A stretch of DNA of 64,000 bases, taken from positions 124,001 through 188,000 of the IMG/VR virus record IMGVR_UViG_3300022921_000002; one strand, written 5' to 3'. Every line of letters starts with the position of its first letter. The first letter of the stretch is position 1. Made by a program: the position numbers and the translations under genes. The notes under the pieces were generated by a model. It was not told the origin of the DNA and did no database searches. It worked only from the letters and a program-made list of their open reading frames with translations. Shown here one piece after another: positions 1 to 64,000 of the stretch.

Positions 1-776
1 TCCTCAAGTTTATCGAGAACCTTAACGTAACCTTCACGGTCAAAACCGTATGGTACTTCAGTGATTGTCATTGTTGTTTTGGTTGGTTTACTGAAAACAC
101 CATTAACAGAATACTTATCTTCGATAGAATCATATGTAACTGTACCATTGAAATCAGGAAAGGACACTGGAAGTCTTCTCGATATGTTACCACTCGACAA
201 GTATTCATCGCAAGCACGAGAGAGATCGTTTTTTGATCGCGGAAGAATGTTTGTTGCGAAACCAGTTGCAATTCCTTTAGTTCCATTTGCCAATACCAAA
301 GGAATAACTGGCAGGTAGAATGCTGGCGGCTCATGCTCAGGATCATTATGTTCAGGTGACAATTCCAAATCTTTGATATATGTTTTGAAATTTTCATGGA
401 CACGAGTATATACATAACGTGCCGCACCAGGTTCTTGAACAAGTCGAGTACCAAATGACCCACGGCCTTCAACTAAACAAATATTGTTATTCCATGTTGC
501 TGCCATCAATTGACCGGCACCTGCCGCTGATGTTTCACCGTGGTTGTAGCCGTAATCAGAAATGATACCAGCAACAGCAGATACCTTTTTGAAATCTGAT
601 TTAGAGTTTAGCAATGAGGAGTACAAATAAAACCGTTGTACTGGTTTCAACCCATCAATCATATTTGGGATTGCTCTCGACTCAACCGTATACATTGCAA
701 ATGATAACCATTCGTTTTTAGCAACGGCGCTAATTGGGTATTGGTGTTGATCTTCAACAAAATCTAAAACGCTCAT
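1..776 (-). CDS. 52: DNA topoisomerase II medium subunit (gp52), N-terminal part; runs off window start
   Basis: Not in the ORF track; hand translation from ATG at 776 gives MSVLDFVEDQHQYPISAVAKNEWLSFAMYTVESRAIPNMIDGLKPVQRFY...VEGRGSFGTRLVQEPGAARYVY (DGLKPVQR motif and active-site AARY). Confidence 0.93.
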   Translation of the reverse strand, partial: MSVLDFVEDQHQYPISAVAKNEWLSFAMYTVESRAIPNMIDGLKPVQRFYLYSSLLNSKSDFKKVSAVAGIISDYGYNHGETSAAGAGQLMAATWNNNICLVEGRGSFGTRLVQEPGAARYVYTRVHENFKTYIKDLELSPEHNDPEHEPPAFYLPVIPLVLANGTKGIATGFATNILPRSKNDLSRACDEYLSSGNISRRLPVSFPDFNGTVTYDSIEDKYSVNGVFSKPTKTTMTITEVPYGFDREGYVKVLDKLE

Positions 777-811
777 AGTAATTCCTTTATGATTCTATCC
801 ATTCTACAACA

Positions 812-964
812 TTAAACCTGGTTTGTCAACCGATAATTACAGTACACCATCCAACCTTCATAAGCAAAGTATGCCATGATGGGTCCAATGAATGGTGCAA
901 AGAATAGGTTGAGCATTATCCATGCAAACAAAATAGCTAACAATATGTCATACCATAAAATCAT
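812..964 (-). CDS. small hydrophobic membrane protein, 50 aa
   Basis: Hand-translated MILWYDILLAILFAWIMLNLFFAPFIGPIMAYFAYEGWMVYCNYRLTNQV; ATGA overlap with the gp39 stop. Confidence 0.6.
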   Translation of the reverse strand: MILWYDILLAILFAWIMLNLFFAPFIGPIMAYFAYEGWMVYCNYRLTNQV

Positions 965-2790
965 GCGAACATATACTCCTTACGCAAGGTTGAGTCTTTA
1001 CCGAACATCATTTGGAATACTGATGCATCATCAACCGTAACCGTATCATAAACCGGTTTATTAATAATGGTATCATATTCATCTTCGGTCAAGCTGCCTA
1101 GGCCTTTGATATAACGGTGCTTCCAATTTGTTTGTTCTTGTTTGAACTTTGAAGCATCTTCATATGTGTAGAACCATTTAATGTCTTTGCCTTTAGTTGA
1201 AATCATAATTGGAGTACGTGTGATTTTAACACGTTTCTCAGATAACAACCGCGGCCAAAATTTGTAAAAGAATGCAATCAGCAACGGACTGATGTGGCCA
1301 ATACCATCGTGGTCAGCATCGGTTAATGTTGCAATTGATTCATATGACATATTATCAATAGAATTTGGATTGTTAATGTCGAGGTTTAGAACCGCAACCA
1401 ATTCTGACAATTCTTTGTTCTTTAGCACATCCGCAGGTTTCATATCCCACGTGTTCATAATAACACCACGCAATGGATATGCACCAACCGTATCAGGATC
1501 ACGTACTTTGAGTAAGAAACCCATTGCCGAGTCACCTTCAACAATTTTCAGTGTTGAGTTTGGTTTGTTAGCAGAGATGTGCTTTGCAACTTTGACTTTT
1601 CTCAAATTCTTTTGAGCAATTGTAGCGGCACGTTTATCAGCAGCCTGTTTCTTTGCAAGCTGTGCTTCGATAATTGGTTCAATAATTGACGGTGTTGCCA
1701 TGATCTTACGAGCAAAGAATAAAGCATCTTTTACGTTTGCTTCTGTGTAGTGTTCTTTGACATTACCCATTGGGTTTGTTAACCGTTCCTTTGTTTGAGA
1801 ATCAAACTTTGGATTGGTGAAGTTTCGAGCAAACATAACCATGGTCAAACCATTTTTAATTGTCATATTACCGACTTCAATACGGTGTTTCCGTTTAATC
1901 ATAACAGCCAATTGAGTAATTACGTTATGCATTATCCAATCAACATAAGTACCACCTTGACGAGTATTCACACCATTAACAAATGAGTTTGAACGGAACC
2001 CATCAACTGAACCCGCAAAGAAAAAGGATAAGTTGTATGATTTCTCAATGATAACATCACTGCCATCTTTTACAAACATATCGGCATATTTTTTGAGGTT
2101 GTTGACCTTAATACGTTTCTTATTAAACGAAAACGAGATCTCAGGAAATGCCATTTGCAATGAAATCAACCGATCTTCAAGTAATACAATTGTATCAAGT
2201 TCAGAAAGGTTATTAACTTCAAACAAGTCAAAGTCAGGTATAAATGATACCTCAGTACCATTGCCTTCACGTTGACCATTCTTTTCATTAATAGTCTCGG
2301 CACCGTTCTTACATTCAACAATAAGCATATTGTTATTTGACCAAGTCTTACCGACAAATTTCTTTGATAGGAAATTGGTTGCCGCTGAACCGACACCGTT
2401 TGTACCGATTGTTACGCGTTCATCATCAAACGATGTACCAGCATTAACTCTTGTCCATGCCGCAGTTGCTCGAGCAATTTTTGTATCGGATGTTTCATCG
2501 TACACCAGTTCTTGTGGAATACCACGACCGTTGTCCGTAACGATTACTTTATCATCGGTCACAGATACATTAATACGGTTTGCGAATTTGAAATTTGTAC
2601 GAATTGCTTCATCAAGTGAGTTGTCGAGTATCTCATCAATCATTTTTGACAATGCAGGTACGTATGTGGCATTTTTCCACTCACCGAGAACAAACCGCTC
2701 AACCTGTTCTTTTGCACTTGAACCCATATACATTCCGATACGTTCACGGACGTGTTGGCGAGCAGTTAAAATTTTAAATTGTTCAGACAT
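961..2790 (-). CDS. 39: DNA topoisomerase II large subunit (fused gp39+gp60)
   Basis: GHKL motifs EILDNSLDE, DNGRGIP, GTNGVGS; TOPRIM VEGDSA, PLRG, TDADHDG; C-terminal YIKGLGSL. Confidence 0.96.
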   Translation of the reverse strand: MSEQFKILTARQHVRERIGMYMGSSAKEQVERFVLGEWKNATYVPALSKMIDEILDNSLDEAIRTNFKFANRINVSVTDDKVIVTDNGRGIPQELVYDETSDTKIARATAAWTRVNAGTSFDDERVTIGTNGVGSAATNFLSKKFVGKTWSNNNMLIVECKNGAETINEKNGQREGNGTEVSFIPDFDLFEVNNLSELDTIVLLEDRLISLQMAFPEISFSFNKKRIKVNNLKKYADMFVKDGSDVIIEKSYNLSFFFAGSVDGFRSNSFVNGVNTRQGGTYVDWIMHNVITQLAVMIKRKHRIEVGNMTIKNGLTMVMFARNFTNPKFDSQTKERLTNPMGNVKEHYTEANVKDALFFARKIMATPSIIEPIIEAQLAKKQAADKRAATIAQKNLRKVKVAKHISANKPNSTLKIVEGDSAMGFLLKVRDPDTVGAYPLRGVIMNTWDMKPADVLKNKELSELVAVLNLDINNPNSIDNMSYESIATLTDADHDGIGHISPLLIAFFYKFWPRLLSEKRVKITRTPIMISTKGKDIKWFYTYEDASKFKQEQTNWKHRYIKGLGSLTEDEYDTIINKPVYDTVTVDDASVFQMMFGKDSTLRKEYMFA

Positions 2791-2819
2791 ATAGAATCAT
2801 TCCTTAGTTATCTTATACC

Positions 2820-2848
2820 ATACTAACAAAGTTTTCAGAACTTGTCAA
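2820..2848 (-). promoter_or_regulatory. sigma70-type early/middle promoter for gp39
   Basis: Minus strand TTGACA (2848-2843), 17-nt spacer, TAGTAT (2825-2820). Confidence 0.65.
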
Positions 2849-3547
2849 CTACTTTTTTGTTAGGTAAATCATAAACTCGCCCCGCATGGCATGAATATCA
2901 GCATCATTCCATATCCGAGTTTTCATTGTATCTTCCATGAAATTCATATCAAATTGCAATGTATCAATAAGGGGTCGAAGAAATTGTTCTCTAAATTTAA
3001 TGAATTTTTGAGGACCATCAGTTGATGCTCGAAGGTGACACTCAACCGCAATGTGTTTTACATTATTAATACAGAAGTCGAGATTTTCCTTTGATAAGAC
3101 ATCATATTCTCCGCCTTCGCAATCAATTTTAAGATAGTCGATTTTATCAATATTGAATCTGTCAAGGAAATATGCAAATGATTTTACTTCAAACTCATCG
3201 GTATAAAATACGTTATCAGTATGACCCATTTCTGAACCAATTGCGTATGGGATAGGTACAACTTTTTGTTCAGGCTCGTCTATTACATACTGCCATGTAT
3301 TATTTACGATTGCTTTTAAAAATTTTGGGTTAGGTTCAATCGCATAAACCTTTTTAGCACCTCGGTCGAGAGCATGGGCAGTAAACATACCAACGCATGC
3401 TCCTACATCCACACATATATCACCGGGTTGTACCTTATACCACCATTCATAATCTTTTCGGACAAAAAATTCTCTATGCATTGTAGCTACGCTTACCATA
3501 CACAAATCACTCGTATCCATAAATAAATTCAATGCTTTGCCGCTCAT
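2849..3547 (-). CDS. FkbM-family SAM-dependent methyltransferase (copy 1)
   Basis: VDVGACVGMFT motif I, VYAIEPNP, DYLKIDCEGGEY. Confidence 0.85.
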   Translation of the reverse strand: MSGKALNLFMDTSDLCMVSVATMHREFFVRKDYEWWYKVQPGDICVDVGACVGMFTAHALDRGAKKVYAIEPNPKFLKAIVNNTWQYVIDEPEQKVVPIPYAIGSEMGHTDNVFYTDEFEVKSFAYFLDRFNIDKIDYLKIDCEGGEYDVLSKENLDFCINNVKHIAVECHLRASTDGPQKFIKFREQFLRPLIDTLQFDMNFMEDTMKTRIWNDADIHAMRGEFMIYLTKK

Positions 3548-3561
3548 TATTGTCTCCTATA

Positions 3562-3627
3562 TTATAAGTTGCCAATCCAATGGCTGCAATCATCACACGG
3601 GTCGTCCCACAAATATACGGGCTCCAT
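3562..3627 (-). CDS. putative 21-aa micropeptide with CxxC-H (MEPVYLWDDPCDDCSHWIGNL)
   Basis: Hand-translated; GGAAAG upstream of ATG; lies between a minus-strand AATAAATA late-promoter motif and the FkbM gene. Confidence 0.45.
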   Translation of the reverse strand: MEPVYLWDDPCDDCSHWIGNL

Positions 3628-3658
3628 GCACTTTCCACTTTTGGTTGTTGATGTTGGC

Positions 3659-3673
3659 TATTTATTATAAATA
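3659..3673. promoter_or_regulatory. back-to-back T4-type late promoters
   Basis: Plus-strand TATAAATA at 3666-3673 before gp3; minus-strand AATAAATA at 3666-3659. Confidence 0.7.
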
Positions 3674-3716
3674 CTCATACTAACTGATTCTATATAAATG
3701 TCAATAGGAAAATACC

Positions 3717-4205
3717 ATGCAAACAAATTATCTTGATCCAACCTCCTTTAAGGTTGCAGTTTCACGCCTTCCAAATGTTGAGTTTTTTACTCGACGAACA
3801 ATTATCCCAGGTGTTACAATGTCACCCGTGGCACGGCCATCACCTATTAGGAATTTATATGAGACCGCGGATCGACTCGAATATGCTGAACTTGATCTAA
3901 GTTTTGTGGTTGATGAAAATATGGCAAATTATCAGGAAATCCTATATTGGATGGAATCATTAGGCAAATCAGAAACGACTGATCAGTTTGCTCGTTTGGA
4001 AAAAGCAGATGAGGGCATCGTATCCGATGTTACTATTATTGTCGAGAACAGTAGTAAAAACCCAAATATGCTGTTTACGTTTACCGATTGTTTCCCAACA
4101 ATTTTATCACCGTTAAGCCTTGATATAACACAACAAGATATTGTATATCCCGAGGCAACAGTTACAATGAGACATAACGGATTTAAACTCACACAAGTTA
4201 GTTGA
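3717..4205 (+). CDS. 3: tail-tube terminator / tail completion protein (gp3-like)
   Basis: NYLDPTSFKV..RLPNVEFF...IPGV, tube-like fold motifs; canonical gp3-uvsY-uvsW order; late promoter upstream. Confidence 0.8.
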   Translation: MQTNYLDPTSFKVAVSRLPNVEFFTRRTIIPGVTMSPVARPSPIRNLYETADRLEYAELDLSFVVDENMANYQEILYWMESLGKSETTDQFARLEKADEGIVSDVTIIVENSSKNPNMLFTFTDCFPTILSPLSLDITQQDIVYPEATVTMRHNGFKLTQVS

Positions 4206-4259
4206 CAAAATTCTAATTCTGTGTTAGAATCATATATGATTGAAATAGTGAGGTAAAGA

Positions 4260-4697
4260 ATGAGTACTGATGATATAAGTGCGTTATGGTCGGTTGACTG
4301 CAAAATTGACGAAACAAATTTAGCCGGTGAATCAAAAAGAATTCCTGAGCTACATAACAAGTATTACAATTTATATTACAAAGAAGCACTTAAAGTTAAA
4401 AAGCTTAAGGCTGATTATAAAGAATTGGAAATGGCAAAGACTGAATGGTTTGATGGTTCTATGGCAATGGAAGATTTAGCCGAGCGAGGTTGGAAACCAT
4501 ACCAAAAGAAAATTATTAGACAGGATATGAATAAATATCTACAAGCGGATAAGGATATTATTAATTTAAGTTTAAAAATTGATTATCATTCTGCACGTGC
4601 TAACTTTCTTGAAGATATTATTAAAACCATTCATAGTAGAAATTTTATTGTAAAAAATATTATTGATATTATGAAATTCCAAGCAGGAGATTATTAA
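4260..4697 (+). CDS. uvsY: recombination mediator UvsY
   Basis: WSVDCKIDETNL..ES.RIPELHNKY; C-terminal LEDIIKTIHSRNF.VKN.ID.MKFQAG. Confidence 0.9.
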   Translation: MSTDDISALWSVDCKIDETNLAGESKRIPELHNKYYNLYYKEALKVKKLKADYKELEMAKTEWFDGSMAMEDLAERGWKPYQKKIIRQDMNKYLQADKDIINLSLKIDYHSARANFLEDIIKTIHSRNFIVKNIIDIMKFQAGDY

Positions 4698-4960
4698 TGA
4701 CAGAAATTACTAATGTATATGGGCATCCTGCTATTTACCCAAATTCTGAAAACATTAAACCTCCATTGGAAAAAGAACGGCTTCGTGTGGTTGAAGCAGC
4801 TACACGCACTGAACTTGAACTCAATCAAATCAAAGAAATTGAAGAACGGGTTGAAGAGATAAATACACTCAAACAACAGGCAATAGCCCGCTATGACCCA
4901 TACGGTAATGCTGTTCCTATTGCTCATACTGAAGGTGAATTTGTAAATATTGAAGTATAG
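4697..4960 (+). CDS. hypothetical protein
   Basis: 87-aa ORF overlapping the uvsY stop; no recognised motif. Confidence 0.6.
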   Translation: MTEITNVYGHPAIYPNSENIKPPLEKERLRVVEAATRTELELNQIKEIEERVEEINTLKQQAIARYDPYGNAVPIAHTEGEFVNIEV

Positions 4961-4966
4961 GATGAT

Positions 4967-6460
4967 ATGACTGAAATTGTTAATGTAGAACCAATTAATG
5001 CGGTTCATATGAAAGTAACTGCTGATCCGTCAACACGGCAAGAGATTATGAATTATTTCTCGTTTCGACCTGACGGCTATCAATTTGTGCCTTCATATAA
5101 GAACCGTGTGTGGGATGGATATATTCGTTTGTATCAACCAATGCGTCCTACGTTATATGTAGGTCTATTATCTTACCTCCAAAAATTCTGTGAAGATCGA
5201 GAGTATCAACTCAATATTGATGGTGAGTTATATGACCAAGAACCTGTTCCTGATGATTATGGATACGAAATTGCTCGTGAGATCAGCTGTAAATTTGAAC
5301 CACGTGATTATCAAAACGAGTACATTGTAAATGCTATTCGTAATAACAGATCACTTTCAGTATCACCAACCTCCTCGGGTAAATCGTTAATAATCTATTT
5401 ACTACAACAACATTATCATCAAGCATATGGTCACCGTACTTTGATTATTGTTCCGACAATTTCATTGGTATATCAGATGCAAGGTGACTTTGCAGATTAT
5501 GGTTGTGATCCTAAAGACATCTATACAATTAAAGGTGGTGTGGATAAGAACACTAATGCACCTATTGTTATATCAACATGGCAGTCACTTATTAAATTAC
5601 CTAAGGCATGGTTTGACCAATTTCGTGTTGTCCTTGGTGATGAAGCTCACTTGTTCCAGGCAAAATCACTCACTAAGATTATGGAAAAGTTGACCGACTG
5701 TAAATATCGCCATGGATTTACCGGTACATTGAAAGCATCAGAATCAAAAACACACCGACTTGTTCTTGAAGGATGTTTCGGGCAGGTAAAGAAATTTGTA
5801 TCAACAAAAGATTTGATGGACGCAGGTACTGTCGCTGACTTTAATGTTAAGGCAATTGTATTGAACTATACACCTGAGACCAAAAAGGATTTCAGAAAAG
5901 CATTGAGATCTGTTCAAGATACAAGCCGTAAGTATCCCGCAGAACGTGAGTTCATTATTAATAACAATAAAAGAAATATATTCATTCGGAACTTACTTTG
6001 GTCACTTAAAGATCAGAATAATCTTGTATTATTTGATCTCGTTGAAAAACATGGTAAAGTGTTAGAGCCACTCCTTCGGAGAGACGACCGTTGCTTGCAT
6101 TTTGTATATGGTGGAACTAAAGGTGATGAGCGTGAGCGGATTAGAAATCTCGTAGAAAATGATCCAGTTAAACAGCACGATATCCTTGCATCCTATGGTG
6201 TATTTTCGACTGGCGTCAACCTTAAGAAACTCGATAATGTGATATTTGCATCTGGTTCTAAATCTGAAATTAAAGTATTACAATCAATTGGACGCGCACT
6301 CCGTAAGGGTAATGATGCGGACAAGGCAACACTATATGATATTACCGATGATTTATCTTCAGGATCATTTGAAAACTATACTCTGAAACATTTCCGCAAA
6401 CGCATTGAAATATATGGATCCGAACAATTTAATTATAAAATTTATACTGTTAACATATAA
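4967..6460 (+). CDS. uvsW: SF2 DNA helicase UvsW
   Basis: SPTSSGKS Walker A, GDEAH, GFTGT, QSIGRALR. Confidence 0.95.
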   Translation: MTEIVNVEPINAVHMKVTADPSTRQEIMNYFSFRPDGYQFVPSYKNRVWDGYIRLYQPMRPTLYVGLLSYLQKFCEDREYQLNIDGELYDQEPVPDDYGYEIAREISCKFEPRDYQNEYIVNAIRNNRSLSVSPTSSGKSLIIYLLQQHYHQAYGHRTLIIVPTISLVYQMQGDFADYGCDPKDIYTIKGGVDKNTNAPIVISTWQSLIKLPKAWFDQFRVVLGDEAHLFQAKSLTKIMEKLTDCKYRHGFTGTLKASESKTHRLVLEGCFGQVKKFVSTKDLMDAGTVADFNVKAIVLNYTPETKKDFRKALRSVQDTSRKYPAEREFIINNNKRNIFIRNLLWSLKDQNNLVLFDLVEKHGKVLEPLLRRDDRCLHFVYGGTKGDERERIRNLVENDPVKQHDILASYGVFSTGVNLKKLDNVIFASGSKSEIKVLQSIGRALRKGNDADKATLYDITDDLSSGSFENYTLKHFRKRIEIYGSEQFNYKIYTVNI

Positions 6461-6606
6461 TATTGTTTATAGAGCATAAATGCTATTATACACAGTCTGG
6501 AATATTTGTCAATAGTTAATTTCAGTTATGTTAGAAAAAAAATCCATTGACAATACCACAGAGTTGCGATATATTAAAACTAATCTCAGTAAAGGAGGAT
6601 ACCGTA

Positions 6607-7119
6607 ATGGGAAAACCTACGAAACCTCGTAAGAAAAATTACGTCAACAATAAAGACTTATATGAAGCATTGATTGCATACAAAGGACGGATTAAAGAAG
6701 CAGAGGACAGTGGTGATGAAATTCCACGTGTTCCTGACTATATCGGCAAATGCATTTATCAGATCGCAACACGATTGGCAACTAAACCAAATTTTAGTGG
6801 CTATTCGTATAAGGAAGATATGATTAGTGACGGTATTGAGAATTGTCTACAATATATTAATAACTTTAATCCTGAGAAATCTCAAAACCCGTTTGCTTAC
6901 TTCACACAAATTATTTGGTTCGCATTTCTACGCCGTATTCAAAAAGAAAAGAAGCAAATGTATATTCGTTTTAAATCATCTCAACAAATGCTTGCATCAG
7001 GTGGTACCTATACAGGTGAAGATGTAACTCTTAACTTAACAACAAATGCTGATTATATGAACTCGTTCGTTCAGGATTTTGAAGATAAGTTGGCTAAGGA
7101 TAAAGCGAAAAAGAAATGA
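6607..7119 (+). CDS. 55: late sigma factor gp55
   Basis: NYVNNKDL...IG.CIYQIA.RLATKPNFSGYSYKEDMISDGIENC..YINNFNPEKSQNPFAYFTQI. Start moved to ATG 6607 (GGAGG RBS); the track's TTG start is the -35 hexamer. Confidence 0.95.
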   Translation: MGKPTKPRKKNYVNNKDLYEALIAYKGRIKEAEDSGDEIPRVPDYIGKCIYQIATRLATKPNFSGYSYKEDMISDGIENCLQYINNFNPEKSQNPFAYFTQIIWFAFLRRIQKEKKQMYIRFKSSQQMLASGGTYTGEDVTLNLTTNADYMNSFVQDFEDKLAKDKAKKK

Positions 7120-8180
7120 AAATAGCAATTATTACTGATATGCACATTGGTGTACGTGGTGACTCTAAAGTATTTCTGGATCATCAGGAAAGGTTCTTTA
7201 ATGAAGTATTCTTTCCGTATATTGATGAGCACAACATTAAAACAGTACTCGATTTAGGTGATACGTTTGACCGACGCAAGTTTGTTAATTACGTTACGCT
7301 TGACCGTGCTAAAAAGATGTTTTTTGACCAGCTAGCAAAACGTGAGATTGAATACCACGCAATCGTTGGTAATCATTCGGTATACTATACAAATACAAAC
7401 GAAATCAATTCAATGCGGTTGTTACTTCAAGAATATAGCAAGTTCCATATTTACGAAAGTAAACCTGTTGAGTTGACATTTGGCTCAACCGATGTTATAA
7501 TGGTTCCATGGATTACAAAAGATAATTCAGAAGACACTATGACTACAATGGCAGAATCAAAAGCAAATATTTGTATGGGTCACTTTTCAATCCAAGGATT
7601 TGAAATGCTCAAAGGAGCTATCAATGACCACGGGTTGACGCGTGAAATCTTTACACATTTTGAACAAGTATACTCAGGACACTTTCATCATCCATCAGAA
7701 TATGGAAATATCAAATATCTTGGTGCACCATATGAAATGACTTGGTCGGATTATGAAGGTCGACGTGGTTTCCGTGTTCTTGATACTGAAACACGTGAGC
7801 TTGAATGGGTTCTTAATCCATATGCGGTATATAATAAAATTGACTATGATGATACCGATATGACAATTGAAGATATTGCTAACCTTGATGTTTCGGCAAT
7901 TAAAGATACATACATTAAAGTAATCGTAAAGACAAGATCAAATCCGTATATCTATGATCTGTTTATGAATAAGCTTACCGACTCGGGTGCTGCCGATGTA
8001 AAAGCAATTGAGGACTCGTTAAACCTTGAAGATGCAGGAGTTGATGAGATCCTAGATGAAACAAAAGACACAAAGGATATTTTACATCAATATATTGAAT
8101 CAATTGATACAAGTGTTGATAAAGGAAATATTCTTAAAGTAATTGATGAGTTATATATTGAGGCACAGCAGATAGCATGA
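7116..8180 (+). CDS. 47: recombination endonuclease gp47 (Mre11/SbcD-like)
   Basis: ITDMHIG, LGDTFD, VGNH, MGH, SGHFH metallophosphoesterase motifs. Confidence 0.95.
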   Translation: MKIAIITDMHIGVRGDSKVFLDHQERFFNEVFFPYIDEHNIKTVLDLGDTFDRRKFVNYVTLDRAKKMFFDQLAKREIEYHAIVGNHSVYYTNTNEINSMRLLLQEYSKFHIYESKPVELTFGSTDVIMVPWITKDNSEDTMTTMAESKANICMGHFSIQGFEMLKGAINDHGLTREIFTHFEQVYSGHFHHPSEYGNIKYLGAPYEMTWSDYEGRRGFRVLDTETRELEWVLNPYAVYNKIDYDDTDMTIEDIANLDVSAIKDTYIKVIVKTRSNPYIYDLFMNKLTDSGAADVKAIEDSLNLEDAGVDEILDETKDTKDILHQYIESIDTSVDKGNILKVIDELYIEAQQIA

Positions 8181-9889
8181 AGATTGTATTTAAAGAAGTT
8201 CGTTATAAAAACTTGTTATCTTCGGGTAATTCATGGACGGTTATTCCATTAAATCTCAGCAGAACCACACTTATTAGTGGTACAAACGGTAGCGGTAAAT
8301 CAACATTACTTGATGCTATCGTATTTGGTTTGTATGGCAAAGCATTCCGTAAAGTTAATAAAGCACAATTGATTAATAGTATTAACGGCCGTGAAACTGT
8401 TGTTGAGATAGCATTTCAGATCGGTCAGAATAACTTTATGATCCGTCGTGGTATTAAGCCAAATATCTTTGAGATATGGAAAAACGGTGAAATGATTAAT
8501 CAGGATGCTGCCTCACGTGACTATCAGGCATATCTTGAACAAAACATTTTAAACTTAAATTATAAATCGTTTAATCAAATTGTTGTATTGGGTTCAGCAA
8601 CATATGTTCCTTTTATGGAATTACCTGCTCATACACGCCGTGATATTATTGAAGACCTATTAGACATTCAGGTATTCAGTACAATGAATTTATTACTTAA
8701 AGATAAAGTTAATTCAAACAAAGAACAGATCACTGAAAACAGTTATCAAATGGATTTAACCGAATCAAAATTGAGCCAAGCAAAGGAACACAATGCATCA
8801 ATTCGTAAAATTCGAGAAGCTGAAGTGGACAAAGTTCGGCTTAAAATGTCCGAGCACATTGCAAAAATTGAAGGAGAAACAGAAAGCATTGGAATTCTCC
8901 AGGATAATATTACAACCCTCACATCCACAATATCCGATAAAGCTTCCCAAAAGTCTAAATTGGAAAAAGCAAAAAGCATTAGGCGAGATCTCGAATCATC
9001 ACTACGTGGACATGCAAAAGAATTAGCATTTTACCATGACCATGATAATTGCCCAACCTGTAAGCAAGGTATTGAGCATACGTTTAAAGAAAACATTATC
9101 ACTGAAAAAAGTAAAAAGCAAACTGAAATTGAAACAGCGTTGGTGCAACTTGCAGAAAAGGCAAAAGAATATACTGATAGGATTGAAGAGATCTCTAAGG
9201 TTGAGGATGTAATAACCGACCTAAACTTGACTATTGGTGAACACCGTGCTACTATTAAAATGTCAAAATCTGCATTGGTATCATATAAAAATGAATTGAC
9301 ACAAGCAGAGGCTGAACTCGAAGAAGTTGATACTTCAAAGCTGCAGCAATATGCCGACGCACTTACCAATTATGAGGTTGAGCAAACCGATCTGTTTAAC
9401 CATAAAGAAGTACTCAATATTGTTCAAACAATGCTACGTGATGGCGGTATTAAAACGCGGATCATCCGTCAATATATTCCAGTAATGAATAAACTGATTA
9501 ATAAGTACCTTGGTGCCTTTGACTTGTTTGTTGACTTTCAACTTGATGAAAATTTTAATGAGGTTATCAAATCAAGGTTCCGTGACCAATTCTCGTATGC
9601 TTCGTTTTCTGAAGGAGAAAAGCTACGTATTACCTTATCAATTATGTTAGCATGGCGTTCAGTTGCCAAACTACGCAATTCAGTTTCAACCAATCTATTG
9701 TTACTTGATGAAACACTTGACGGTGCACTCGACTCGGTAGGTATTGAAAATCTGATTGATACATTACACAATCTTAATTCAGATGATAATATTTTTGTTA
9801 TTAGTCATCGGGGTCATCAGTTTGGAGACAAGTTTGATTCCCATATCCGTTTTCAGAAAATAAAGAATTTTAGTGAGATCACAGCATGA
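8177..9889 (+). CDS. 46: recombination ATPase gp46 (Rad50/SbcC-like)
   Basis: GTNGSGKST, zinc hook CPTC, FSEGEK signature, LLDE, ISHR. Confidence 0.96.
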   Translation: MKIVFKEVRYKNLLSSGNSWTVIPLNLSRTTLISGTNGSGKSTLLDAIVFGLYGKAFRKVNKAQLINSINGRETVVEIAFQIGQNNFMIRRGIKPNIFEIWKNGEMINQDAASRDYQAYLEQNILNLNYKSFNQIVVLGSATYVPFMELPAHTRRDIIEDLLDIQVFSTMNLLLKDKVNSNKEQITENSYQMDLTESKLSQAKEHNASIRKIREAEVDKVRLKMSEHIAKIEGETESIGILQDNITTLTSTISDKASQKSKLEKAKSIRRDLESSLRGHAKELAFYHDHDNCPTCKQGIEHTFKENIITEKSKKQTEIETALVQLAEKAKEYTDRIEEISKVEDVITDLNLTIGEHRATIKMSKSALVSYKNELTQAEAELEEVDTSKLQQYADALTNYEVEQTDLFNHKEVLNIVQTMLRDGGIKTRIIRQYIPVMNKLINKYLGAFDLFVDFQLDENFNEVIKSRFRDQFSYASFSEGEKLRITLSIMLAWRSVAKLRNSVSTNLLLLDETLDGALDSVGIENLIDTLHNLNSDDNIFVISHRGHQFGDKFDSHIRFQKIKNFSEITA

Positions 9890-10599
9890 ATATAAAAACA
9901 CTCCATAACGGCATGTCAGTTAATGGCATTAATGATTTAAAAACATCACTAACCTTATATGATGAATTCTTTGTTAAGAACACATATGACTGGTGGTACA
10001 AGGTACAGCCTGGTGATATTGTTATGGATATCGGTGCTTGTAATGGTATGTTTACCTGCAAAGCACTGGATCAAGGAGCAGCAAAGGTATATGCTGTAGA
10101 GCCAAACCCTATTCTTATTGAAACCATTTTTCATAATGCTATGCCGCATATCGTAAATAAAAAGACAAGCCCTCTGTCTGTTACGAATGCGTTTGTCGGT
10201 GGAAATATTGAAAACGGGTTTGGCGACTTTGATAAAGGTAGTGTTCCTATGTTATCATTTAAAGAATTGATTAAACGCCTTGAAATACAATACCTAGATT
10301 ATCTTAAAGTTGATTGCGAAGGTGGCGAGTTCAATATGTTTAATGAGGAGAATTGGGATTTTCTATCAAATAACGTAAAACACATTGCAATGGAAGTGCA
10401 CCTTGATGCATCACCGTCTGCACCTGATATGTTTATCAAAATGAGAGAAAAGCTACTACCAAAATTACAACAGGCAGGATTTCAATTGAATTTCCTTAAA
10501 CCTGAACATAAAACAAAGATGTGGAATGATTCGTGGATCAAAGGCAAATGGCCAATCGGTTGGGGTTCCTGTTGGATGATATATTTGACAAAAAAGTAG
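9886..10599 (+). CDS. FkbM-family methyltransferase (copy 2)
   Basis: MDIGACNGMFT, VYAVEPNP, DYLKVDCEGGEF; paralog of 2849-3547. Confidence 0.85.
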   Translation: MNIKTLHNGMSVNGINDLKTSLTLYDEFFVKNTYDWWYKVQPGDIVMDIGACNGMFTCKALDQGAAKVYAVEPNPILIETIFHNAMPHIVNKKTSPLSVTNAFVGGNIENGFGDFDKGSVPMLSFKELIKRLEIQYLDYLKVDCEGGEFNMFNEENWDFLSNNVKHIAMEVHLDASPSAPDMFIKMREKLLPKLQQAGFQLNFLKPEHKTKMWNDSWIKGKWPIGWGSCWMIYLTKK

Positions 10600-10652
10600 T
10601 TGACAGAAACGGAAATCTGTTATAGTATGGACATAACATTGAAAGGATATCC

Positions 10653-13187
10653 ATGTCTAATTTTTACACCTCAGTTGAGCGTTTCGGTAATACCATCCTA
10701 TGGCGCGGTTATGAAAACGGTAAACGGTTTGAACGCAAAGTAAAGTATCAACCAACTCTGTATATCACCACACAACAAAAAGAATCAGAATACCAGTCAC
10801 TGTTTACAAAGGCACCAATCAAGCCAATGTTGCAAGATAGTATGAAAGATGCCAAGGAGTTCACCGAAAAGTATAAAGGTGTTCACGGACTTGAGATATG
10901 TGGTAATACAAATTATGTTTCACAATTTATTCAAGAAAAGTATCCTAATGAAATTAAATTTGATCCAACGCTCATTAACATTGTCAGTTTTGATATTGAG
11001 GTGGATATTGCTGATGGGTATCCTAACATGGATACTGCGGACAAGGAAATCACTTCCATCGCATATAAATCTTCAAAGTCAAACACATATCACTTGCTCG
11101 GCCGAAAAGAATATGATAAGCACAAGACCTTAACTAATATTGATACTGATGATATTCTGTGGATGCAGTTTGATACCGAAGAAGCATTACTCAAACGGTT
11201 TATTAGTATATGGGTAAATGACTATCCTGATATTGTTACAGGTTGGAATGTTGAATTCTTTGACATTCAATATATTATTACTCGTATGAAAAACCTATTA
11301 GGTGAAGAAAAGGTTAAAGAATTGTCACCATGGCGTTCGGTCCGACCGTATTCCCGCGAGTTCTTTGGTAAAGATCAAGGATCATATCGTATCAGCGGAA
11401 TTACCATTATCGACTATATGGATGCCTTCAAGAAATTTGGTTACAAGTACGGCCCACAAGAATCATGGAAACTTGACCATATTGCATACGTTGTGCTTGG
11501 TGAAAAGAAAATGGATTACTCTGAATACGGTAACCTAACTAATTTGTATGAGCAAAATCCTCAACTATATCTCGACTATAACCTTAAAGATACTTGGCTG
11601 ATCCAACGGTTTGAAGATGAAACATCATTACTTGAATTGGTTATGACCGTTGCATATGGCGGCGGTGTTAACTATGGTGATGCATTTGGTACAGTTGGTA
11701 TTTGGGAAACAACCTTGTATCGTAAACTGATTAAAGAAAAACGTATCCCACCAATCAAAGGTGGTCCAGGTCAACGTGCTGGAGAATTGGTTGGCGGTTA
11801 TGTAAAAGATCCTAGAGTTGGTATGCACCCATGGATTGTATCATTTGATTTGAACTCACTGTATCCGCACTTGATGCTACAATATAATATGTCACCTGAA
11901 ACCTACCTTGAGGATGAGCGTGAAAACGTATCACAGGATATGGTATTGAGTGGTAAATATCAATCAAGCCGTGAGAATATGTCCGTTGCTGCCAATGGTG
12001 CTTGTTTTACTAATGAGCATATCGGCATTATTCCTGAAATCATTAATGAGTATTATGGTAATCGTAAGATCATCAAAAAAGAAATGCTCGGTGTTGAACA
12101 AGAACTCGAGAATGCAACCGATCCTGCTATCAAAGAACAATTGAAACGTAAAGCAAACCAATTACATAACTCACAGATGGCTATCAAAATTAGTATGAAC
12201 TCACTATATGGTGCTATGGCAAATGTTTACTTCCTATATTATATTAACGATATGGCTGAAGCAATTACAACCTCAGGTCAATTGTCTATTCGGTATGCTC
12301 AAAAGTCAGTAAACAATTATCTCAACAAGATCCTTAAAACTGATACTGACTATATCGTATATATTGATACCGACTCAATCTATGTTGATATGGCACCGAT
12401 TGTAGAATCAGCATTTGGTACTGTTGATGTTGACCGCAAGAAAGGTGAGGAGTTCCTCGACAAAGTTTGCCAAATGAAAATTGAACCAGTGATTGATGCT
12501 GGTTATGAAGAACTCGCAAAGAAGATGGGCGCCTATCGCCAAGCAATGGGTATGAAACGAGAAAAGATTACTGATAAGTCGGTGTTTATTGCTAAGAAAC
12601 GGTACATTATGAATACACTGAATTCCGAAGGTGTTCACTATGAAGAGCCAAAGATTTCAGTTACAGGTTTAGAATCAGTACGCTCATCAACACCTGAGGT
12701 ATGCCGTGAGAAACTCAAAAAATCATTCAAAGTTATTATGAATGAAGGTGAAGAAGCAATGCAGCAGTTCATCCAGGATTTCCGTGAAGAATTCCGAACA
12801 CTTAATCCTGAAGACATCGGACGTAACAGCGGTACCGATAACATTGATAAGTACAAAGTAAAAGGTTCTTATAAGAAAGGTTGTCCAATGCACGTTCGTG
12901 GTTGTATTCTATACAACAATCATCTCAAACAGCTAGGACTAAATAAACGGTATGACTCAATTGCTGGTGGTGACAAGATCAAGTTTGTTTACTTGAAAAT
13001 GCCAAATCCTATCCGTGAAAACATTATTTCGTTTCCAGGAGCATTACCTAAAGAATTTGAGTTGACAAACTACATTGACTATGATAAACAATTTGAAAAG
13101 GTGTTCCTCAGTCCGATTGGATCAATCCTTGATGCGATTGGTTGGAATGCTGAAAAAATTAACACACTTGAAGATTTCTTTGGATAA
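10653..13187 (+). CDS. 43: family B DNA polymerase gp43
   Basis: FDIE exonuclease motif, SFDLNSLYP, KISMNSLYG, YIDTDS, AKKRY. Confidence 0.98.
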   Translation: MSNFYTSVERFGNTILWRGYENGKRFERKVKYQPTLYITTQQKESEYQSLFTKAPIKPMLQDSMKDAKEFTEKYKGVHGLEICGNTNYVSQFIQEKYPNEIKFDPTLINIVSFDIEVDIADGYPNMDTADKEITSIAYKSSKSNTYHLLGRKEYDKHKTLTNIDTDDILWMQFDTEEALLKRFISIWVNDYPDIVTGWNVEFFDIQYIITRMKNLLGEEKVKELSPWRSVRPYSREFFGKDQGSYRISGITIIDYMDAFKKFGYKYGPQESWKLDHIAYVVLGEKKMDYSEYGNLTNLYEQNPQLYLDYNLKDTWLIQRFEDETSLLELVMTVAYGGGVNYGDAFGTVGIWETTLYRKLIKEKRIPPIKGGPGQRAGELVGGYVKDPRVGMHPWIVSFDLNSLYPHLMLQYNMSPETYLEDERENVSQDMVLSGKYQSSRENMSVAANGACFTNEHIGIIPEIINEYYGNRKIIKKEMLGVEQELENATDPAIKEQLKRKANQLHNSQMAIKISMNSLYGAMANVYFLYYINDMAEAITTSGQLSIRYAQKSVNNYLNKILKTDTDYIVYIDTDSIYVDMAPIVESAFGTVDVDRKKGEEFLDKVCQMKIEPVIDAGYEELAKKMGAYRQAMGMKREKITDKSVFIAKKRYIMNTLNSEGVHYEEPKISVTGLESVRSSTPEVCREKLKKSFKVIMNEGEEAMQQFIQDFREEFRTLNPEDIGRNSGTDNIDKYKVKGSYKKGCPMHVRGCILYNNHLKQLGLNKRYDSIAGGDKIKFVYLKMPNPIRENIISFPGALPKEFELTNYIDYDKQFEKVFLSPIGSILDAIGWNAEKINTLEDFFG

Positions 13188-13197
13188 AGGTAACACC

Positions 13198-13374
13198 ATG
13201 AACAACACAAAGCTTAATACACTTGAGGCAGCATGGCGGTATCAGAATACTGTTGTGGAAGCACTCGAAGCCGAAAATGCACCAGACAAATATATAACTA
13301 TTGCTAAAAAGAAACGGCTACAAATCAAAGATAAGATTGCAATTTTAAAAAATGAGGTACTAAATAATGACTGA
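13198..13374 (+). CDS. small coiled-coil protein, DUF465/YdcH-like
   Basis: ATG at 13198; KKKRLQIKDKI resembles the LKK.KL.LKD.I pattern. Confidence 0.5.
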   Translation: MNNTKLNTLEAAWRYQNTVVEALEAENAPDKYITIAKKKRLQIKDKIAILKNEVLNND

Positions 13375-13777
13375 TTGGGTAAACGATATCTATATGATGC
13401 ATAACAAATTTGGTGTGCGTGATTGGTTTGAAGAAAACAAAGATAATAAGGAATTGATGCGTAAGTATCTTATGTTCCGTTTGCTAATGTGTCAGGAGGA
13501 ACTTAGTGAAACACTTACTGCATATAATAATGGAGATTCTGAAGAGATCGTTGATGGTCTCATTGACCTTTGCGTTTTTGCTATTGGCACTCTCGACGTA
13601 TTTGGTGTTGATGCTAATGACGCTTGGGATCGTGTTTATAGTGCTAACATGGCAAAAGAGCCTGGAATTAAGCCGGGGCGTCCTAATCCGTTTGGGCTTC
13701 CAGATCTATTGAAACCTTCTGGATGGACAGCACCTAGCCACGAAGGTAATCATGGTAATTTAGATAAAGCGCTGTAA
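13367..13777 (+). CDS. all-alpha NTP pyrophosphohydrolase (MazG/HisE/dUTPase-like)
   Basis: EELSE...EEIVDGLIDLCVFAIG, V..ANM.K, DLLKP.GW..P. Confidence 0.8.
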   Translation: MTDWVNDIYMMHNKFGVRDWFEENKDNKELMRKYLMFRLLMCQEELSETLTAYNNGDSEEIVDGLIDLCVFAIGTLDVFGVDANDAWDRVYSANMAKEPGIKPGRPNPFGLPDLLKPSGWTAPSHEGNHGNLDKAL

Positions 13778-13788
13778 GTTTTACACTA

Positions 13789-13806
13789 CTGTCACAAAAC
13801 TTTAAA
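13789..13806 (+). promoter_or_regulatory. candidate Pho box upstream of pstS
   Basis: CTGTCAC-AAAA-CTTTAAA; first half-site matches the PhoB consensus, second is degenerate. Confidence 0.5.
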
Positions 13807-13901
13807 GTTTCTTTAATAAATAATTTAAGGCAAAGTGGTAAAGACTTTGTCTTTTTTAATGCGAGCGACGGGGTAAAGCCGTCAAGCAAAAGGAGAACTA
13901 A

Positions 13902-14885
13902 ATGAAACTATTAAGCTTAATGGTTGCTATAATAGCAACTGCCACTATGGCAACTGCACGTGACCAAGTTCACGTAGCTGGATCTTCAACAGTATTACCC
14001 TATGCAGCAATTGTTGCAGAGGCTTTTGGAGAAAACTTTGACTTTCCAACACCAGTAATCGAATCAGGTGGCTCAGGTGCTGGACGTAAAAGACTATGTG
14101 AGGGTGTTGGCGCAAACACTATTGATATAGCAAACTCATCATCACACATTAAAGATTCAGATATTGCACGGTGTGCTTCAAATGGTGTAAGTGAGCCAGT
14201 TGAAGTTCGTATTGGATATGATGGTATCGTATTTGCAAGCCGCTTAGAAACTAAAGGGTTTGAAAACATTACACCTATGCATATCTATTTGGCAATTTCA
14301 AATAAATCAAATGCAGAAAACTGGAAAGAAGTAGATCCAAACTTTCCGGATCGTCCAATCAAAACATTTATTCCAGGTACCAAGCATGGTACACGTGAAG
14401 TGTTTGATAAGAAGGTTATGGTATCAGGTTGTAAATCAGCCGGTTCATATGACTTGTTCTTTAAACAGAATGGTGGAGATAAAAAGAAAGCCGAAAAAGA
14501 ATGTATGAAAGTTCGTACTGATGGTGTAAGCATTGATATTGATGGTGACTATACTGAAACCTTAAATCGTTTGAAAAATAACCCAGAAGGTATTGGCGTG
14601 TTTGGTCTATCATTCTTGTTGAATAATACAGATTCAATCTATGCTGCAAATGTAAATGGTGTTGCGCCTTCAACTGAAACAATTGCATCTGGTGAGTATC
14701 CAATCTCTCGCCCTTTGCAGTTTTATGTAAAAATGGAGCATATTGATTTTATTCCTGGTCTTAAGGAATATATCCAGTTCTTTGTTTCTGATGATATGGC
14801 TGGTCCCGATAGCCCTCTTGCTGAATATGGACTAGTAAGTGATCCTGAGTTGGCAGCCACCCAAGAAATGGTTGACAATTTTTAA
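13902..14885 (+). CDS. pstS: phosphate ABC transporter substrate-binding protein PstS
   Basis: Signal peptide then RDQVHVAGSSTVLPYA, ESGGSGAG, DIANSS, GTKHGTREVF, YPISRPLQFYVK. Confidence 0.9.
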   Translation: MKLLSLMVAIIATATMATARDQVHVAGSSTVLPYAAIVAEAFGENFDFPTPVIESGGSGAGRKRLCEGVGANTIDIANSSSHIKDSDIARCASNGVSEPVEVRIGYDGIVFASRLETKGFENITPMHIYLAISNKSNAENWKEVDPNFPDRPIKTFIPGTKHGTREVFDKKVMVSGCKSAGSYDLFFKQNGGDKKKAEKECMKVRTDGVSIDIDGDYTETLNRLKNNPEGIGVFGLSFLLNNTDSIYAANVNGVAPSTETIASGEYPISRPLQFYVKMEHIDFIPGLKEYIQFFVSDDMAGPDSPLAEYGLVSDPELAATQEMVDNF

Positions 14886-14900
14886 TTCAAATGATATAAT
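14872..14900 (+). promoter_or_regulatory. consensus sigma70 promoter for the permease gene
   Basis: TTGACA (14872-14877), 17 nt, TATAAT (14895-14900). Confidence 0.75.
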
Positions 14901-14906
14901 AATCTG

Positions 14907-14938
14907 ATAGGCGGAATGTAAAGTTTCGCCTATTTTTT
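14907..14938 (+). terminator. intrinsic terminator-like hairpin
   Basis: ATAGGCGGAAT-GTAAA-GTTTCGCCTAT followed by a T run. Confidence 0.6.
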
Positions 14939-14953
14939 AACGGAGGAAAATAA

Positions 14954-15919
14954 ATGGAACTACTTACAATGTGGAGTCTTATTGGATTCCTGCTTGCTGC
15001 ATATGCAGTTATTGCCAACGATTCAGTACAAACGCTCGGTACTTGGATGGCATCAAACAATGAAAGATTTAATTATAAGGTATTATGGGCCGCGGCATCC
15101 GCTGTTTTGTTATATACACTCTGGTATGGGTGGTATATGAATGGTGGCGATATATCTTACGGCCGTTTGAATAAGATCCCATTCCAAGAAGTACAATGGT
15201 ATCACGCCGCGGCACCTGCTATTCTTGTTTTATTAACACGAATGGGTGTTCCGGTTTCAACATCGTTTTTGGTCTTATCAGTATTTGCTTCAACCTTTGT
15301 GTTGGAAAAAATGCTTATGAAATCAATTATGGGTTATGGTGTAGCCGCGGCATTTGCTTATGCTGTGTGGTTTGCTATCCATAAGTATTTTGGTAAATGG
15401 TACGACGAAACTCAACCAGTATCTGAAGGTAATAAAAAGTTTTGGCGTATTGCCCAATGGGTAGCAACAGGTGGATTATGGTTTACTTGGTTATCTCACG
15501 ATATTGCTAACATTGCGGTATTCCTACCACGTGCCATTCCAGTAGATCTAATGGTGTTTATCAGTATTGTGTTTATTGGCGGCTTGTTCTTTATGTTTAG
15601 AGAAAAAGGTGGTAAGATCCAAAAGATTGTTTTGGAAAAGCATAACACTCGATACGTACGATCGGCGACATTGATTGACTTATTCTATTGGCTATGCCTG
15701 TATTTCTTTAAAGAACTAAATGATATTCCTATGAGTACAACATGGGTATTCGTTGGTTTGCTCGCAGGCCGTGAACTTGCAATGGCAACGTACTTTGGTA
15801 AAAAGAAAACAAAATCTGTATTCCCATTAGTTGCTAAAGACTTTGGTAAGATGATGGTAGGACTTGGAGCTTCAGTTGCTCTTGTATTATTGGTCCATTA
15901 TGTTATTAATCCTACATAA
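14954..15919 (+). CDS. multi-pass membrane protein, PiT/PHO4-like phosphate permease
   Basis: Many hydrophobic helices; IANDSVQTLGT and SHDIANIA resemble the two PiT signatures; PVSTS and PMSTT repeats; next to pstS. Confidence 0.6.
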   Translation: MELLTMWSLIGFLLAAYAVIANDSVQTLGTWMASNNERFNYKVLWAAASAVLLYTLWYGWYMNGGDISYGRLNKIPFQEVQWYHAAAPAILVLLTRMGVPVSTSFLVLSVFASTFVLEKMLMKSIMGYGVAAAFAYAVWFAIHKYFGKWYDETQPVSEGNKKFWRIAQWVATGGLWFTWLSHDIANIAVFLPRAIPVDLMVFISIVFIGGLFFMFREKGGKIQKIVLEKHNTRYVRSATLIDLFYWLCLYFFKELNDIPMSTTWVFVGLLAGRELAMATYFGKKKTKSVFPLVAKDFGKMMVGLGASVALVLLVHYVINPT

Positions 15920-15955
15920 CATTATGTTTCATTAATGCGATGTTAACGGTAACAT

Positions 15956-15963
15956 TATAAATA
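15956..15963 (+). promoter_or_regulatory. T4-type late promoter
   Basis: TATAAATA. Confidence 0.6.
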
Positions 15964-16009
15964 GTGGGATCTTCAGACATAAATATTATTTTATAGAGGA
16001 GGTCCCACA

Positions 16010-16258
16010 ATGTGCAGTCCATTTGTACGTAAAGAAGCCAACCGAATGAATTGGATGATAAAGGGTCAGTTGATTGACCGAGCCGAAAGTGATAAAACAG
16101 TCGAGTATATCTATGACTCATATTTCAAAAGGTTGTGGAATAACAATGAAAACTATATCCACGAAACCGGTTTTGAACAAGCCTGGAAAATCCGTGAAGC
16201 AGAAATGATAAATGAAGATGTTAAAAGAGTTGCAGTCCTTGGAGGACACTTCGATTAA
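16010..16258 (+). CDS. hypothetical protein
   Basis: Strong GAGGAGG RBS; 82 aa. Confidence 0.7.
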   Translation: MCSPFVRKEANRMNWMIKGQLIDRAESDKTVEYIYDSYFKRLWNNNENYIHETGFEQAWKIREAEMINEDVKRVAVLGGHFD

Positions 16259-16272
16259 CAAGAAAGTATATT

Positions 16273-16830
16273 ATGGAAATAATGAGATCCCACCCTCATA
16301 ATACAGTATCATTTGATGGGACATATTATATAAAAGAATTTAAACACCATCGGCACCATTTAAATGAAGAATGGGCAATGCTATATGATGGCTTATATAA
16401 TAAATTTCCCGACATAACACCAGAACTTATAGACTTTGTACCAGGCAAGAAAATTGTTATGGAAGCGGTTGAAGGTTTGACTCCACAGCAAATTAAATAT
16501 GAGCGGTCGAGTGAAACTATACTTAACGATTTAAAAAAGTTACTTAGCATATCACAAAAAATCACCTCAGCATTTGCCGAATATTCTTTGGATCTTAAGG
16601 ATACATATTACTGCTATCACTATGACTTAAACCCTGGGAACCTTATCATACAAGATTTGGATAAACTTAAGTTCAAATTTATTGATATTGATTCTATCAG
16701 GTTTGACTATGCCTTTATGCGTCAAAGTTTATTTGATACATGGATTGCTGATATGTATTCCGAGTATAGATGTATGAAACTTGCGGAAGGACAAGCATGG
16801 GATACTTTTTTTACCGCGGTGAGGAATTAA
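16273..16830 (+). CDS. protein-kinase-like (APH/choline kinase fold) protein
   Basis: YIKEF, IVMEAVEG, HYDLNPGNLII catalytic loop, FIDID. Confidence 0.55.
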   Translation: MEIMRSHPHNTVSFDGTYYIKEFKHHRHHLNEEWAMLYDGLYNKFPDITPELIDFVPGKKIVMEAVEGLTPQQIKYERSSETILNDLKKLLSISQKITSAFAEYSLDLKDTYYCYHYDLNPGNLIIQDLDKLKFKFIDIDSIRFDYAFMRQSLFDTWIADMYSEYRCMKLAEGQAWDTFFTAVRN

Positions 16831-16836
16831 TTTGGT

Positions 16837-16883
16837 TTAAAAAGAAATTAACTATTGACATTTAGTATAGAATCAGTTATATT
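16837..16883 (+). promoter_or_regulatory. conserved early promoter, copy 1, with candidate CtrA box
   Basis: TTAA-N7-TTAAC (16837-16852), TTGACA (16855), spacer containing GAATCAG, TATATT (16878). Confidence 0.7.
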
Positions 16884-16914
16884 GTTTATATAAGGTAAAC
16901 AAAGGAAAAACCAA

Positions 16915-17145
16915 ATGTCAAGAATTACACATCTTCATAACGGCGCAATGATTAAAGCCGACGTAATTGAAAGCTTTGACAAAGCAATCCGTGACGACTT
17001 TAATCTTCGTCCTGGTTTTGGCTCAACTGATTTTTGGAATTTTGTTGAGTCTGATATGTATATGGACTTATCTGGTGTGTATGCTTCATCTTATATTGAT
17101 GAATGCTTTGCCACCTTGGCAGAAATTGAAGTTTTAGGAGTATAA
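16915..17145 (+). CDS. hypothetical early protein
   Basis: AAAGGA RBS; downstream of the early promoter. Confidence 0.7.
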   Translation: MSRITHLHNGAMIKADVIESFDKAIRDDFNLRPGFGSTDFWNFVESDMYMDLSGVYASSYIDECFATLAEIEVLGV

Positions 17146-17147
17146 TA

Positions 17148-17387
17148 ATGGAACCTTGGATTCAAGAAACCCGCAATGGCTTTGAAATAGCCGAAGAAGA
17201 AATGAACCGTATTGAAGCTATGCCTGTTCAAGGTGAGCAATCAATAATGGTTCAACGTGACATGAAAGCATGGGCTGTTGAAAAAGGCGTTTGGCTATCC
17301 GAACACTATAAAAATATTATTGTTCTTCATGCTATTGACCGTGGATGGCTTCAAGAATATTCAAATGGTATGGAGGTTGTAGGATGA
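17148..17387 (+). CDS. hypothetical early protein
   Basis: AGGAG RBS; tightly packed operon. Confidence 0.65.
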   Translation: MEPWIQETRNGFEIAEEEMNRIEAMPVQGEQSIMVQRDMKAWAVEKGVWLSEHYKNIIVLHAIDRGWLQEYSNGMEVVG

Positions 17388-17653
17388 GGTATTGCGCAAA
17401 ATCAAACACCTTTGAATTTAAAGGCCGTGTGTATGATGTAGAATTTGGTTCTGATGATACACGTCATGGAGGGCCTTTTGACCGCGGCTCAGCGGATAGT
17501 TACTATGGGCGCGGTTATCGACCTCATTACTATGTTGGTGATACTGGAATGTCTGAAGCCGTTGCTGAGCTGACTGATATTGAAAAAGATGCGTACTATG
17601 CTGGGTATGAGTATAATGAAGAAATCGTTCGAGATTTTAAAGATTGGGGTTAA
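17384..17653 (+). CDS. hypothetical protein (RHGGPFDRG.ADSYYGR motif)
   Basis: Start moved to ATG 17384; motif recalled from small marine phage proteins. Confidence 0.65.
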   Translation: MRYCAKSNTFEFKGRVYDVEFGSDDTRHGGPFDRGSADSYYGRGYRPHYYVGDTGMSEAVAELTDIEKDAYYAGYEYNEEIVRDFKDWG

Positions 17654-17713
17654 TTTCTTTTTAACTTAAATTAACCATTGACATTTGTTGTCGAATCAGT
17701 TATATTAGAATCA
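17650..17713 (+). promoter_or_regulatory. conserved early promoter, copy 2
   Basis: TTGACA (17678), 17-nt spacer ending GAATCAGT, TATATT (17701), then AGAATCA; TTAA-N7-TTAAC at 17650-17665. Confidence 0.7.
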
Positions 17714-17732
17714 ACAACAAAAGGAAAACACC

Positions 17733-18110
17733 ATGAACTATTCAGTATATCAAATTCAAATGACTCGTGAAATCGCCGACAAAGTAAACGCAGGCGAAAC
17801 TGTACCAGCATTTGAAGCTCGGAATAAAATGAATCTTGACTTTGCTGGTCACAAAATTGGTGGTTTGGCAGACGAGGCACTTACTGCCGGGTTTTATACT
17901 CACGTTGCTAACATTGAAGCTGACAGTGCAAACGATGTATTTGAAATTGGTAATATGGGTCCTGAGTCGGCAATCACTCGCTTTTCTCGTATGCACTCAC
18001 TATCAGTCGGTGATCTTATCGTTGATGAAGAAGGTCAGGTAATTGTTGTTGCTCCTATTGGTTTTGTAGCATTTGCCTTCCGTCCTGAAATGAACAAGGT
18101 TGCTGCATAA
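17733..18110 (+). CDS. hypothetical early protein
   Basis: AAAGGA RBS; HSLSVGD motif; ends in VAA. Confidence 0.7.
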   Translation: MNYSVYQIQMTREIADKVNAGETVPAFEARNKMNLDFAGHKIGGLADEALTAGFYTHVANIEADSANDVFEIGNMGPESAITRFSRMHSLSVGDLIVDEEGQVIVVAPIGFVAFAFRPEMNKVAA

Positions 18111-18130
18111 ATAAACTAAAGGAGTTTATA

Positions 18131-18727
18131 GTGGCAAAAGAATATATAGCAGAACTTGAGATCAGGCTCCCGGATAGAAACGGGGTGCCTGTTCCTGATA
18201 TTGAAATTAAAGAATGGGGTTTAAGCTTGGGCTGTCATAGCGTTGAGCTTACCGGTACATCTGATGATGGCTTTCGTATATTCACATTTAAAGGAATGAA
18301 CCGAGAGTCAGTTAGTAATATTGCCGCTCGAGTATCAGCGGTTGATGGAGTAACTTTTGATCCTGATTCAATATATGAAGCTGATACTAATTTTCCTGAC
18401 CATTTTACTTCTGCTCAAAATGCCATTATCTTTCCATCAAAGTTTGCTGCTGCTGAGTACACATATAGTGAAGAAGGAGACTTTATCGGTGTAGTCCTTG
18501 AAGATGGGCGGACATTATCTTCTGGTGATTACCTTGATATATCAGATACTATCATACCAGGTGGTGCTAAAGGAGTTATTAAAGGTAATCCGCATGACTA
18601 TGAAACTTCATTGGTAACTGATGAAACTTACGTAACTGATGGTGAAAACAATCCACAGATTGAAGATACGCCTGCCGAAGGTATGCCAGGTTGGGAATTA
18701 CCTAATATTGAAATACCTAACGAATAG
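18131..18727 (+). CDS. hypothetical acidic protein
   Basis: AGGAG RBS, GTG start, CATAAATA late-like motif upstream. Confidence 0.6.
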   Translation: MAKEYIAELEIRLPDRNGVPVPDIEIKEWGLSLGCHSVELTGTSDDGFRIFTFKGMNRESVSNIAARVSAVDGVTFDPDSIYEADTNFPDHFTSAQNAIIFPSKFAAAEYTYSEEGDFIGVVLEDGRTLSSGDYLDISDTIIPGGAKGVIKGNPHDYETSLVTDETYVTDGENNPQIEDTPAEGMPGWELPNIEIPNE

Positions 18728-18805
18728 CTGTATCATTTAAGTCACTAAAAATAATCAAAAATTTTATTTGGTTGACATTTCCGCAAAATAGTTTATATAT
18801 ATCTA

Positions 18806-19075
18806 GTAATCGTTGATACAAGTCAACGCATGGATCGGACCGCGGGGCAGTACCGCGCTGCTCCACCATAAACACATTGACAATAATTTTAGTGTGTTTA
18901 TGATGGGGCAGAACAAGGATCGACGGACGTGAAGAGATGAGAGTAGATTACCGTGTTGGCCTACGTTATTAAGCCAAAAATTTTAATTGCAAATGACAAT
19001 TATAAACCATCTGGATTTGCCCTAGCGGCGTAATCAAAGGGGGTTGGCCACTTACCTAGCAACAGAAAATGTGGC
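18806..19075 (+). ncRNA. ssrA: circularly permuted (two-piece) tmRNA, alphaproteobacterial type
   Basis: T-arm CGCGG-GGCAGTA-CCGCG and CTGCTCC-A-CCA (CCA 18866-18868) come first; then an intervening hairpin (18869-18904); then 5' piece GGGGCAG (18905) pairing with a G3:U; tag GCA AAT GAC AAT...GCG GCG TAA (18989-19033) = ANDNYKPSGFALAA. TTGACA at 18772. Outer ends approximate. Confidence 0.93.
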
Positions 19076-19105
19076 ATATTTTTAACAAACAATAAAGGAA
19101 GTAAT

Positions 19106-19900
19106 ATGACCAAATTTCTATCAACAACAGCCCTTGTATTTGCGGGTACAGCGGCATTTGCAGATCAAGCAACAACACCAGCAGTCACACTTAGTGGCGA
19201 AATTGAAACAGTAATCGCTGAAGGTCTGAATGATAAATGGGGTGCAACTACTTCATTCGGTTTTGATGGCGCTTTGACAAACGGCGCTGCAACAGGTTCA
19301 ATGGAATTTGTTGTTGACTCTGATAATGATCTAACACTTGACGGTTGGTCAATGGGTACTAATGTTGCAGGAGTTGCAATGTCTTTTGGTGACCAAGGTA
19401 ACATTTGGTTTGACACAGAATCTGGTGCGACAATTGAAGAACCAACAATGGCAGATGAAAGCTTGTCTCTCGGTGTAGGTAGTGCAACCGTTGCGTTGGC
19501 ATTCACTGATATTGGTACGGACGTAACTGATATTGCTAACGTACAAGGTGCATACGGTCTGAACGTTGGCATTGCTAATATAACTGCAGCAGGTGATTAC
19601 AACATTGATTCCGAAGAATGGGTAGTTGGTGGCCGCGCTGATACAGCAGGAATGCTTGACAGTGTTCGTCTAGGTGGTGCCGCAACATACGGTTCTGCGT
19701 CAGAGAACATTGCTTTTGAAGCAGATGCTACTGTAATGGGCCTGACTGCATATGTTGCAGGTGACCAGGATGATCTTGCACAAAATATCGGTGGTTCATA
19801 TACATATGACCTAGGTGGTATTGATCTAAAAGGTGCTGTTGACTATGACATTGATGCAGAAACATATGCACCATCTGTAACAGCGACATTCGCATTTTAA
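19106..19900 (+). CDS. outer-membrane porin-like beta-barrel protein
   Basis: Signal peptide ending AAFA, VTLSGE start, alternating amphipathic strands, very acidic, C-terminal ATFAF. Confidence 0.75.
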   Translation: MTKFLSTTALVFAGTAAFADQATTPAVTLSGEIETVIAEGLNDKWGATTSFGFDGALTNGAATGSMEFVVDSDNDLTLDGWSMGTNVAGVAMSFGDQGNIWFDTESGATIEEPTMADESLSLGVGSATVALAFTDIGTDVTDIANVQGAYGLNVGIANITAAGDYNIDSEEWVVGGRADTAGMLDSVRLGGAATYGSASENIAFEADATVMGLTAYVAGDQDDLAQNIGGSYTYDLGGIDLKGAVDYDIDAETYAPSVTATFAF

Positions 19901-19926
19901 AAAGTAATATTGTATAAATTTTAGAC

Positions 19927-19956
19927 GGGGTGGCATTAATTTGTCACCCCTTTTTT
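19927..19956 (+). terminator. rho-independent terminator
   Basis: GGGGTGGCA-TTAATT-TGTCACCCC-TTTTTT. Confidence 0.85.
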
Positions 19957-19996
19957 CATTATAAATAACTATATCATACCACGGAGGAAATTTATA

Positions 19997-20536
19997 ATGA
20001 GCAACGAGTTGAAAAAATTAACGTGGGATCATCATCAAGCAGCAGAACGGCGGGCATTTGCTCGTAAGCTTTTAAGAGGCGAGTTATCGGACTACGAATA
20101 TTATATATTCCTGGTCTGCCAATGGCACAATTATACACCACTTGAAAATGCTGTTATTATTCCACCTAATCTCAATGCTATATATCGAGCGGACCGTATC
20201 AAAGCTGATATGCAGGAACTCGAAAAACTACACGGATTTGGCCACCCATCGGCATTACCAACATCCGTAAAAGAATACCAAAACCATATTGGTCAACTTA
20301 CCGAATCTGAAAACAATCATGGTTTGCTTGCCCATATGTATACTAGGCATTTTGGTGAACTACACGGTGGACAAATAATCAAAAAGAAAGCACCGGGCTC
20401 AGGTACTATGTATGAGTTTGAAGGTGATAAAGAATTGCTTATCTCAGAGTTTAGAAAACTTCTTGACGATAGCATGGCACCCGAGGCAAAAAAGTGTTTT
20501 GAATTTGCCTCAAAATTATTTGATGAATTGTCATAA
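19997..20536 (+). CDS. hemO: heme oxygenase (Ho1/HemO type)
   Basis: Proximal His in TWDHHQAAE; AHMYTRHFGELHGGQII distal helix; TATAAATA at 19960. Confidence 0.88.
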   Translation: MSNELKKLTWDHHQAAERRAFARKLLRGELSDYEYYIFLVCQWHNYTPLENAVIIPPNLNAIYRADRIKADMQELEKLHGFGHPSALPTSVKEYQNHIGQLTESENNHGLLAHMYTRHFGELHGGQIIKKKAPGSGTMYEFEGDKELLISEFRKLLDDSMAPEAKKCFEFASKLFDELS

Positions 20537-20606
20537 TATAATTGACAATCCAAGTTTTGTGATATAAAATAATACTATAATACAACATATTCTAAGGAGG
20601 AATCAA

Positions 20607-20774
20607 ATGCAAGATAACGCATTAGAAGACATTAACCTTAAACCTAAGAAACGTGCAGATCGACTTTCAAGAAGTATCAGCGCAAGGCGAAGGCGGAAAA
20701 TGTTGAAACAAGTAAGAGAAACGCGCTTACTAAACGCATATGCCAAATTGAAAAGGGCACGCAGAAAGAAATGA
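20607..20774 (+). CDS. small very basic protein, 55 aa
   Basis: Hand-translated MQDNALEDINLKPKKRADRLSRSISARRRRKMLKQVRETRLLNAYAKLKRARRKK; AAGGAGG RBS; ATGA overlap with the next gene. Confidence 0.7.
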   Translation: MQDNALEDINLKPKKRADRLSRSISARRRRKMLKQVRETRLLNAYAKLKRARRKK

Positions 20775-21454
20775 CACCACTATGGGATCGGCTTAACAGC
20801 TATGCTGAATACATATCAAATTCATTTGATAATAAGTTTAAGCGATATGATAACCAAAAATATACTGATGATATGCACTTTCCTGGATGGACTGATACCT
20901 TTTGGAATTCAGATCAAATCTACAAAGCGCATTTGAAAACCATTGTACCAGAAAACGGTAAAGGTTTATGGTTGATGCACGTTAACGTATTTCCAAAAGC
21001 AAATATTGAATTACCTATTCTTGGGTTTGATATTGTTGCCGGTCCCAAAAAGATTACAGGATCATTTATGGACTTTTCACCATTGTTAGGTTTTGCACAT
21101 CCTTACCATGATTATATGGAACGGCGAGTTGCTAACCTAGAATGGAATAAACCACGTGAATTACCACCGTGGGCAAAAGAAATCTTTTCAAGTGATATGC
21201 TTGCGGTTGGTAATATTAATACTGATGATGAGCTTAATCAGTTTATACAAGTGACAACTGATTTGGTAGATTATTATCTCGACAACCTTGATGATAACAC
21301 ATTTTACAGTCGGCGTGAAACAACACCTCTATTAAATAAGTATTGTCAAAATCAAAAATTAAATCCACATTTGCACCGATCCATTTTAGCAATGGGTATA
21401 TCCGAAGAAGATAAAGATGAATATGTAAATAACGTGCTATTCGAGGAGATTTAA
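20771..21454 (+). CDS. pcyX: ferredoxin-dependent bilin reductase (PcyA/PcyX-like)
   Basis: GLWLMH70VNVFP, PILGFD87IVAG, FMDFSP, RELPPWAKEIFS, YCQNQKLNPHL; adjacent to heme oxygenase. Confidence 0.82.
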   Translation: MTPLWDRLNSYAEYISNSFDNKFKRYDNQKYTDDMHFPGWTDTFWNSDQIYKAHLKTIVPENGKGLWLMHVNVFPKANIELPILGFDIVAGPKKITGSFMDFSPLLGFAHPYHDYMERRVANLEWNKPRELPPWAKEIFSSDMLAVGNINTDDELNQFIQVTTDLVDYYLDNLDDNTFYSRRETTPLLNKYCQNQKLNPHLHRSILAMGISEEDKDEYVNNVLFEEI

Positions 21455-22114
21455 ATGGCGTTTTTAGTACATCCCTTGCCACCAGTAAACGTATATGTTA
21501 AAATGGAATATCTATACGATTTGGATTTCGCTGACGACCGAGGATGGGGTAACTTAACTCCTGGCATTTGGATTAGTGTTAAATCAACTCAATCAAAAGC
21601 GTTATATTTTGAAACACTTCTTACAGACTATGGAGCATTATATGATAAATTACCTATATCAGCTTTTGTTTGGAAAGAAGACTTCGATCTTGAAGACCAG
21701 CTTCCACTTGATGTTCTTCAGCTTTGGGATTGTTTTGATTACGACCTTACCGTTATCCAAAAGCCAATCTTGTGTAGGTGTGAGTTTTTTGGAAAAGACA
21801 AAAAGATGCACGCAGGAGAATACGAATTTACCATAGATAATGCTCACAGAGATAACGCATATCTCGATACTAATTTTTCAGAACACGATCCAGAGCACAA
21901 ATCATTTAATGTTATTAGACTTGATAATGGTCAATTCGCTGCTCAACCAAACAACAGAGTTATATGGAGAGACAGTTCATTAACACCTGCTAATTTGAAA
22001 CGACCTGATTTTAAAGTGTGTACTCAAAACTACGCAGTAGAAGATCAACCCAAATGGTCGGTTGGCCACACTGATGAATGGCAATATAAAACAAAAGAGG
22101 AAGAAAACGGTTGA
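21455..22114 (+). CDS. conserved hypothetical protein (marine phage type)
   Basis: 219-aa ORF; LYDKLPISAF, QLWDCF, NGQFAAQPNNRVIW. Confidence 0.75.
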   Translation: MAFLVHPLPPVNVYVKMEYLYDLDFADDRGWGNLTPGIWISVKSTQSKALYFETLLTDYGALYDKLPISAFVWKEDFDLEDQLPLDVLQLWDCFDYDLTVIQKPILCRCEFFGKDKKMHAGEYEFTIDNAHRDNAYLDTNFSEHDPEHKSFNVIRLDNGQFAAQPNNRVIWRDSSLTPANLKRPDFKVCTQNYAVEDQPKWSVGHTDEWQYKTKEEENG

Positions 22115-22270
22115 CAATAAATGGATGTTGTGATAATATTAATATTGTAAGGAATCAAACAATAGCTGAGTTTGATAACCATAGGTATTTAATTACTTTA
22201 CATTATTGTAAGTCTTGCGGGTCTAAAAAGGCCAGCTCAAACATAACTCATATTAAAAAGGAGAAAACAG

Positions 22271-22474
22271 ATGTATGTTAAACACGTACTAGGCGAACGC
22301 AATAAATTGATGTATCGTGCTGAAATTCATAAAGATAATGAAGGAACATATTCTATTCGTTATTTCTCGGAAGCACAAGAAATTAAACGTGAAACTTTTG
22401 AAGGAAAATCTATCCACTATGTCGAGGATGCGGCTGATAATTGGATCAGTGGGATTAAGACATTAAATGGATAG
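22271..22474 (+). CDS. hypothetical protein
   Basis: AAGGAG RBS. Confidence 0.6.
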   Translation: MYVKHVLGERNKLMYRAEIHKDNEGTYSIRYFSEAQEIKRETFEGKSIHYVEDAADNWISGIKTLNG

Positions 22475-22661
22475 CAATAACATACCTGAAATCCGTGGTA
22501 ATACTTATGGTGTTGAAATTCAAATAAAAGATAGACCTTTTGTGAAAATTAATGGAAACATAGTTTATGAGGACAAGAAAGATGTAATGCTTTTTTGGAC
22601 AGCCTATAGAATGGGAAGGGACCATAAGAAAAATGAAATTAGACACGCGTTGGGACTTTAG
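22467..22661 (+). CDS. hypothetical protein
   Basis: Packed between neighbours; 64 aa. Confidence 0.55.
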   Translation: MDSNNIPEIRGNTYGVEIQIKDRPFVKINGNIVYEDKKDVMLFWTAYRMGRDHKKNEIRHALGL

Positions 22662-22665
22662 ACAA

Positions 22666-22905
22666 ATGATTACACCGCCAAGGTCGCCTGAAAAAATCCA
22701 CCATGAAATTGCGGACATGCTGGCCAACGGTGTAAATTATATTGATGCGTTAGTTGAATATGCACGCAAGAATAATCTAGAAATCGAGGCAGTTGCTGAT
22801 ATCGTAAAGAAATCATCAATACTTAAAGAGAAACTTAGATCAGAAGCTGTGCAATTGAGATTGGTTGAAAAAGATGATAAAGACATCACAGAGCTTTGCA
22901 AATGA
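22666..22905 (+). CDS. 33: late transcription coactivator gp33
   Basis: NYIDALVEYARKNNLEIEAVADIVKKS.ILKEKL..EA..L; precedes gp59 and gp32. Confidence 0.85.
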   Translation: MITPPRSPEKIHHEIADMLANGVNYIDALVEYARKNNLEIEAVADIVKKSSILKEKLRSEAVQLRLVEKDDKDITELCK

Positions 22906-23476
22906 GGAAACTTTTCAGCTCTATATAAAATATCTTGCAATGAAAAAACACTTTACCACGGACGGTTATGACTATCAAAAATATCGTGGTAAAGTAAGAG
23001 CCAAATTTGAAACATATCGCACACGTAACGATGTTTTCTTCTTTCACAAATTGTCAACTAAGGATGAGCCAATAAATCAATTGTTGGCTAATATGGTTGT
23101 TAATCCTAATTCATGGATACGTGATATTGTTGAAGACATTGGTGATGAGCGATACGTTGATTGGCGCAAAAAGATGGATGCGTTAAGTTATACTTTTAAA
23201 TCTGATTTGAGTAAACTTGACGATAACTACCAAGCAAATTTTGTAACACCAGACGGACAGCATCCGCATATCTTACGTCTATATTTACAAAAGCAAATAT
23301 CACTTGAGACGTTTACAATAATTACCAATTTATCAAACATTTTTCCTTATTGGGATGATAATTTGGTTGACAAAATCGTTGCTCGTGATATAATTAGATT
23401 ATCCAAGAAATACAAACCGTTCTTGGAAATAAATGAAAAAAAGTTCAAGGATATCATCCGTGATCGGTTTTTCTGA
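22874..23476 (+). CDS. 59: helicase loader gp59
   Basis: YIKYLAMKKHF..DGYDY.KYRGKV; ISLETF; KKYKPFL; synteny. Confidence 0.88.
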   Translation: MIKTSQSFANEETFQLYIKYLAMKKHFTTDGYDYQKYRGKVRAKFETYRTRNDVFFFHKLSTKDEPINQLLANMVVNPNSWIRDIVEDIGDERYVDWRKKMDALSYTFKSDLSKLDDNYQANFVTPDGQHPHILRLYLQKQISLETFTIITNLSNIFPYWDDNLVDKIVARDIIRLSKKYKPFLEINEKKFKDIIRDRFF

Positions 23477-23484
23477 TATAAATA
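23477..23484 (+). promoter_or_regulatory. late promoter upstream of gp32
   Basis: TATAAATA. Confidence 0.6.
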
Positions 23485-23556
23485 GTTGGTTAACTGATGT
23501 TAACTACATTTCGCAACATAAAACGCTATACAAAGCAATATTAAGGAGATACGTAT

Positions 23557-24498
23557 ATGACTATGTCATTTGATGCACTCAAAAAGAATCGTTCAAGTTC
23601 TTTAAATAAATTGAACCAACAGCTCGACAAGATTTCTCAAAAGAGCTACTCTGATCCCAATGAAGGTAAAATGTGGAAACCAACTCGTGACAAAGCGGGT
23701 AATGGTTTTGCTATCATTCGTTTCTTGCCTGCCCCTCAAGGTGAAGAAATGCCATTCGTTCGTATTTGGGATCACGGTTTTCAAGGCCCAACAGGTCTGT
23801 GGTACATTGAAAACTCATTAACAACAATCGGTGCGGATGACCCGGTTTCAGAATTTAATTCAAAATTGTGGAACTCAGGTATTGAGTCCGATAAAGAACA
23901 GGCACGCAAACAGAAGCGTCGTCTGAAGTATGTTGCCAATGTCCTTATTGTAAAAGACAGCGCAAACCCTGATAATGACGGCAAGGTCTTTATGTACCAA
24001 TTCGGTAAAAAGATCTTCGACAAACTGAATGATATGATGAACCCTCAGTTCGAGGATGAAACACCAGTAAACCCATTTGATTTTTGGGAAGGTGCAAATT
24101 TCCGTTTGAAAATCCGTAAGTTTGAAGGATATCCAAACTATGACAAATCAGAATTTGATTCACCGTCACCTATTGCCGAAGATGATGCAGAAATCGAAGC
24201 TATCTGGAACCAACAGCATAAACTGCAAGAGTTGGTTGATCCAAAGAACTTCAAAGATTATAATGAATTGAAAGCAAAGCTACACCGTGTACTTGCTTTG
24301 AATGAAGAACCATCTGATCCAACAACTGCTGTTGGTGACGCCGATGATGATCTTGATTTGAGTAGCCTGGGTAATGCAGCAACGTCGGCACCTCAACCGA
24401 CAATGCCTACCGCAATGCCTGAAACATCATCCACAACCATGTCAATGGACGACGATGATGAAGATCTTTCAATCTTTAAGGAACTAGCAAATGGTTAG
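23557..24498 (+). CDS. 32: single-stranded DNA-binding protein gp32
   Basis: DKAGNGFAIIRFLP, HGFQGPTGLWYIENSLTT, FDFWEGANF.LK, acidic tail. Confidence 0.95.
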   Translation: MTMSFDALKKNRSSSLNKLNQQLDKISQKSYSDPNEGKMWKPTRDKAGNGFAIIRFLPAPQGEEMPFVRIWDHGFQGPTGLWYIENSLTTIGADDPVSEFNSKLWNSGIESDKEQARKQKRRLKYVANVLIVKDSANPDNDGKVFMYQFGKKIFDKLNDMMNPQFEDETPVNPFDFWEGANFRLKIRKFEGYPNYDKSEFDSPSPIAEDDAEIEAIWNQQHKLQELVDPKNFKDYNELKAKLHRVLALNEEPSDPTTAVGDADDDLDLSSLGNAATSAPQPTMPTAMPETSSTTMSMDDDDEDLSIFKELANG

Positions 24499-24817
24499 TA
24501 AAACCTACGAAGAGGTTTTAGACTTTGACTTCGGCTTCAGCTTCATTGATGAAGAGCTTCAGGAAAAAGAAGCTGCTGCCGAGGAAAAAATTCAAGAAGT
24601 CAGTAGTGAAAAGCAATCACTCGAGGATCAACTTAATGATGCTAAAGTAGCTGCCGATGACTTTGAATATCGTCTAGAACTTTTATTCAAATCTGTAACA
24701 CCTTTTCTGGATAATCTATGTAAGAACCCAGATAAGTCAACAATCTATTGGCCCGATAGAGTCGGGAAAATACAATCATATAAAGAAAAACTAATGACGA
24801 TTGTAGAGGGAAAATAA
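24491..24817 (+). CDS. conserved hypothetical protein
   Basis: FDFGFS...PFLDNLCKNPDKSTIYWPDR. Confidence 0.7.
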   Translation: MVSKTYEEVLDFDFGFSFIDEELQEKEAAAEEKIQEVSSEKQSLEDQLNDAKVAADDFEYRLELLFKSVTPFLDNLCKNPDKSTIYWPDRVGKIQSYKEKLMTIVEGK

Positions 24818-24818
24818 T

Positions 24819-25907
24819 ATGAGTCTTTTAGACAAACTTGTGAAGAATTCTACCATTAAACTGACGGCACAGTTATCTGAGTCAAAAGTTTTTGGTAAGA
24901 AAGAAATGGCACCAACACCTGTACCTATGGTAAATGTTGCGCTGTCAGGTCGTGTTGATGGTGGACTATCACCAGGTCTCCTTGTTTTGGCAGGTCCATC
25001 AAAACACTTTAAGTCGGCGTTTGCTTTGCTAACAGCAGCCGCTTATTTAAACAAGCATGAAGATGCAATCTTGCTCTTTTATGATTCGGAATTTGGTACA
25101 CCTCAATCATATTTTGAATCATTTGGTATTGACATGGATCGAGTCGTCCATACACCAATCACCAATGTTGAAGAACTCAAATTTGATGTTACGAAACAGT
25201 TGGACGGTATTGAGAAAAAAGATAATGTTTGTATTATCATTGACTCAGTCGGTAACCTTGCATCTAAGAAAGAAGTCGAAGATGCGATGAATGAAAAATC
25301 AGTTGCTGATATGTCTCGAGCAAAGGCACTGAAATCATTGTTCCGTATTGTTACACCACATCTTAATTTGAAAGATATCCCACTGATTGCGGTAAACCAT
25401 ACTTATCAGGAAATTGGTTTGTTTCCTAAAGCTATTGTTTCAGGTGGGACTGGTATTTATTACTCTGCTGATGCAATTTGGATTATTGGTCGCCAACAGG
25501 ATAAGGTTGGTACTGAAATTCAAGGTTATCACTTTGTTATTAATATTGAAAAATCACGCCATGTTAAAGAAAAATCTAAAATTCCAATTAGTGTAAGTTG
25601 GGATGGCGGTATTGTGAAGTGGTCTGGTTTGATGGATGTAGCTGAAAAAGGTGGTTACCTCCGTAAACCAAAAGTTGGTTGGTATGAAGCAGTTAACCCA
25701 GAAACCGGTGAGGTTATTTCTGAAAAGCTGATGCGTGCCAAAGAGGTTAACGATAACAAAGAGTTTTGGCTAATGATGTTTGAGAAAACTGATCTCACAA
25801 CATATATTAAAGAAGCCTTTACAATTGGAGCCTCAGGTAGTATTATGCGTGAAGAAACGGATGAACCTGAAGTAATTGAAGATCTTGTTGTGGATACCGA
25901 AGAATAA
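24819..25907 (+). CDS. uvsX: RecA-like recombinase UvsX
   Basis: AGPSKHFKS, FYDSEFG, IIDSVGNLAS, VSGGTG.YYSAD. Confidence 0.96.
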   Translation: MSLLDKLVKNSTIKLTAQLSESKVFGKKEMAPTPVPMVNVALSGRVDGGLSPGLLVLAGPSKHFKSAFALLTAAAYLNKHEDAILLFYDSEFGTPQSYFESFGIDMDRVVHTPITNVEELKFDVTKQLDGIEKKDNVCIIIDSVGNLASKKEVEDAMNEKSVADMSRAKALKSLFRIVTPHLNLKDIPLIAVNHTYQEIGLFPKAIVSGGTGIYYSADAIWIIGRQQDKVGTEIQGYHFVINIEKSRHVKEKSKIPISVSWDGGIVKWSGLMDVAEKGGYLRKPKVGWYEAVNPETGEVISEKLMRAKEVNDNKEFWLMMFEKTDLTTYIKEAFTIGASGSIMREETDEPEVIEDLVVDTEE

Positions 25908-25944
25908 CAGTTGACAAGTTCTTACATCTGTAATACAATTAATA

Positions 25945-25974
25945 TTGTGGCGGGTAACTTATTGCTCGCCACAA
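25945..25974 (+). promoter_or_regulatory. 13-bp stem hairpin in the gp41 leader
   Basis: TTGTGGCGGGTAA-CTTA-TTGCTCGCCACAA, downstream of TTGACA/TACAAT. Confidence 0.55.
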
Positions 25975-25998
25975 ATCATCTCAACTTATGGATATCCA

Positions 25999-27417
25999 AT
26001 GATTGAAAAAACAGTATTAACAAACCTTATATTTAACCGTGAGTATTTTCAAAAGGTATTTCCGTATATTAAATCGGATTACTTTGAGGATGCTAATATC
26101 AAAAAGATCTTTGATACATATTCGTCATATGTTGAAGATTACAAAGAACCACCTTCCGTCGAAGCACTCAAGCTGTCCGTTGATAAACGTAAAGATTTGA
26201 ATGAAGATACCTATAAAGGTGTTATGACTGAAATTGATACAATGGCAATTGATGAGAATACTAACTTTGATTGGTTGGTAGGTGAAACAGAAAAATTCTG
26301 TCAAGACCGTGATTTATATAATGCAATTCGTAAAGCAATTTTGGTTGTTGATGGCACTGATAAAGAATTTGATAAAGGTGCCTTACCTCAACTTTTGAGT
26401 GACTCACTTTCTGTTAATTTTGATACATCAATCGGCCATGATTACTTTGAAGATTATGACTCTCGATATGACTTTTATCATAAGAAAGAAGAGCGTATTC
26501 CATTCGATATTGAATTACTTAACAAGATTACTAAAGGTGGTTTGCCGCGCAAATCTATGACTGTATTGTTGGCAACAACAGGTGGTGGTAAATCATTAGT
26601 TAAATGCCATCATGCTGCATCGGCATTGATGCACGGTAACAATGTCTTATACATTACAATGGAAATGGCAGAAGAACGTATCTCTGAACGCATTGATGCT
26701 AATATGATGGATGTAACAATTGATGAAGTTTCTGAAACCCCACGTGATGTATTTGCTAAACGTATTAATCGCTTCAAAGGCAAAACAACAGGCAAACTTG
26801 TTGTTAAAGAATATCCAACAGGTTCGGCTCACGTTGGTCATTTCCGACATTTGCTAAACGAATTAAAAATGAAACGCAACTTCACTCCTGATATTATCTT
26901 TATTGATTATCTAAACATATGTGCGTCGGCACGTGTCAAAGGTGCAGCTGCAGCTAACTCATATACATTAGTTAAATCAATTGCCGAGGAGGTGCGTGGT
27001 CTTGCTATGGAATACAATTGTGCCGTTGTTACTAGTTCTCAGTTTAACCGTGATGGGTATGGTAATTCTGATGTGGATCTTACGAATACTTCTGAATCCA
27101 TGGGTATTACTCATACTGCTGATTGTATTATTGGCTTGATCTCATCTGAAGAACTCGACAACCTTGGTCAATTAATGTTTAAACAATTGAAAAATCGTTG
27201 GGGTGATTTGAATTATTTCCGCCGATTTGTTGTTGGTATTGACCGTGCTAAAATGAAACTGTATGACCTTGAGGATTATGCTCAGACAAGTATTAGCCAA
27301 GACACCGCTAATACAACACCACAACAACCAAGATCTTTTGATGATGCACCTGTATTTGATAAAGGCAATTTTGGTAAAAGTAAAAAGAAATTATTTGACT
27401 CAGGAGATTTAATGTAA
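25999..27417 (+). CDS. 41: replicative DnaB-like helicase gp41
   Basis: ATTGGGKS, YITMEMAE, IDYLNI, SSQFNR, KQLKNRWGD; start moved to ATG 25999. Confidence 0.95.
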   Translation: MIEKTVLTNLIFNREYFQKVFPYIKSDYFEDANIKKIFDTYSSYVEDYKEPPSVEALKLSVDKRKDLNEDTYKGVMTEIDTMAIDENTNFDWLVGETEKFCQDRDLYNAIRKAILVVDGTDKEFDKGALPQLLSDSLSVNFDTSIGHDYFEDYDSRYDFYHKKEERIPFDIELLNKITKGGLPRKSMTVLLATTGGGKSLVKCHHAASALMHGNNVLYITMEMAEERISERIDANMMDVTIDEVSETPRDVFAKRINRFKGKTTGKLVVKEYPTGSAHVGHFRHLLNELKMKRNFTPDIIFIDYLNICASARVKGAAAANSYTLVKSIAEEVRGLAMEYNCAVVTSSQFNRDGYGNSDVDLTNTSESMGITHTADCIIGLISSEELDNLGQLMFKQLKNRWGDLNYFRRFVVGIDRAKMKLYDLEDYAQTSISQDTANTTPQQPRSFDDAPVFDKGNFGKSKKKLFDSGDLM

Positions 27418-27608
27418 TGGCTTATGTTGTGACTCAAAAAGATAAACGTTGGCAGTTATACAATACGGAAAGTGACGAATGGATTGAAATAAATGTTAGT
27501 AAACGTGAGGCTAACAAGATGGCTCGTCGCCTAAACCTTGGGTCAGGTTTCTATCAATCACCTGTACCTTCCTTTTTTCAGAAATATAACAATTCAGCAG
27601 AATTATAA
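27417..27608 (+). CDS. hypothetical protein
   Basis: Coupled to the gp41 stop. Confidence 0.55.
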   Translation: MAYVVTQKDKRWQLYNTESDEWIEINVSKREANKMARRLNLGSGFYQSPVPSFFQKYNNSAEL

Positions 27609-27639
27609 ATAGTTTTAAATCAACACAGCGGAGCTTAAT

Positions 27640-28350
27640 ATGTTACGGTTTAAGACATTTATAAATGAGAAAAAAGATCCTGAAGCAAAGGAAAAGATGC
27701 ACCTTGCGCACTTTAATGACGAAGTAAATCGTGTTAAAAAAGAAACAGGCAAGGACCATGTGGTATTACATCATAATAACAAAAAGCATCAAATTACCCA
27801 TGCCGAAAAGGTTAGTGGTACACCGAAAGCCGATTTTAAACTACACGATAAAAAAGGCAATCACGTTTACGTTTCTCATAAGGATTATAAAGGTTCAGGT
27901 GATGCTGCTAAATCGTACAATCAATTAGGTGGTGTTTCAAAGTTTAAAGATCATCCCGCGGTTAAAAAATTCCAAAAAGCTATTGAAAAAGATCATGGTG
28001 GTACTGCCGAAGGAAAAGGCACTATTTCTATGCATCTCGACAATAAAAACAAACAACACCATGACCTAGTTAAAAAGGCATTGTTTGGTAAAGATCACGG
28101 CGGTAAGCACGGCAATGATGCGTGTCATAGTTTGATTCAAGGGCATATGAATTTGAAAAAGCATAAAGATGGGCATCATATTGACGCTCACCATATTATG
28201 CACCATGACGAGCCAATTAAACACGACTATCATATCTTTGCAAGAACAGCAAAAAGTGGTAGCTCAAAAAGAAACGATTTGGGACTAAAGCATACTCGTG
28301 TCGGCATTGGTATGAAAGCCGGGCGTAAAATATCTCACGAAGTTAAGTAA
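27640..28350 (+). CDS. His/Lys-rich putative head-packaged protein with PD-(D/E)XK-like motif
   Basis: TATAAATA at 27604; N-terminus MLRFKTFINE; TPKADF...VYVSHK. Confidence 0.55.
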   Translation: MLRFKTFINEKKDPEAKEKMHLAHFNDEVNRVKKETGKDHVVLHHNNKKHQITHAEKVSGTPKADFKLHDKKGNHVYVSHKDYKGSGDAAKSYNQLGGVSKFKDHPAVKKFQKAIEKDHGGTAEGKGTISMHLDNKNKQHHDLVKKALFGKDHGGKHGNDACHSLIQGHMNLKKHKDGHHIDAHHIMHHDEPIKHDYHIFARTAKSGSSKRNDLGLKHTRVGIGMKAGRKISHEVK

Positions 28351-29579
28351 TGAAAAAATTTAGTACATTATTAAACGAGGCTAAAAACCTGCATATGACC
28401 CATGCGGAAGATGCGGTTATTGACGGCGGTGTTATGGGAACACGTAACGTCATTAATCATCTACGAGATATACGGGATATGCTTGGCGGCACATCAAAAT
28501 CAGCGGTTAACATTAGTGTTAAGTGGGATGGCGCACCTGCTGTATTTGCAGGTACTGACCCGAGTGATGGTAAATTCTTTGTTGCCAAAAAAGGTATATT
28601 CAATAAGAACCCAAAAGTATATAAAACGCATGCTGAAATTGATGCGGATACAAGTGGTGAACTTGCAGTAAAATTAAAACTTGCTCTTGATGAGTTTTCA
28701 AAACTCGGTATCAAAGGTGTAGTACAAGGTGATTTTTTATATGAAAGAAGTGATATTAAAGAAGATACGATTGATGGAGAACCGCATATTACTTTCCATC
28801 CTAATACGATTGTTTATGCGGTACCAAAGTCGTCAGCCCTTGCTAAAGAAATACTCGGATCCAAGGTCGGTGTGGTCTGGCATACAGTCTATCGAGGAGA
28901 ATCATTTGAAACAATGTCAGCAAGTTTTGGAGAGGAGATTGCATCTGGACTCAAAAAGGTAAAATCCTGTTGGAGTGTTGATGCGGTATTCCGAGATCAA
29001 TCAGGTACAGCTAATATGACAAAAGCTGAAACCGATGCAGTAACACTTGCGCTATCAAACGCAGGTAAGTTATTCCGTATGGTACCGAAAAAGACATTAG
29101 ATGATGTTGCTAATAACGAAGATATCAATAAAAGATTAAACGTATATATTAATTCAAAGGTTCGTGAAGGACAGCGGGTTGGTAAACCTAAAGCTTTCAT
29201 TAAAGGATTTGAGAAATATATGAATACTTATTTTGATAAAGAAATCGCTGAAAAGAAATCACCTAAGGGTAAAGCGGCATGGCAAGGTAAAAAAGATGTT
29301 GCTATGAAGTTCTTTAAAACAAACAAATCAAAAGATCTTGAGAATATGTTTACAATGTATAATCACATCGTAGACGCAAAGCACCTTATTGTTAAAAAGC
29401 TTAACATGGTAGGTGGATTAAGAACCTTACTCAAAACGAGTAAAGGATATGAAGTAACAGGTCAAGAAGGGTTTGTCGCTATTGATAGGTATGGCAAAAA
29501 CGCATTAAAACTTGTTGACAGATTAGAATTTAGTAAAGCTAATTTCTCAGACAAGTATATCAAAGGGTGGACAAAATAA
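28350..29579 (+). CDS. conserved T4-like protein with covalent nucleotidyltransferase (ligase-like) motifs
   Basis: SVKWDGAP (KxDG), VVQGDFLY, GQEGFV, ALKLV; N-terminus MKKFSTLLNE-A. Confidence 0.6.
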   Translation: MKKFSTLLNEAKNLHMTHAEDAVIDGGVMGTRNVINHLRDIRDMLGGTSKSAVNISVKWDGAPAVFAGTDPSDGKFFVAKKGIFNKNPKVYKTHAEIDADTSGELAVKLKLALDEFSKLGIKGVVQGDFLYERSDIKEDTIDGEPHITFHPNTIVYAVPKSSALAKEILGSKVGVVWHTVYRGESFETMSASFGEEIASGLKKVKSCWSVDAVFRDQSGTANMTKAETDAVTLALSNAGKLFRMVPKKTLDDVANNEDINKRLNVYINSKVREGQRVGKPKAFIKGFEKYMNTYFDKEIAEKKSPKGKAAWQGKKDVAMKFFKTNKSKDLENMFTMYNHIVDAKHLIVKKLNMVGGLRTLLKTSKGYEVTGQEGFVAIDRYGKNALKLVDRLEFSKANFSDKYIKGWTK

Positions 29580-29866
29580 TGGCATGGGTTGACGTACCAG
29601 GATCACCAACAGTTTTAGTAAGTGGAACACCTACTGCGATTTGGCAATACGGTAACGCGCCATTAGCTGGTGAATACTATGAAGATGCAAATGGAACTGT
29701 TACAAATGGTATCAGATCTTTCACACCTCCAGGCGGCAATACACAAGAAACATATGTAAAGTGTCGTAAGGTTCAGCCAGCCGCAGGAGGAAAAATTTAT
29801 ACTGATTCCAACACGAACGGCCCTTGGTCTGAACTATCTAAAAACTATTTTGACACGAGGATTTAA
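29579..29866 (+). CDS. hypothetical (likely virion) protein
   Basis: ATG at 29579; Gly/Thr/Pro-rich beta-type sequence. Confidence 0.55.
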   Translation: MAWVDVPGSPTVLVSGTPTAIWQYGNAPLAGEYYEDANGTVTNGIRSFTPPGGNTQETYVKCRKVQPAAGGKIYTDSNTNGPWSELSKNYFDTRI

Positions 29867-29869
29867 CAG

Positions 29870-30655
29870 ATGGCTATTTGGAACAAACTAACTCAAGCTT
29901 TTTTACAAGGTAATAAAACTTTATTTGAAGCATTTGTTCTAGCAGATAAAGACGGCAATATTATCAACACATTTGGTTCGGCGTCTAATATTCCAATTGC
30001 TGCGGGGCAAGTAGATGGATATTCTCATATCAACAAGTTCGCTCATACAGGTGACGATATTAATGGTACGACTACTATTTGGGATGGTTCAAATGGTGTA
30101 TATACTTGGCCAACCGCAGCGGGTGTAGTAACAGTTGCTTCTTCGTCTCAAAGCGGTGAGACAGTTGTTGTTGAAGGACTTGACGTAAATTATAATATCG
30201 TATCAGAAGAAACAACAATTGGTGGAACAACCACCGCAGAATTTTATCGTATCTACCGTGCTTATATGACAGGCGATCAAAATGAGAATGATGTTACCTT
30301 CTCAATTGGTGGAACTACATACGCTATTATATTAGCAGACAACGGTCAAACTTTGATGAGTACCTATACAGTTCCTGCCGGTAAGACGGCGTATTTGATG
30401 CAATTGACTTGTACAATGGATAAAACAAATGCTCCAACATACTTTAGATTAATGTCACGTCCAGTAGATAATGGAACTGCATTTAATATTAAATCACAGC
30501 TTGGATCACAAGGTGGTAATCCAGTAAACTTTGAATATGCTGTACCTCTTAGGTTTCCAGAAAAAACTGACATTAAAGTTGATGTTATCACTGTCGGTTC
30601 AGTAGGTTGTGGTGCAACTTACGATTTAATATTAGTAGACAATCCTATTCCATAA
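29870..30655 (+). CDS. putative virion structural protein
   Basis: Gly/Thr-rich beta protein; late region. Confidence 0.6.
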   Translation: MAIWNKLTQAFLQGNKTLFEAFVLADKDGNIINTFGSASNIPIAAGQVDGYSHINKFAHTGDDINGTTTIWDGSNGVYTWPTAAGVVTVASSSQSGETVVVEGLDVNYNIVSEETTIGGTTTAEFYRIYRAYMTGDQNENDVTFSIGGTTYAIILADNGQTLMSTYTVPAGKTAYLMQLTCTMDKTNAPTYFRLMSRPVDNGTAFNIKSQLGSQGGNPVNFEYAVPLRFPEKTDIKVDVITVGSVGCGATYDLILVDNPIP

Positions 30656-30816
30656 GACAATTTGTCACTGTTGTCTAAACCGAATAACGGCTATTCCAAA
30701 TTGGTAACCCTTATTTACCTATTTTCCTAATAAATATATTTGTAAAAAGGATTAAACCTAGGCATACGGTCTAGGATCGGATCATACAACATACACATAT
30801 ATTAGAGGAAACGGAA

Positions 30817-31047
30817 ATGACACAAGCAATCCTTATGGCCCACAGCTACTCAACGAGGGCAATTGAAACTATCATTGAAGCATACAGAACTTTCAAACAA
30901 GAGAGAGCTGCAAAGAAAATAGCTAAACAAACCATCAAAGAATTATCTAAATTAACTGATAAAGAGTTAAACGATATTGGTCTCAGTAGAGGTGATATTT
31001 GGTACATTGCTCATAATCAAAACGATAATTTGAGAGGGTGGGTTTAA
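30817..31047 (+). CDS. DUF1127 (YjiS-like) small protein
   Basis: ELSKLTDKELNDIGLSRGDI signature. Confidence 0.88.
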   Translation: MTQAILMAHSYSTRAIETIIEAYRTFKQERAAKKIAKQTIKELSKLTDKELNDIGLSRGDIWYIAHNQNDNLRGWV

Positions 31048-31226
31048 TGACAACTTTAGTAGCAAACTATGTCTTTTCGCCCTTGTCGGGTTTGTGGTCT
31101 TCACTAGATCGTTATTCGCAAATGATTGGCTACAGCCGAGCGGCAGCGGAGCTCGCAAGAATGGGTATGATAGAGGAATCGAAACGTTGTATGATGGAAA
31201 TCGGGAGATTGCAAAATGACCGGTGA
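31047..31226 (+). CDS. small hypothetical protein
   Basis: ATG at 31047; [14 protein letters not shown]. Confidence 0.65.
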
Positions 31227-31440
31227 TATCGCAACAATGGGTGCCTTAATTGGCGCAGGGCTAGCAACATTCGGAATGGGTGGCGCTGCCATCGGAGTAG
31301 GAATGATTGTTGGTAGTGTACTAAAAGTAATGCCTAAGAAACCAGATACAGGTACAATGTTTGTTGGTATTGCGTTTGCTGAAGCATTAGGAATCTTCGC
31401 ATTTCTCGTAGCGCTTTTGCTAATGTTTGCCGTTGTCTAA
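31216..31440 (+). CDS. atpE: F0 ATP synthase subunit c homologue with altered polar loop
   Basis: [18 protein letters not shown] helix 1; MFVGIAFAE56[16 protein letters not shown] helix 2; GGGAG RBS. Confidence 0.9.
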
Positions 31441-31653
31441 ATGGGGCCAACAACACCTTCGGCTGAGATAGTCGATAAGGTTGGTTTTTACGCTTTCTTT
31501 GTAATGACACTTTTAACTGTAGTGTGTATTGCATTTGGATTTTTTGCGGTAATTCAAAAGTTTAAACAACCTAATTGGTCCGAAGCTTGCATTGAGGCAG
31601 GCGGAGTTCCAGTCAAATTAGCTAAGTCAACATTCGACTGTAAAGTAATATAA
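31441..31653 (+). CDS. small single-pass membrane protein with C-terminal Cys pair
   Basis: Hydrophobic stretch, then CIEAGG...DC. Confidence 0.6.
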   Translation: MGPTTPSAEIVDKVGFYAFFVMTLLTVVCIAFGFFAVIQKFKQPNWSEACIEAGGVPVKLAKSTFDCKVI

Positions 31654-31657
31654 ATAA

Positions 31658-31684
31658 AAAGGTGTTCATTAGTTGGGCACCTTT
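31658..31684 (+). terminator. hairpin closing the DUF1127-atpE unit
   Basis: AAAGGTGTTCA-TTAGT-TGGGCACCTTT; TATAAATA at 31649 just upstream. Confidence 0.5.
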
Positions 31685-31705
31685 CATCATTTTAAAGGTT
31701 ATATT

Positions 31706-32347
31706 ATGCCAGTCTTTACAGTTGAAATCAACAATAAAGTAGTTGAGTTTACGCATATACCAAAATGCGGCGGTACATCCGCAAAATGTATGATGCTTGA
31801 AGCATCAGGATTTGATTGGAGAAACTCCCCGGCAAATGATTGGGGATTGCCAATAAGCCAAAGAAAACATCAAAAACAAAATAACAAATTCATGGATCGG
31901 CATGGAAAAGGTAAATTTGGTAACGTAGATTATCGGTTTACTATTATCCGTGATCCTATTAAAAGACTTGTGTCTTGTTATACAAACCGAGTGTTATTTT
32001 ATAATAAGATGAGAAATCGTGGGTGGGATAATTTTGTTGATAACTTAGGTAACTATGCAGCAGGTGATATTTCTCACCATTCTTTTCCAATGACGTATTG
32101 GCTAGGTAACGATCCTAACCGATATGATAAGATCTTTACAGTATCACAGGTTAGCACAGATATGCGTGAATGGTTATCAGAAATTGCAAACACTGATGTA
32201 CCTGCGCTGCAGCGACAAGATGGTGGTAGAGAAAAACAAAGTAAAATTGTTATTACTAAAGATCAGATAACAAGAATTAAAAAATACTATAAAAATGATT
32301 ATGAGAATTGGTGGAATGATAAGGTTGTTCCACAGGAGTTTGTATAA
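31706..32347 (+). CDS. sulfotransferase family 2 protein
   Basis: 5'-PSB HIPKCGGTS; 3'-PB RDPIKRLVSCY. Confidence 0.8.
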   Translation: MPVFTVEINNKVVEFTHIPKCGGTSAKCMMLEASGFDWRNSPANDWGLPISQRKHQKQNNKFMDRHGKGKFGNVDYRFTIIRDPIKRLVSCYTNRVLFYNKMRNRGWDNFVDNLGNYAAGDISHHSFPMTYWLGNDPNRYDKIFTVSQVSTDMREWLSEIANTDVPALQRQDGGREKQSKIVITKDQITRIKKYYKNDYENWWNDKVVPQEFV

Positions 32348-33027
32348 TGTATATCCCAGAAATCAATACTTATTTTGTCCATGTTCCTAAAGCAGGTGGA
32401 ACAAGTGTTGAATTATTCTTTCTTCGTAATGTATGTGGTTATCCTGACTTTCAAGAAAGAAATATGTTTCGGCAATTTATAACAAAATACGGTGGGCGAA
32501 TAAATGCCTCACGGTATCATTTTGGACAACCAACACCTGAAATATTACCTACTGGTGAAACACAGCATTTATCAGCATGGCAATTGAAAGCTTGGAATGA
32601 TAAAGCCTTCACAGGATCTAAATATACATTTGCATTTGTCCGAAATCCTTTTCATAAATTTGTATCTGAGGTTATTTGGAAGCGTGAAAGGCTACCTGGT
32701 AAAGTAAATATGACATTTGAACAGCAGATTAGAGCTATGGAAATGGAATATCAGCGGAATAATATGAAAATACGTACTCCGCATAATGCACCGCAATGGA
32801 AGTTTGTATATGATGAAAAAGATAATCTTATTGTTGATGATGTATTTAGACTCGAGGAAATGGATAAAGCACAAAAGGTTATATCGGAAAAACTCGGCAT
32901 ACCTATAAACTTTGGGCATGAAAATAGAACAGCACGAAAAGATTATAAAGAATATTTGAATGCCAATTTAGTAAAACAACTTAAACCGTTAATTCAAAAA
33001 GATATGGAAGTATTCGGTTATGATTAA
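32347..33027 (+). CDS. sulfotransferase family 2 protein
   Basis: HVPKAGGTS; RNPFHKFVS; FRLEEM. Confidence 0.82.
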   Translation: MYIPEINTYFVHVPKAGGTSVELFFLRNVCGYPDFQERNMFRQFITKYGGRINASRYHFGQPTPEILPTGETQHLSAWQLKAWNDKAFTGSKYTFAFVRNPFHKFVSEVIWKRERLPGKVNMTFEQQIRAMEMEYQRNNMKIRTPHNAPQWKFVYDEKDNLIVDDVFRLEEMDKAQKVISEKLGIPINFGHENRTARKDYKEYLNANLVKQLKPLIQKDMEVFGYD

Positions 33028-33727
33028 AACATTATGGATATATTGGAATACAGGAATTAAAGCAGCACCTCCAATTGTTCATAAATGCGTTGACAGTTGG
33101 AAACACCATAATCCTACATGGAAAATAGTATTACTTGATAATACAAATCTTAGGGATTATTACAAAGGCACACAAAATGGGCGTAGCATTCAGGCATGGT
33201 CTGATGTTGTTCGCATTAACTTACTTAAAGAATACGGCGGAGTATGGGTAGATGCAACCGTTGCTTGTAATAAACCACTTGATAGTTGGTTACCTGCTCA
33301 TGCTAAAACCGGTTTCTTTGCGTTCCGAAAACCAAAACCTGATACCGAAGTTGCAAGTTGGTTTCTATATGCTGATAAAGATAATTGCATTGTGGATCGG
33401 TGGAAATTATTGGTTGATGAATATTGGAAGAACCGCCCAAATATGGATTATCTGTGGTTTCATGGTTTATTTAATAATGTATTAGAAGACCCTGCTTGTC
33501 AGACAATGTGGAACAAAACTAAACCATGGCTGGCTAATCATAAACCGCTTCCTGAAACACCTGACAACCCACATTGGTTTACACCATATAATGCCAGCCG
33601 ATGGACAAAAATAAGAAAACAAGGATTGCCATTAACAGGACCTTGTTATAAATTAGCACATGGAACATCTAGGAGAATGATCCAAGAACCTACTATTATG
33701 AGGATATTTAATTATGAAAGTAAATAA
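33020..33727 (+). CDS. capsular-polysaccharide-synthesis / GT32-like glycosyltransferase
   Basis: IW.YW..G...AP.IV..C..SW; SDVVRINLLKEYGGVWVDAT. Confidence 0.82.
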   Translation: MIKTLWIYWNTGIKAAPPIVHKCVDSWKHHNPTWKIVLLDNTNLRDYYKGTQNGRSIQAWSDVVRINLLKEYGGVWVDATVACNKPLDSWLPAHAKTGFFAFRKPKPDTEVASWFLYADKDNCIVDRWKLLVDEYWKNRPNMDYLWFHGLFNNVLEDPACQTMWNKTKPWLANHKPLPETPDNPHWFTPYNASRWTKIRKQGLPLTGPCYKLAHGTSRRMIQEPTIMRIFNYESK

Positions 33728-34475
33728 GTATTATATAATTTATACTAATGATAACCTATCAAAACAATACGCAAATGATGCTGCCGAGCAATGTAAAAAG
33801 CTTGGAGTAAATTATGAGTTATACGAAGGATGGAAACCACAAGGTGGTCCTGGTCAAATGTGGAGAAAGTTTACCGCTGAAACAGGAATTCCAATCAAAT
33901 CATTTAAAAGAATGATGGTTGGTGCTCATGGTTGTATGGCTTCTCATTTACAATTATGGCAAAGGATTGTTCAGAATAAAGAATGTGCTGTTATATTAGA
34001 ACACGATGGGATGATGCTTCATAAAGTAAAGTTGGATATTCCTGATAACAAAATCGTTGCGTTAGGATACAAATATAGAGAATGGGAAAACTATGACTAT
34101 AAAACCGCAGGTCAACCCGAAAGAATTAAAGATGTGAAATTTCATCCAGGTTCTCATGCGTATGCTATTACACACATTACCGCGCAGAAAATGATTGATG
34201 AAGTAACAAAGGTAGGTGTTACCGAGGCAATTGATAATCGTTGGTTTATGAGCAGTCGGAAAAATTTTACTAAAATACCAATGGCTATTTGTGATCCTAT
34301 AGCAGCAATTGGGTGGTTAAGATTATCAACTATTCAGAAATATAGTGCCACTCATAATAATCATGCCGAAATGTTAGAATCTTTTAAGAACAACTTTAAA
34401 GGTCAGCTAAAGGAATCAATCGTTATACCCAAAGGGTCTGTAAATATTATAAATAGAAACAAAATCAGAGAATAG
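33714..34475 (+). CDS. glycosyltransferase family 25-like
   Basis: GCMASHLQLWQRIV, ILEHD, GSHAYAIT. Confidence 0.75.
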   Translation: MKVNKYYIIYTNDNLSKQYANDAAEQCKKLGVNYELYEGWKPQGGPGQMWRKFTAETGIPIKSFKRMMVGAHGCMASHLQLWQRIVQNKECAVILEHDGMMLHKVKLDIPDNKIVALGYKYREWENYDYKTAGQPERIKDVKFHPGSHAYAITHITAQKMIDEVTKVGVTEAIDNRWFMSSRKNFTKIPMAICDPIAAIGWLRLSTIQKYSATHNNHAEMLESFKNNFKGQLKESIVIPKGSVNIINRNKIRE

Positions 34476-34484
34476 AGGTATCTT

Positions 34485-37400
34485 ATGGCAGACGAAAGCA
34501 ATAAGGACAAAAAGAAAAAGGTTAAGGGATTTAAAGAATTTGATCCTGGAAACTATATTGATATTGAACCTACTATCAATGAAGCAAAAGTAGGCGAGGT
34601 TGTTATTTCTTGGGGACGTATGAACCCTATTACAACTGGGCACGAAAAACTTATCAATAGAGTTTTAAATGTAGCAAAATCAAAGAATGCTATTCCTGCT
34701 GTATTTTTAACACATTCTCAAGATAAAACAAAAAATCCATTGTCATATAATGATAAGATCAAATATGCCGAGGTAGCATTTGGTAAAATCATTAAAAGAT
34801 CAACTGCCAAGACAATCATTCAATTAATGCAGCAGTTACAAAAGAAATTTAAAAAGGTAACTCTCGTTGTTGGTTCTGACCGATATAAAGAGATGGATAC
34901 ATTGCTTAACAAATACAATGGTAAAGAATATAAATTTGATGAAATAGAAGTTGTATCCGCAGGTGCTAGAGATCCTGACGCTGAAGGTGTTAAAGGAATG
35001 TCAGCATCAAAAATGCGTGAGTATGCTGTTTCAGATAATATCAAAAAGTTTACTACAGGATTACCTAGTAAGCTAAAAACAAGCGCGGCCGACATTATGG
35101 CCAGCATTAAAAAGGGAATGGGAATGTCGGAAGAATATAACGAAGATAACTTTATCGAAGAAGATGAATTAGACGAAGCTTTGACTCGACAGCAGCGTAT
35201 TAAACGCGGCCGTCAAATGCGAAGAATGCGTGTTAAAATGAAACGAGGTCGGGAAAAGGCAAAGCGGCGCCGTGCCAATATTGATGTTTTGAAAAGAAGA
35301 TCAAGAAAAGCAGCACGTAATATAATTAAAAAGCGTCTTGCTGGTAATAAACGATATGCTGATATGGAGCCTGCGGAAAAGGAACGTATTGATAAACGCA
35401 TTGAAAAGATTTCAAAACAACGTATTGATAACCTGGCAATTAAATTGTTACCTTCTGTTAAAAAGAAAGAACGTGAGAGATTACAAGCACGTCATAATAA
35501 GAATGAGTCTGTTGATCTGAATGAGATGTGGGGTGCATATGTAACTAAGCGACCACATATGCTTATGGATAAAAACAACAAACCAAAGTTTGATAAACGG
35601 TTTAAGATGTTTAAACCTAAACAAGTTACAGAGATGAATGAGTTTGATATTGAAGATATCGTTGAACTTATGGAATCAGTTGAAAAATTTACCGAAACAA
35701 CAGGTAAATATTACACAGGTGTTGCTAAAAATAAGAAAGATGACCGTGAAGATCATTTTGAACGTAATGCTAAAAAGGCTGATGATGATCCTTCAGCATA
35801 TAGGCCAGCACCAGGTGATAAAGAAGCAAAGACAAAAGAATCAAAGCATACAAAAAAAGCACGAGCGATGGGTTACACTGAAGAATTTGATTTTTTAGGT
35901 GAAGATGCCGCAGGCAAATCATTAGCTGATAAAGCAAAGAAATCTGACATGCCTGCAGGGATTTTACGTAAAGTATATAACCGTGGTGTTGCCGCATGGA
36001 AAACAGGTCACCGCCCAGGAACAACACCTGAACAATGGGGACATGCTCGAGTAAATTCATTTATTACTAAATCCTCTGGTACATGGGGTAAGGCTGATAA
36101 AGACCTTGCTGCAAAGGTTAATGAATCAGTAGAAACAGTTAATGAAGTTAGGAGAAACGCTATGGCTGCCAAGCCTAAGAACACTAAAGCAGAACGTGAG
36201 AGTAGACTAGCACAGAATATGAAAAAATTAAAGGATATGCGTAAATCTGATAAGTCTTGGGGTAAATCAAGCGCATTTGATTATCACGAGGAAGTAGAAC
36301 TTGACGAATTAACAGCAGCTGAGAAAAAGCTAGTAAATCAAATGTATGATAAAAAAGGCAACCTCACACCACATGGTAAAAAAGTAATGAACCACGGTAA
36401 GAAAAAAGGTGATAAAGGTTTTGTTGAATCGTTAGATGATAAGTTTGAAGCATTCATCTCACTTAATGAAGCCGCAACGCCTCAAATGAAAAAGGCAGCT
36501 GCAAGTATCGAAGCATATGCAAAGAAAAGCGGTGGCATTGATAAAGCAGACTTTATGAAAGCAGCAAAGATGCTATCATCTGGTAATGCTGGTATAAAAT
36601 TCGTTAAATTTGTAGATGATCTTGATACAGAACCACGCGAATGGTTAATCACTAATCTTGCTAAGACTATGGGTAAACAAACAGTTGAAAAAATGTTTAA
36701 AGTTAAAATCCGTGAAGAAGTAGAACTAGATGAAGCCGAAATGAGCCTATATGATAAAATAAAGGCAGCAAGAGCAAACCCATCACCAGACAAGCCTGCA
36801 AGAGGTCGTGGATCAAAAAATCGTAATCCAAAAACTTATGACCCACGCAAAGCACTAGACAAAGAAGATGATCGTCTTCAAGGTATGGTAAAGAAAAAAT
36901 TGAAAAAAGAAGAGTTTGAACTTGATGAAGATCTTACACACCAGACAGTAAAGCCACCGAATCATACTAAAAAGTTTTCTGGGAAAGATTCTCGTGACAC
37001 ACAAGACACATCGGCGAATGAGTGGGATGCGCCAGGTAATAAGCGTCATACTGTAACGAGTAGTCAAGCAGATGCTCATGATAAAACTGCTGCACATCAC
37101 AATGAGGTTGCGGATGCTCATACAAAGGCAGGCGAAAAATCTTCTAGTCCAACTTTACAAAGATTGCATCACCAAGCCTCAGTCCATCATAAGAAGGCAG
37201 CAGAAGCACACTTTAATGCTTCTCATTCTAGTTCAGGTGCAGATAAAGATGGTTCTATTCAAAAAAAGGCAAAGGATCTGCATATGGCATACCATCTAAC
37301 TATGCATGCTAACAAGATGTCTCAAGAAGTAAGAAATAAGGGTTCTAAAGCAAAGCGTATCCTTGAAGAAGTAGAAGAGCTTGATGAAGATGCTAAAATG

Positions 37401-37748
37401 AAAAAGCAATCTGATGATAACCTAAAAAGTTTACATAAGCAATTCAAAGGTCAAGATCAAAAAATGCCATCAACTCAGCATATGATGAAGCGTATCACTA
37501 AAGAAATGAAACGCCGTAATATGGGTGAGTCTGAAGAAGCAGCAAAGTTAGCATCTGTTGCTAACGGTGGTGTTCAGGATAAAGAAGATAAATTTAGAAA
37601 TGCATTAAACCGTGTTCGTAATAAAAAATCAATGAAAGATGAAAGCTCTTGTGGATCATCAAAGAAAAGAAATGAAGAAGCTGGCGCAGGCGAAGAAGGT
37701 ACAGCTAAATTAGTTAAAAGACTAAAGAAGGATACACCTAATGCATAG
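34485..37748 (+). CDS. 1087-aa virion polyprotein: N-terminal cytidylyltransferase-like (HxGH) domain plus modules separated by L/I-x-E sites
   Basis: GRMNPITTGHEKL, LVVGSDR, SAGARDPD, MSASKMR; repeated EEVELDE linkers; TATAAATA at 34448. Confidence 0.8.
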   Translation: MADESNKDKKKKVKGFKEFDPGNYIDIEPTINEAKVGEVVISWGRMNPITTGHEKLINRVLNVAKSKNAIPAVFLTHSQDKTKNPLSYNDKIKYAEVAFGKIIKRSTAKTIIQLMQQLQKKFKKVTLVVGSDRYKEMDTLLNKYNGKEYKFDEIEVVSAGARDPDAEGVKGMSASKMREYAVSDNIKKFTTGLPSKLKTSAADIMASIKKGMGMSEEYNEDNFIEEDELDEALTRQQRIKRGRQMRRMRVKMKRGREKAKRRRANIDVLKRRSRKAARNIIKKRLAGNKRYADMEPAEKERIDKRIEKISKQRIDNLAIKLLPSVKKKERERLQARHNKNESVDLNEMWGAYVTKRPHMLMDKNNKPKFDKRFKMFKPKQVTEMNEFDIEDIVELMESVEKFTETTGKYYTGVAKNKKDDREDHFERNAKKADDDPSAYRPAPGDKEAKTKESKHTKKARAMGYTEEFDFLGEDAAGKSLADKAKKSDMPAGILRKVYNRGVAAWKTGHRPGTTPEQWGHARVNSFITKSSGTWGKADKDLAAKVNESVETVNEVRRNAMAAKPKNTKAERESRLAQNMKKLKDMRKSDKSWGKSSAFDYHEEVELDELTAAEKKLVNQMYDKKGNLTPHGKKVMNHGKKKGDKGFVESLDDKFEAFISLNEAATPQMKKAAASIEAYAKKSGGIDKADFMKAAKMLSSGNAGIKFVKFVDDLDTEPREWLITNLAKTMGKQTVEKMFKVKIREEVELDEAEMSLYDKIKAARANPSPDKPARGRGSKNRNPKTYDPRKALDKEDDRLQGMVKKKLKKEEFELDEDLTHQTVKPPNHTKKFSGKDSRDTQDTSANEWDAPGNKRHTVTSSQADAHDKTAAHHNEVADAHTKAGEKSSSPTLQRLHHQASVHHKKAAEAHFNASHSSSGADKDGSIQKKAKDLHMAYHLTMHANKMSQEVRNKGSKAKRILEEVEELDEDAKMKKQSDDNLKSLHKQFKGQDQKMPSTQHMMKRITKEMKRRNMGESEEAAKLASVANGGVQDKEDKFRNALNRVRNKKSMKDESSCGSSKKRNEEAGAGEEGTAKLVKRLKKDTPNA
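36288..37388 (+). repeat. dispersed EE(V/F)E(E)LDE-coding linker repeats
   Basis: GAGGAAGTAGAACTTGACGAA 36288, GAAGAAGTAGAACTAGATGAA 36714, GAAGAGTTTGAACTTGATGAA 36909, GAAGAAGTAGAAGAGCTTGATGAA 37365. Confidence 0.8.
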
Positions 37749-38013
37749 CTTCAAGCAACATTTGGAAGCATGCTGGTCTGATTACAAACAGGTTGGCATG
37801 AAGAAAAAAGGTGACAAGATGGTACCTAATTGTGTACCAAAGAATGAAAGTATTCCACCTGAAGTTGTGGGTGCGGCAATTGCTGCTCCTATGGTTGCAC
37901 AAGGTATTAAGCATACCGCAAAAGGTGTTGCCAAAGCAGTTAAAGGTGCTATTAAGGCACGTAGAGCTATTAAGAATGCAGGTCAACGAATTGCTGATAA
38001 GGTAGTAAAATGA
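37741..38013 (+). CDS. putative internal head protein
   Basis: MHSFKQHLEA; CW..Y..VG.KKKG.KMVPNCVP; cationic amphipathic tail. Confidence 0.65.
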   Translation: MHSFKQHLEACWSDYKQVGMKKKGDKMVPNCVPKNESIPPEVVGAAIAAPMVAQGIKHTAKGVAKAVKGAIKARRAIKNAGQRIADKVVK

Positions 38014-38297
38014 AAACATTTAAACAATATATCTTTGCTGAGCATACACAATGTGGAACACCTGATTGTTGTGGTGAATGTGATACCGCCGTTACCGAAG
38101 GCTCAGAAACCTGGGAAGCTGGATATAAGCGCCGTGTTGTAAAAACAACTGATCCTGACCATAAAGAGGCAGGACATAATTGGCGTATTAAAGGTAAAGA
38201 TAAATCTCATCTTACTATTAAATTATATAAAGAAAAGCCTTCACAACAAGAATTCAATAAACAAATGAAAAGAGTTGCAGGACACGAGTTCGGATGA
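38010..38297 (+). CDS. putative internal head protein with Cys cluster
   Basis: MKTFKQYIFAE; HTQCGTPDCCGEC. Confidence 0.7.
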   Translation: MKTFKQYIFAEHTQCGTPDCCGECDTAVTEGSETWEAGYKRRVVKTTDPDHKEAGHNWRIKGKDKSHLTIKLYKEKPSQQEFNKQMKRVAGHEFG

Positions 38298-38587
38298 AAA
38301 GCTTTAAGCAATATATTTCTGAAGGTATCATGGTTAAACTGATTCGTGGTAAAGGCCAGGATACTTTAAAAATGAAAGACACTAAAGAAAAGAGTTGGGT
38401 TGAATTACGCGGCAAACCTAATTTTGAAACTAAATATGATAAAAGGGATCCGTTACATAAAGCAATTACGGCGCTAGGTAAATCGGCAAGCATATCTGAT
38501 TTTATGAATGGTGATGAAGTAAGTATAAATCCAAACCATCCTGACGGTAAGAAAGCGTTGGCAACTATAAAGAAGTTAATGAAATGA
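38294..38587 (+). CDS. putative internal head protein
   Basis: MKSFKQYISE, close to the T4 capsid-targeting sequence MKTYQEFIAE. Confidence 0.7.
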   Translation: MKSFKQYISEGIMVKLIRGKGQDTLKMKDTKEKSWVELRGKPNFETKYDKRDPLHKAITALGKSASISDFMNGDEVSINPNHPDGKKALATIKKLMK

Positions 38588-38850
38588 AAACATTTAAACA
38601 ACATATGGAAGCAACATACCAAGGTAAAGAGGTTAAGTTAAACAAACCTATGGCGGGTGATGTTGCTAAATCAAAAGTATTCGTTGATCCTGATGGCGAC
38701 GGTGTTGCTAAAAAAGTTAATTTTGGTGACAAGAATATGACAATTAAAAAGCATATTCCAGGTCGACGTAAATCTTTTAGAGCAAGACATAATTGCGATA
38801 ATCCTGGGCCAAAAGATAAGGCACGATATTGGTCTTGTAAAGCCTGGTAA
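38584..38850 (+). CDS. putative internal head protein
   Basis: MKTFKQHMEA; KSFRARHNCD...ARYWSCKAW. Confidence 0.7.
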   Translation: MKTFKQHMEATYQGKEVKLNKPMAGDVAKSKVFVDPDGDGVAKKVNFGDKNMTIKKHIPGRRKSFRARHNCDNPGPKDKARYWSCKAW

Positions 38851-38888
38851 ATATTATAAATAAAACAAACAGCAAATAGAGAAGTAAT

Positions 38889-39233
38889 ATGTATAGTTTT
38901 TCAGAACATAGTCTTATTGAACACGTTGAGGCACATCTCATTGAGAATGATCTTGTACTTGATAATATAGATGACGAACAACTTGACGAAATCATCGGTA
39001 TGGCCGCAAAGGCTGTAGGGGCAGTTGCTAAGGTAGGTGCAAAAGGTGTTCGACGAGCATTAACAAATAAACAAGGTCAATTCCGTTTATCAACTGCTGG
39101 GCGTAATACGGCACGTGCTAATAAAGCAAAACGTATTAATGATAGAGCAAATGCTATCCGTGATAGAAAAACCACAAAGGCGAATATTGACAAGGCCAGA
39201 GAAAACTTACGCAAAGCAAGAGAGGGAAAATAA
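38889..39233 (+). CDS. putative virion protein: acidic pro-part and cationic C-terminus
   Basis: TATAAATA at 38856; EQLDE followed by IIGMAAKAVGAVAKVGAKGVRR. Confidence 0.65.
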   Translation: MYSFSEHSLIEHVEAHLIENDLVLDNIDDEQLDEIIGMAAKAVGAVAKVGAKGVRRALTNKQGQFRLSTAGRNTARANKAKRINDRANAIRDRKTTKANIDKARENLRKAREGK

Positions 39234-39234
39234 A

Positions 39235-39798
39235 ATGGACACGAATACAGTTAGAGAAGCAATTATTGATGCCCTCGGTCGAGTAGGTGAACTCGACGAA
39301 AAGAAAATGGATCCAGTGGGGCAGGCTGACGCAGATATTGATAACGATGGAGACGTTGATAATTCAGATGAATATCTTCACAAACGTCGCAAAGCTATCA
39401 AAAAGGCTATGAAAGAAGAGCAAGAAGCTCGCTTAAATGAAGCAACAGCTATGACTGCTGGGCCAAAAGGTAGCTTAGGCGGAATTGGTAAAAAACCATC
39501 TATGCCTGCTCCTGGAGATAGTAAAAGAACTATTAATGCTCCAAAAGGAACCGCACGTCATCATGCCGATATGGCAGCAAAACATCAGCAGTCAGCTGAG
39601 CATCACGGAAGAAGAGCATCTGAACATGAGGATGAAGGAAATGATGATAAAGCAGATCATCATTATGATAAAATGCAACATCACGATAATGCGGCTGATG
39701 CGCATCAGCATGCACAAGATATGATTAAGAAACACGGTTCCGATCATCCTGAAGCTCAAAAAGCATCTAAAGAAGCTAATAAGCATAAATTATCATAA
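39235..39798 (+). CDS. virion protein with DxDxDGDVD motif and His-rich tail
   Basis: Start at ATG 39235; ELDE, DADIDNDGDVDNSDEYLHKRRKAI, RLNE, His-rich C-terminus. Confidence 0.7.
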   Translation: MDTNTVREAIIDALGRVGELDEKKMDPVGQADADIDNDGDVDNSDEYLHKRRKAIKKAMKEEQEARLNEATAMTAGPKGSLGGIGKKPSMPAPGDSKRTINAPKGTARHHADMAAKHQQSAEHHGRRASEHEDEGNDDKADHHYDKMQHHDNAADAHQHAQDMIKKHGSDHPEAQKASKEANKHKLS

Positions 39799-39835
39799 GA
39801 ATAAATAAGAAACCCAAATAAGGAGATAAAAACAA

Positions 39836-40138
39836 ATGGCACTTTGGGGAAAAACCGACACATTAGCAGATGTTCCAAAATGGTTGGAAGACGACGCTAA
39901 TAATACAAACAAATCAAATGATCGCGACAACGCGGTGTTTGTTGACCTTACAGAAGCTGGAGTTGCAGCTAACAGAGCAAAAGGTTTGACAGGTCCGGGC
40001 TGGTGGTTGTACCACACATCAAATGGCCGTCATTATGCAGAATGCTTGGTACCAATGAAAGTATCCGCGGGAGATGCAGGTGACCTTGGTGTAACAGGTG
40101 ATACTGCTGTTGAAGACTTAATCGTAGCTGATACTTAA
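39836..40138 (+). CDS. putative virion structural protein (MALWG type)
   Basis: AATAAATA late motif, AAGGAG RBS; PGWWLY...GR..AECLV.M. Confidence 0.65.
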   Translation: MALWGKTDTLADVPKWLEDDANNTNKSNDRDNAVFVDLTEAGVAANRAKGLTGPGWWLYHTSNGRHYAECLVPMKVSAGDAGDLGVTGDTAVEDLIVADT

Positions 40139-40154
40139 GTAAAGAAAATATAAT

Positions 40155-40529
40155 ATGAAATTAACAGAATCAACCTTTCTGTTATTTGCCGCAAAACATT
40201 ATGATAATCCACAATGCTCCGACGTATCAGAGTTTGAAGAGGATTTAAAACGTTTTCATTATTTACGAAAACTATTTGGCAGATATAGGCAAGATAAAGA
40301 TTTAAAAGAAAGGTTGATTCTGAATCACCTGATAATCATATATAACGTATTCGGTGAACAAGCAACGAGTATTTTGTTTATGAGACTTTATGAATACCAT
40401 GATTATTTAAAACCGTTTGTTGAATACTTAAACTTCATGCCTACGGTTATTGAATATGATGGGATTATTATACACAAGGATAGTATTGTGTCTGATAAGT
40501 GTATTAAAGAAAAACTCGAAGGAATTTGA
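40155..40529 (+). CDS. conserved T4-like hypothetical protein
   Basis: FLLFAAKHYDNPQC...EFEEDLKRF.YLRKLF.RY...LKERLILNHLI. Confidence 0.75.
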   Translation: MKLTESTFLLFAAKHYDNPQCSDVSEFEEDLKRFHYLRKLFGRYRQDKDLKERLILNHLIIIYNVFGEQATSILFMRLYEYHDYLKPFVEYLNFMPTVIEYDGIIIHKDSIVSDKCIKEKLEGI

Positions 40530-40532
40530 CCC

Positions 40533-41669
40533 ATGGTCGTTGATCTATTTTTAGTTTACCAATTCATCCGCCGTTTGGCTACACCATTTAATAAGTGGGA
40601 AGCATATAAGCAAGGTATTATTGATAAAGATGGTAAAGTATTAATCAAATCAAAAGATTTTACAAAAGGTTCTCAACGTAAAGCGTGGGGAATTTTTGAT
40701 AGAATGATTGCTAACCTTAAAAAGTTGTTGGCAAAGGTACCTGGCGGTAGTTCTCAGTTTGCATCATATGCTGCCGCATTGTTTCTAATTAAAGAATACA
40801 AACATTTTACCGATGAATCATTACTAAATGAAGAATGGACTGATGAACAATTAGATGAATCAATGCATTTATTTCATATTAGATATAATCATTATACCAT
40901 ACTCTCCGAAAATGTCAATGGTTATTTTGATGAACTTGATGAAAAACTTAAAGCATCAGATGATATGGGTGTGTGGGTAAAAGATTTTCAGAAATCAGAT
41001 GCACCACAATTCAAAGGCAAATCTCAAAAGAAAAGACAACAAATGGCCGTTGCTGCAAAGCTTGACGCAATGGATGAAGAATTACAAGAAGGCGCATTTA
41101 AAAGAATAGCACAAGTGCAATCAAATAAAGCAGATCGTATGGCTTCAAACGACAAAAAAGGTTTGGATACGTATAAGAAAAAACCAAAAACTGAAATTAA
41201 AGAAGCTGCTTCTCCACGTTGGAAAAAAGCTGGACCAAACGGCGAAATACAAGCCACTATTGGTGGAAAGAAATATCAAATAGAAAAATCCTTAGATCAC
41301 AATGAACGCCATAAAGGTGAGTGGAAAGTTATGGTTTGGGATAAGCGTAGAAACAGCTGGGAGTGGGAAACCACTGAGTACGGTAAAGCCAACGCTAAAG
41401 ATTGGATTATGGATAGACTAAAAGAATCAGCTACTAATATGCGTAATATAAAACTTGTTAATAAAATCAAGAAGTCTGGTGTTGTAAAATCTGGTTCTAT
41501 GTCACAGAATGATCCCAAAAAATCTGTTGATACAAAACCTGAAATTACAGAAGAAATGCCAGCCAATGCAGTAAGTACCGGTGCAATTGCTAATATGGAT
41601 GCGTCGGGAATTGATAACAAAAAGAAAAAGAAAAAGATTAAGGATATGATGAGGAGAACCCTACAATGA
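40533..41669 (+). CDS. conserved T4-like N-terminal domain fused to additional L/I-x-E-delimited modules
   Basis: DLFLVYQFIRRLATPFNKWEAYKQGIIDKDG; internal ELDE, LQE, IKE, LKE, ITE. Confidence 0.7.
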   Translation: MVVDLFLVYQFIRRLATPFNKWEAYKQGIIDKDGKVLIKSKDFTKGSQRKAWGIFDRMIANLKKLLAKVPGGSSQFASYAAALFLIKEYKHFTDESLLNEEWTDEQLDESMHLFHIRYNHYTILSENVNGYFDELDEKLKASDDMGVWVKDFQKSDAPQFKGKSQKKRQQMAVAAKLDAMDEELQEGAFKRIAQVQSNKADRMASNDKKGLDTYKKKPKTEIKEAASPRWKKAGPNGEIQATIGGKKYQIEKSLDHNERHKGEWKVMVWDKRRNSWEWETTEYGKANAKDWIMDRLKESATNMRNIKLVNKIKKSGVVKSGSMSQNDPKKSVDTKPEITEEMPANAVSTGAIANMDASGIDNKKKKKKIKDMMRRTLQ

Positions 41670-42523
41670 TTACTATAGAGCAATTTAGCGCTATGATCCC
41701 AACTAACAAAGATCCACAACCGTGGTTTGATGCGGCAGTGGAAAAGTTTGATGAATATAACATTAATACTCCAAATAGAATTGCAGGCTTTATGGCACAG
41801 TGTGCTCATGAGTCAGCAGACTTTACACGTTTAACTGAAAACCTTAACTATTCGGAAAAAGCATTGAACTCGGTGTTTAGTCGCTATTTCGGAAAAGGAA
41901 AACGAAATGCTAAAGAATACGCTCGAAACCAGGAAAAGATTGCAAACTATGTCTATCAAGACGAGTTTAGATCCAAGCGAGGAGCTTTGGGAAACACTGA
42001 ACCCGGGGATGGCTGGCTATTTAGGGGTAGAGGTATCAAACAGCTTACGGGCAGAAATAATTACGCGGCTTTTGGAAAGTCCGTTGGAATGTCAGCCGAG
42101 GAAGCTGCAGAATATGTAGCAACACCAAAAGGTGCTATTGAGTCAGCATGCTGGTTCTGGGCATCTAATAAACTCGACAAATATGCCGATAATGGTGATA
42201 ATGTGGGGTTGACAAAAAAGATTAATGGTGGTACAATTGGATTAGATGACCGTAACCGTCGTTGGGAATCAGCCTTAGCCATCCTCGGTGGTGAAATGCC
42301 TGCACCTAAAAAAGCAGCACCTAAGAAAGCTGCAGGTGTGCGTACACTACGCAAAGGTATGAAAGGTGATGACGTTGCTAAAATGCAAAAGGCAATTGGT
42401 GTAGGAGCTGATGGCGATTTTGGATTTGGAACTCTTACTGCTGTTAAAAAATGGCAAAAGATGAACGGATTGGTTGCAGATGGTATTGTAGGTCCTGCTA
42501 CACAAGCAAAGATGTTTAAATAA
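41666..42523 (+). CDS. endolysin: GH19 catalytic domain plus C-terminal peptidoglycan-binding domain
   Basis: AQCAHES..F..L.ENLNYS, FRGRG.KQLTGRNNY, TKKINGG..GL.DR; LRKGMKGDDV..MQ...DG.VGP.T. Confidence 0.9.
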   Translation: MITIEQFSAMIPTNKDPQPWFDAAVEKFDEYNINTPNRIAGFMAQCAHESADFTRLTENLNYSEKALNSVFSRYFGKGKRNAKEYARNQEKIANYVYQDEFRSKRGALGNTEPGDGWLFRGRGIKQLTGRNNYAAFGKSVGMSAEEAAEYVATPKGAIESACWFWASNKLDKYADNGDNVGLTKKINGGTIGLDDRNRRWESALAILGGEMPAPKKAAPKKAAGVRTLRKGMKGDDVAKMQKAIGVGADGDFGFGTLTAVKKWQKMNGLVADGIVGPATQAKMFK

Positions 42524-42560
42524 ATAAATAAATGACGGAATTAAACAAAGGAGACACAAA

Positions 42561-42773
42561 ATGTCACTAGAGAAAATTGTAGAAGCGGCAATGTCTGAAA
42601 AGCCATTGGATCTGAAAGAAGCATTTGAAGCTGAAGTTGAAGAGCGTATTATGGCTGCATTGGCAGAGAAATACAAAAAAGCAATGGAAGCAAAAGATGA
42701 AGACGACGACGATGAAGATGATGACGATGAGGACGAAGATGATGATGACGATGAGGACGAAGACGAAAAGTAA
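42561..42773 (+). CDS. prohead core protein gp67-like (acidic tail)
   Basis: IVEA...DL..AF...RI helix followed by a pure D/E tail, as recalled for T4 gp67. Confidence 0.55.
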   Translation: MSLEKIVEAAMSEKPLDLKEAFEAEVEERIMAALAEKYKKAMEAKDEDDDDEDDDDEDEDDDDDEDEDEK

Positions 42774-42786
42774 GTCTTCTTAACAT

Positions 42787-43236
42787 ATGGCAAAACTATA
42801 TCTGTTACTTATTGTCTGTGGTTTAATTGGTGGTGTAGGATATGGTGCTAAATCATATTATGAATGGTCGGAAGCAACCATTTCAACACTTCGTACTAAT
42901 AACGTTCAATTAGCATCTGCGGCGGAAACTCTACAAAATACTGTAGACACAATGGCCGCAGATGCAGAACGTAACGAAAAACTCAATCAAAACCTGACAG
43001 CGCAACTAAATGAATCACGAGAGTATTTAAATACTTTGCGTGCTAAATTTGCGCGAATTGATTTAACTATGGAAGCGCTAACTGACGCGCAAAATTTGGA
43101 AGAAAGGGTAAACAATGCTGTTGAAAGACTTATCAGTGATATTGCCGATGAAACTACTCCTCCTAGTGCTGTTGATGATACTCCTAACAGCATGCTCGGG
43201 GAGGACAGTGGAACCGACAGTAGTAACGTCGACTGA
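42787..43236 (+). CDS. inner-membrane spanin (Rz-like)
   Basis: N-terminal TM helix plus long coiled coil; overlaps a lipoprotein gene. Confidence 0.7.
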   Translation: MAKLYLLLIVCGLIGGVGYGAKSYYEWSEATISTLRTNNVQLASAAETLQNTVDTMAADAERNEKLNQNLTAQLNESREYLNTLRAKFARIDLTMEALTDAQNLEERVNNAVERLISDIADETTPPSAVDDTPNSMLGEDSGTDSSNVD

Positions 43237-43492
43237 ATACATCCAGCAAAACATTCCTATTCAAGGTAGGCCGGCTAAAGTAGATTTTCCGCCTGTAGAT
43301 TGGTATGTTATCACCGAAGAAAATTTGGAAGAAAAGATTGATGAAATTGAAGCTCAACAAGGATCTGTTGTTGTTTTTGCTGTAACATCAAAAGGATACG
43401 AAAATCTTGCATTAGGTATTGCTGAATTGCGTCGCTATATTAATGAACAAAAAGCGATAATTGTGTACTACGAGGAAGCATTAAAAGAATAA
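43148..43492 (+). CDS. outer-membrane spanin lipoprotein (Rz1-like)
   Basis: MKLLLLVLLMILLTA-C lipobox; overlaps the Rz 3' end in another frame. Confidence 0.72.
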   Translation: MKLLLLVLLMILLTACSGRTVEPTVVTSTEYIQQNIPIQGRPAKVDFPPVDWYVITEENLEEKIDEIEAQQGSVVVFAVTSKGYENLALGIAELRRYINEQKAIIVYYEEALKE

Positions 43493-43605
43493 ATATTGAC
43501 AATACTATAGATTTGTGATACATTTAAGGGGAGCATAGTGTTTGTTTTCTTTTTTTATTTAATCACAGGTGATTTGCAGGCACCTAAAGTAAAAAGGCTA
43601 GAAAA

Positions 43606-44094
43606 TTGGCACAATCTAATTGGGAAACAGATATCGCCCTAATAAAATCGGATATCAAGCAAATACAAAAATTCTTTAACAGAGTTGAAGATTCTATGGA
43701 CATGATGGCAGAACTGTCTAAAAACGTTGCTGTTCAAAATGAAGTCCTAGATAACACTAAAGATAAGTTAGATGATGTTGAAAAGCTGTGCGAAGAAACA
43801 AAACGCACCGATGAACTACGCATGAATGTTTTAAGTGATAGACTTGAAGAGTATAGACGATCTTCAAGAGAGGATCATCAACGTTTAGCAGATCATAATG
43901 CAGATAAGCGAAATAACCACGTCAAAGAAATATTAGACAAAATTGACAACATGGAAAAATCAGTACATCAAAGAATTAACGACCAACAAAAAAAGATCAA
44001 TCATCTTGAGAACTGGCGTTATTATATGATGGGTATTGGAGCTGTTGTTTTAATTTTCATTGCGAGAGTAAATTGGCCAGAATTATTTGGTTGA
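43606..44094 (+). CDS. coiled-coil protein with C-terminal TM helix (holin/XhlA-like candidate)
   Basis: TTG start; heptad repeats; YMMGIGAVVLIFIA C-terminal anchor. Confidence 0.5.
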   Translation: MAQSNWETDIALIKSDIKQIQKFFNRVEDSMDMMAELSKNVAVQNEVLDNTKDKLDDVEKLCEETKRTDELRMNVLSDRLEEYRRSSREDHQRLADHNADKRNNHVKEILDKIDNMEKSVHQRINDQQKKINHLENWRYYMMGIGAVVLIFIARVNWPELFG

Positions 44095-44151
44095 CAAACC
44101 TTTAAATCTGTAATATTATAGATTTATACATTAACAATTGAGCTTTATATT

Positions 44152-45168
44152 ATGGTTGACTTTACAGAGCTGAAGTATGCCCAGATGTTATCTGGCCGAC
44201 TCGAAAACTTCAGAATACGCAACACCAATCCTTACAAAATCAACTTTCGTTGTCCCATATGTGGAGACAGTCAAAAGTCACGTTCAAAATCACGTGGGTG
44301 GTTACTCGAGTCAAAAAATACGTTTCACTTCTATTGTCATAACTGTGCTTCAAGCCAAAGCTTTTCATTCTTTTTGAAAGGTCAGGATCAAGTATTGTAT
44401 AATGACTATATAGCTGAAAAGTTTGTTGCGAATACTCATTCAAAATCTACTAAGGATGATGATAATACCGAACAGTTTAAAACTAAGGCACCAACCTTTA
44501 ATAAGACTAACCCGCTATCAAAGATTAAAAAGGTTAGTCAACTAAAGTTCGACCACCCAGTCAAAAAATATATACAGCAACGGCAAATACCACCTCACCA
44601 ACATTATCGTTTGTATTATGCTCCTAAGTTTAAAACATGGATTAATAGTGTAATACCAAACAAGTTTGAAAATGTTGGTAAAGATGAGCCACGCCTAATC
44701 ATACCTTTTCTTGATAAGAACGGTAAATGTTTTGGCGTATCAGCTCGTGGGTTTAGTGATTACGGAATGCGTTATATAACTATTATGTTTGAGGACAGAC
44801 CTAAGATATTTGGCCTTGACAAAGTAGACTTCAATGATGTATATTATATTACAGAAGGTGCAATTGATTCTTTCTTTTTACAGAATGCTGTAGCAATGGC
44901 AGGCGCCGAAGGTAATACAAAAGGTGTTGATAATACTGATAATGCCGTATTTGTTTTTGATGCTGAACCACGTAATAAAGAAATACACAAGCGTATGGAA
45001 AAGGTAATTGAGGCAGGTCTTGGTATCTGTATTTGGCCAAGTAATTTGCCGGGCAAAGACATTAATGAAATGGTTCTTGAAGGTATAAATGCCGAAAAGG
45101 TAATCGAAGAAAACACATATAGAGGCTTAACTGCAAAATTAAAATTTGCTGATTGGCGTAAAACATAG
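44152..45168 (+). CDS. 61: DNA primase gp61
   Basis: NFRCPICGDS, FYCHNC, YITEGAIDS, FDAE, KDINEM. Confidence 0.95.
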   Translation: MVDFTELKYAQMLSGRLENFRIRNTNPYKINFRCPICGDSQKSRSKSRGWLLESKNTFHFYCHNCASSQSFSFFLKGQDQVLYNDYIAEKFVANTHSKSTKDDDNTEQFKTKAPTFNKTNPLSKIKKVSQLKFDHPVKKYIQQRQIPPHQHYRLYYAPKFKTWINSVIPNKFENVGKDEPRLIIPFLDKNGKCFGVSARGFSDYGMRYITIMFEDRPKIFGLDKVDFNDVYYITEGAIDSFFLQNAVAMAGAEGNTKGVDNTDNAVFVFDAEPRNKEIHKRMEKVIEAGLGICIWPSNLPGKDINEMVLEGINAEKVIEENTYRGLTAKLKFADWRKT

Positions 45169-45178
45169 AGGAACTAAA

Positions 45179-45847
45179 ATGAAAACCAGACTTATTGGAT
45201 ATACTCAACCTGTAGAAGGTGAAATCATTGGACTTGATAATGTTCAAGATTTGATTGCATACTGTGCTCGAGTATCAAACCCGAGTAATCAATTGAACCA
45301 AGAAACGGCACCTAAGTTGCTATCCTATCTTGCAAAGCATGCTCATTGGTCACCATTTGAAATGGCAAATGCGACATTAGAAATTGAAACAACGCGGGAT
45401 ATTGCGCGTCAGATGTTACGTCACCGTTCGTTTGCCTTTCAAGAATTTAGTCAACGATACGCCGATCCGAGAGATATGGATAACACTTTTGTAATGCGTG
45501 AAGCACGTCTACAGGATCTCAAAAACCGTCAGAACAGCATTGACTCAGATGATGAACGGTTGCAAATGATGTGGGAATCAAAGCAAGGTGAAGTTATCCG
45601 TGCTGCAAAGGATGCATACAATTGGGCCATTGAAAACGGTATTGCAAAAGAACAGGCACGTGCTGTATTACCCGAAGGTAATACCATTTCTCGTTTGTAT
45701 ATGCAAGGTTCTATTCGTTCATGGATCCATTATATTGAACTGCGTTCAGCAAACGGAACTCAAAAAGAACATATGGAAATTGCCCGTGAAGTTGCTTGCG
45801 CTATATCCAAAATATTTCCAGTGATTGATACTTATGTCCAAAAATAA
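45179..45847 (+). CDS. thyX: flavin-dependent thymidylate synthase
   Basis: HWSPFE, RQMLRHRSFAFQEFSQRY, KEQARAVLP; start ATG 45179. Confidence 0.95.
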   Translation: MKTRLIGYTQPVEGEIIGLDNVQDLIAYCARVSNPSNQLNQETAPKLLSYLAKHAHWSPFEMANATLEIETTRDIARQMLRHRSFAFQEFSQRYADPRDMDNTFVMREARLQDLKNRQNSIDSDDERLQMMWESKQGEVIRAAKDAYNWAIENGIAKEQARAVLPEGNTISRLYMQGSIRSWIHYIELRSANGTQKEHMEIAREVACAISKIFPVIDTYVQK

Positions 45848-45998
45848 ATATTTTTATATACCGGAAAATGGTTTCTGGAATGATAAATATGAGTACCATG
45901 GCAATCTATGGTAAGAATAATCCCTATTAGCACAAAATATGCCACATCCTCAAGGTGCGGTTTTTCTGTCCTTAACACATACGAAAGAGGTTCACCGA

Positions 45999-47273
45999 AT
46001 GTTTGACTCCCGAGCACTACCTAAAGATATAGTAAATTACGTTATTAAACGTGACGGATCAACAAAGAGTTTTGATTCAAGTAAGATTGCATATGCGGTT
46101 AATAATGCTATGAAAGCAATTGGTATTCGAGCAAAATCCTTACCTGGTGAAATTGCATTTGAAGTTACAAAAAGTATTAACGAAGATGCTGAGGATGTTA
46201 TTGTTGATGTTGATACAGTACACAAAACAGTTGAGAACGTGATGATGGATATGGGATTACACGACTTAGCTCGTGAGTATATCCTTTTTCGTTTTAACAA
46301 CCAACCTGACATTTTCCGTAAACGTACAAACCTTAAACCATATGAGTATCCGCAACTCGTTGAGTATACTGATGCTATCCGACATTCATATTGGGTACAT
46401 ACCGAGTTTAATTATTCGTCCGATATCCAGGATATGAAAGTGCGTATGACTGAGTCTGAGGTTGATATTGTTAAAAAAGCAATGCTTGCTATCTCACAAA
46501 TTGAGGTACAGGTAAAAACATTTTGGGCAAAGATTGGTGATAAATTTCCTAAGCCTGAAGTACAAGGTGTTGGTGTAACATTTGGTGAATCAGAAGTACG
46601 CCATGCCGATGCCTATTCTAATCTCATTGAAATTATGGGTCTCAATGATGAATTTGAAAAGGTTGTAGAAATTCCTGCAATGAAAAAACGCATTGCCTAT
46701 CTTGAGCAATCAATTGCAGCACCTGTTGATAATAAGGATTACTTCCATAAGATTATCCTATTCTCAATGTTTGTTGAAAACGTATCACTGTTTTCACAAT
46801 TTCTAATTATGATGGCGTTTAATAAACATAGAAATTTACTTAAAGGTATTTCTAATGCTGTTGAGGCAACATCAAAAGAAGAAGATATCCATGCTCGTTT
46901 CGGATTTGAGCTTGTAAACATTATCCGTGAAGAAAATCCTGATTGGTTTGACAAAGATAGTATTGCTGAAGTCAACCGCCTGTGCCGTGATGCATTTAAA
47001 GCAGAGTCTGCAATTGTTGATTGGATCTATGGTGATGCCGATCTCGATTTTCTACCTAAAGCGACTGTCAAAGAATTCCTAAAGCATCGTTTCAATCAAT
47101 CATTAAAGGCAATTGATATGAAGCCTTTATATGATGTTGACGAGGAAGCCGTAAAGAGTACTGATTGGTTTGTTGAAGAAATTTTGAGTACAAAGAATAT
47201 TGACTTCTTTGTTAAACGCTCAACTGCATATTCAAAGAAAACCAAGGCATTCACCGAAGATGATTTATTTTAA
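45999..47273 (+). CDS. nrdB: class I ribonucleotide reductase beta subunit with N-terminal ATP cone
   Basis: VIKRDGSTKSFDSSKI ATP cone; SQIEVQVK, ESEVRHADAY, FVEN, KEEDIH. Confidence 0.92.
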   Translation: MFDSRALPKDIVNYVIKRDGSTKSFDSSKIAYAVNNAMKAIGIRAKSLPGEIAFEVTKSINEDAEDVIVDVDTVHKTVENVMMDMGLHDLAREYILFRFNNQPDIFRKRTNLKPYEYPQLVEYTDAIRHSYWVHTEFNYSSDIQDMKVRMTESEVDIVKKAMLAISQIEVQVKTFWAKIGDKFPKPEVQGVGVTFGESEVRHADAYSNLIEIMGLNDEFEKVVEIPAMKKRIAYLEQSIAAPVDNKDYFHKIILFSMFVENVSLFSQFLIMMAFNKHRNLLKGISNAVEATSKEEDIHARFGFELVNIIREENPDWFDKDSIAEVNRLCRDAFKAESAIVDWIYGDADLDFLPKATVKEFLKHRFNQSLKAIDMKPLYDVDEEAVKSTDWFVEEILSTKNIDFFVKRSTAYSKKTKAFTEDDLF

Positions 47274-47285
47274 AAGGAAAACACT

Positions 47286-48941
47286 ATGAGAGATTTTTAT
47301 TGGCTAAACGAAGACTCAAGGACATTTTTATCAAGAGGTTATTTGAGTAAAGGTGAAACAGCTAAGCAACGAATTAGAGATATTGCTGATAAAGCTGAAG
47401 AGTACTTGGATATCAAAGGATTTAGTGACAAGTTTTATGGGTATATGAGTAAAGGTTATTATTCATTAGCGTCACCTGTGTGGGCAAATTATGGTAAAGA
47501 ACGTGGTTTGCCTGTATCTTGTTTTGGATCATATATTGATGATAGTATGCAATCAATTTTATTTGGGCATGCTGAAAATGGAATGCTAATGAAAAACGGT
47601 GGTGGCACGTCAGGTTACTTTGGTGCTGTCCGTGGGCGAGGTGCTGAAATCACAGATCAAGGTGAGTCGTCAGGTTCAGTACATTTTATGCAGATGTATG
47701 ATACATTGGCATCAGTTGTATCACAAGGTTCTGTCCGTCGTGGTTTCTTTGCAGCATATCAAGATATTGAACACCCCGATGCTGATGAGTTCCTTGACAT
47801 TGCAACAGAAGGTAATCCTATTCAAGGGTTAACAACAGGCATTACTGTTTCCGATAAGTTCATTAAAGAAATGAAAGATGGTGATCCACAGAAACGCGCA
47901 TTGTGGGCAAAAGTTTTACAGCGCCGTTCTGAAGTTGGTTTTCCATATATTCTGTATTCTGATAATGTAAACAATGGCCGTCCTGATGTTTATAAAGATA
48001 AGGATATGAAAGTACACGCATCTAATATGTGTGCTGAAATCGCATTACCGTCAAGCGCCGAAGAAACATTTACTTGTGTTCTATCATCACTAAATTTATT
48101 ACATTGGGATGAGATTAAAGAAACCGATGCAATTGAAACTTTGGTTATGTTCCTTGATACTGTATGTCAAGAATTCATTAATAAGACTGAAGGTCAAATT
48201 TATATGAAACGTGCTCGTGACTTTGCTATGAACCATCGGGCATTAGGTGCAGGTGTACTAGGTTGGCATTCCTATTTGCAATCAAAGATGATTGCTTTTG
48301 AATCAAAAGAAGCAGCACAGCTCAATGTTGAAATTGCTAAAACATTCCATGATAGATCATACGCGGCATCTGCTGAACTTGCGGACAAACTTGGTGAACC
48401 ACCTTTGCTAAAAGGTTATGGCCGTCGTAATTCAACAACAATGGCAATTGCTCCGACTAAATCATCAAGCTTTATTTTAGGCCAAGTATCACAATCAATT
48501 GAACCTGAGTTTAGTAACTGTTATGTTAAAGACTTGGCAAAAATGAAAGTGACAATTAAGAACCCGTATCTTTTGAAACTGTTAAAGAAAAAAGATCAGG
48601 ATAAATCAGAGGTTTGGGAATCAATTCGTAATGCTGATGGATCAGTACAACATTTGATCTTTTTGTCTGAGGAAGAAAAAGAAGTATTCAAAACATTCTC
48701 AGAAATCAATCCATACACAATTATTGACCAGGCTGCTATTCGTCAACAGTATATTGACCAATCACAAAGTTTAAACTTGATGCTTGATCCTGACCTTTCA
48801 GTTAAAGAAATCAATGCGTTGTACCTATATGCTCATGAGATGGGTGTTAAAAGTTTGTATTATAGTTATTCTATGTCAGCAGCACAATCATTAACACGGA
48901 AACGAGTTTCATCAATGGAGTGCGCAGCCTGCGAAGCATAA
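47286..48941 (+). CDS. nrdA: class I ribonucleotide reductase alpha subunit, no ATP cone
   Basis: PVSCF, SNMCAEI, CVLSS, AIAPT..SS, KSLYY, C-terminal CAACEA. Confidence 0.95.
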   Translation: MRDFYWLNEDSRTFLSRGYLSKGETAKQRIRDIADKAEEYLDIKGFSDKFYGYMSKGYYSLASPVWANYGKERGLPVSCFGSYIDDSMQSILFGHAENGMLMKNGGGTSGYFGAVRGRGAEITDQGESSGSVHFMQMYDTLASVVSQGSVRRGFFAAYQDIEHPDADEFLDIATEGNPIQGLTTGITVSDKFIKEMKDGDPQKRALWAKVLQRRSEVGFPYILYSDNVNNGRPDVYKDKDMKVHASNMCAEIALPSSAEETFTCVLSSLNLLHWDEIKETDAIETLVMFLDTVCQEFINKTEGQIYMKRARDFAMNHRALGAGVLGWHSYLQSKMIAFESKEAAQLNVEIAKTFHDRSYAASAELADKLGEPPLLKGYGRRNSTTMAIAPTKSSSFILGQVSQSIEPEFSNCYVKDLAKMKVTIKNPYLLKLLKKKDQDKSEVWESIRNADGSVQHLIFLSEEEKEVFKTFSEINPYTIIDQAAIRQQYIDQSQSLNLMLDPDLSVKEINALYLYAHEMGVKSLYYSYSMSAAQSLTRKRVSSMECAACEA

Positions 48942-48944
48942 ATT

Positions 48945-50141
48945 ATGGAATATATGAAATTTTTTAAAGACACGGTTGCATCATTTAGAAGCGACGGAAG
49001 ATATCGAGTATTTAATGATATTATCCGTGAAAAGGGTCAGTTTCCTAGGGCTATTTGGTATGGGAAATATGCACCAAAGAATATTGTTAATTGGTGCTCA
49101 AATGATTATTTGGGTATGGGTCAAAACCAATATGTCATAGATGCTATGCATACTGCATTAGATCAAACAGGTTCAGGTTCCGGCGGTACGAGAAATATCG
49201 GCGGAACCTCAGTTTTCCATGTAACACTTGAACGTGAAATTGCAACACTACACCAACGTGAAAACGCATTACTGTTTAGTAGTGCATACGTTGCCAATGA
49301 GTGGGCTCTAATTGCTCTTTCACGCATCATCCCAAACATTTGCTTTATATCTGATAATAAAAACCATGCCTCAATCATTATGGGAGTAAAGCACAGCCGT
49401 GCACCTAAAATGATTTTTAAGCATAATGATATGGCAGATCTCGAGAAATGTTTAAAGGCAGCAAAAAAGAATAAGCAAATTCCTTGCGTATTGTTTGAGT
49501 CCGTATATTCAATGGACGGTGATGTTGCGCCTATTAAAGAAATCGTTGAGTTATCACATAAATATAACGCAATGACTTATATAGATGAAGTCCATGCGGT
49601 TGGTTTGTATGGTCCTACAGGTGCAGGTTATTGTGAACATTTAAATTTATATTCCGATGATATTGATATTATCAACGGCACGTTAGGAAAAGCATATGGG
49701 GTACAAGGCGGGTATATTTCAGGTAAGCAAGAAGTTATTGATGCGATTAGATTGGTTGCATCAGGGTTCATATTCACCACCTCCATGTCACCTGTTATAT
49801 GTGCTGGGGCACTCGCCAGTATAAAATATCTCAAAGACCATTCTTGTCTAAGAGATCAACAACAAGAACGAGTAAAAAAGCTCAGACAAATGTTAGAAGA
49901 AGCAGGATTGAATATACATCCTAATGCTTGTACTCACATTATCCCAGTAATGATTAATGATGCCTTTAAATGTAAAGAAGCATCGGATAGATTACTAAAC
50001 GAATTCGGTATATACATTCAACCGATTAATTCACCAACAGTAGAGGCAGGTACCGAAAGGTTACGTATTGCTCCTACACCATACCATACCGATTTGATGA
50101 TGGTGGAATTAGTCGAAGCGCTGAAAGAAGTATTGAAATGA
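48945..50141 (+). CDS. hemA: 5-aminolevulinate synthase (PLP-dependent, C4 pathway)
   Basis: [60 protein letters not shown]. Confidence 0.93.
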
Positions 50142-50182
50142 ATCAATTAGAAAATGCCTTCTTCAGTAAAAAGGAAAAAACT

Positions 50183-50602
50183 ATGAGTAAAGTAAAAAAG
50201 GCATTTTGGTTTTGCCTAGGAATTATTTTGGTAGGTGTGGCATATCTTGGTGTATTACTACCCGGTCTACCTTGGTCAACACCAATTCTAGGTGCAACAT
50301 TCTGTTTTGCCAAATCAAGTGACAGACTGCATAATTGGATTATGAATCATCCACGGTTCGGTCCATTTGTTAAAAACTGGGGTACATACCGTGTATATCC
50401 AACAGCGGCTAAATGGTTGATGGTTGCCGTAATGAGTACATCCTTGGCATTTATGTGGTTTGGTACAGGAAACGAAAAAGCAACATTATATCTGTTTATT
50501 ACTTTTGCCTTAATTGTTACGTGGGCGTGGCGTTATCCAGGATCACAAGAAATTGCCGAAAAAAGAATTGCCGAAGGTAAAAAGATTGGTTGGCTAAAGT
50601 AA
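50183..50602 (+). CDS. ybaN: YbaN/DUF454 membrane protein
   Basis: LG.LLPGLP.STP.L.A.FCFAKSS.RLH.W...HP.FGP....W. Confidence 0.85.
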   Translation: MSKVKKAFWFCLGIILVGVAYLGVLLPGLPWSTPILGATFCFAKSSDRLHNWIMNHPRFGPFVKNWGTYRVYPTAAKWLMVAVMSTSLAFMWFGTGNEKATLYLFITFALIVTWAWRYPGSQEIAEKRIAEGKKIGWLK

Positions 50603-50612
50603 ATAAATAAGA

Positions 50613-50807
50613 ATGGATCGCTGCAAAAAACAACACATTTTATTTGAAAAAATTAGTAATGGATCTTACAAAGCGATAGATACATGGTGTGGCAATGTGT
50701 TAGAAGATGAAACAGTTTGGTATTGCAGTGATGAATGTATGGAAAAAGGTGAAGAAGGAAAGCCTTTAAAATACAAGAAAGATTATAATGAAATAAGCAT
50801 TGACTGA
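50613..50807 (+). CDS. small Cys-containing hypothetical protein
   Basis: WCG...WYCSDEC. Confidence 0.5.
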   Translation: MDRCKKQHILFEKISNGSYKAIDTWCGNVLEDETVWYCSDECMEKGEEGKPLKYKKDYNEISID

Positions 50808-50818
50808 GGAGTTATACT

Positions 50819-51841
50819 ATGAAGCGAATACTAATCACTGGTGGCGGTGGATTTATTGCTCACCATTTAATTAACCAGGTACTTATCCGAACAGACTGGG
50901 AAATTGTAACACTTGATCGGTTAGATTACAGTGGCAATCTCAATCGACTCCATGATTTACTTCAGGACCGAACTCCTGCCGAACGTAAACGTGTACGGAC
51001 AATCTTCCATGATTTAAAAGCAGAAATCAACCCAATGCTTGAAGCAGACATTGGTAAGGTTGATATTATTGCTCACCTTGCCGCAGGTTCCCACGTTGAC
51101 CGTTCAATCGAGCGTCCTATGGAATTTGTCATGGACAATGTAGTGGGTACAGCTAATCTTTTAGATTATGGCCGTAGGCAGGATAACCTTGAAAGGTTCT
51201 TATACTTTTCAACTGATGAAGTATTCGGCCCTGCACCTGATGGTATTAAGTATGACGAGTACGACCGTTATAATTGTACTAATCCTTACTCAGCATCTAA
51301 AGCTGGTGCTGAGGAATTGGCTGTTGCATACCAAAATACTTATAATATGCCAATCTATATTACGCATACTATGAACGTATTTGGACAACGGCAACATCCT
51401 GAAAAGTTTATTCCAATGACTATTAGGAATGTTCGAGATGGCGGTATGGTAACTATTCACAGTGATGAAACAAAAACAATTCCAGGATCACGCCATTACA
51501 TCCATGCTGAAGATGTAGCTGATGCAACAATGTTCTTATTGGAACACAACCGCACATTGGATATGACAAACAACACAGGAATTAAATGCCCTAAGTTTAA
51601 TATCTGTGGTGCTACGGAATTAAACAATTTGGAACTTGCACAGCTTATCGCTGATTCCCAAGGAAAGGAATTGAATTATCAATTTATGGATTTCCACAGT
51701 AGCCGTCCTGGTCACGATCTTCGATATGCACTCAGCGGTGATAGAATGGCGAATATGGGATGGACACCTCAACCTGTTGAGAAAAGACTTGATGAAGTAG
51801 TACATTGGACATTAGAAAATAAAAGGTGGCTTGACATATGA
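50819..51841 (+). CDS. NAD-dependent NDP-sugar 4,6-dehydratase (RmlB-like)
   Basis: TGGGGFIA, HLAAGSHVDRSI, STDEVFG, YSASK, RPGHDLRYAL. Confidence 0.9.
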   Translation: MKRILITGGGGFIAHHLINQVLIRTDWEIVTLDRLDYSGNLNRLHDLLQDRTPAERKRVRTIFHDLKAEINPMLEADIGKVDIIAHLAAGSHVDRSIERPMEFVMDNVVGTANLLDYGRRQDNLERFLYFSTDEVFGPAPDGIKYDEYDRYNCTNPYSASKAGAEELAVAYQNTYNMPIYITHTMNVFGQRQHPEKFIPMTIRNVRDGGMVTIHSDETKTIPGSRHYIHAEDVADATMFLLEHNRTLDMTNNTGIKCPKFNICGATELNNLELAQLIADSQGKELNYQFMDFHSSRPGHDLRYALSGDRMANMGWTPQPVEKRLDEVVHWTLENKRWLDI

Positions 51842-52401
51842 ATTGGGAAACATTTATAGAACAGAACTATGAGCATGCTTGCAATACAAAAACTGATATT
51901 GATGAGCATCTGCCAATCCTAAGAGCATTAGGTGACCAATGCGACCATATTACAGAAATGGGTGTTAGGTTTGGTGCAAGTTCAAAAGCATTCTTATGCT
52001 GTGACGTAACACTTATTTCATATGATATTGAATATAACGAACAAGTAAATAGATTATTTGAAATTGCAAAAGATGCTGGTAAATCGGTTGAGTACATTAT
52101 TCAAGATGTTCTCAAAACAGAAATTGTACCAACTGACTTGTTGTTTATTGATACATGGCACTCAAACGAGCAATTGAGACAAGAACTTGCATTGCACGGA
52201 AATCAAGCACAGAAATTTCTAGTGTTCCATGATACACAAACTTATGGTCTTCAAGATGAAAGTTGGAATAAGATTAAACCGAGTGAACCGGGGTGTGGTT
52301 TGTTACCTGCCATTATTGATTTTATAATTGAAAATCCGCATTGGCAATTCCATACACACCGAACAAATTGTAATGGACTGACTGTATTAGAGAGAAGATA
52401 A
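51838..52401 (+). CDS. class I SAM-dependent methyltransferase
   Basis: TEMGVRFGAS, DLLFIDT.H, VFHDT. Confidence 0.75.
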   Translation: MNWETFIEQNYEHACNTKTDIDEHLPILRALGDQCDHITEMGVRFGASSKAFLCCDVTLISYDIEYNEQVNRLFEIAKDAGKSVEYIIQDVLKTEIVPTDLLFIDTWHSNEQLRQELALHGNQAQKFLVFHDTQTYGLQDESWNKIKPSEPGCGLLPAIIDFIIENPHWQFHTHRTNCNGLTVLERR

Positions 52402-53948
52402 TGATTGTAGATTGCTTTCCGTTTTTTGCACCGACAAATGAAGAAATACTATATTTAAGAGTTAACCTACTCAAAGATGTTGTTGATAAATTTATTATTG
52501 TTGAAAGTAACAAAACTCATAGTGGTGAACCTGTTGAGCGTCGGTTCCTTGAGATTGCTCGTAATCAAGGTTTGCCGATGGAAAAGATCATTTATATTGA
52601 GCATGATATTCCTGAAACTGAAGATTTAAAAACATTAGCAATTGATAGAGTAAACGCAGGTACTAATAAAAATAATATTGATTCATTATATGCAAGAGTA
52701 CGTGAGCGTTTACAAAAAGATGCTTGTATCAATGCTTTTAATCAATTTAATGATGATGACGTTTTTATCTATGGTGATGCCGATGAGATTATCAATCCTC
52801 AGCATGTGGAATGGTTAGCAAACCTGTGCCGCGCCAATACATCCGTGATTTTAAAAATACCTCTTGTTTATTTACAAGGTCGTGCAGATCTGCGTGTCCA
52901 TCACCGCAATGGTCAACCGCTTATTTGGATGCGTGCTATGTTCTTTGCAACAAAGGGACAGATATGGAAAAATGGTGGTTTTAATAATATTCGTTGTGGT
53001 AATATGCAGGATGATGTTAGATTTCCTATTCAAGATGGTAAAGTCATACAGGATCTTGGGTGGCATTTGGCATGGATGGGAACAAACGACCAACGTAATA
53101 AAAAAGCACGTTCATTTGCTCATGCCTTTGATAAATTCCAATGGATGAAGAAACAAGATGATTTTGTGAACGGTGGATACGAAAAACATTTCAATAGCAA
53201 TGATCCAGTTGAAGGTGGTATTGCACCTGATGGAAATCCTGGGCATATATTGAAAAGATATCCTCTCGATAAATTACCAAAAATGCTACTTGATACTCCA
53301 TACCTTAGTAAATTCTTTTTACCTGAAGTTGATATAATGAAAGAGTTTACGTTTAATCACTGTGTTTGTTATTGGTGCCAAAAATTGGATTGGCCTTTGA
53401 TGTATGATCTTGACGGCGATGGTAAAAAGACATGGTTTGAAATACCACGGAGTTGTTCTGTCACAGTAAAAGAAAGTCATCCTAACCGCAAGCAAGTTAG
53501 CCAGGATGATCCTGAGTACAAAAATGCAAAAAAACCACTCATTATATTTACAGAACCCGTTGAAAGGTTTTTGTCTTGTATGAACGTATATCTTGTACCA
53601 GGTCAACGGTATTACGATTATGGTAAAGATATTTTTAAATCATTTGATGTTAATCTTGAAGATTGTACCAAACAAGAAAAGATTGATTATTTCTTTACAC
53701 ATTTAAATAAGGTGTGTTCTTATCATCAAGTACACCATTTCCATCCGCAAGTTAGATTTATTGATTTTGAAACATTTGATGAGTTTACGGTTATCAACAA
53801 ACACGAAACAAGTAATTATCTTGGAACTGACCGTGTAATGAATAAAACAACAAAAGAAATAAATGAAAGCGATTTAACCAAAGATCAACTTGACTTCATA
53901 CGTTGGGTTTATCGAGAAGATTACGAGTTCTTTAAAAATTATGGCTAA
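52401..53948 (+). CDS. GT17-like glycosyltransferase fused to a degenerate sulfotransferase-like domain
   Basis: IVDCFPFF...E.L.LR...L..VVD.FIIVES..THSG; GDADEI; GWHLAW; C-terminal FEIPRSCSVT, EPVERFLS, HFHPQ. Confidence 0.75.
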   Translation: MIVDCFPFFAPTNEEILYLRVNLLKDVVDKFIIVESNKTHSGEPVERRFLEIARNQGLPMEKIIYIEHDIPETEDLKTLAIDRVNAGTNKNNIDSLYARVRERLQKDACINAFNQFNDDDVFIYGDADEIINPQHVEWLANLCRANTSVILKIPLVYLQGRADLRVHHRNGQPLIWMRAMFFATKGQIWKNGGFNNIRCGNMQDDVRFPIQDGKVIQDLGWHLAWMGTNDQRNKKARSFAHAFDKFQWMKKQDDFVNGGYEKHFNSNDPVEGGIAPDGNPGHILKRYPLDKLPKMLLDTPYLSKFFLPEVDIMKEFTFNHCVCYWCQKLDWPLMYDLDGDGKKTWFEIPRSCSVTVKESHPNRKQVSQDDPEYKNAKKPLIIFTEPVERFLSCMNVYLVPGQRYYDYGKDIFKSFDVNLEDCTKQEKIDYFFTHLNKVCSYHQVHHFHPQVRFIDFETFDEFTVINKHETSNYLGTDRVMNKTTKEINESDLTKDQLDFIRWVYREDYEFFKNYG

Positions 53949-54174
53949 AAGAGATAACAGCGCAAAAGTAATTCAAAAATTACAATATGACATTGACCAG
54001 GAAAAAAAGCAAAAGGCAATATATCGTAAAGAGATTGATGAGCTTCGGCAACAAAAGATGATGTTATTTGAAACAATGGTTGCACTTGTGGATGACGATA
54101 CATATTGGTCAGATGATGCTAAACAGTCTGGTATTATAAACCGTTTGAAAAAAGTGCTACAACAAACCAAATAA
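53941..54174 (+). CDS. hypothetical coiled-coil protein
   Basis: ATG at 53941. Confidence 0.55.
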   Translation: MAKRDNSAKVIQKLQYDIDQEKKQKAIYRKEIDELRQQKMMLFETMVALVDDDTYWSDDAKQSGIINRLKKVLQQTK

Positions 54175-54214
54175 CTATTGACATTACTAATAGAATCAGT
54201 TTATATTAGAATCA
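54172..54214 (+). promoter_or_regulatory. conserved early promoter, copy 3
   Basis: TAACTATTGACA (TTGACA 54178), 18-nt spacer with GAATCAG, TATATT, AGAATCA. Confidence 0.7.
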
Positions 54215-54239
54215 TAATAAATATAAACTTGAGGTAGTA

Positions 54240-54776
54240 ATGTTAAATTTTGTCAAAAATACACCGATCGCAGTAACACAATCTGTTATCCGAATAATCC
54301 TTGTTCTAGGACTTGTAGTTGCTGCTAGCACAAGCCAAGCAGAAGCACAACGGATTGTTGGATTTAATCCATTAGAATTCCCTGAAGAGCACTGTCTTGC
54401 CTTAAATATTTACTACGAAGCACGAGGTAGTAACCTGGCAGATAAAGCAGCTGTTGCTGATGTTGTTATAAATCGTATGAATGATACACGTTACCCAAAT
54501 ACAATTTGTGGTGTAGTACAAGACGGTTATGTTAAAGGTCGCCGTGATTGCCAGTTTAGCTGGTACTGTGACGGAAAATCTGATGTTCCCATAGATCTTG
54601 ACCGTTGGTCAGAAGCACAGAATATTGCGTTTGCAATGACAAAATGGAGTGAGTTCCGTGGCATCAGTGAAGGTGCAACTCATTACCATGCCGATTATGT
54701 ACGTCCTTATTGGGCTTCAAGTCTACAACTTGTTGGTACAATCGGCCGTCACGTTTTTTACCGGTGGAATAAATAA
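54240..54776 (+). CDS. cell wall hydrolase, SleB/Hydrolase_2 family
   Basis: CLALNIYYEARG, VINR....YPNTICGVV, CQFSWYCDG, GATHYHADYVRP.WA, IGRHVFYR. Confidence 0.9.
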   Translation: MLNFVKNTPIAVTQSVIRIILVLGLVVAASTSQAEAQRIVGFNPLEFPEEHCLALNIYYEARGSNLADKAAVADVVINRMNDTRYPNTICGVVQDGYVKGRRDCQFSWYCDGKSDVPIDLDRWSEAQNIAFAMTKWSEFRGISEGATHYHADYVRPYWASSLQLVGTIGRHVFYRWNK

Positions 54777-54907
54777 ATGATTGAAATAGTCGGAATATTC
54801 CGTGAAGAAGTAATTAAGAAAACATTCAAATGCCCTTTAGATGCAGGTGAGTTTAAAGATTTTCTTGATGCACAATACCCAATTAAAGTAATATGGAGGA
54901 AGATATA

Positions 54908-55219
54908 ATGTCAGAAGAAAGATACGTTGTTGTTACATCAGTTTCTCAATTTAGAATACGGCATGCTATTCCAATGAGTAAATTACAAGAACTCAATCCT
55001 GATATGCCTGTTGATCCCAAATGGGCTGAAGATACTGTTGTAATGAATGAAGTAAAAGAATTTTCACAAACTCATCTTGGTGATACTATTATGGATACGT
55101 TTGTTCTTGATGAAGAAAGAGTACTTCAACTGTTTGACCGTGATAATGATTATCTATCAGAATGGGATACAGAAAAGAAATTAAACTGGATCCATGATTG
55201 GAAGGAAAAACCACTGTGA
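54908..55219 (+). CDS. hypothetical protein
   Basis: GGAGG RBS. Confidence 0.65.
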   Translation: MSEERYVVVTSVSQFRIRHAIPMSKLQELNPDMPVDPKWAEDTVVMNEVKEFSQTHLGDTIMDTFVLDEERVLQLFDRDNDYLSEWDTEKKLNWIHDWKEKPL

Positions 55220-55413
55220 CCCATTCCGTCGAAGAACTATATGAAAAGATAAATGTATTATATAACAAAGGAATAGAATTACACCGTGAAAGGTACCGTG
55301 TAGCAGGCAGTTATGATGAAATACAATGTCAGTATATGGTTGACGATATAAAAGCATTGGCACGCGAGATTGAACATGGTCCTATTGATTTAAATAGAGA
55401 TTTTAGTAAGTAA
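55216..55413 (+). CDS. hypothetical protein
   Basis: GTG start overlapping the previous stop; AAGGA RBS. Confidence 0.55.
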   Translation: MTHSVEELYEKINVLYNKGIELHRERYRVAGSYDEIQCQYMVDDIKALAREIEHGPIDLNRDFSK

Positions 55414-55414
55414 A

Positions 55415-55732
55415 ATGGAACATAAAGAATTAACACCTGACTGTTGGGTGGTAATAAGATCAAATAATACAGAGCCTCCGCATTATAGATTGCTTGTAGG
55501 TTTTGAAGAAAAAGATGAATATAAAGTTAGCACAAAGATTGAATCCTGTGAAGCTGTACAGAAAGATTATGTGTTTACAACCGACAAGGTAAAATATTTT
55601 TGTAATGACAAGAACCGTGGTTTAAGACCAGTTATTAACCACGTATATCTTTCAATGGTTGACTCAAGTCAGCATGACATAACATTAGTCAGAAACGATG
55701 AGTATTTCTCACTACTACATTATATGGAATAA
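55415..55732 (+). CDS. hypothetical protein
   Basis: TPDCWVVI...YRLL. Confidence 0.6.
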   Translation: MEHKELTPDCWVVIRSNNTEPPHYRLLVGFEEKDEYKVSTKIESCEAVQKDYVFTTDKVKYFCNDKNRGLRPVINHVYLSMVDSSQHDITLVRNDEYFSLLHYME

Positions 55733-55735
55733 AAT

Positions 55736-56503
55736 ATGAAAATTTTGATATGCGGCCATGGTTTCGTTGGTAAGGCTCACGGGTTATTTTTATCATCACA
55801 CCATGATATTAAAGTGTATGATCCACAATTGGGTTATAAAGATACTACAGTATTTAATGATGCTGACGCAGTTATTATTGCCGTTTCCACTCCCGAAGGT
55901 GAAGATGGTCAATGCGATATGTCAAATGTGTATGACACAATCGAGCGCATTATGCCAGGAACACCTGTTCTTATAAAATCAACGGTCAGTCTTGAAGGTT
56001 GGCGGTTGATTAACCGTGCCTATCCAAATGAATTTATTACCTTTTCTCCCGAATACCTCCGAGCAGATTATGCTATGGAAGATTTTAAAAATCAAAAAAG
56101 TATAGCTGTAGGTGGCGGTGATGTTAATTTATGGGTTGGTATATTATCAGAATCATTAGAAATACGTGTTGATATTATGAACCCCGAGGTACTTATTTTA
56201 AACAAGTATTTTAGAAATGCGTTTTTGGCAATGAAAGTTGCCTTCTTTGAACAGATGTATGATATGGCGATTACGTCAGGTGTTGATCCGCACGAATTAT
56301 TGGCAACTGTTTCAGATGATAAACGTATTGGTAAAAGTCATACATATATTAATACAAATGACCGAGGTTTCGGTGGTCATTGTTTCCCAAAAGATACATC
56401 AGCTTTATTGGCAACAGGCCATCAAATGGGTTACGACTTGTCCATCTTATCCGAGGCAATGCAATACAATGAAAGGTTGCGAAATGAGAAAAATAATATA
56501 TGA
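55736..56503 (+). CDS. UDP-glucose/GDP-mannose dehydrogenase family protein
   Basis: GHGFVG, IKSTV, FSPEYLR, KYFRNAFLAMKV, GFGGHCFPKD. Confidence 0.88.
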   Translation: MKILICGHGFVGKAHGLFLSSHHDIKVYDPQLGYKDTTVFNDADAVIIAVSTPEGEDGQCDMSNVYDTIERIMPGTPVLIKSTVSLEGWRLINRAYPNEFITFSPEYLRADYAMEDFKNQKSIAVGGGDVNLWVGILSESLEIRVDIMNPEVLILNKYFRNAFLAMKVAFFEQMYDMAITSGVDPHELLATVSDDKRIGKSHTYINTNDRGFGGHCFPKDTSALLATGHQMGYDLSILSEAMQYNERLRNEKNNI

Positions 56504-56693
56504 CAATATCTGCGAAGTCGTAAGTACACGGACCGATGTTATAGTTGAAGCTGAAGCCGATAATATGAGACCAGGAGTTTCATTTGAAGCATATGTAGCA
56601 AACAATAAAATTAAAATGAAATGGAACGGCAAGATTTACGTTGGTAATGTGTCAGGTATGGAATTTACATCAACAGGACCTAAAGAACTATGA
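56484..56693 (+). CDS. hypothetical protein
   Basis: True start ATG 56484 within track ORF 56238-56693. Confidence 0.55.
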   Translation: MRKIIYDNICEVVSTRTDVIVEAEADNMRPGVSFEAYVANNKIKMKWNGKIYVGNVSGMEFTSTGPKEL

Positions 56694-57097
56694 AGGTGGG
56701 GTTTACTGCATCGGCATTTGATTTACTCCACGCAGGACACGTTCAAATGTTAAGAGATGCAAGAGAACAATGTGACTTTTTGATATGCGGATTGCAAATT
56801 GATCCGACATTAGACCGAGCCGATAAGAATGCTCCTGTGCAAAATATAGTTGAAAGATATACACAATTAAAAGCAATTAGTTACGTTGATGAGATCATTC
56901 CGTATTTGACAGAATCAGATCTTTGTGATATATTATCAATGTACCACATAGATGTTCGTATTCTAGGTGTTGAGTACAAAGAAAAAGATTTCACAGGTAA
57001 AGACATATGCCGCAAACGTGGCATTGATTTATATTTTAATAAACGAGATCACCGTTTTAGTACAAGTGATTTAAGAAGGAGAGTTTGTAATGACTGA
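56690..57097 (+). CDS. glycerol-3-phosphate cytidylyltransferase-like (TagD)
   Basis: SAFDLLHAGH, CDFLICGL, VDEIIPY, RFSTSDLR. Confidence 0.85.
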   Translation: MKVGFTASAFDLLHAGHVQMLRDAREQCDFLICGLQIDPTLDRADKNAPVQNIVERYTQLKAISYVDEIIPYLTESDLCDILSMYHIDVRILGVEYKEKDFTGKDICRKRGIDLYFNKRDHRFSTSDLRRRVCND

Positions 57098-57269
57098 TGG
57101 ACCATTTAAAGCGGCATTTGATGCAGATACTACCGGCGTAGTGCATCGTGAGATTATAACCTATCGTATGAAGAACGGTATGATGGTAAAAGAAACCGCA
57201 TGCCGTGATTACTATAAATCTGGTGATTACCATGATAGCATATCAACACAACCGTTGGTGCAACGATGA
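57090..57269 (+). CDS. hypothetical protein, 59 aa
   Basis: Hand-translated MTDGPFKAAFDADTTGVVHREIITY...; AAGGAG RBS. Confidence 0.6.
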   Translation: MTDGPFKAAFDADTTGVVHREIITYRMKNGMMVKETACRDYYKSGDYHDSISTQPLVQR

Positions 57270-57448
57270 GTGATGAGCAATGGCAAATAGATTCTGATAT
57301 GCTGATTCAACTTCATAATACCGCAAGGATTATGGAACAATCCGATAATACGGCAGGTAATGAACTCCGACAAATTGCCGACCGTTTTAGTACACTAATT
57401 AAAAATGCACATAGTCGAAGACATTGGTGCAATGGGAATGAGAAATAA
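57266..57448 (+). CDS. hypothetical protein
   Basis: Overlaps neighbours. Confidence 0.5.
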   Translation: MSDEQWQIDSDMLIQLHNTARIMEQSDNTAGNELRQIADRFSTLIKNAHSRRHWCNGNEK

Positions 57449-57621
57449 TGTTTAAATTGTTTAAATCTAATACAGACGCAGAAATTGATTTTGGGCAAGA
57501 TGTATCAATGGTACCACAGATTGAAATAGTACCTGAGCCATCATTATCAGATATGCTCAAATTGGTTGAAGAACGTCTTGACCGTATTGAAAGTAAAATT
57601 GACAAACTACTCAATGAGTAA
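57448..57621 (+). CDS. hypothetical protein, 57 aa
   Basis: Hand-translated MFKLFKSNTD...RLDRIESKIDKLLNE. Confidence 0.55.
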   Translation: MFKLFKSNTDAEIDFGQDVSMVPQIEIVPEPSLSDMLKLVEERLDRIESKIDKLLNE

Positions 57622-58984
57622 GGTTTGGTTAGGTATAAGTGAAGGCTTCCATGATGCCGGTGTAAGTATGATTTGGAACGGGCAAATATTGTCGGCAACT
57701 CATGCTGAACGGTTTAGTCGTAAAAAGAATGACCGTTGGGTTCATCCTATGCAGTATCCGCAAGGTATTAATAACGGATATGATAAGATTGCTTTTTATG
57801 AAAAACCTTGGTTGAAAACAACGCGTCAGCTATGGGCAGGTCAAGGTTTAAAACCAAAACGTACTAAATACAACAAGTCATTCCATCACCATGAGTCTCA
57901 TGCTGCCGCAGGGTTTTATACTTCAAAGTTTGATTCCTGTAATATTTTAGTTATTGATGCAATTGGTGAATGGGATACTGTTTCCGTTTGGAAAGCATGG
58001 ACGAAGAACGGTATACCAAAAATGATTAAATTAAAATCATATAAGTATCCGTTTTCAGTGGGTTTGTTTTATTCAGCAATTACTAAATCAATTAAATTGA
58101 AGCCACAGGAAGATGAATATATTACCATGGGTATGGCAGCATACGGCGAGCCAATTTATACCGATGAGCTCAAAGAAATAATGCTACACAAAAATTGCCA
58201 TAAAGGAATAGCGCAATTTCAATATGCAAAAGATGAAGATATTGCGGCATCAGCACAAAAGGTTGTTGAAGATTTCATTATTGAAATGGTAAAAGATTAT
58301 TGCCCACACGAAAACCTGATTATGATGGGTGGTGTGGCATTGAATTGTGTTGCGAATACAAAGGTTGCTGAACTTGGTAAAAACATTTGGATTATGCCAA
58401 ATCCTGGTGATTGTGGATCTTCATTAGGTGCTGCGGCACTAGGTTATGGAAAGAAATTGATATGGGAAGATCCATATCTTGGAACGGAGATTAAAAATGA
58501 AGTACAAATTAGTGGCGTTGTTCAGCATCTTATTGATAATTCCTATTGCGGTATTGCGAATGGCCGCGCTGAGTTTGGCCCTCGTGCCCTTGGCAATCGT
58601 AGCCTTATCGCTGACCCTCGACGAGATGTTAAAGATACCGTTAACGAAATTAAACGTAGACAAAAATTTCGACCCTTTGCACCTGCGATCCTGGAAGAAT
58701 TTGCTAATGAATATTTCCAAGGACCAATGAATGAGTATATGCAATTTGTGGCGCAAGCCAAACACGACTATAAATCTGTAACCCACGTTGATGGTTCAGC
58801 ACGTGTTCAAATTGTAAAACCAAACTGTAAATCTATATTACGCCCAATACTTGAGGAATGGTATGAAAAGACAGGTTGTCCAATGTTATTGAATACGAGT
58901 TTAAATATTAAAGGTCAACCGATGGTTGATACTTGGGAACACGCATTAGAATTTGAAAAGAAATATAATGTTAAAGTCTTCTAA
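57614..58984 (+). CDS. carbamoyltransferase, NodU/CmcH/TobZ family
   Basis: GISEGFHDAG, AERFSR.KND, HHESHAAAG, IDAIGE, GGVALNC, EFGPRALGNRS, KRRQKFRPFAP, THVDGSAR, LNTSLN. Confidence 0.93.
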   Translation: MSKVWLGISEGFHDAGVSMIWNGQILSATHAERFSRKKNDRWVHPMQYPQGINNGYDKIAFYEKPWLKTTRQLWAGQGLKPKRTKYNKSFHHHESHAAAGFYTSKFDSCNILVIDAIGEWDTVSVWKAWTKNGIPKMIKLKSYKYPFSVGLFYSAITKSIKLKPQEDEYITMGMAAYGEPIYTDELKEIMLHKNCHKGIAQFQYAKDEDIAASAQKVVEDFIIEMVKDYCPHENLIMMGGVALNCVANTKVAELGKNIWIMPNPGDCGSSLGAAALGYGKKLIWEDPYLGTEIKNEVQISGVVQHLIDNSYCGIANGRAEFGPRALGNRSLIADPRRDVKDTVNEIKRRQKFRPFAPAILEEFANEYFQGPMNEYMQFVAQAKHDYKSVTHVDGSARVQIVKPNCKSILRPILEEWYEKTGCPMLLNTSLNIKGQPMVDTWEHALEFEKKYNVKVF

Positions 58985-59819
58985 ATATATTCTTGCAACA
59001 GGCTGCAGTTATACGGATTTAGAATATCGTTCTCCTCATTATGACATTAAACCATGGCCTATGTGGCCTGAACTTGTTGGTGACTATTTAAGTTTGCCTG
59101 TTAAAAATATTGCAAAGTGCGGTGCAGGAAATGATTTTATGTTGGATCAACTTATTCCTATAATTGCAAAAGATCATATGAATATTGATTGCGTTATGAT
59201 ACAATGGTCGGCAATAGACCGATGGTCAGTTTATAGTGATGATATATTTTTAAATAACCCAAAATCTGATATTCAAAATGAGAATACACAAGATCCTCAT
59301 AAGTTGGTTAGTAAAGAACGGGCAGGATATTATGAGCGTTTAGAATATTCAAAATATTTAATGAAAAGAATTAATGCTAAAGGAACTATAACACTTGTAC
59401 AGTTATTCTTTCAGCAATGTTTGACTATTGAAAGATTATGCCGTGCGCTTGGGATCAAATGCGTACACCTACAAGCATGTGGTCATATAGGTTTAAGTTA
59501 TGTAAACTCTGCATTAAAAATAATGGGTGAAAAATTTACTTCACACGAGCAACATATGGAATGGATGAAACAAGTAAGTTCATTACCTGAATACAAAGAA
59601 TTGTATAATGAAAAAACTACAATGATTAACTTTCCCAAAACAAGTTCTATTCCTTTAGTAAAAGTATCGGATGATCCAATATATTGGTCAGTACAGCACT
59701 TGTTTAATTCAAACCGAGATAAATATCGCATCGGACCATTAGATAGTCATCCTTCTGAAGATGGTCAGAATTTGATGGCTGAAATGTTTTACTTGAAATA
59801 TAATGAGGTTTATGGATAA
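58968..59819 (+). CDS. SGNH/GDSL-like protein (copy 1)
   Basis: TGCSYTD, WPELV, CGAGND, DSHP. Confidence 0.65.
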   Translation: MLKSSKYILATGCSYTDLEYRSPHYDIKPWPMWPELVGDYLSLPVKNIAKCGAGNDFMLDQLIPIIAKDHMNIDCVMIQWSAIDRWSVYSDDIFLNNPKSDIQNENTQDPHKLVSKERAGYYERLEYSKYLMKRINAKGTITLVQLFFQQCLTIERLCRALGIKCVHLQACGHIGLSYVNSALKIMGEKFTSHEQHMEWMKQVSSLPEYKELYNEKTTMINFPKTSSIPLVKVSDDPIYWSVQHLFNSNRDKYRIGPLDSHPSEDGQNLMAEMFYLKYNEVYG

Positions 59820-60640
59820 TGCTACTTGCTGCTGGTTGTAGTTATACTGACGAAAATTTTACCTCGGTACTTCATCCTGAATATGATACTTCATATAAAA
59901 AATGGCCTGAGATAGTTGCTGATAAACTTGGTGTAATGCATAAGAACCTAGGTGCCTGTGGTGCAGGTAATGATTATATCACAAAGCAACTGACAATGGA
60001 AATACTTAAAAATCATAAAAACATTACTGCCGTTATGGTTGGATGGACTGAAATACATCGCTTTACTATCTTTGACTTTTATCGCTGTAATCCGTTCGCA
60101 ACTGTTGCAAACCATAAAGTACCTTCTATGAAAACATATAAAAAATTTGAAACTTCTCAGGAAGAACGGGCATTGTTACCGTTCTATGATCTATTATATA
60201 GTTATGGTTTATTTGACAAACCAAGCAACGGTGGTAATACTCAAAACCTTTTCGTTTATATGGTGAGGCAACTTTTAGATGGTATGTTTCAAATACAGGA
60301 ATTATGCTCTACCTTTAATATACCTTACATCGGTGGACAGCTATGCGGATATACTGACCGTGAAAAGTGGCACACGTTGTCAAAAATATATGGCGACATT
60401 CCATTTTCAGAATCAGCATGGACAAGTATGTTTGGTGAATTAGAAGAACTGTGGAGACTTAAACCAAACAGCCATATTGGATATCCGTTTATGAAAACAC
60501 TAGGTGGTTATAGTATTAATAGTTTATTAACATACGACCAAGGACATAAGGTTTCAGAGATAGACTCTCATCCAAATGAAAAAGGTCACCAATTTATAGC
60601 GGATTTATACTATGACAAATATAGAAAAACTTATTCTTAA
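59819..60640 (+). CDS. SGNH/GDSL-like protein (copy 2)
   Basis: AGCSYTD, WPEIV, CGAGND, DSHPNEKGH. Confidence 0.65.
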   Translation: MLLAAGCSYTDENFTSVLHPEYDTSYKKWPEIVADKLGVMHKNLGACGAGNDYITKQLTMEILKNHKNITAVMVGWTEIHRFTIFDFYRCNPFATVANHKVPSMKTYKKFETSQEERALLPFYDLLYSYGLFDKPSNGGNTQNLFVYMVRQLLDGMFQIQELCSTFNIPYIGGQLCGYTDREKWHTLSKIYGDIPFSESAWTSMFGELEELWRLKPNSHIGYPFMKTLGGYSINSLLTYDQGHKVSEIDSHPNEKGHQFIADLYYDKYRKTYS

Positions 60641-60732
60641 ATTAAAATTTAAATGGTTGTATTTTAAACTACGATTTAAAAAAGATGTAATCAAAGATGA
60701 AGATGTAGACATTTACATATACGAGGCTGACG

Positions 60733-61440
60733 ATGATTAGATATATTTTTGACGTTGATGGTACACTAACACCGAGTCGTCAAAAGATGGACCGTAAGTT
60801 TAAAAAGTTCTTTTTGAAATTTATGGAAACTCATAAGGTGTGGATTGTAACAGGATCGGACTATGCCAAAACAAAGGAACAACTAGGTGCTGATATTACC
60901 GAAAATGTTGTTACTTGTTATAATTGTTCTGGCAACGAAACAAGGCATAGAGGACAAATTGTAAACGCATCAACCTGGGAATTACCTGATGAAGTACGAG
61001 CATTTCTCAACCTTCAGTTGACTATTTCAGAATTTGTTTTGAGAACAGGTAATCACATTGAAGAACGGCGAGGTTGTGTTAACTTTAGTGTCGTTGGTAG
61101 AAATGCCACACTCGGTGAACGTAAACTCTATATTGAATATGATAAGAAAACAAATGAAAGACGCAATCTTGCCAATAACTTTAATTATGTTTTTGGATCA
61201 GAATCAATGGGTCTTCATGCCGTGATTGGCGGTGATACTGGATTAGACATATATCCTATCGGTAAAGATAAATCACAAATACTTCAAGATTTTAATGCTG
61301 ATGATGATATACAGTTCTTTGGTGATAAAATGGATATCGGAGGTAATGATTATCCTTTAGCACGTGTTAATAAGGCAGGAACAAATCATCACGTTAAAGA
61401 TTGGCGTGAAACTTGGGAGATACTAAAATGTTTACCATAG
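60733..61440 (+). CDS. HAD-family phosphomannomutase-like protein
   Basis: FDVDGTLT, VTGSD, NFS.VGR, DK, FFGDKM..GGNDY. Confidence 0.85.
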   Translation: MIRYIFDVDGTLTPSRQKMDRKFKKFFLKFMETHKVWIVTGSDYAKTKEQLGADITENVVTCYNCSGNETRHRGQIVNASTWELPDEVRAFLNLQLTISEFVLRTGNHIEERRGCVNFSVVGRNATLGERKLYIEYDKKTNERRNLANNFNYVFGSESMGLHAVIGGDTGLDIYPIGKDKSQILQDFNADDDIQFFGDKMDIGGNDYPLARVNKAGTNHHVKDWRETWEILKCLP

Positions 61441-61664
61441 AAATGGACTGGGATGAAACTGCAGTTCAAGTATTAGATCAAAGTGGCCATTATGAAGATG
61501 TTGAATATATTATCTATGAGGATATTGTTTACATTAGGCAATGGGATGAAGATCTTCAAAGATATAGTGTAATCGCTATGACTGCTGAAATGTTTAGGGA
61601 TTTTGGTTTTGCCCTCGACTTACCTGAAGGTGCATACATAACAAAAAGGAAAGAAGATGATTGA
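61428..61664 (+). CDS. hypothetical protein
   Basis: ATG at 61428. Confidence 0.55.
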   Translation: MFTIEMDWDETAVQVLDQSGHYEDVEYIIYEDIVYIRQWDEDLQRYSVIAMTAEMFRDFGFALDLPEGAYITKRKEDD

Positions 61665-61905
61665 AATTTACGGAACACCAACTTGCGGATATTGTTTGAG
61701 AGCAAAAAGACTTGCACAGTCTCACGATATTGTGACAGAATATAAAGATATAACCTTTACAAATTTTAGAGAGGAATTGCTTGAACGCAAATCTGATTAT
61801 ACAACGGTTCCTCAAATTTGGTGGCACGGAAAATATATTGGCGGTTATAATGAATTAGCTAATGAAATCGAGAACACGAGAAATTTTGGAGATGGTCCTT
61901 TTTAA
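61657..61905 (+). CDS. glutaredoxin
   Basis: CGYC, TVPQI, IGGY.EL. Confidence 0.92.
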   Translation: MIEIYGTPTCGYCLRAKRLAQSHDIVTEYKDITFTNFREELLERKSDYTTVPQIWWHGKYIGGYNELANEIENTRNFGDGPF

Positions 61906-61944
61906 CTATTGACATTCCTGTTCTAATAGTGTAGATTAGAATCA
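61903..61944 (+). promoter_or_regulatory. conserved early promoter, copy 4
   Basis: TAACTATTGACA (TTGACA 61909), 17 nt, TAGATT, AGAATCA. Confidence 0.65.
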
Positions 61945-61964
61945 TCAAATAAAGGAATCATATT

Positions 61965-62207
61965 ATGACATACACCGTTGAACTCGACATTTCATCCGAA
62001 GCTGACCACAAAGAAGTTGTACAATTCGCAGCTGAACATGGCTGCCGTGTAATTATGCGTGTTGAAGAAGGTCCTGCTGGAGGAAATCCTCTTTACACAT
62101 TTGGTTCTGAAAATTTTGATATGATCCAAGAATTAACCGAACAAGTACTCGGTGCAGGCCACGGATTTGATGAAGAAGAACTTAAAACTATGATCGTGGA
62201 GGTATAA
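61965..62207 (+). CDS. hypothetical early protein
   Basis: AAAGGA RBS; GPAGGNP.YTF. Confidence 0.65.
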   Translation: MTYTVELDISSEADHKEVVQFAAEHGCRVIMRVEEGPAGGNPLYTFGSENFDMIQELTEQVLGAGHGFDEEELKTMIVEV

Positions 62208-62209
62208 TA

Positions 62210-62377
62210 ATGTTAGATCAAATGGAATTCGCAAAACGTTTACGTGGCTTAGCTCGTCGCTCAGATAATTTTGGTAAAGACCGTGAAACTATTCTTGAAG
62301 AAATCATTATGATGGCTGAGCATTACGAAACTTGGGCTGAACGTATTGAAAAGCAAATGGAAATGGAGGCAGCTTAA
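62210..62377 (+). CDS. hypothetical protein, 55 aa
   Basis: Hand-translated MLDQMEFAKRLRGLARR...QMEMEAA; GGAGG RBS. Confidence 0.6.
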   Translation: MLDQMEFAKRLRGLARRSDNFGKDRETILEEIIMMAEHYETWAERIEKQMEMEAA

Positions 62378-62706
62378 TGTCCATGCATATGGTTCGTGGT
62401 GTACAAGTCCACGGTAATTCAAAAAAGAAATTAACACCACGTGATAAAAAAGCGGCGGTCGAGCATGAGAAATGGTTGGCAAAGATGGGTGTTGGTAAAA
62501 CAAAGGCACGTAATACTAATACTATTCCTGATTATGACACAGGACCACGTATGACCTCTGATAAGGTTGCTGGTAACGGTGCTAAAAAAGAAGCAACACA
62601 ATATACTGGTAATTATATTATCGGTATTGGTCAAATGCATAAATCTAACGGTGTTCCTATCACTCGTAAAGAAGATGCGGTTGCAATCGCAAGTATGAGG
62701 CGCTAA
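62377..62706 (+). CDS. hypothetical basic protein
   Basis: YTGNYIIGIGQMHKSN.VP motif. Confidence 0.7.
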   Translation: MSMHMVRGVQVHGNSKKKLTPRDKKAAVEHEKWLAKMGVGKTKARNTNTIPDYDTGPRMTSDKVAGNGAKKEATQYTGNYIIGIGQMHKSNGVPITRKEDAVAIASMRR

Positions 62707-62909
62707 TGAAACTTACAACTGATATGATTATTGATGATGAGTACATTATGTTTGGTGACAAAGTTACTCGTTTTGAGGTTGTGGATAATAAAGGCCGCGC
62801 CTATGTAAAACACCGTGTACAAGAGCTAAAGTTTCAACTACAAGATGATGGTAGAACACTTAAAGCATTTGTGCGATTTGAAGAAGAGGAGGAAATATCA
62901 AATGACTAA
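62706..62909 (+). CDS. hypothetical protein
   Basis: VTRFEVVD..GRAYV...QDDGRTLK.F. Confidence 0.65.
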   Translation: MKLTTDMIIDDEYIMFGDKVTRFEVVDNKGRAYVKHRVQELKFQLQDDGRTLKAFVRFEEEEEISND

Positions 62910-63033
62910 ACTTATTTATGGAACAGCAATAGCATTTGCTCTGGTACTATCTAGTTGGTATCTGATCCACATTTGGTCGGATTGTCTTAATGAAAATTCA
63001 GTATTTACCTGTATGAGGATGTTAAGTAAATGA
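62902..63033 (+). CDS. small membrane protein
   Basis: ATG at 62902; one TM helix and a Cys pair. Confidence 0.5.
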   Translation: MTKLIYGTAIAFALVLSSWYLIHIWSDCLNENSVFTCMRMLSK

Positions 63034-64000
63034 AGATAATTATGAATACCGAATCAATCTATAAACGCGATTCAAAAGAAGCAATCCGTGTATGGTTTGG
63101 TGAAGTAGGAGTAGATGGTGATACCTATGGTTGGCGCAGTACAGCAGGTTTGTTGGACGGCAAAAAAGTCACGTCAGGTTGGAAAATAGTTGAGCAAAAA
63201 AATGTCGGTAAGGCAAATGAAACCTCACTTGAGGAACAGGCTGTATCTGAAATGAACTCAGACTATGATAAAAAACTTGAACGTGGCTATTTCAAAACCA
63301 TTGCTGATATTGATAAATTCACTAAGATCAAACCAATGTTGGCTGCAAAGTATGAAGATGTTACAATTAACTTTGAAACTCAAAGATATTATACTCAACC
63401 AAAATTAGATGGTATTCGGTGTATTGCTCGAGCGGATGGATTGTGGTCTCGTGGGTTTAAAGAAATCATTAGTGTACCTCATATCCATGAAAGTTTAAAA
63501 TGGTATTTTGATAAACATCCTGATGCTATTCTTGATGGTGAGTTATACAACCATGACCTCCGTGAAAACTTTAATAAGATCACATCGTTGGTCCGCAAAA
63601 CAAAACCAGAACCTTGGGACATTAAAGACTCAAAAAGATTGGTAGAATATCACGTTTATGATCTAATCAGTTCAAATGAAGTATTTTCAAAACGAATTGA
63701 TGAATTATGCCTATTGGAATTTGACCCGTGTATTCAAGTTGTTAAAACAGAAGAAGTACATAGCTTTGAAGAAATTGACGCTAAATATGGTGGATACCTT
63801 GAAGCAGGTTACGAAGGACAAATGGTCCGTGCTGATAATGTTTACCAACAAAACAAACGGTCAAAGTTTTTACTTAAACGTAAAGAGTTTCTAACTGATG
63901 AGTTTACAGTTATCGGTGTTGAAGAAGGTAAAGGTAATTGGTCAGGACATATCAAACGGTTTATCCTTGAATTAAAAGATGGTACTCAATTTGGTGCAGG
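63030..64000 (+). CDS. 30: ATP-dependent DNA ligase gp30, N-terminal part; runs off window end
   Basis: Hand translation: KPMLAAKY, QPKLDGIRC, LDGELY, YHVYD, YEGQMVR, LKRK. Confidence 0.93.
   Translation, partial: MKIIMNTESIYKRDSKEAIRVWFGEVGVDGDTYGWRSTAGLLDGKKVTSGWKIVEQKNVGKANETSLEEQAVSEMNSDYDKKLERGYFKTIADIDKFTKIKPMLAAKYEDVTINFETQRYYTQPKLDGIRCIARADGLWSRGFKEIISVPHIHESLKWYFDKHPDAILDGELYNHDLRENFNKITSLVRKTKPEPWDIKDSKRLVEYHVYDLISSNEVFSKRIDELCLLEFDPCIQVVKTEEVHSFEEIDAKYGGYLEAGYEGQMVRADNVYQQNKRSKFLLKRKEFLTDEFTVIGVEEGKGNWSGHIKRFILELKDGTQFGA

Follow-up and report, generated by a model that had tools for sequence, protein, structure and literature searches.

An ATP synthase c subunit with a rebuilt F1-docking loop and a strictly paired membrane protein, encoded by uncultured marine T4-like phages

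In the ATP synthase c subunit encoded by the DNA analysed here (64,000 nucleotides, positions 124,001 to 188,000 of IMG/VR record IMGVR_UViG_3300022921_000002, hereafter the window), the proton-handling half of the protein is kept, the half linking it to ATP production is rebuilt, and this form is held across many ocean phage genomes. Phages carry host genes that sustain energy production, for example the photosystem genes of cyanophages, and the phage c subunit (phage c) differs from such AMGs in this respect. Judged from the sequences, phage c together with its neighbour tm70 probably alters host membrane energetics and is not a spare part. The gene encoding phage c comes third in a row of four closely packed small genes, and a terminator-like hairpin closes the cassette. 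The features of the cassette, with positions in the window, are as follows.

30714..30736, + strand: conserved element TTTACC-N8-TAATAAATA in the 161-nt intergenic region 5' of the cassette, read from sequence
30757..30775, + strand: small leader hairpin with arms CCTAGG / CTAGG in the 5' leader of the DUF1127 gene, read from sequence
30817..31047, + strand: DUF1127 / YjiS-like protein, 76 aa, first cassette gene (PF06568, 39.5 bits, cutoff 23.3; phrog_26566)
31038..31226, + strand: p62, 62 aa, a family without a name (GTG start at 31038 or ATG at 31047; 11-nt overlap with the start of c)
31216..31440, + strand: phage c subunit, 74 aa, ATG start and TAA stop, with helix 1 at about residues 8-36, the rebuilt cytoplasmic loop at 37-47 and helix 2 at 48-73 with Glu56 (Pfam, alignment, column statistics, dN/dS, tree)
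31441..31653, + strand: tm70, a 70-aa orphan single-pass membrane protein with its ATG directly after the c stop codon
31649-31656, + strand: TATAAATA late-promoter-like box for the next gene (sequence scan)
31658..31684, + strand: terminator-like hairpin, 11 pairs and then a T-rich tail, the longest stem among the terminator-like sites

By family, phage c is a c subunit. PF00137 (ATP-synt_C) was matched at 48.4 bits (gathering cutoff 24) by residues 12-69 over profile positions 1-60 of 60, and the best solved relative was the c subunit of Paracoccus denitrificans (5DN6 chain J, E = 2e-16). The carboxylate of helix 2, Glu56, lies within A-F-A-E-A-L-G-I-F and was invariant in the alignment of 47 distinct phage and 74 distinct cellular sequences, so that the AtpE-like identity with Glu56 proposed in a first-pass annotation is borne out in all relatives examined. 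In helix 2 (F49-A72), the phage and cellular consensus sequences agree at 22 of 24 positions, and the helix 1 glycines G20, G22, G23, G27, G29 and G33 are identical to those of the nearest Rhodobacterales. The replacement of one stripe glycine by alanine, which the same annotation had reported, is therefore not found in the window's copy; G27A or G29A was seen only in some sister phage copies.

The polar loop had been described as lacking Arg-[Asn/Gln]-Pro, and this was confirmed well beyond the window. Residues 34-47 contain no R-[N/Q]-P, the loop reading K-V-M-P-K-K-P-D, and the motif was present in 0 of 86 phage copies versus 80 of the 80 nearest cellular copies (all Rhodobacterales), every one of which has the loop G-A-[L/F]-R-N-P...Q-T. 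A cellular AtpE carrying the phage loop was not found among these 80 nearest genomes. The loop, estimated earlier to be about 5 residues shorter, proved to be 5 residues shorter in the alignments with Rhodobacterales and Paracoccus c. Lys41-Lys42 stand opposite the host Arg-Asn in both the HMMER and the MAFFT alignment, and in the HMMER alignment Pro43 is also paired with the host Pro and is immediately followed by the 5-residue deletion. Since K-K-P is aligned with the host R-N-P and a deletion follows, the motif has been replaced and the loop rebuilt, not merely lost; of the earlier description of a "lost F1-coupling loop", the absence of the motif stands and the simple loss does not. Each of K37, M39, P40, K41, K42, D44 and T47 was conserved at 97% or above in the column statistics, and L-K-x-M-P-K-K is the conserved new loop motif of the window's clade.

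The rebuilt loop is a part of the c subunit to which F1 binding has been assigned in the literature. According to Fraga et al. 1994, as cited in PMC6063947, Arg41 of the E. coli c subunit is essential for F1 binding and F1-Fo coupling, and the Fo proton conductance of R41K is normal. The c loop is given as the epsilon-binding domain (Hermolin et al. 1999, a reference in PMC5376962), binding of the loop to both epsilon and gamma is indicated by the references in PMC5376962, and even N-type rings have a conserved RQPD loop (PMC5376962).

Phage c fails three tested defining features of a functional AtpE, namely the loop motif, the equivalog score and the operon context. The score against NF005733, the NCBIfam equivalog of the alphaproteobacterial AtpE type, was 67.6 bits, below the cutoff of 85, and phage c was far under every cutoff of the remaining NCBIfam c-subunit equivalogs. 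The gene has no Fo operon setting and is flanked by p62 and tm70, whereas a/c/b'/b-sized neighbours were present at 74 of 80 cellular c loci (Pfam-verified in L090). With Fo a, b' and b queries from eight Rhodobacterales operons, the c gene was the only match in the window, and ORFs of alpha/beta size have other Pfam assignments; the claim that the window holds no other atp gene is thus valid for a, b' and b, the search having covered these three, and for alpha and beta as judged by ORF size and Pfam. With regard to the AMG criteria, a host homologue, a phage genomic context and a phage-matching composition were all found, but the host functional motif (F1 docking) is replaced in all phage copies. 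The view of a remodelled rotor subunit instead of a plain AMG has accordingly held up, as the loop Arg is gone in all phage copies, the score is below the equivalog cutoff and there is no atp operon. The partner gene tm70, the position of K-K-P opposite R-N-P and the stepwise change of the loop across phage clades go beyond that earlier view.

Relatives of phage c were found on at least 83 IMG/VR contigs, and phage homologues with the same type of loop, for which the first-pass annotation had suggested a search, form a short-loop clade. The protein database contained dozens of phage c clusters (73-77 aa, 75-95% identity, Tara samples included), and one 90% cluster comprised 183 member sequences from 112 contigs, also including Tara samples. 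Relatives with a differing loop have gp45/gp44/RegA on one side and DNA polymerase genes on the other, or lie on a 328-kb contig rich in translation genes, and these phage-gene neighbours indicate that they too are phage copies. A tblastn search of phage c against 50,697 GenBank phage records gave zero matches, indicating that no cultured phage carries the gene. No published description of a phage-encoded c subunit was found in the full-text literature searched, where absence is not proof of absence, and phage c is unmentioned in the pelagimyophage survey and in a recent large aquatic-phage paper.

In the tree built after removal of the loop columns, in which the labelled cellular c sequences were those of Rhodobacterales, all the phage copies fell to the same side of one branch (support 91/73, not starred; 88% of bootstrap trees), and the short-loop clade was well supported (99/95). 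This is consistent with a single capture of a host atpE of the Rhodobacterales type, which is probable and not proven. When the tree was rooted on the cellular sequences, full-length loops of the form A-M-P-H-R-S-x-E-Q made up a basal grade and the M-P-K-K clade was derived, the basal phage clades having Ala/Met at the host Arg/Asn positions and the derived clade having Lys-Lys and the deletion. This order indicates that Arg and Asn were lost first and that the 5-residue deletion came later.

The GC3 of phage c (0.333) was close to that of the phage polB (0.337), versus a median of 0.76 for cellular atpE. In the short-loop clade, with a dS of about 0.9, the dN/dS was 0.085 overall, with 0.037 in helix 2, 0.097 in the N-terminus and helix 1, and about 0.09 (0.091) in the loop. 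The loop value, together with the high conservation of the loop residues, indicates that the rebuilt loop is a selected feature and not the result of decay. Read from these substitution rates, c has been held by the phage lineage for a long time under strong purifying selection. Cellular contamination and recent capture were ruled out by context, GC3 and dS.

One member of the phage c family is filed in GenBank under a bacterial name. HAW04348.1 (protein P0253), from a MAG, is labelled 'F0F1 ATP synthase subunit C [Saprospirales bacterium]'; P0008, a sister protein in the same clade, is located in a phage cassette, and HAW04348.1 is probably from a mis-binned phage contig.

Phage c and tm70 are strictly paired in both directions and form a functional unit. 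In a profile search for tm70, all 66 viral loci had c directly upstream (66/66), and a tblastn match to tm70 was found just 3' of c in 75 of 80 loci, the rest being contig ends or a diverged form that keeps the membrane helix only. As DUF1127-p62 was found without c and tm70 always with c, the functional unit is c plus tm70. The tm70 family is small, with 7 representative clusters among 1.84 billion proteins, and no Pfam, PHROG, PDB profile or Foldseek (E > 3) match was obtained. In the AlphaFold2 model (pLDDT 83), helix 6-42 is followed by helix 46-52 and a beta-hairpin at 55-59/65-69. The invariant residues of the membrane helix, which has no charged residue, are G15, F19, M22, L25, C29, G33 and V37 and lie along one helix face, and those of the tail are W46, C50, G54, G55, P57, D66, C67 and K68, with C50 and C67 in the predicted small helix and the beta-hairpin. 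A truncated subunit b or b' was ruled out as the identity of tm70 (hhalign probability 0.1% and 1.2%).

Nearly every related locus keeps the gene order of the cassette, its starts and stops abutting or overlapping and its outer neighbours varying. The DUF1127 gene was located about 400 nt 5' of c in 72 of 80 IMG/VR loci, and DUF1127-p62 was found in 336 viral stretches. The DUF1127/YjiS-like gene is always followed by p62, the two making up a widespread two-gene unit of marine T4-like phages. For p62, the family alignment (A3) displayed an invariant G-x-x-R-A-A-x-x-L-x-x-x-G core, and the AlphaFold2 model is a two-helix hairpin (pLDDT 74); its 1756 metagenomic relatives are all unnamed and without Pfam domains, and neither a PDB profile match nor a fold match (Foldseek, E > 3) was found. 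An obligatory partnership of p62 with c was ruled out, since c was missing, together with tm70, from at least 52 of the 80 DUF1127-p62 loci examined, where other cargo occupies the slot. In two c-less sister phages (L188:2693-3097 and L243:2721-3137), the slot after p62 holds a cytochrome c with a signal peptide (PF00034, 48 bits) and DoxX (PF07681). The slot downstream of p62 has the look of a variable island with respiratory or membrane cargo, and in some sister phages the cassette sits in an island of small membrane proteins. No PHROG match was found for c, p62 or tm70, none of the four cassette proteins was matched by the PADLOC defence-system models, and p62, tm70 and DUF1127 were not found near cellular atpE.

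With regard to control elements, the conserved element at 30714..30736 is a possible promoter, as read from its pattern: among 54 distinct upstream regions from related loci, 13 have the same TTTACC-N8 element, with NATAAATA lying 50-90 nt ahead of the DUF1127 start, and a simple sigma-70 scan did not flag the window's element. An exact T4 late-promoter box was absent 5' of the cassette, where only a one-mismatch NATAAATA-type element was found. The leader hairpin of the DUF1127 gene may be a regulatory RNA element; a hairpin is present at the same leader site in three related loci (L002, L016, L019), with arms that differ in sequence yet are complementary, and a conserved ATCGGATCA stretch lies 3' of it in related phages. 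Terminator-like sites were more frequent in the region than expected (10 found versus 1.8). Boxes of the T4 late-promoter consensus TATAAATA were located at 3666, 15956, 19960, 23477, 27604, 31649, 34448 and 38855, 8/8 on the + strand, and their count was no higher than chance. Most of them are 20-40 nt before a start codon; from the box at 15956, the distance to the next listed ORF is about 310 nt.

The window is from an uncultured marine T4-like myovirus. Its replication set includes topoisomerase II, UvsW, a gp46-like SMC protein, a family B DNA polymerase, UvsX, a DnaB-type helicase and ribonucleotide reductase, the GC content is about 37%, and almost every gene has the same orientation. 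Among cultured phages, the cyanomyophages are the best relatives for the polymerase, at an identity of only about 44%, and no DNA similarity to GenBank phages longer than a 53-nt stretch was found. The cassette region is identical to a 221-kb IMG/VR contig, and in relatives the same cassette is flanked by gp45, gp44 and RegA. The nearest 80 cellular c subunits, all from Rhodobacterales, were 56-70% identical to phage c, and a permuted two-piece alpha-type tmRNA was located at 18768-19076 on the + strand (ARAGORN; Rfam alpha_tmRNA 106.7 bits, tmRNA_permuted 108.8 bits), with the tag peptide A-N-D-N-Y-K-P-S-G-F-A-L-A-A. Both point to an alphaproteobacterial host, which is probably of the Rhodobacterales type; low-GC pelagic Rhodobacterales (30-36% GC) are present among the genomes of the cellular relatives. 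A phage-encoded permuted tmRNA of alphaproteobacterial type is an unusual phage gene and a useful host clue.

Other genes of the window and of one relative were recorded in passing. A PstS-type phosphate-binding protein (PBP_like_2, 166 bits) is encoded at 13902-14885, inside the replication module. Directly 3' of the cassette, at 31673-37748, is a surface-polysaccharide modification cluster encoding two sulfotransferases, a capsule-synthesis-type glycosyltransferase, a family 25 glycosyltransferase and a 1087-aa protein with a cytidylyltransferase domain and DUF5824, and more glycosyl- and carbamoyl-transferases are encoded at 52401-53948 and 57566-58984. On the 328-kb ENA contig (L081), the same cassette lies beside genes encoding IF3, ribosomal protein S21, HSP20, ClpS, IMPDH, PEPCK, a xanthine/uracil permease and a class II aminoacyl-tRNA synthetase, almost all on one strand. 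This contig is probably from a jumbo phage with an unusual set of translation and metabolism genes.

For the mechanism, we tentatively propose that c and tm70 form or join rotor rings that would bind protons and fit the host stator, would be unable to dock F1 and would divert proton flow. Co-assembly with host c, uncoupling or an independent proton leak had been put forward in the first-pass annotation, likewise as hypotheses. During infection, c and tm70 would insert in the inner membrane and give rotor-type rings, made of phage c alone or mixed with host c, in which proton binding and the fit to host stator subunit a would be kept. The host-like helix 2 and the fully conserved Glu56 argue that the carboxylate and the subunit-a-facing surface are still in use. 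Docking of the gamma/epsilon foot of F1 would fail, because the loop Arg for F1 binding is gone and the loop tip is proposed to be lower. This would yield either Fo-like units lacking F1 or hybrid rotors that are poisoned, and proton flow would be diverted from ATP synthesis into a controlled leak or uncoupling, with tm70 as the putative dedicated assembly, plug or gating subunit. Candidate benefits to the phage are lysis timing, the exclusion of superinfecting phages that depend on membrane potential to bring in their DNA, and faster respiration. That a c-ring freed from F1, with tm70 as its dedicated orphan subunit, would act in infected cells as a regulated conduit for protons, a device of the phage's own, is possible but rather doubtful.

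Several considerations count against this proposal or limit it. T4-like phages usually shut off host gene expression, and such a shut-off may leave little new stator (a, b, b'), which would favour stand-alone phage rings; we know of no subunit exchange by pre-existing host c rings. A proton leak would be costly to the phage, so that tight control would be needed. The high conservation of helix 2 could instead reflect ring packing and contact with tm70, not with subunit a, and as Lys at the Arg position is a conservative change, some F1 contact may persist in the short-loop clade.

The shut-off of the host also bears on the idea that c and tm70 form a ring without any host Fo subunit, acting as an ion channel or pore with tm70 as its plug or gate and serving in depolarisation, lysis timing or superinfection exclusion. 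Phage rings left without new stators, as would be expected from general knowledge of T4-like phages, are in line with it, and so are the strict pairing of c with tm70, the lack of any other atp gene found in the window, and the small-membrane-protein island around the cassette in some sister phages. Ion conduction has been reported for purified c-rings without F1, together with the proposal that F1 is the gate of such a ring, and the phage device would be comparable to the proposed mitochondrial F1-gated c-ring leak channel (PMC9433415). However, a stator-free pore has no obvious need for an invariant Glu56 or for a host-frozen helix 2, lipid-facing positions included, the c-ring channel idea is itself contested, and no endolysin was found among the genes adjoining the cassette. 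The M15 peptidase of a sister phage has no homologue in the window. We regard this stand-alone pore as rather unlikely. The same host-like helix 2 makes phage c compatible in sequence with host c and a, and the conserved helix face of tm70 is suited to packing on another membrane helix, as would be needed if phage c in host rings, or tm70 wedged against them, stopped rotation and blocked pumping or synthesis with no leak. Neither a brake-like sequence feature nor a charged residue in the membrane helix of tm70 was found, however, and an F1-docking loop that was rebuilt and then conserved would be left unexplained, so that blocked rotation is distinctly unlikely.

An ordinary AMG, by which phage c would top up the host c pool and couple to F1 with Lys41 in place of Arg, would agree with K-K-P opposite R-N-P, with the host-like membrane part and with the public annotation 'F0F1 ATP synthase subunit C'. 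It is very improbable in view of the basal phage clades, which have Ala/Met instead of Lys in the same cassette; in E. coli, coupling fails in R41K (Fraga et al. 1994, as cited in PMC6063947), the loop carries the 5-residue deletion, the equivalog score is under the cutoff, R-N-P is kept by all 80 cellular relatives, and a spare part needs no obligatory orphan partner. An origin of the gene in cellular DNA mis-assembled into a viral contig, or in a captured gene under decay, could appeal to the single GenBank MAG record labelled Saprospirales, but it is hardly credible given the number of viral contigs with the same cassette and T4-like neighbours, the phage-like GC3, and the low dN/dS at the dS observed.

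If the proposed diversion of proton flow by c and tm70 is true, it would represent a new form of viral control over membrane potential and ATP yield in hosts that belong to the abundant marine Alphaproteobacteria, the loops would provide natural variants for studies of F1-Fo coupling, and tm70 would be a new, presumably c-ring-binding protein. If the reading as a regulated conduit is also true, this would be the first natural virus-encoded c-ring function independent of F1, and a natural test case for the disputed idea of a c-ring leak channel. The public label 'F0F1 ATP synthase subunit C' on phage copies would mislead counts of metabolic genes in viromes.

Compared with known systems, phage c is most like the AtpE of Rhodobacterales and Paracoccus denitrificans (5DN6 chain J; NF005733), with which it shares the two-helix hairpin, the helix 1 glycines, a near-identical helix 2 and the Glu. 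It differs from them in the loop, where their R-N-P-S-A-A-x-x-Q is replaced by K-K-P and a 5-residue deletion, and in its setting, as the Rhodobacterales gene is in an atpB-atpE-atpF'-atpF operon and the phage gene is phage-encoded and paired with tm70. The E. coli uncE loop mutants cR41K/H are similar in that the loop Arg is changed and the membrane part is intact, and the R41K phenotype is the prediction for phage c. The cQ42E and cP43 mutants of E. coli uncE are likewise polar-loop mutants. Unlike these laboratory point mutants of a chromosomal gene, phage c is natural and long conserved, with a deletion, a new motif and a partner protein.

With the mitochondrial c-ring leak channel, itself disputed, the similarity is one of concept only, namely ion conduction by a c-ring without F1 (PMC9433415); that channel differs in being eukaryotic, pathological and contested, with no partner gene and no change in the c sequence. 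Small single-pass subunits, namely Voa1 and Ac45/ATP6AP1, are contained in the proteolipid rings of V-ATPases. Their likeness to tm70 is an analogy only, that of a small single-pass protein dedicated to a rotor ring, and no sequence or fold similarity was found between them. As a host-derived membrane energy gene in a variable island, phage c also resembles the energy AMGs that marine T4-like phages carry (psbA and the like in cyanophages, cytochrome c and DoxX in the sister phages), but those AMGs keep the functional motifs of the host, whereas in phage c it is specifically the motif for connection with the other parts of the host enzyme that is gone.
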